Positions 1 through 17,631 of a stretch of DNA of 17,631 bases are shown here, piece after piece (positions within the stretch are counted from its first letter, which is position 1; every line of letters begins with the position of its first letter). This DNA is from Candidatus Bathyarchaeota archaeon. GTDB lineage: Archaea; Thermoproteota; Bathyarchaeia; Bathyarchaeales; Bathycorpusculaceae. The notes beneath the pieces were generated by a model that made no database searches, was not told where the DNA came from, and saw only the letters and a program-made list of their open reading frames with translations. The DNA is taken from positions 1 through 17,631 of the forward strand of contig CAVZKL010000003.1 of assembly GCA_963775895.1 (NCBI GenBank), in the 5' to 3' direction. The position numbers and the translations under genes are program-made.

Positions 1-2
1 AC

Positions 3-872
3 GACAGCGTCCCAGGTTTCAAGCAGAGTCTCGACAATGCCGAGGCCGAGTTGAAACTGGCAATCTACAACGGCACGAGCCTATGGGACTCAGGCTTCAC
101 CATGGAATTGGCATACAACAGCGGAAACGACATTAGAAAAATAGCCTGCACCATGATGGCTGCATTCTTCACGCAACTGCAGACCTACAATGGCAGAACG
201 GGACACGGCTTCATAGTCCAAGTGAAAGAGGAACTTTGGGACCTATTCTTAGCAGAGCAGAGGGCACATAAACTGCCAATGTACGACGTAGGATGGCTAG
301 CTGACTTTGCAGACGCGGACGATTTCGTTCGCCCCTACATGTACAGCGCAGGAAACTACGCGTTCGGACAGAGATACACGGCCGCAAACGGTTGGGGCTC
401 ACTGAAAGACGTTCTCATCGATCAAGCAGTGTTAACCCCGGACGGGCCGGCAAGACAGGCAATATACCAACAGCTCCAACTGATCTACTACAACGACTGC
501 CCAAGCGTTCCAATCAATAACCCAAGAGGCAGAATATGGGAATGGTACTGGGTTAAAGGATACTACTACGATGCAGTGTACCCAGGCAGATTCTACTACG
601 TCCATTGGAAGCAGGATAACCCATGGTACGACATCAGCGGTAGCACAGCAGGGATCTCAGACAGCGTTGTCAACATGAAGGACATCGCCTACCTGATCGC
701 CAAGTTCAACGCTAAAGCACCAGTTCCAGGCCTGCCGACAGATCCGAAGTGGCAAGGAAACTACGGTGCAAACGGCGGAGTTGATCCGTATGGAGACCGC
801 GTCTCCAACATGAAAGACATCGCAGGTGCCATCCAAAACTTCAACGCACACGGTGGCTCAGGCCATCCATAA
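3..872 (+). CDS. oppA: ABC transporter substrate-binding protein, family 5 (OppA/DppA-like), 5'-truncated, with C-terminal dockerin-like module
   Basis: The frame is open from base 3 (DSVPGFKQSLDNAEAELKL...), so 51 is not the real start. Family-5 C-terminal motifs GWLADFADADDF and RQAIYQQLQLIYYNDCPSVP; lies upstream of oppBCDF; ends with two NMKDIA repeats. Confidence 0.88.
   Translation, partial: DSVPGFKQSLDNAEAELKLAIYNGTSLWDSGFTMELAYNSGNDIRKIACTMMAAFFTQLQTYNGRTGHGFIVQVKEELWDLFLAEQRAHKLPMYDVGWLADFADADDFVRPYMYSAGNYAFGQRYTAANGWGSLKDVLIDQAVLTPDGPARQAIYQQLQLIYYNDCPSVPINNPRGRIWEWYWVKGYYYDAVYPGRFYYVHWKQDNPWYDISGSTAGISDSVVNMKDIAYLIAKFNAKAPVPGLPTDPKWQGNYGANGGVDPYGDRVSNMKDIAGAIQNFNAHGGSGHP
627..851 (+). 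other. Dockerin-like domain at the C-terminus of the substrate-binding protein
   Basis: DISGSTAGISDSVVNMKDIAYLIAKFN ... DPKW ... VDPYGDRVSNMKDIAGAIQNFN: duplicated Ca-loop plus helix, matching the clearer dockerins at 8254-8430 and 10283-10465. The first loop has an insertion. Confidence 0.8.
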
Positions 873-904
873 GCAGACAACCAGAGAACCTACAAACCTA
901 ACAT

Positions 905-914
905 CCCCTTTTTT
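905..914 (+). terminator. Archaeal oligo-T terminator candidate
   Basis: CCCCTTTTTT about 35 nt after the oppA stop; the same C-rich plus T-run pattern follows three other genes. Confidence 0.55.
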
Positions 915-996
915 CATTCTATCAAGTGTCGAAAGGACTTACACTTTTCAGGTTCAATTCTCAAAAACGTCGCTTGGCTTGATATGCAAGGACGGA

Positions 997-1013
997 GCGG
1001 CAAGGTTATAAAT
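997..1013 (+). promoter_or_regulatory. BRE/TATA promoter candidate for oppBCDF
   Basis: GCGGCAAGGTTATAAAT starts 56 nt before ATG 1053; near match at 10521. Confidence 0.6.
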
Positions 1014-1052
1014 TCCTAAATGCCTTCCTATACGCTAAGGCGAGGCAGCTAG

Positions 1053-2102
1053 ATGGGACTTAGAGAGTACATAATTCGACGGTTGCTCCTACTAATCCCC
1101 ATTATGTTAGGTGTTGTTGTGCTGATTTTTGCCGTGGTCCAGTTTGTTGACCCATATCAGAGAGTGACGCTCTACCTCAGAAACCCAAGAGAAAACGACC
1201 CACTTGTGATCGCGAAATTCATTCATGCCTATGGACTGGATGCTCCAGTATATGTACAATTCTACGATTGGATTGTTTCGATGCTGCAAGGAAATTTCGG
1301 ATATTCTGCATACTATAGGGAGATGGTGTTGCCTGGTTTACTGTCAAGAGTCCCAGCCACCCTCGAGATCGTGCTGTTTTCTGCTCCGATAGTAATATTG
1401 GTTGGAATTTGGCTCGGCGTCAAGTCTGCAGTGCAGAAGGACAAACCGTTTGATCAACTGACGAGGATCTTATCAATACTCGGTACGTCTTTGCCATCAT
1501 TTTTCTTTGGAATTGTGCTTTCAGCGATTTTCATAGCACAGTTGAGATGGGTCACCTCTGGGAGGCTCACGCCGATTATGGGGACAGCATGGTCCCTCAT
1601 GAAGAATGCGAATACGTGGCACGTCTACACGGGTCTACTAACGGTGGATTCGCTTCTGAACGGCAGACTTGACTATTTTGTCGATGCACTAGAACATTTG
1701 ATCCTTCCAGTCACGGTCCTGGTGTTTATTCAAACCGCCGTACTAGTAAGAGTGACACGTTCAAGTATGCTTGAAGCTCTGAGCAAAACATACATTACAG
1801 CGGCAAGAGCAAAGGGGCTTTCAAGGAACGAGGTAATATACAAACACGCAAGGAGAAACGCGTTGATTCCTGTAGTGACGATTTCAGGTCTTCTTGTGGG
1901 AGGAATGATGACAGGGCTCGTGATTACCGAAACCGTGTTTCTATTTCCAGGCATAGGGCAATGGGCTGCAACGGCGGCACAGAACTTCGACGTGTCGGTA
2001 GTAATCATCTACGCTCTTTTTTCCGCAGCCATTTTCGTGCTCGCCAATCTGATTGTGGACGTACTATACGCTTACATAGATCCTAGAATCCGCTTGGGAT
2101 GA
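1053..2102 (+). CDS. oppB: Oligopeptide/dipeptide ABC transporter permease (OppB/DppB)
   Basis: N-terminal YIIRRLL, GLDAPVYVQFYDW..GNFGYS, EAA-like YITAARAKGL, HARRNALIP, C-terminal YAYIDPRIR. Confidence 0.95.
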   Translation: MGLREYIIRRLLLLIPIMLGVVVLIFAVVQFVDPYQRVTLYLRNPRENDPLVIAKFIHAYGLDAPVYVQFYDWIVSMLQGNFGYSAYYREMVLPGLLSRVPATLEIVLFSAPIVILVGIWLGVKSAVQKDKPFDQLTRILSILGTSLPSFFFGIVLSAIFIAQLRWVTSGRLTPIMGTAWSLMKNANTWHVYTGLLTVDSLLNGRLDYFVDALEHLILPVTVLVFIQTAVLVRVTRSSMLEALSKTYITAARAKGLSRNEVIYKHARRNALIPVVTISGLLVGGMMTGLVITETVFLFPGIGQWAATAAQNFDVSVVIIYALFSAAIFVLANLIVDVLYAYIDPRIRLG

Positions 2103-3064
2103 TCCTGCAAATGACTTCAACAGAAAGCAAGGAGAATTTCAGAAATAGAATTCAGCCTTCAATCAAGGAATTCAAATTCATACTGACGCGCATTTTGAAG
2201 AGTCCACTCTCAATCGCAGGAATTATACTCATTATTTACAATGTGGTCCTTGCCGTGTTTGCTCCGATAATCGCTCCGAACACGACCGGTGTCCCCTCGC
2301 TTGACCCATACATGATTCCCAGGGATCCGAAGGCTGGATTCTGGATGGAGCCCGTCATGCCTACCCCTAGCCATTTGCTCGGGACTACGAGCGCGCAGGT
2401 GGATTTGTATTACGGATGCGTATGGGGAACGAGGTTTGCTTTTCAAATTGGACTCGAAGTCATAGTTAGCACCCTTTTGATTGGTCTGATTCTAGGACTT
2501 CTGGCAGGATATTACGGAGGGTTCATCGACGAAGTGATAATGCGTTTCACAGACATAATTCTGGCTTTTCCAGGCTTGATTCTTGCAATGGTCTTCGTGT
2601 CGGTACTCAGCAAATCAGGTTGGAGTACAATCAATGCTGCCATTCTTTCAATAATACTAATAGGGTGGCCTGGCTACACACGATTGATCCGCGGAGAAGT
2701 CCTGAGAGTGAGAGGTGAAGACTACGTAGAAGCCGCGAGGGCTTCGGGTGCCTCAGATTTGAGAATTATTGGGAGACATATTCTGCCAAACTCCATCTAC
2801 TCGGTCATAATCGTTGCATCGCTGGACTTTGGATCAATTGTGTTGACAGCCGCCGCTCTCAGTTTTCTTGGCTTAGGATCACCACCAGGCTATGCGGACT
2901 GGGGACGGTTAATATTCGATGGAGTTCCATACGCAGGCAACGGGCTTCAATACTGGTGGACCTTCATTTACCCAGGAATCTTCATAGTAATCTTCACTAT
3001 GGGATGGAACCTGCTTGGCGACGCGTTAAGAGATGTTCTCGACCCGCTTTCAAGGAGGAAATGA
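2099..3064 (+). CDS. oppC: Oligopeptide/dipeptide ABC transporter permease (OppC/DppC)
   Basis: HLLGT, MRFTDIILAFP, YVEAARASGAS, HILPN, LSFLGLG, LLGDALRDVLDP; ATGA overlap with the oppB stop. Confidence 0.95.
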   Translation: MILQMTSTESKENFRNRIQPSIKEFKFILTRILKSPLSIAGIILIIYNVVLAVFAPIIAPNTTGVPSLDPYMIPRDPKAGFWMEPVMPTPSHLLGTTSAQVDLYYGCVWGTRFAFQIGLEVIVSTLLIGLILGLLAGYYGGFIDEVIMRFTDIILAFPGLILAMVFVSVLSKSGWSTINAAILSIILIGWPGYTRLIRGEVLRVRGEDYVEAARASGASDLRIIGRHILPNSIYSVIIVASLDFGSIVLTAAALSFLGLGSPPGYADWGRLIFDGVPYAGNGLQYWWTFIYPGIFIVIFTMGWNLLGDALRDVLDPLSRRK

Positions 3065-4228
3065 CCTACGGAAAATCAGCAAAATGTGGCGCAGATAAAG
3101 GACTTGTATCTCAACTTCTATACCTACGATGGCGTTGTGAAGGCCCTAGATGGAATAACTCTCGACATCAAAAAGGGTGAAATCTTGGGACTCGTGGGCG
3201 AGACGGGATCCGGGAAGAGTGTCACGTCTCTATCGCTCTTGTCAATAGTCATTCCACCTGGGAGAATAGAGAAGGGACAAGTTGAAATCAGCCTCAAAGG
3301 CAAAATCTACGACCTTCTGAGCATGAACGATGCGACGATGACGCGAGTCAGAGGAAGATACATTTCAATGATATTCCAAGAACCCAGAGCCGCGCTGAAC
3401 CCTGTCTACACCATAGGTGATCAGATAGCAGAAGTGTTCTACCACCATCGAAAAGCCGAACTGATTGAAAGCGCTATCGCGCAGCTCAAAATGGACCTGG
3501 AGATCGCGTCAGGTCTGAAAAGTGCGATATACAAACGCGAACTCTCACTCTATGAAAAGATGCGAGATCACCCGAAATCCCGTACTCTATGGGTGGCTCT
3601 GAAGATCCCGCTTGTAAATCGCTTCAGGAATAGGATGAAAGGAGCGGCTAGAAAATTCATAGTAGAGATGCTCAAATCCCTCAACATCCCTGACCCAGGG
3701 AGAGTCATTGACATGTATCCGCATGAATTGAGCGGCGGCATGGCTCAGCGAGCGGTCATAGCTATGTCTTTGTCCTGCAATCCCGTGATGTTAATCGCGG
3801 ACGAACCGACGACAAGTTTGGATGTGACCGTTCAAGCTCAGATACTCCTGTTGATCAAAGATCTTCAAAGGAGACTACACACGTCGATTCTCTACGTGAC
3901 TCACGACCTTGGCGTCGTGGCGGAGACTTGCGACCGAGTGGCAGTTCTGTATGCTGGAAACGTTGCAGAGATAGCAGGCGTGATGGACCTGTTTAAGAAG
4001 CCGTTACATCCTTACACTCAAGCACTGTTGAAGTCCATTCCAAGGCCTGGGCAGAAGTTCGTTTCAATACGGGGCACCGTTCCTAGCCTCGTCAGCCCAC
4101 CCACAGGCTGTCGATTCTATGATAGATGCGACTACGCTCACGACAGATGCATACACGTAGAACCAGAACTAATCGAAATCGAAAAGGGCCATTTCGTGTC
4201 ATGTCACCTTTACTATGGAGAGAACTAG
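3061..4228 (+). CDS. oppD: Oligopeptide/dipeptide ABC transporter ATPase (OppD/DppD); start at ATG 3061 with a +1 indel, or GTG 3086
   Basis: Walker A GETGSGKS, signature LSGGMAQR, Walker B IADEPTTSLD, HPYT, C-terminal GCRFYDRC..C..VSCHLY. AGGAGG precedes ATG 3061 (ATGA overlap with oppC); removing one base near 3066 gives MTTENQQNVAQIKDL. Confidence 0.92.
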
Positions 4229-4229
4229 A

Positions 4230-5279
4230 ATGGAAAACTTGATGACGGTCGAAGCCCTGAAGAAATACTTCCCAGTCATGGGTGGGGTTCTGAGGAAAAA
4301 GGTCGCTGACGTAAAAGCCGTCGATGACGTGACATTCAACATATACAAAGGCGAAACCTTCGGGGTTGTCGGAGAATCAGGATGCGGGAAGACCACCCTC
4401 GCAAAAACCTTGATAAGACTGCTCAACCCGAACGCTGGCCACATCTTCTACAACATTCCAGAGGACGTGGCCGAATCGATCAGGTCTCTCGAGAAAGACA
4501 ACCCGAAATCAAAAACCCTGAAGAATTTGCTCAGGCAGTACGATCACGCGTACGCTTCAGGCTCACGTCTGAGGAAGCTCAGGCGACACATGCAAATAGT
4601 CTATCAGGACCCTACAACGTCTCTCGACCCCAGAATGCTCGTTAAAGACATTGTCGGCGAACCGCTCGTCGCTCAAGGTCTTCAGAAAGGAGGCAGCACC
4701 ATCGGACGCGTGCTGGAGACACTGGAAATGGTCGGTCTGAATGATAAGCACCTTTACCGTTATCCTCACGAGTTCAGCGGTGGACAACGCCAGAGAATCG
4801 CCGTAGCCCGTGCGATAATCACCAGCCCAGAGTTCATCGTTCTTGATGAACCAACCTCCTCCGTTGACGTGTCCGTGAGAGCACAGTTATTGAACATGTT
4901 TCAGGATCTGCAGAAAAACTTGGGGTTAACCTACATGTTCATCAGCCACGACTTGAGCGTTGTCGAATGCATAAGCGACAGAGTCGCCGTGATGTACCTA
5001 GGAAAGATCGTTGAACAAGCGAAGACTAGCGAACTCTACAAGAACCCGCTGCATCCTTACGCTCAGGCCTTGTTCAACTCCATTCCAGTTCCTGATCCTA
5101 CGAGGCGCAGGGAGCGTGCACCGCTTTCTGGAGAACCTCCGAGCCCCGTGAATCCGCCTGCAGGCTGCAGATTTCACCCGCGTTGCTCGCTCGCGACGAA
5201 CACTTGTGAACGTGAGGAACCCCCGCTCATCGATGTTGGCAATGAACATTACGTTGCATGCTTCGCAGTGAACCAGTGA
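4230..5279 (+). CDS. oppF: Oligopeptide/dipeptide ABC transporter ATPase (OppF/DppF)
   Basis: LKKYFPV..VKAVDDV, GESGCGKT, FSGGQRQR, LDEPTSSVD, GCRFHPRC..C..YVACF. ATG 4230 follows GGAG at 4217-4220; ATG 4215 is the alternative. Confidence 0.94.
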   Translation: MENLMTVEALKKYFPVMGGVLRKKVADVKAVDDVTFNIYKGETFGVVGESGCGKTTLAKTLIRLLNPNAGHIFYNIPEDVAESIRSLEKDNPKSKTLKNLLRQYDHAYASGSRLRKLRRHMQIVYQDPTTSLDPRMLVKDIVGEPLVAQGLQKGGSTIGRVLETLEMVGLNDKHLYRYPHEFSGGQRQRIAVARAIITSPEFIVLDEPTSSVDVSVRAQLLNMFQDLQKNLGLTYMFISHDLSVVECISDRVAVMYLGKIVEQAKTSELYKNPLHPYAQALFNSIPVPDPTRRRERAPLSGEPPSPVNPPAGCRFHPRCSLATNTCEREEPPLIDVGNEHYVACFAVNQ

Positions 5280-5330
5280 TCGAATTTCTCCATGCTTGCT
5301 TCTGGATGGACGAGAGGGCATAGAAGATTA

Positions 5331-5346
5331 TTCCGTAATCCTTAAA
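5331..5346 (+). promoter_or_regulatory. BRE/TATA-like promoter motif TTCCnnAAnnCTTAAA, copy 1
   Basis: TTCCGTAATCCTTAAA, 68 nt before ATG 5399, followed by a purine-rich leader (AAGGAGAAGGGAG). Confidence 0.7.
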
Positions 5347-5398
5347 TCAGCAGACAGCAGTGTTTCATATTGCAAATAAGGAGAAGGGAGAAAGAAAG

Positions 5399-7319
5399 AT
5401 GAACAAATTTAGCAAAGTCTCTAGCTATGTGCTTATCGCTATGCTACTACTAGGCGTATTCTTCGTCGCAGCACCAGGAGTCAAAGCAGCAGCCAACAAT
5501 GATGTCCGTCGTCAACCCACTTGATGGTACGAACAACTTCTTCTTCACAACATCACAGAAGAATGTAGGAGACACTTTCGACATAAACATAACAATCACC
5601 GACGTTGCAGAGCTGTCCGGTTGGCAAGCAGGTATCAGCTGGGATCCATCGCTTCTAGACTTCGTTTGCCTTTAATCTTCCAGCAGACAACGTGTTCGCA
5701 TACGGCGGACCCATACCCGCCTGATTCTAGTCGTGCCAGGGTATATCGTGGGAGGTGCAAACCTCGGTGCAAGTGCTACGCACAACTTCACTGGCTCAGG
5801 AACACTCGGTGTCCTGACTCTGAAGATAATCCAAGCGGTCGGGTAAATCCCACCGACCAGCGTTGCATGCCCACTTGCATTCCAAAGCATCGGGTCAGAC
5901 ACATTCCTGTTGAGCGGGCTTGGCGGCCATTCCGTTCACGCCTGTCAGCGGAGCTTTCCAGTACTATTGGGTGCAACCGCCCAACGTTCCAAAACTGTAC
6001 ATGGTTCCATCGCTGATAAAGCCAGCCAAGAATAGGTGACACGTTCTCAGTCTCCATCTACACGGACAATGTCTACGCAGGCTGGGAAATAACTGCGTTC
6101 CAGTTCAGCATCATGTGGAACACCACACTGATTGACCAGCGGCGATCCATATCTTTGCAAACGGAACTTTCCTTGAAACATTCCGGTATGCAGCACCACC
6201 AGGCGGCGTCATCTACGCAGAAGACCTCAACACTCACATTCGTGTACCACCACTGAGCCCCATTCCAGCCGACTACAACTACTCAATAGTCGGTGAACTT
6301 CTGCTGCCAGACTTCGCACCACCGTACAACGGTACATATCACGCACCGTATTCCAAGCGGTGGAGGACTACTCGGCACATTCTACTTCACTGCCCTACTG
6401 GACACGCTTTCACCGACCATAATCACTTCTTCAATAGACTTCATCGCTGAAGACGTCCTCGCACTGAACCACTACAACACCAACATAGGATTCACGAACT
6501 CTCACAGGCGCTGCTTATCAGGCGCCGCAGAAAGTGCTGGGCGTGTCAATAGACCTGTACACGCAGTATCCATACCCATACGGCGGACAAGGCGGAAACC
6601 AGACGAGCGACAGCTTCGGTCCACAGCAGTTGGTTCAACTGTTCGCACTGGTCACTTACAACGAGTTCCCAGTACAACAGAAGCTTGTGGGCTACCAGAT
6701 ACACCACGTAGCAACCGCAGACGGAACGATCTACGACTTCGCGAGAGAGGGCACAACGGACGCTGACGGCATCGCAGAGGTTGACTTCAGGCTTCCGTGG
6801 CCATGCGCAGACCCAGTCGGACAGATATTCGGCTGGTGGTACGTCAACGCAACAGTCGATGTTGCTGGACAGACCGTTGTTGACAACCTAAGATTCTGGG
6901 TATGGTGGCCCGTTCAAGTCGTAAGTGTCGAACCGAAATTCACCAGCATCAACCAAACCAAGTACCAACAACACGAAGGCTCAATGAGTTTCGAAATGGT
7001 CTATCTGACATACAGCATGCAGCCACAGAACGTACTGCTCACAGGAACAGTCTACGATGAACTGGGCTTCTTCGTCGGATCAGCCTTCACGTCGGCAACC
7101 GTTTCAGATCCTGCAGCAAACTACCCACCGGACATGATGCCAGGAAACCCGACACCAGCGACGTTCACATGGGACTTCTCGATTCCACTGACAACCAACG
7201 CTGTAGTCGGTAAGGGCAAAGTGTTCGGCGACGCATTCAGCAACTGGCCATGGTACGGAGGCGTACCATACTGCCCAGAAGTCACGAACACGCAAGACTT
7301 CTACATAACGAAGCCATAG
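5399..7319 (+). CDS. Secreted protein of about 635 aa with two cohesin-like domains and a C-terminal GG-x-x-YCPE module; frameshifted in this sequence (probable sequencing errors, otherwise a pseudogene)
   Basis: Signal peptide MNKFSKVSSYVLIAMLLLGVFFVAAPGVKA. Stitching frames gives VNPLDGTNNFFFTTSQKNVGDTFDINITI..WQAGISWDPSLL..LPADNVFAYGGP..HNFTGSGTLGVLTLKIIQ..DTFLLSGL, colinear with the 8539 protein. A second cohesin-like unit (GDTFSVSI..FQFSIMWNTTLI..GGGLLGTFYF) joins the clean ORF 6501-7319. Confidence 0.8.
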
Positions 7320-7344
7320 AAAGCGGACTGACACCAAAACAACT

Positions 7345-7361
7345 CCCCCATTTTTTATTTT
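7345..7361 (+). terminator. Archaeal oligo-T terminator candidate
   Basis: CCCCCATTTTTTATTTT after the stop at 7319. Confidence 0.55.
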
Positions 7362-7380
7362 AACCCTGCATGAAAGAATA

Positions 7381-7396
7381 TTCCAGAATCCTTAAA
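7381..7396 (+). promoter_or_regulatory. BRE/TATA-like promoter motif, copy 2
   Basis: TTCCAGAATCCTTAAA, 54 nt before ATG 7435; 14/16 identical to copy 1. Confidence 0.7.
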
Positions 7397-7434
7397 TCAA
7401 TAGGAGAGCAGTCATTCCTAAGAGGTACACTCAA

Positions 7435-8442
7435 ATGCAGTCGACAAGGTCATCGGTTTGGACTTCTTGCTTGATTTCATTACTCATCGTGCTTCTTTCC
7501 ACCAGCCTTGCGGTTGCAGCTCCCGTGTTGGACCTCAAGATAACATTGGATCACACTAACAGCGCCTTTAGTTTCCTCGGAAAACAAGTGTACACTGCAA
7601 ATGAAGGAATCATAATCTCCGCAAACGTAACGTTGGATGGAAACGCCTCAGCAAATCTGGCAGCAATCGAGATAGACTCCCCGAGCCTAAACTCTTTCTT
7701 GATAAGAACAGTCAAGACTGGAAACGTCTCAAAAATGTATTTTCGAGTCAAATTCCTGGACATGTACACTTGTAATCAGTACGGAAACCCGAAGACCGTC
7801 TTCAACGCTGGCGAATCAGTCTGGGTCAACTTTACTATGCAGAACATCGACACCATCACGCACACAGTCCTGGTTGGAATGTACGCCCAGGCTTCAGATA
7901 ACACACCCTTATACGCCTACTATCCTGACGCTGAAAACGTCAGTGCCGGGTCCACGATTCAGCATCTTGCGTCACTGCCTACACCACCCGACGCTCCCAC
8001 AGGTCAGGCAGAGGTCTTCATGAGTCTTTTCACAGATTTCCCAGTGAACGGCGGATACGCATACTGTCCAGAACAGGCTGCAAACTTTTCAATCGGAACA
8101 TCGACGCCCGCAATGCCCCCACAACCAGACTACGTTAACATGACCTTTAATTTGCCGAAGAGAAACGTGAAACTTGGAAACTACACCGTTCATGCAGCCA
8201 CAAACTTCGAGGTGCTGCAAACCAGAACCGACACCAAACAGTTTATGGTGATATTGCTAGGAGACATCAACAACGACCACGTCATAAACATGAAAGACAT
8301 CGCATTCTGCGTCTCACTCTTTCAAACCACGCCGAGCTCCCCAAACTGGAACGCGGCGGCGGATGTGAACAAGGACGGAGTAGTTAACATGCGCGATATT
8401 GGAATGCTCGTTTCGTTCTTCACGTTCAGTGCGATCCCCTAA
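7435..8442 (+). CDS. Secreted beta-rich protein with GG-x-x-YCPE module and C-terminal dockerin
   Basis: Signal peptide ending SLAVA; FPVNGGYAYCPE; C-terminal GDINNDHVINMKDIAFCVSLF..PNWNAAADVNKDGVVNMRDIGMLVSFF. Confidence 0.88.
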   Translation: MQSTRSSVWTSCLISLLIVLLSTSLAVAAPVLDLKITLDHTNSAFSFLGKQVYTANEGIIISANVTLDGNASANLAAIEIDSPSLNSFLIRTVKTGNVSKMYFRVKFLDMYTCNQYGNPKTVFNAGESVWVNFTMQNIDTITHTVLVGMYAQASDNTPLYAYYPDAENVSAGSTIQHLASLPTPPDAPTGQAEVFMSLFTDFPVNGGYAYCPEQAANFSIGTSTPAMPPQPDYVNMTFNLPKRNVKLGNYTVHAATNFEVLQTRTDTKQFMVILLGDINNDHVINMKDIAFCVSLFQTTPSSPNWNAAADVNKDGVVNMRDIGMLVSFFTFSAIP

Positions 8443-8468
8443 CGAAACGAATTTTGATGTGAATTTTG

Positions 8469-8484
8469 TTCCAGAACACTTAAA
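8469..8484 (+). promoter_or_regulatory. BRE/TATA-like promoter motif, copy 3
   Basis: TTCCAGAACACTTAAA, 70 nt before TTG 8539; purine-rich leader like that at 5378-5398. Confidence 0.7.
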
Positions 8485-8538
8485 TGGTTAAACAAACAGC
8501 TTCTTCTATTAACGAAAGGAGAAAGGGAAGAGGAGAAT

Positions 8539-10468
8539 TTGAAAAAGTTTTGTAAACCTCTATGCTTTGCAATTCATTGCGTTGCTCTGCGTGGAAATGA
8601 TGATTTTAGCTGTGGCTCCTGCACACGCTGCTTCGACTACCATGGAACTGGTCAACCCGATTGACGGAACAAACGCGTTCAACTTCACAAGCGCCCAGAA
8701 AAGCGTGGGAGACACCTTCGACATAAACATAACCATCGCAAATGTTGCAGACCTGTCCTCTTGGCAGGTTGGGGTCAGCTATGATCCGACACTTCTTAAC
8801 TTCACCAGTTTCGTGCTGCCCCCGGACAACGTGCTCGCGTACGGTGGACCAATATCAACCTATTCCGTTGCTCCAGGATATTTCGTCGGTGGTGCATCAC
8901 TCGGCCCGAGTGCCACACACAATTTCACTGGTTCGGGAAGGCTCGCAGTTCTGACACTGAAAATAATCCAAGGAGTCTCATCGAGCGGCCCCAGACAGGT
9001 TCAGTGTAACATAGCCTTCGAGAATCTGGGAACAGACACTTTTCTGCTGAGCGGACTTGCTTCACTGGATTTCACAACAGTCAATGCACACTACACCTAC
9101 ACGGCACCGCCTCCGCCACCAGCGATTCTGTACATTAATCCCGCGAAAATCGTGGACCCAACGCTCACACCAGGCGCTCAATTCAACACAAGCTTGAGCA
9201 TAGGAAACGCAACTGACCTCAACCAGTGGAGCGCAGACATTCTGTACGATAACACTATACTAAACGCGACTGGCGTGGAGGAAGGTGATTTTCTGAAATC
9301 CTTGAACTCGACAACCTTCAGCTTCACGATTCAGCAAAACTATAACGCCACGAACGGCTTGATCCAATTGAGTTGCACACTGTCGTCAGGTGGGGCAAAC
9401 GGAAACGGAAACCTATCAACGATCACCTTCCAAGTTATCGGCTTGGGTCAAACCGCAATCAAAATAGTCAACGCCTCCCTGCTGGACCCATCAAGCTTGA
9501 CTCTCCCATTCAACACCGCAGACGGCTACTTCAACAACATCCTCATGGCAAAACTGAGCGTTGACCCGCCTGAAGTCACGGGTTCACAATACGTGCCAGG
9601 AACAACTTTCACAATCAACGTAACTCTGGAGGGCGTTGAAGACTTCAAATCGACAGTGTTCAACTTAACCTACGTCCCTTCAGTGATACAAGAGATCGCC
9701 ATCAACGTCCCATCAGTCCTCGGACAAACACCAATCAAGAAGCTTCAAGTCGACGATGTCGCCGGCTACATTTGGGTCAACGTAACCTTCCATAACGGAA
9801 TATCAACATTCACACCGGTGACACTGATGACCGTGCAGTTCGAAGTTCTTGCGATGGGCGTTAGCCCGCTGAACCTCACCGACACGCAACTATATGACGT
9901 AAACAATAACCCGATAACGCACGACGTACAACACGGAATCTTCATAGGCATCATCCGCCACGTTGCGGTTACAGACGTCATAACAGACCTTCAGATCGCC
10001 TATCAAGGCTGGAACGTAATGGTCAACGTGACGGTGAAGAACAAGGGAAACATGACTGAAACATTCGACGTTCACTTCTACTTCGACAGCAACCTCGGCG
10101 GAACCATGATCGTCAACAACCTCGTTCCGGGCGAAGAAAGAGTCATACCCATGATATGGAACACGTCGACGGTGCAACCCTCCATAAGCCACAACTACAC
10201 CATCTCAGGCCTAGCCGATCCAGCACCGTTCCAAACAGACCTGTCAGACATCAATTTCACGGATGGAACCGTAAACATACGCGTCTTGGGAGACGTGAAC
10301 GGCGACGGAAAAGTGGACATAAAAGACATAGCTCAACTCGTACAAGTGTTCCACACTTTTCCAGGCAAACCGAACTGGAATCCCCTGTTCGACTTGGACA
10401 GGAACGGCGTCATAGACATGCGTGACATAGCGATTTGCGTCATGAACTTCGGAAAGAGCGCTCCGTAA
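8539..10468 (+). CDS. Scaffoldin-like secreted protein: 3 cohesin-like domains, CARDB/Ig-like domain and C-terminal dockerin
   Basis: Cohesin-like units at about 8640-9100, 9122-9540 and 9548-9955; APPPPP linker 9104-9121; CARDB-like VAVTDV..VNVTVKNKG..ETFDV..WNT; dockerin GDVNGDGKVDIKDIA..PNWNPLFDLDRNGVIDMRDIA. Likely start is TTG 8539 after AGGAG with one extra base before 8573 (MKKFCKPLCFAFIALL...); the ORF track starts at 8567. Confidence 0.88.
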
Positions 10469-10484
10469 CCCACCACTTTTTTTT
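10469..10484 (+). terminator. Archaeal oligo-T terminator candidate
   Basis: CCCACCAC followed by T8 immediately after the stop codon. Confidence 0.6.
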
Positions 10485-10520
10485 GGATCAAAAACACTCT
10501 TGACCTTGCCTCAGCGCACC

Positions 10521-10537
10521 GCGGCAAGCATATATAC
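10521..10537 (+). promoter_or_regulatory. BRE/TATA promoter candidate
   Basis: GCGGCAAGCATATATAC, 69 nt before ATG 10590; shares GCGGCAAG with the oppB promoter. Confidence 0.6.
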
Positions 10538-10589
10538 TTCTAAATTGTAAAATTAGTCCACACAACCCCAAGTTTGCGGAAGTCTCAAA

Positions 10590-12149
10590 ATGAAGTTGCG
10601 ATCCATCAAAAGAATCGCCGTGGCGTTGATCATAGTTCAACTCTTCACTGTCTCTGTCTTAACGGCGCGTGGCGCCGAGGCACAGGCTCAGAGGACGCTG
10701 AGAATTGTTGACGATGCCACCGGATCAGACCATGTAAACCTCGGAAATGAGACTCAGCCAATACAACAGGGAGGCTATCCGTTCGCAGTAAGAGTATTGC
10801 TCGACGGAGCAACAACCGGCGTCGCGTTCTGGCAGGTGACAGTCACCTTTGACAACAACTCAATGAGATGCACAAACGTTCTAATCCCTGAAACAAACCC
10901 TTCCTACATCTTTTTCGGAAAGCAGGAAGTCTCGACTGTTGACATGCGTAATGAGACTCAGGACGCCGTGTACGGAGGTCAACCATCCGTTGTGGCTGCC
11001 GGTGGACTGGTCTTTATTGACCAGCCAGCGAACGTGACCAACAGTGCAATTCTCTGTATAATGAATTTCACAGCTCGGAAAACAGGGAACTTCACCTTGT
11101 CCCTTATCGGAGTCAAAGACTACTCAGCCACATTTATACTGGACCCCACGAACACACCTATATCTCAAGGGGGCCAGTCTTACACAACTGCACCTTTCTC
11201 AGTGAGCGTTTTTGGAGCGGCCTCGAAACCAGTTGCTGCTTTCACTGTTTCGCCACAAAACCCCAAAGCGAACCAAGTCGTTACCTTCGACGCGTCTTCA
11301 AGCTACGATCCCGGTGGCGAGTCAATTCAAACCTACAAGTGGGATTTCGGCGACAACACCACGACAACAAAAAATGGCACTCAGCCACGACTGAACCACA
11401 CATACTCAGTGAATGGGCTCTACCTGGTTAACCTGACAGTTGCGAACACTGACAACCTCACAGGTTCAACGATCATGCAGTTGCAGATTGGCTCAACACC
11501 AACCGTGGCCTTCGCATACTCTCCGTCAGGCATAATACTGCCCAACGACCAAGTGACTTTCAACGCGTCGGAAAGTGCGGCTCAGAATTCGACGATAATC
11601 TCTTACCTGTGGGATTTTGGCGATAATTCGACAGTCGCCGCAAACGACACGGTCGTAACTCATAGGTATTCGAAGAGGGGCGTCTATAACGTGAGCCTGA
11701 CTGTTACGGATAACGACGGCCTATTCAACTCGACAGTCATCGAGCTGCAAATAGGAAAACCACCATCGCCATTGTTTACCTGGACACCGCAATTTCCTTT
11801 TGTTGAAGACAACGTGACCTTCACCGCACAAGCGACTCCTGATACTGGAGTATCAATCACAGCATACATTTGGGATTTCGGTGAAGTCGCTGGGCCTGAA
11901 AATGGTAGTGCCATCATGATTCATCCTTATGTCTCCGAAGACAATTACATAGTCACCTTAAAGGTCTACGACAGCGATGGACTGCATACCTCGTACAACC
12001 AAACCGTCCCCGTGGCCAGCAGGGCGGGTCAAGGACAGAAGGTCAACTACACGAATCAGATCCTTGCAGCGCTTGTCGTGGTGCTAATCGCAGTGGCACT
12101 CGTCATTAGAAGACGAAACAGAAAGAAAGAAGAAGTATTAGAAATCTAG
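10590..12149 (+). CDS. Membrane-anchored surface protein: N-terminal cohesin-like domain, 3 PKD domains, C-terminal TM helix
   Basis: Signal peptide; WQVTVTFDN..ILCIMNFTARKTG..TFILDP (cohesin-like, weaker match); PKD motifs YKWDFGD, YLWDFGD, YIWDFGE; tail ILAALVVVLIAVALVI-RRRNRKK. Confidence 0.85.
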   Translation: MKLRSIKRIAVALIIVQLFTVSVLTARGAEAQAQRTLRIVDDATGSDHVNLGNETQPIQQGGYPFAVRVLLDGATTGVAFWQVTVTFDNNSMRCTNVLIPETNPSYIFFGKQEVSTVDMRNETQDAVYGGQPSVVAAGGLVFIDQPANVTNSAILCIMNFTARKTGNFTLSLIGVKDYSATFILDPTNTPISQGGQSYTTAPFSVSVFGAASKPVAAFTVSPQNPKANQVVTFDASSSYDPGGESIQTYKWDFGDNTTTTKNGTQPRLNHTYSVNGLYLVNLTVANTDNLTGSTIMQLQIGSTPTVAFAYSPSGIILPNDQVTFNASESAAQNSTIISYLWDFGDNSTVAANDTVVTHRYSKRGVYNVSLTVTDNDGLFNSTVIELQIGKPPSPLFTWTPQFPFVEDNVTFTAQATPDTGVSITAYIWDFGEVAGPENGSAIMIHPYVSEDNYIVTLKVYDSDGLHTSYNQTVPVASRAGQGQKVNYTNQILAALVVVLIAVALVIRRRNRKKEEVLEI

Positions 12150-12232
12150 TCGGCGACCACTAGACTTTGCGTCTTCTTTCGACCGCAAGGCTCAAATATA
12201 TGTTGTCAAGGAAAAAGAGTTAGGTGTACAAT

Positions 12233-13280
12233 ATGAAAGTTGAAAAACAACTAGTCTTACTGCTAATCTTGTCAGCCGCACTTACTACAATGTTCCTCGC
12301 ATCTTTCGCCAGCACAGTTCGATCAGCTCCTGCACAAACAGCAAAAATGATAATCCAACCGGCAAAGCCATCGGACATCACCTTCTACGCGAACTACACA
12401 ACGCTACCTGCCACAATCACATTCAACATAAGCGTCGTCAACGTAACCAACCTAGGTTCATGGCAAGTCGGAGTGCAATATGACAAAAACGTACTGAACT
12501 ACAGCAGCATTTCACTCCCAGCAGACAATGTCTTCGCCGGCCAATAGCCCGTAATAGCAGGTCCAGACCTGTCGGTATGCAGGACTGGTCATATACGGTG
12601 CGGGTGCCGGCCCCTCGCAGCCAGGTTTCAACGGAAACGGGGTGCTTGCTCAGATCACGCTGAGTGTAAATGCGTCAGACACTGTCCCTACGTCCTCAAC
12701 GATCGGGTTCGAAGGACTATCAACGGACACGTTTCTTTTCACACTTGGTCTCACAGACATTCCTTTCACTCCAGTGACAGCGACGTTCAACTACACTTAT
12801 GACACGCAGGGAACTGTAGTGACTCACACCATAACAGGCACGAACAATCTTGTAGTGACATCCTCTAACGCGACGATTGCTCCGAACTCTGCAGGAATCG
12901 ACACGACGAACAAAGTGATATCGTTCAATGTAACGGGCAACCCAGGCAATACTTCATATCTCTTCATACAACTGCCAATGGACGTGATAAATGTCACGAA
13001 TATGAACGACTGGAAGCTGACGCTGAACGGAGTGCTCGTCTACAATGCCAGTGCATCACTGGACGCCACAGTGAACGGTGTCGTCATACAACCCCAGATA
13101 ACTGCAAACGCCACGTACACGGACGTATACATTCCGCAGTTTGCGTTCGCCAGCCAAGTCACATTCGGAACTCAAGGAGACAATATCATACCAGAACTGT
13201 CGAACGTGCTAATCGTAATGCTCATAGTGTCTTCAGTAACAGTAGCCATCGTGAAAGGCAAGACTAGAAAGAAACTATAG
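12233..13280 (+). CDS. Single-cohesin surface protein of about 348 aa with PEF-CTERM-like (IPEL) sorting tail; split by an in-frame TAG (12545-12547) and a +1 shift (about 12578)
   Basis: Joins track ORFs 12224-12547 and 12642-13280: WQVGVQYDKNVL..LPADNVFAGQ*PVIAGPDLSV/AGLVIYGAGAGPSQPGFNGNGVLAQITL..DTFL is colinear with the other cohesins. Ends IIPELSNVLIVMLIVSSVTVAIVKGKTRKKL. AGGTG at 12222-12226 precedes ATG 12233. Confidence 0.8.
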
Positions 13281-13293
13281 AAACAGAAAGAAC

Positions 13294-13311
13294 TCACCAT
13301 TCTTTTTTTTT
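13294..13311 (+). terminator. Archaeal oligo-T terminator candidate
   Basis: TCACCATTC followed by T9 after the stop at 13280. Confidence 0.6.
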
Positions 13312-13379
13312 ATCTTTGCAGAAACGAAAAAGCAAGGGCAAAAAGTACAAATACTTTCATTCATATTAATTTTAACAAC

Positions 13380-13571
13380 ATGGCCTACATTATTCTGCAG
13401 CTGATAGGCTTGGTCCTGGCATTTTGTGGTTTGGTAGCTTTGTCATTCGTGTTGGCGCTTTACATAAGCATAAAGAAACTCGGAGGCAGTCTTGAAAGGA
13501 GGCATCTTCTCGTGATAACTGGAGTCGTGTTTCTTTTGTTCCTAGGAGCCATCGTACTGTCAATTGTGTGA
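13380..13571 (+). CDS. Small hypothetical membrane protein (2 TM helices)
   Basis: 63 aa with two hydrophobic stretches separated by a basic loop (KKLGGSLERRH); fills an otherwise empty gap. Confidence 0.6.
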   Translation: MAYIILQLIGLVLAFCGLVALSFVLALYISIKKLGGSLERRHLLVITGVVFLLFLGAIVLSIV

Positions 13572-13632
13572 TCAACCGCTTGGTTTTTATGAATGATGTT
13601 GCATATGTTATAGACTGGGGAGAAATCGAATA

Positions 13633-14139
13633 ATGCGCAGACACAGAAGCAACAGGAACAAGTACCTGCTCATCGCCATACTTCTCTTAGTTGTCGTTAT
13701 CGTTGCCGCATTTACAGTCTTTTTTACGGCAAAAGGTGAGAAACCCTTGGCCAGCGAGTACCTCACAGTAGAACACACTGCAAGCACAGCTTACTATTCA
13801 AACCCGTCCAATACGACAATGATATTTACAGTCCTCGGTCTGAACGTCACAGCAGTCGGTGGTGATGCGACTGGCCTCTATGTTCATTGCAAATCCCAAG
13901 CGGATCCAGTGGACGCCGAACTCGAAGAATTGGCCAAAGGAAAAACATGGGACCTGCCAATAACCCTCACTGGAGGAGACTACAACTATAGGGGACTTCA
14001 ACTCAAGAAAAACACGCAGGGCATGCTTGAAGTTGATGTCACCGTCGGCTGTAACGAGGCCCGAAGTACTGTAATATCTGTTCTGGTTGATCCTAAGGAC
14101 GTGTACATCACGGCGGAAGGCGAAATTCTGAATCCATAG
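13633..14139 (+). CDS. Hypothetical protein with N-terminal membrane anchor and beta-rich external domain
   Basis: Basic N-terminus MRRHRSNRNK, about 20 hydrophobic residues, then a beta-strand-like domain with sequons; GGGGAG upstream. Confidence 0.75.
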   Translation: MRRHRSNRNKYLLIAILLLVVVIVAAFTVFFTAKGEKPLASEYLTVEHTASTAYYSNPSNTTMIFTVLGLNVTAVGGDATGLYVHCKSQADPVDAELEELAKGKTWDLPITLTGGDYNYRGLQLKKNTQGMLEVDVTVGCNEARSTVISVLVDPKDVYITAEGEILNP

Positions 14140-14271
14140 GAGAAACTCACCGGCACAATCGTTTCTTCCAGAGCGCGCGCTTTGCTCAAAGATGGCCCCT
14201 TCAAGGAATGTCTGAAGTCAACGTCACCATTGACTGTGACGAGGTCGAAACCGCTGGGTTCACGGTCTTTG

Positions 14272-15594
14272 TCAATCAGCAGGACAACACCAGTACCTTG
14301 ACAAACGAGCTTTTTCTTGCCGCTCCGATGAAAATGCAACACGCGGATGACCACTAATCAGAATGCTCAGGAAAAGAGTGACCACAAGAAAGATTGCTGC
14401 CAAGGCCAAAGGGCTCAACTCTGGGAACACAGTCGTCCCCGTTATCTGAATCTCACCTTCTTCCATCCCACTGTAACTGAAATATAGGTAGGTGTTTTCC
14501 GCGTCTACCATGCATAGATATTGAAGTGATGTCGAACCATTTTGCTGAAATTGAACAATCCAATCAATGGTTTTTTCGCACGACAACAAATCCTTCGGAA
14601 TCTGTACTCTTGACACACTCGTGGGTCCTTGGATAGGTGTTACAAAGAGATCCAGACTCCTCTCTGAAGCGTCAAACGCCACTCTGGTCACGGTCGAGTT
14701 TGTTGATGCTTGAACATTGAATTCCCCTTCAGGAACCTGAACGTCCATGTTCGTGATGGGGTTTGCGAGAGGATAATTGTCAAAAGAAAAGCCTTGGTCA
14801 AAGATGCCGTCGCTTCCACTTTGGTCCTGACCACTTCCACTCTTGAAGTCGCTACCGAGATAATCACTCCAATAATTTCCTCCTGAAGGATAACCATCGT
14901 CAAAATAGTTGATCCCACCAGGAGAATAGGCCTGAATAGTGTTGTTCTCAAAGTTGTTGTGGTACATCCTGTTGAACTGAGAAGCCGTATCTGCAAACAC
15001 TATTCCGCGGCTACTGTTCAGTATAGTGTTTCCAACGACGACGTTGTCACTGCTTCCTTCCCGCAAATTGATTCCCATTGAACTGCATCCAGAAACTCTG
15101 CATCGGCCTATTTCTGTGAAGTTTGAAGAGCGAATCTCAACTCCGCATCCAGCGGTTTTAGCAGTAACATTCAGCACTCTTGCACCCGTAACACCGTAGA
15201 ATCGGACGGCAGGAGCTTGAACAAACGGGTCCATGCTGGTATTCTGCAAGGTCAAGTTCTCTATCAGAACGTTGTCCGCAACGACTTGAAACAGAACTTG
15301 AGCCTCTCCGCCTCCATCCACAACCGTGCCGTCAGCACTCTGTCCAACGATAGAAACGGTCGTATTGACAACTATCATAGATTGAGCGTAAAGACCGTTC
15401 TTGACGAGTATCGTGTCCCCGGCCGATGCCGTGTTCACTGCCTGAGCTATTGATTGGCCAGGCTGCACGACGATGATTCCGCCTGAGCCGAACACGACAC
15501 TTTTTGACCAATGTAGCCACGCAACTGATGCAATCATAATAAAAAACAGAACGAGTAGAGTGCTTGCACGCCGGAGGGTCTTTGACTTAGCCAT
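14272..15594 (-). CDS. Surface protein with right-handed parallel beta-helix (NosD/CASH-like, pectin-lyase fold) and PEF-CTERM-like (FPEL) tail
   Basis: SIAQAVNTASAGDTILVKNGLY; repeated N-x-I/V-x-x-N strands; YHNNFENN; GGNYWSDY..GSDGIFD..DNYPL; then IPKDLL..W..NTYLYFSY..ITGTTVFPEL plus a hydrophobic helix. Confidence 0.85.
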   Translation of the reverse strand: MAKSKTLRRASTLLVLFFIMIASVAWLHWSKSVVFGSGGIIVVQPGQSIAQAVNTASAGDTILVKNGLYAQSMIVVNTTVSIVGQSADGTVVDGGGEAQVLFQVVADNVLIENLTLQNTSMDPFVQAPAVRFYGVTGARVLNVTAKTAGCGVEIRSSNFTEIGRCRVSGCSSMGINLREGSSDNVVVGNTILNSSRGIVFADTASQFNRMYHNNFENNTIQAYSPGGINYFDDGYPSGGNYWSDYLGSDFKSGSGQDQSGSDGIFDQGFSFDNYPLANPITNMDVQVPEGEFNVQASTNSTVTRVAFDASERSLDLFVTPIQGPTSVSRVQIPKDLLSCEKTIDWIVQFQQNGSTSLQYLCMVDAENTYLYFSYSGMEEGEIQITGTTVFPELSPLALAAIFLVVTLFLSILISGHPRVAFSSERQEKARLSRYWCCPAD

Positions 15595-15733
15595 GGCCTA
15601 TCTCTCTTTTCAACATTCAAATAGACTTTGTTGCAAATAAACATAGGGTGCAAAATCAAAAACACGATCGAATGCATCACTAATCAAGAATCCGCTCTTT
15701 TTCCATATTGGACTTTTTTCGTATAGAAGTCTG

Positions 15734-15749
15734 TTCCATAACCCTTAAA
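15734..15749 (+). promoter_or_regulatory. BRE/TATA-like promoter motif, copy 4
   Basis: TTCCATAACCCTTAAA, 58 nt before ATG 15792; GAGGAGGGAG ribosome-binding site at 15781-15790. Confidence 0.65.
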
Positions 15750-15791
15750 AAGTCACCTAGAGATAAAACTATTGCGCGAGGAGGAGGGAGA

Positions 15792-17631
15792 ATGCCAAAG
15801 CTACGAACGATCATCCTAGTCATAGCTTTGATAGCAGTTTTCTCGGCACTGGCAGGACTGATCCATGCCGAAAGCTCGTATCAACCTCCCGTCGCATCCT
15901 TCACTTATTCACCAGACATTCCTGGTCCGCAGGATCTAATTGTCTTCAACGCGTCGAGCAGCTATTCTCCTAATGGGTATATTGTGCAATATACTTGGGA
16001 CTTTGGAGACGGTAACGTTTCAACGGTGAGCGACCCCTCGATAATGCACACATACTTCGTTGATGGTGATTACACGGTTCAGCTCACAGTCACCGACAAT
16101 GTCGGATACACTGCTGATGCCGTGGCAATCGTGCCAGTCAGATGTGTCGTTTTCTTCAGAGTTGTGATTCTTGGTACGACGATCCCGGTGGGAAACTTGA
16201 AGGTGACAGCTTATTACTATAATGGGAGCGCATGGGTCGTTGCTCCAGCCAGCAATAAAGGAATCGAAATAAAATACGACAACATGACACAACCCTACCT
16301 GGCAAACACCAATGCCCAGAAAAACAGAAACCCAGGTTACACAGCTTCAATTCTATGCCGCAACGCAAGCAACATAGGTTTTGACATTCATTCAATAACA
16401 TCCCGGGAAGTCTTCTTCAAGGTCGAATGGGGTTCATGGGTCGCGTACTGGCCCAACGAAACTACTCGAGTCTACACTTACAGTCCGAATCACGGCGGTA
16501 CGGTACAGGCCCACGATTATCATCCAGGCCATCAAGCATATTGGGACCCGACTGCGTCGGCTTACGTGATAAGGGCAGGAGACATAGCGGGAGCGGGTGT
16601 AAGTCCAACTCAAAGTCATCCCATCTTACTGGGCATCTATTGCCCTCCTCCAACGCCGATATACTATTTGACCGTAAACACCAGTCCTCAGGGCGTCACA
16701 ACCATCCCCGGTCAAGGATTCTACACCGCAAACACAACTGTCACGCTAACAGCCCCAACGTACGTCAACGTCTCAACTGGTAGCAGGTACAGATTCGACT
16801 ATTGGGACATTGGTGGAGTCTCACAGGCTAGCGGCGTGAACCCGATAAACGTGCTTGTGAATGCCAACCGAACTGCAACAGCTCACTACGTGACGCAATA
16901 CTCGACGACTTTCAGCCAAGCAGGTCTATCTTCAGACGCGACGGGCACAATTGTAACGATTAATGGCGTTCCACAGACCCTGACACAAATTCCGTGCGCA
17001 TTATGGGTCGACAGCGGAAGTTCCATCACTTACTCCTACAGCTTGACAGTTTCAAGCTCAGTTTCAGGAAAACGATTCAGACTTGACACCGTATCTGGGC
17101 CTTCCTCCCCGATCACAGTGTCCAGCGCGACAACGATCGCTGGCAACTATGTAACCCAATATCTAGTCACGTTTGCTCAGACTGGCTTGGATGCTACCGC
17201 GACAGGCACGGTTGCAACGGTCAATGGCACCACGAAACTCTACGGAGATTTACCATACAGCTTATGGGTTGACACTGGAAGCTCGATTACCTACTCTTAC
17301 GGTTCAACAGTTTCAAGCTCCACTTCGGGCAAACGTTTCAGACTCGGGACAGTAAGCGGTCCAGTTTCTCCGATTTCAACCAGTGGGCCCACAAACGTAA
17401 ATGGCAACTTCATCGTTCAGTATCTGATCACGTTCACGCAAACCGGTTTGGATCCATCAGCCACCGGCAACGTTCTTACAGTTAACGGCAATCCCAACGG
17501 AATAGCCAACCTGCCACTGAATGTTTGGGTTGACAGCGGTTCACTCATCACCTATGTGTACAGCAACGCATCGAGTTCCCTTGCTGGAAATCGGTTCATC
17601 TTGACAAGTTTCACAGGACCATCCTCCCCCG
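15792..17631 (+). CDS. Large secreted protein, 3'-truncated (at least 613 aa): signal peptide, PKD domain, unknown domain, InlB-B-repeat-like unit and tandem 87-aa repeats
   Basis: Absent from the ORF track because no stop falls in the window. My translation is open throughout: MPKLRTIILVIALIAVFSALAGLIHA-ESSYQPPVASFTYSP..YTWDFGDG..YTVQLTVTDN..YYLTVNTSP..GQGFY..RYRFDYW... Confidence 0.9.
   Translation, partial: MPKLRTIILVIALIAVFSALAGLIHAESSYQPPVASFTYSPDIPGPQDLIVFNASSSYSPNGYIVQYTWDFGDGNVSTVSDPSIMHTYFVDGDYTVQLTVTDNVGYTADAVAIVPVRCVVFFRVVILGTTIPVGNLKVTAYYYNGSAWVVAPASNKGIEIKYDNMTQPYLANTNAQKNRNPGYTASILCRNASNIGFDIHSITSREVFFKVEWGSWVAYWPNETTRVYTYSPNHGGTVQAHDYHPGHQAYWDPTASAYVIRAGDIAGAGVSPTQSHPILLGIYCPPPTPIYYLTVNTSPQGVTTIPGQGFYTANTTVTLTAPTYVNVSTGSRYRFDYWDIGGVSQASGVNPINVLVNANRTATAHYVTQYSTTFSQAGLSSDATGTIVTINGVPQTLTQIPCALWVDSGSSITYSYSLTVSSSVSGKRFRLDTVSGPSSPITVSSATTIAGNYVTQYLVTFAQTGLDATATGTVATVNGTTKLYGDLPYSLWVDTGSSITYSYGSTVSSSTSGKRFRLGTVSGPVSPISTSGPTNVNGNFIVQYLITFTQTGLDPSATGNVLTVNGNPNGIANLPLNVWVDSGSLITYVYSNASSSLAGNRFILTSFTGPSSP
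16896..17631 (+). repeat. Degenerate 261-nt (87-aa) tandem coding repeat, about 2.8 copies visible
   Basis: QY units start at 16896, 17157 and 17418; consensus QYxxTFxQxGLxxxATGxxxTxNG..P..WVDxGSxITYxY..SSS..GxRFxL..GPxSP. Confidence 0.9.

What the first reader, a model, noticed from the sequence alone, without database searches (positions are those of the whole stretch)
3..872. Family-5 substrate-binding protein ending in a dockerin instead of a membrane anchor
Seen: after the binding-protein fold ends (YYVHWKQD) come two NMKDIA loop-helix repeats and a stop, with no hydrophobic tail. Known: archaeal binding proteins are usually held by a lipid, a terminal TM helix or a pilin-like N-terminus. 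Inference: this one clips onto cohesins, allowing multivalent, exchangeable display. The first Ca-loop has an insertion (DISGSTAGISD) and the linker is long (KAPVPGLPTDPKWQGNYGANGG), suggesting a distinct dockerin subtype. The N-terminus is outside the window, so another anchor cannot be excluded.
Basis: partly seen in the sequence, partly recalled or inferred. Interest (0 to 1): 0.82.

Follow-up and report, generated by a model that had tools for sequence, protein, structure and literature searches.

The report
Dockerin-tailed archaeal peptide-binding protein
The nutrient-catching protein of an ABC importer in a sediment archaeon ends in a real but divergent "dockerin" plug instead of a membrane anchor, so it is probably held at the cell surface by "cohesin" socket proteins encoded next door; a similar pairing is already reported in other archaea, and binding has not been shown for this one.

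Summary
Observation confirmed. Window 3-872 is the last 289 residues of a DppA/OppA-type (family 5) binding protein, cut by the contig start and followed by oppBCDF. Its tail (624-851) misses Pfam Dockerin_1 but folds as a dockerin, closest to type II. Full-length relatives, named Bathyarchaeia where named, have a signal-peptide-like N-terminus, no lipobox and no C-terminal helix. In related genomes dockerin, C-terminal helix and N-terminal anchor occur as alternatives and swap on the tree. Where a second dockerin is appended, the inner copy keeps calcium ligands and linker but loses the predicted recognition residues, which suggests the terminal copy binds a partner. A conserved cluster downstream encodes secreted and membrane-anchored cohesins.

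The partner cohesin and multivalent display remain inferred. This scan noted the same system in at least 8 other genomes. Verdict: new variant of a known kind.

The parts
3..602 (+). C-terminal part of a family-5 (DppA/OppA-type) substrate-binding domain; about 530 upstream residues lie beyond the contig start
   Evidence: PF00496 24.1 bits on the fragment, 101.5 on ortholog P0002; profile A1 hits HbpA/DppA structures at E 3e-23 to 6e-21; contig start
624..851 (+). Divergent dockerin, type-II-like, C-terminal
   Evidence: AlphaFold2 pLDDT 88.4; Foldseek rows 1-11 all type II dockerin chains or the scaffoldin chains that carry them; VIA rows 1-16 of 17 dockerins; hhalign 98.3%
630..701 (+). Repeat 1: calcium loop with a lineage-wide insertion (D210, D220, N224, D227) and helix 225-233
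   Evidence: insertion shared by 10 of 20 Pfam-passing dockerins of G000
711..776 (+). Long inter-repeat linker found only on these binding proteins
783..845 (+). Repeat 2: calcium loop (D261, D265, N269, D272; position 3 is Tyr, non-canonical), helix 270-278 and conserved F280-N281
1053..2102 (+). OppB/DppB-type permease
   Evidence: PF00528, PF19300
2099..3064 (+). OppC/DppC-type permease
   Evidence: PF00528, PF12911
3086..4228 (+). OppD-type ATPase
   Evidence: PF00005, PF08352
4215..5279 (+). OppF-type ATPase
   Evidence: PF00005, PF08352
5399..7319 (+). Conserved secreted scaffold: signal peptide, two cohesins, two macroglobulin-like Ig domains; no TM helix, no dockerin. In pieces in this assembly between about 5490 and 6500, probably consensus errors
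   Evidence: tblastn with the intact 638-aa G005 ortholog; PF00963; model pLDDT 91 with a type II cohesin dyad (3l8q) among its hits; the indels are contradicted by contigs of 2-3 runs
7435..8442 (+). Secreted Ig-like protein with canonical C-terminal dockerin
   Evidence: PF00404 41.6 bits; similarity to the scaffold's last domain
8567..10468 (+). Adaptor-like protein: up to three cohesins, CARDB, canonical dockerin
   Evidence: PF00963, PF07705, PF00404; three hits of my cohesin profile
10590..12149 (+). Membrane-anchored cohesin-like domain plus three PKD domains and a C-terminal TM helix
   Evidence: PKD x3; cohesin profile E 5e-7 and tail hydrophobicity 2.59
12233..13280 (+). Membrane-anchored cohesin protein with PEF-CTERM-like tail; split by one frameshift in this assembly, intact in G005

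Best explanation
The protein is the substrate-binding subunit of a peptide-type ABC importer of a Bathyarchaeia archaeon. It is exported by Sec and its signal peptide is cleaved (inferred from orthologs), so it has no membrane anchor of its own. Its C-terminal, calcium-binding, type-II-like dockerin binds a cohesin from the conserved cluster downstream (inferred), either a membrane-anchored cohesin directly or the secreted two-cohesin scaffold or adaptor. This keeps it near the OppBCDF permease, to which it delivers substrate, most likely peptides (inferred from DppA/HbpA similarity). Several paralogs with the same plug, most of them without their own permease genes, could share the sockets. 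Shown here: fold, gene context, lack of other anchors in orthologs, anchor exclusivity, selective loss of recognition residues in redundant copies. Not shown: cleavage, calcium binding, binding, partner, substrate.
For: Dockerin fold. Of 120 listed homologs, 0 have a hydrophobic C-terminal segment and 88 a hydrophobic N-terminal one; of those 88, 86 have a small-x-small motif after it, 0 a lipobox Cys at the border, 0 Tat, 1 a pilin-like match. Of 46 related SBP sequences from fetched loci, 33 end in a dockerin, 2 in a TM helix without dockerin, 6 end at the core and carry an N-terminal anchor-type segment, 5 are cut or frameshifted; swaps occur both ways on starred branches. 0 of 11 inner dockerins (followed by a second dockerin) keep both M[KR]D motifs against 85 of 112 terminal ones; at 60-70% core identity, pairs of inner copies are 0.20 identical at 12 predicted recognition positions against 0.63 for terminal pairs, while calcium ligands (0.86/0.86) and linker (0.93/0.84) hold. 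The scaffold gene lies near the SBP in 7 of 13 genomes whose flanks I examined and TM-anchored cohesins in 8 of 13. All 14 genomes with a dockerin-tailed SBP have Pfam cohesins. One RNA run has contigs over the SBP, scaffold, adaptor and one anchored cohesin gene.
Against: The window's own N-terminus was not recovered. Signal-peptide calls are hydrophobicity and regex checks, not SignalP; the small-x-small motif is common by chance; 32 of 120 homologs lack a hydrophobic N-terminus (by eye mostly partial gene calls). The tail fails Pfam Dockerin_1, no Foldseek row reaches E 0.001 (best 5.7e-3) and the best VIA Z is 6.6; loop position 3 is non-canonical in both repeats. 39 of 61 relatives have cohesins, so co-occurrence is weak, and kin are not independent. 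Inner copies share derived residues and may be one origin (the core tree needs 4 changes, 3 forced); recognition positions follow canonical numbering (recalled) but were fixed after I had seen the column table; the dockerin profile was built from terminal copies. The scaffold was not found in 6 of 13 flanks. Two homologs are labelled Patescibacteria.
Confidence: 0.7

Rival explanations
1. The N-terminal hydrophobic segment is not cleaved and anchors the protein; the dockerin only positions it or recruits a cohesin-bearing partner.
For: Cleavage is only inferred; h-regions are long and strongly hydrophobic (2.0-2.8); the window's N-terminus is missing.
Against: Relatives that do look N-anchored have a different N-terminus (KAIG-type in 4 of 6) and no dockerin, and the one dockerin-bearing member nested in that clade has an ordinary signal-peptide-like N-terminus. 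Two relatives replace the dockerin by a C-terminal TM helix, which would be redundant with an N-terminal anchor.
Confidence: 0.12
2. The tail is a dockerin-derived structural cap that packs on the binding domain and no longer binds cohesin; the protein is soluble and held only by the surface layer.
For: The long linker and aromatic residues are SBP-specific and stay conserved even in inner copies; the tail follows the core with almost no flexible spacer; Pfam Dockerin_1 is not met.
Against: Predicted recognition residues are conserved in terminal copies and drift only when a second dockerin is present; other clades of the same SBP family carry canonical dockerins at the same place.
Confidence: 0.1
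3. The dockerin binds something other than a cohesin of this cluster: a non-cohesin surface protein, itself, or a cohesin encoded elsewhere or by a partner cell.
For: The genome has 15 Pfam cohesin matches at E<=0.1, most outside the window; PMC9012536 raises cell-cell roles for ANME dockerins; the scaffold is absent from 6 of 13 flanks examined.
Against: The SBP, permease, scaffold and anchored cohesins stay clustered across several genera; type-II-like dockerin and type-II-like cohesin hits go together.
Confidence: 0.08

Closest known systems
Dockerin-bearing NikA/OppA-type binding proteins of ANME archaea (Chadwick et al. 2022, PMC9012536; passages and S4 Data rows seen)
   Same: Family-5 SBP fused to a dockerin in an archaeon with multi-cohesin proteins; 30 PF00496 rows in the supplement of dockerin/cohesin proteins. 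Annotation only in the passages read.
   Different: In the two ANME proteins I traced the dockerin is N-terminal (residues 29-75 and 32-80, PF00496 from 131/133). Here it is C-terminal, below Pfam detection, with a long linker, in another phylum, and beside a conserved cohesin cluster.
Type II cohesin-dockerin anchoring of clostridial scaffoldins (PDB 4wi0, 5k39, 2b59, 3kcp, 2y3n)
   Same: Best fold and profile matches of the tail; same logic of tethering a secreted protein to a surface-anchored cohesin (established knowledge).
   Different: No X module before the dockerin; cargo is a transport receptor, not a scaffoldin with glycoside hydrolases; anchors are TM or PEF-CTERM-like tails rather than SLH domains.
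DppA/HbpA/OppA family-5 binding proteins (PDB 1dpp, 3m8u, 6ofq)
   Same: Core fold and oppBCDF gene context.
   Different: About 810 aa with insertions and a dockerin tail, against about 510-540 aa; substrate unknown.
Archaeal SBPs with class III (pilin-like) signal peptides, Sulfolobus bindosome (PMC2910488; passages seen)
   Same: Surface display of binding proteins by a dedicated system; relatives of this SBP without a dockerin have a similar N-terminus (motif recalled).
   Different: This protein's orthologs lack the class III motif (1 spurious match of 88).

Membership tests
Family-5 SBP (PF00496) of an Opp/Dpp importer | PF00496 above the curated cut-off | tested here: met
   Ortholog P0002 101.5 bits, colinear 196-643; the window fragment alone scores 24.1 of 32.4
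Family-5 SBP (PF00496) of an Opp/Dpp importer | Adjacent two permeases and two ATPases of Opp/Dpp type | tested here: met
Family-5 SBP (PF00496) of an Opp/Dpp importer | Binds peptides (rather than nickel, heme or sugars) | not testable with these tools
   Top PDB matches are HbpA and DppA; needs ligand assays
Dockerin | Two calcium-loop/helix repeats with Asp/Asn at loop positions 1, 5, 9, 12 (numbering recalled) | tested here: met
   position 3 is Ser and Tyr, non-canonical
Dockerin | Dockerin fold | tested here: met
   Foldseek probability 1.00, TMq 0.57, rmsd 2.1 to 4wi0_B, E 5.7e-3; VIA Z 6.6, rmsd 1.9 over 55 residues to 2ozn_B
Dockerin | Pfam PF00404 above cut-off | tested here: not met
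   No hit at E<=0.1; NCBIfam NF041540 25 of 29 bits
Dockerin | Calcium-dependent binding to a cohesin | not testable with these tools
   Needs pull-down, ITC or SPR
Type II (X-dockerin) anchoring module | Closest structural class is type II | tested here: met
   VIA's best row is a C. perfringens dockerin, type II rows follow at Z 5.3 and 5.0
Type II (X-dockerin) anchoring module | X module directly before the dockerin | tested here: not met
   The dockerin starts within 10 residues of the SBP core end; some relatives have an extra domain there, CARDB in one tested
ANME SBP-dockerin fusions | N-terminal dockerin before PF00496 | tested here: not met
   C-terminal here; N-terminal in the 2 ANME proteins traced
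Cellulosome | Scaffoldin with several cohesins | tested here: met
   Proteins with 2 and up to 3 cohesins in the window
Cellulosome | Dockerin-bearing glycoside hydrolases and a cellulose-binding module | not tested
   None among the 14 window proteins scanned; dockerin proteins elsewhere in the genome were not scanned
PEF-CTERM/archaeosortase anchoring (for 12233-13280) | TIGR03024 above cut-off and a sortase in the genome | tested here: inconclusive
   2 of 11 proteins scanned match TIGR03024 under cut-off, the window's own does not match; PF09721 over cut-off in G000; 9 such tails in G000
S-layer protein (for the scaffold 5399-7319) | Forms a 2D lattice; major surface protein | tested here: inconclusive
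   Generic Ig-fold hits including an archaeal S-layer (7ptp) at TMq 0.19; no lattice test

The most novel reading that the evidence does not exclude
These Bathyarchaeia build a cellulosome-like surface array for uptake rather than hydrolysis: the conserved anchor-less two-cohesin/two-Ig scaffold forms or joins the outer protein layer, and several paralogous binding proteins plug into it through an SBP-specific dockerin subtype, feeding one shared permease.
Probability: 0.2. Interest if true: 0.8.

Novelty: new variant of a known kind. Interest (0 to 1): 0.5.

Why it matters
Archaeal cohesins and dockerins have been known for years without a demonstrated role (PMC5244752 and PMC9012536 passages). 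This locus offers a small, defined test: an 80-residue plug, a handful of candidate sockets in the same cluster, natural swaps between plug and membrane anchor, and natural mutants that point to the binding residues. If true it is a further way to keep a transport receptor at an archaeal surface, in an abundant sediment lineage, and it shows that Pfam misses this dockerin subtype.

Tried and rejected
Co-folding the window's tail (alignment A2) with the two cohesins of the G005 scaffold ortholog (alignment A3) gave no verdict: score 0.02 against a mark of 0.32, controls not run. It is not evidence either way; only one pairing could be run, across two species, and the anchored cohesins were not tried. 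Single-sequence PDB search with the tail: 0 hits at E<=10. Recovering the window's N-terminus failed: no other contig overlaps the C3 start; laid contigs run past it (one RNA record of 1403 letters, one DNA record by 14 letters) but their letters are not given. The RNA run shows no cover over oppBCDF, 7435-8442 or 10590-12149, which contigs cannot turn into a claim of silence or level. The Atlas search on the scaffold's C-terminal half gave unnamed or Ig/MG clusters, best 0.90; Foldseek on the whole scaffold gave generic Ig-repeat hits. The long-linker form was not found at E<=1e-14 in 400 other genomes of the class, only one of them from this genus; it was found in 2 of 10 same-genus genomes. 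Peer et al. 2009 could not be read. Rejected: the first-loop insertion as an SBP marker; a lipobox (6 loose regex matches drop to 0 at the h/c border); real pseudogenisation of the scaffold.

Full report
1. Observation. The frame at 3-872 encodes 289 residues and begins at the first bases of contig C3 of a 1.77-Mb, 28-contig genome. No 19-residue window exceeds 0.77 on the Kyte-Doolittle scale. The first 200 residues are the end of a family-5 binding domain (PF00496, 24.1 bits as a fragment). Downstream lie two permeases and two ATPases of Opp/Dpp type. Homologs that carry a source name are Bathyarchaeia (3 of the SBP list, 2 of the scaffold list); two are labelled Patescibacteria, which I did not resolve. 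Public runs holding this DNA are wetland and freshwater-sediment metagenomes.

2. The tail is a dockerin. Pfam Dockerin_1 does not hit it. An AlphaFold2 model from 109 sequences has pLDDT 88.4 with two helices. Foldseek's first 11 rows are type II dockerin chains or the scaffoldin chains that carry them (best 4wi0_B, E 5.7e-3, probability 1.00, TMq 0.57; none at E<=0.001). VIA-align returns 17 rows, the first 16 dockerins (best Z 6.6). A profile of 11 full-length orthologs hits four type II dockerin chains by sequence at E 1.4e-5 to 1.4e-4, and the tail profile aligns to 10 canonical dockerins of this genome at 98.3%. Loop positions 1, 5, 9 and 12 (numbering recalled) are Asp/Asn in both repeats and conserved; position 3 is not canonical.

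3. Subtype. The first-loop insertion is shared by 10 of the 20 dockerins of this genome that pass the Pfam cut-off, mostly on other proteins. The long linker is specific: of 73 library hits, 31 have it, 27 of these on an SBP core and 4 in fragments too short to tell; one more SBP row missed my pattern; the other 41 have neither. It is narrow in range: G000, G005 and G006 among 61 relatives, and none of 400 other class genomes at E<=1e-14. Other clades of the same SBP family carry more canonical dockerins at the same place.

4. The missing N-terminus. A same-genus genome (G005) has the whole cluster in the same order with an 813-aa ortholog, 64% identical, whose N-terminus looks like a Sec signal peptide without Cys. 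Of the 120 homologs listed (167 found), none has a hydrophobic C-terminal segment and 88 have a hydrophobic N-terminal one (the middle of that output was cut, the totals were printed). Of the 88, 86 have a small-x-small motif, 0 a lipobox Cys at the border, 0 a Tat motif, 1 a pilin-like match in an over-long gene call. These are simple checks, not SignalP.

5. Anchors are alternatives. Of 46 distinct related SBP sequences in the fetched loci, labelled by hand, 33 end in a dockerin, 2 in a TM helix with no dockerin, 6 stop at the core, and 5 are cut or frameshifted. Of the 6, 4 have a KAIG-type pilin-like start, 1 a similar KAVS start and 1 a plain hydrophobic start. In a tree of 44 cores (2 short, dockerin-bearing rows left out) a dockerin form sits inside the N-anchored clade and TM forms sit inside dockerin clades, on starred branches.

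6. A natural test of the binding face. Eleven sequences (9 homologs, 2 paralogs of this genome) continue past this dockerin into further domains, in several cases a cohesin, and end in a second, more canonical dockerin; for one paralog this is read across a frameshift. None of the 11 inner copies keeps both M[KR]D motifs, against 85 of 112 terminal copies; one truncated sequence was set aside. Inner copies keep D210, D220, D227, D261, D265, D272 and most of the linker in 11 of 11 but vary at 225-226 and 270-271 and lose the F-N-H end. At matched core identity of 60-70%, inner pairs are 0.20 identical at 12 predicted recognition positions and terminal pairs 0.63, whereas calcium ligands and linker do not drop. 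Caveats: possibly one origin, positions fixed, related sequences.

7. Sockets next door. After oppF come a secreted two-cohesin scaffold (5399-7319), a dockerin protein, an adaptor with up to three cohesins and a dockerin, and two membrane-anchored cohesin proteins. The scaffold is frameshifted in this assembly, but contigs from two or three runs disagree at each of the 12 listed indels, so these are probably consensus errors; two of the SBP paralogs are frameshifted likewise. The scaffold is near the SBP in 7 of 13 genomes whose flanks I examined and anchored cohesins in 8 of 13; several misses are short contigs. All 14 genomes with a dockerin-tailed SBP have cohesins, but so do 39 of 61 relatives. 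G005 has six long-linker SBPs, only one beside permease genes in the flanks fetched; G000 has four. One RNA run has contigs over 1-877, 5372-7278, 8747-10215 and 12257-12539; contigs cannot give level, start or strand. The scaffold model has four beta-sandwich domains, with a type II cohesin dyad among its hits and macroglobulin-like C-terminal domains; it has no TM helix or dockerin, so its own anchoring is unexplained.

8. Mechanism. Most likely (0.7): Sec export and cleavage, then calcium-dependent docking on a cluster cohesin that holds the receptor near OppBCDF. The fold, context and comparative patterns are shown; cleavage, binding, partner and substrate are inferred. Rivals: uncleaved N-terminal anchor (0.12), structural cap (0.10), other partner (0.08).

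9. Prior knowledge. PMC9012536 (passages; S4 Data rows) states that NikA/OppA- and TroA-type binding proteins are common dockerin carriers in ANME and calls for experiments; its supplement has 30 PF00496 rows, and in two proteins traced the dockerin is N-terminal. PMC5244752 (passages) says the function outside cellulosomes is unknown. PMC2910488 (passages) covers class III SBPs. bioRxiv 10.1101/2024.05.28.596244 (one passage) reports predicted S-layer proteins in Bathyarchaeia and has no mention of cohesin or dockerin in its main text; its supplements were closed and may name the protein. Peer et al. 2009 was not available and may already list such fusions. Searches listed no title on Bathyarchaeia cohesin-dockerin systems; apart from the papers named I saw only listings, and subscription journals are mostly missing. 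Earlier notes of this scan describe the same design in at least 8 other genomes; they are unchecked and not used as support.

10. Verdict. Real feature; new variant of a known kind (C-terminal, Pfam-cryptic, SBP-specific long-linker dockerin with a conserved cohesin cluster). Interest 0.5: not surprising to someone who knows the ANME report, but it makes the role of archaeal cohesin-dockerin pairs directly testable.

Noticed in passing
window 5399-7319; L026:11721-13634: Conserved secreted two-cohesin, two-Ig protein with a near-invariant Cys pair (C469, C623 in P0122), no anchor and no dockerin; 92 homologs found, most unnamed. Candidate surface-layer or scaffold subunit. TM-anchored proteins with its C-terminal domains occur nearby in G008 and G001.
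   Followed up: partly
window 5318-5349, 7368-7399, about 8480-8500, 15721-15752; L026 upstream of 4763: Shared upstream motif (TTCC-N-AA, then a TATA-like box) before the scaffold, dockerin, adaptor and last genes and before the G005 SBP; oppB and 10590 have a different GGCAAG-plus-TATA motif. Possibly two promoter classes.
   Followed up: partly
window 885-925: T-rich stretch after the SBP stop, and a separate TATA-like box before oppB, suggest the SBP is transcribed apart from the permease; one RNA contig ends at 877.
   Followed up: no
G000 C18 and C20; P0119, P0071: SBP paralogs with their own cohesin and a second dockerin (SBP-dockerin-cohesin-linker domain-dockerin), which could chain.
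   Followed up: partly
G000 C19:60110-61405 minus strand: A dockerin followed by a second kind of binding-protein domain that looks tungstate/molybdate-type by eye; not scanned.
   Followed up: no
G000 C14:8155-28916: A second large cluster of cohesin and dockerin proteins, some with kelch-like repeats and dockerins with different residues at positions 10-11, perhaps a separate specificity class.
   Followed up: no
G000 C28:58542-58787 (L068); nine ORF ends: Exosortase/archaeosortase-family gene and nine PEF-CTERM-like tails, two or more on cohesin proteins.
   Followed up: partly
window 14272-15594 (minus) and 15708-17630: NosD-like beta-helix protein with a PEF-like tail, and a PKD protein with long repeats cut by the contig end.
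   Followed up: no
window 5400-6500: Laid contigs differ from the window by about 3% here against under 1% over the SBP and permease genes, so this part of the assembly is error-rich or strain-variable.
   Followed up: partly
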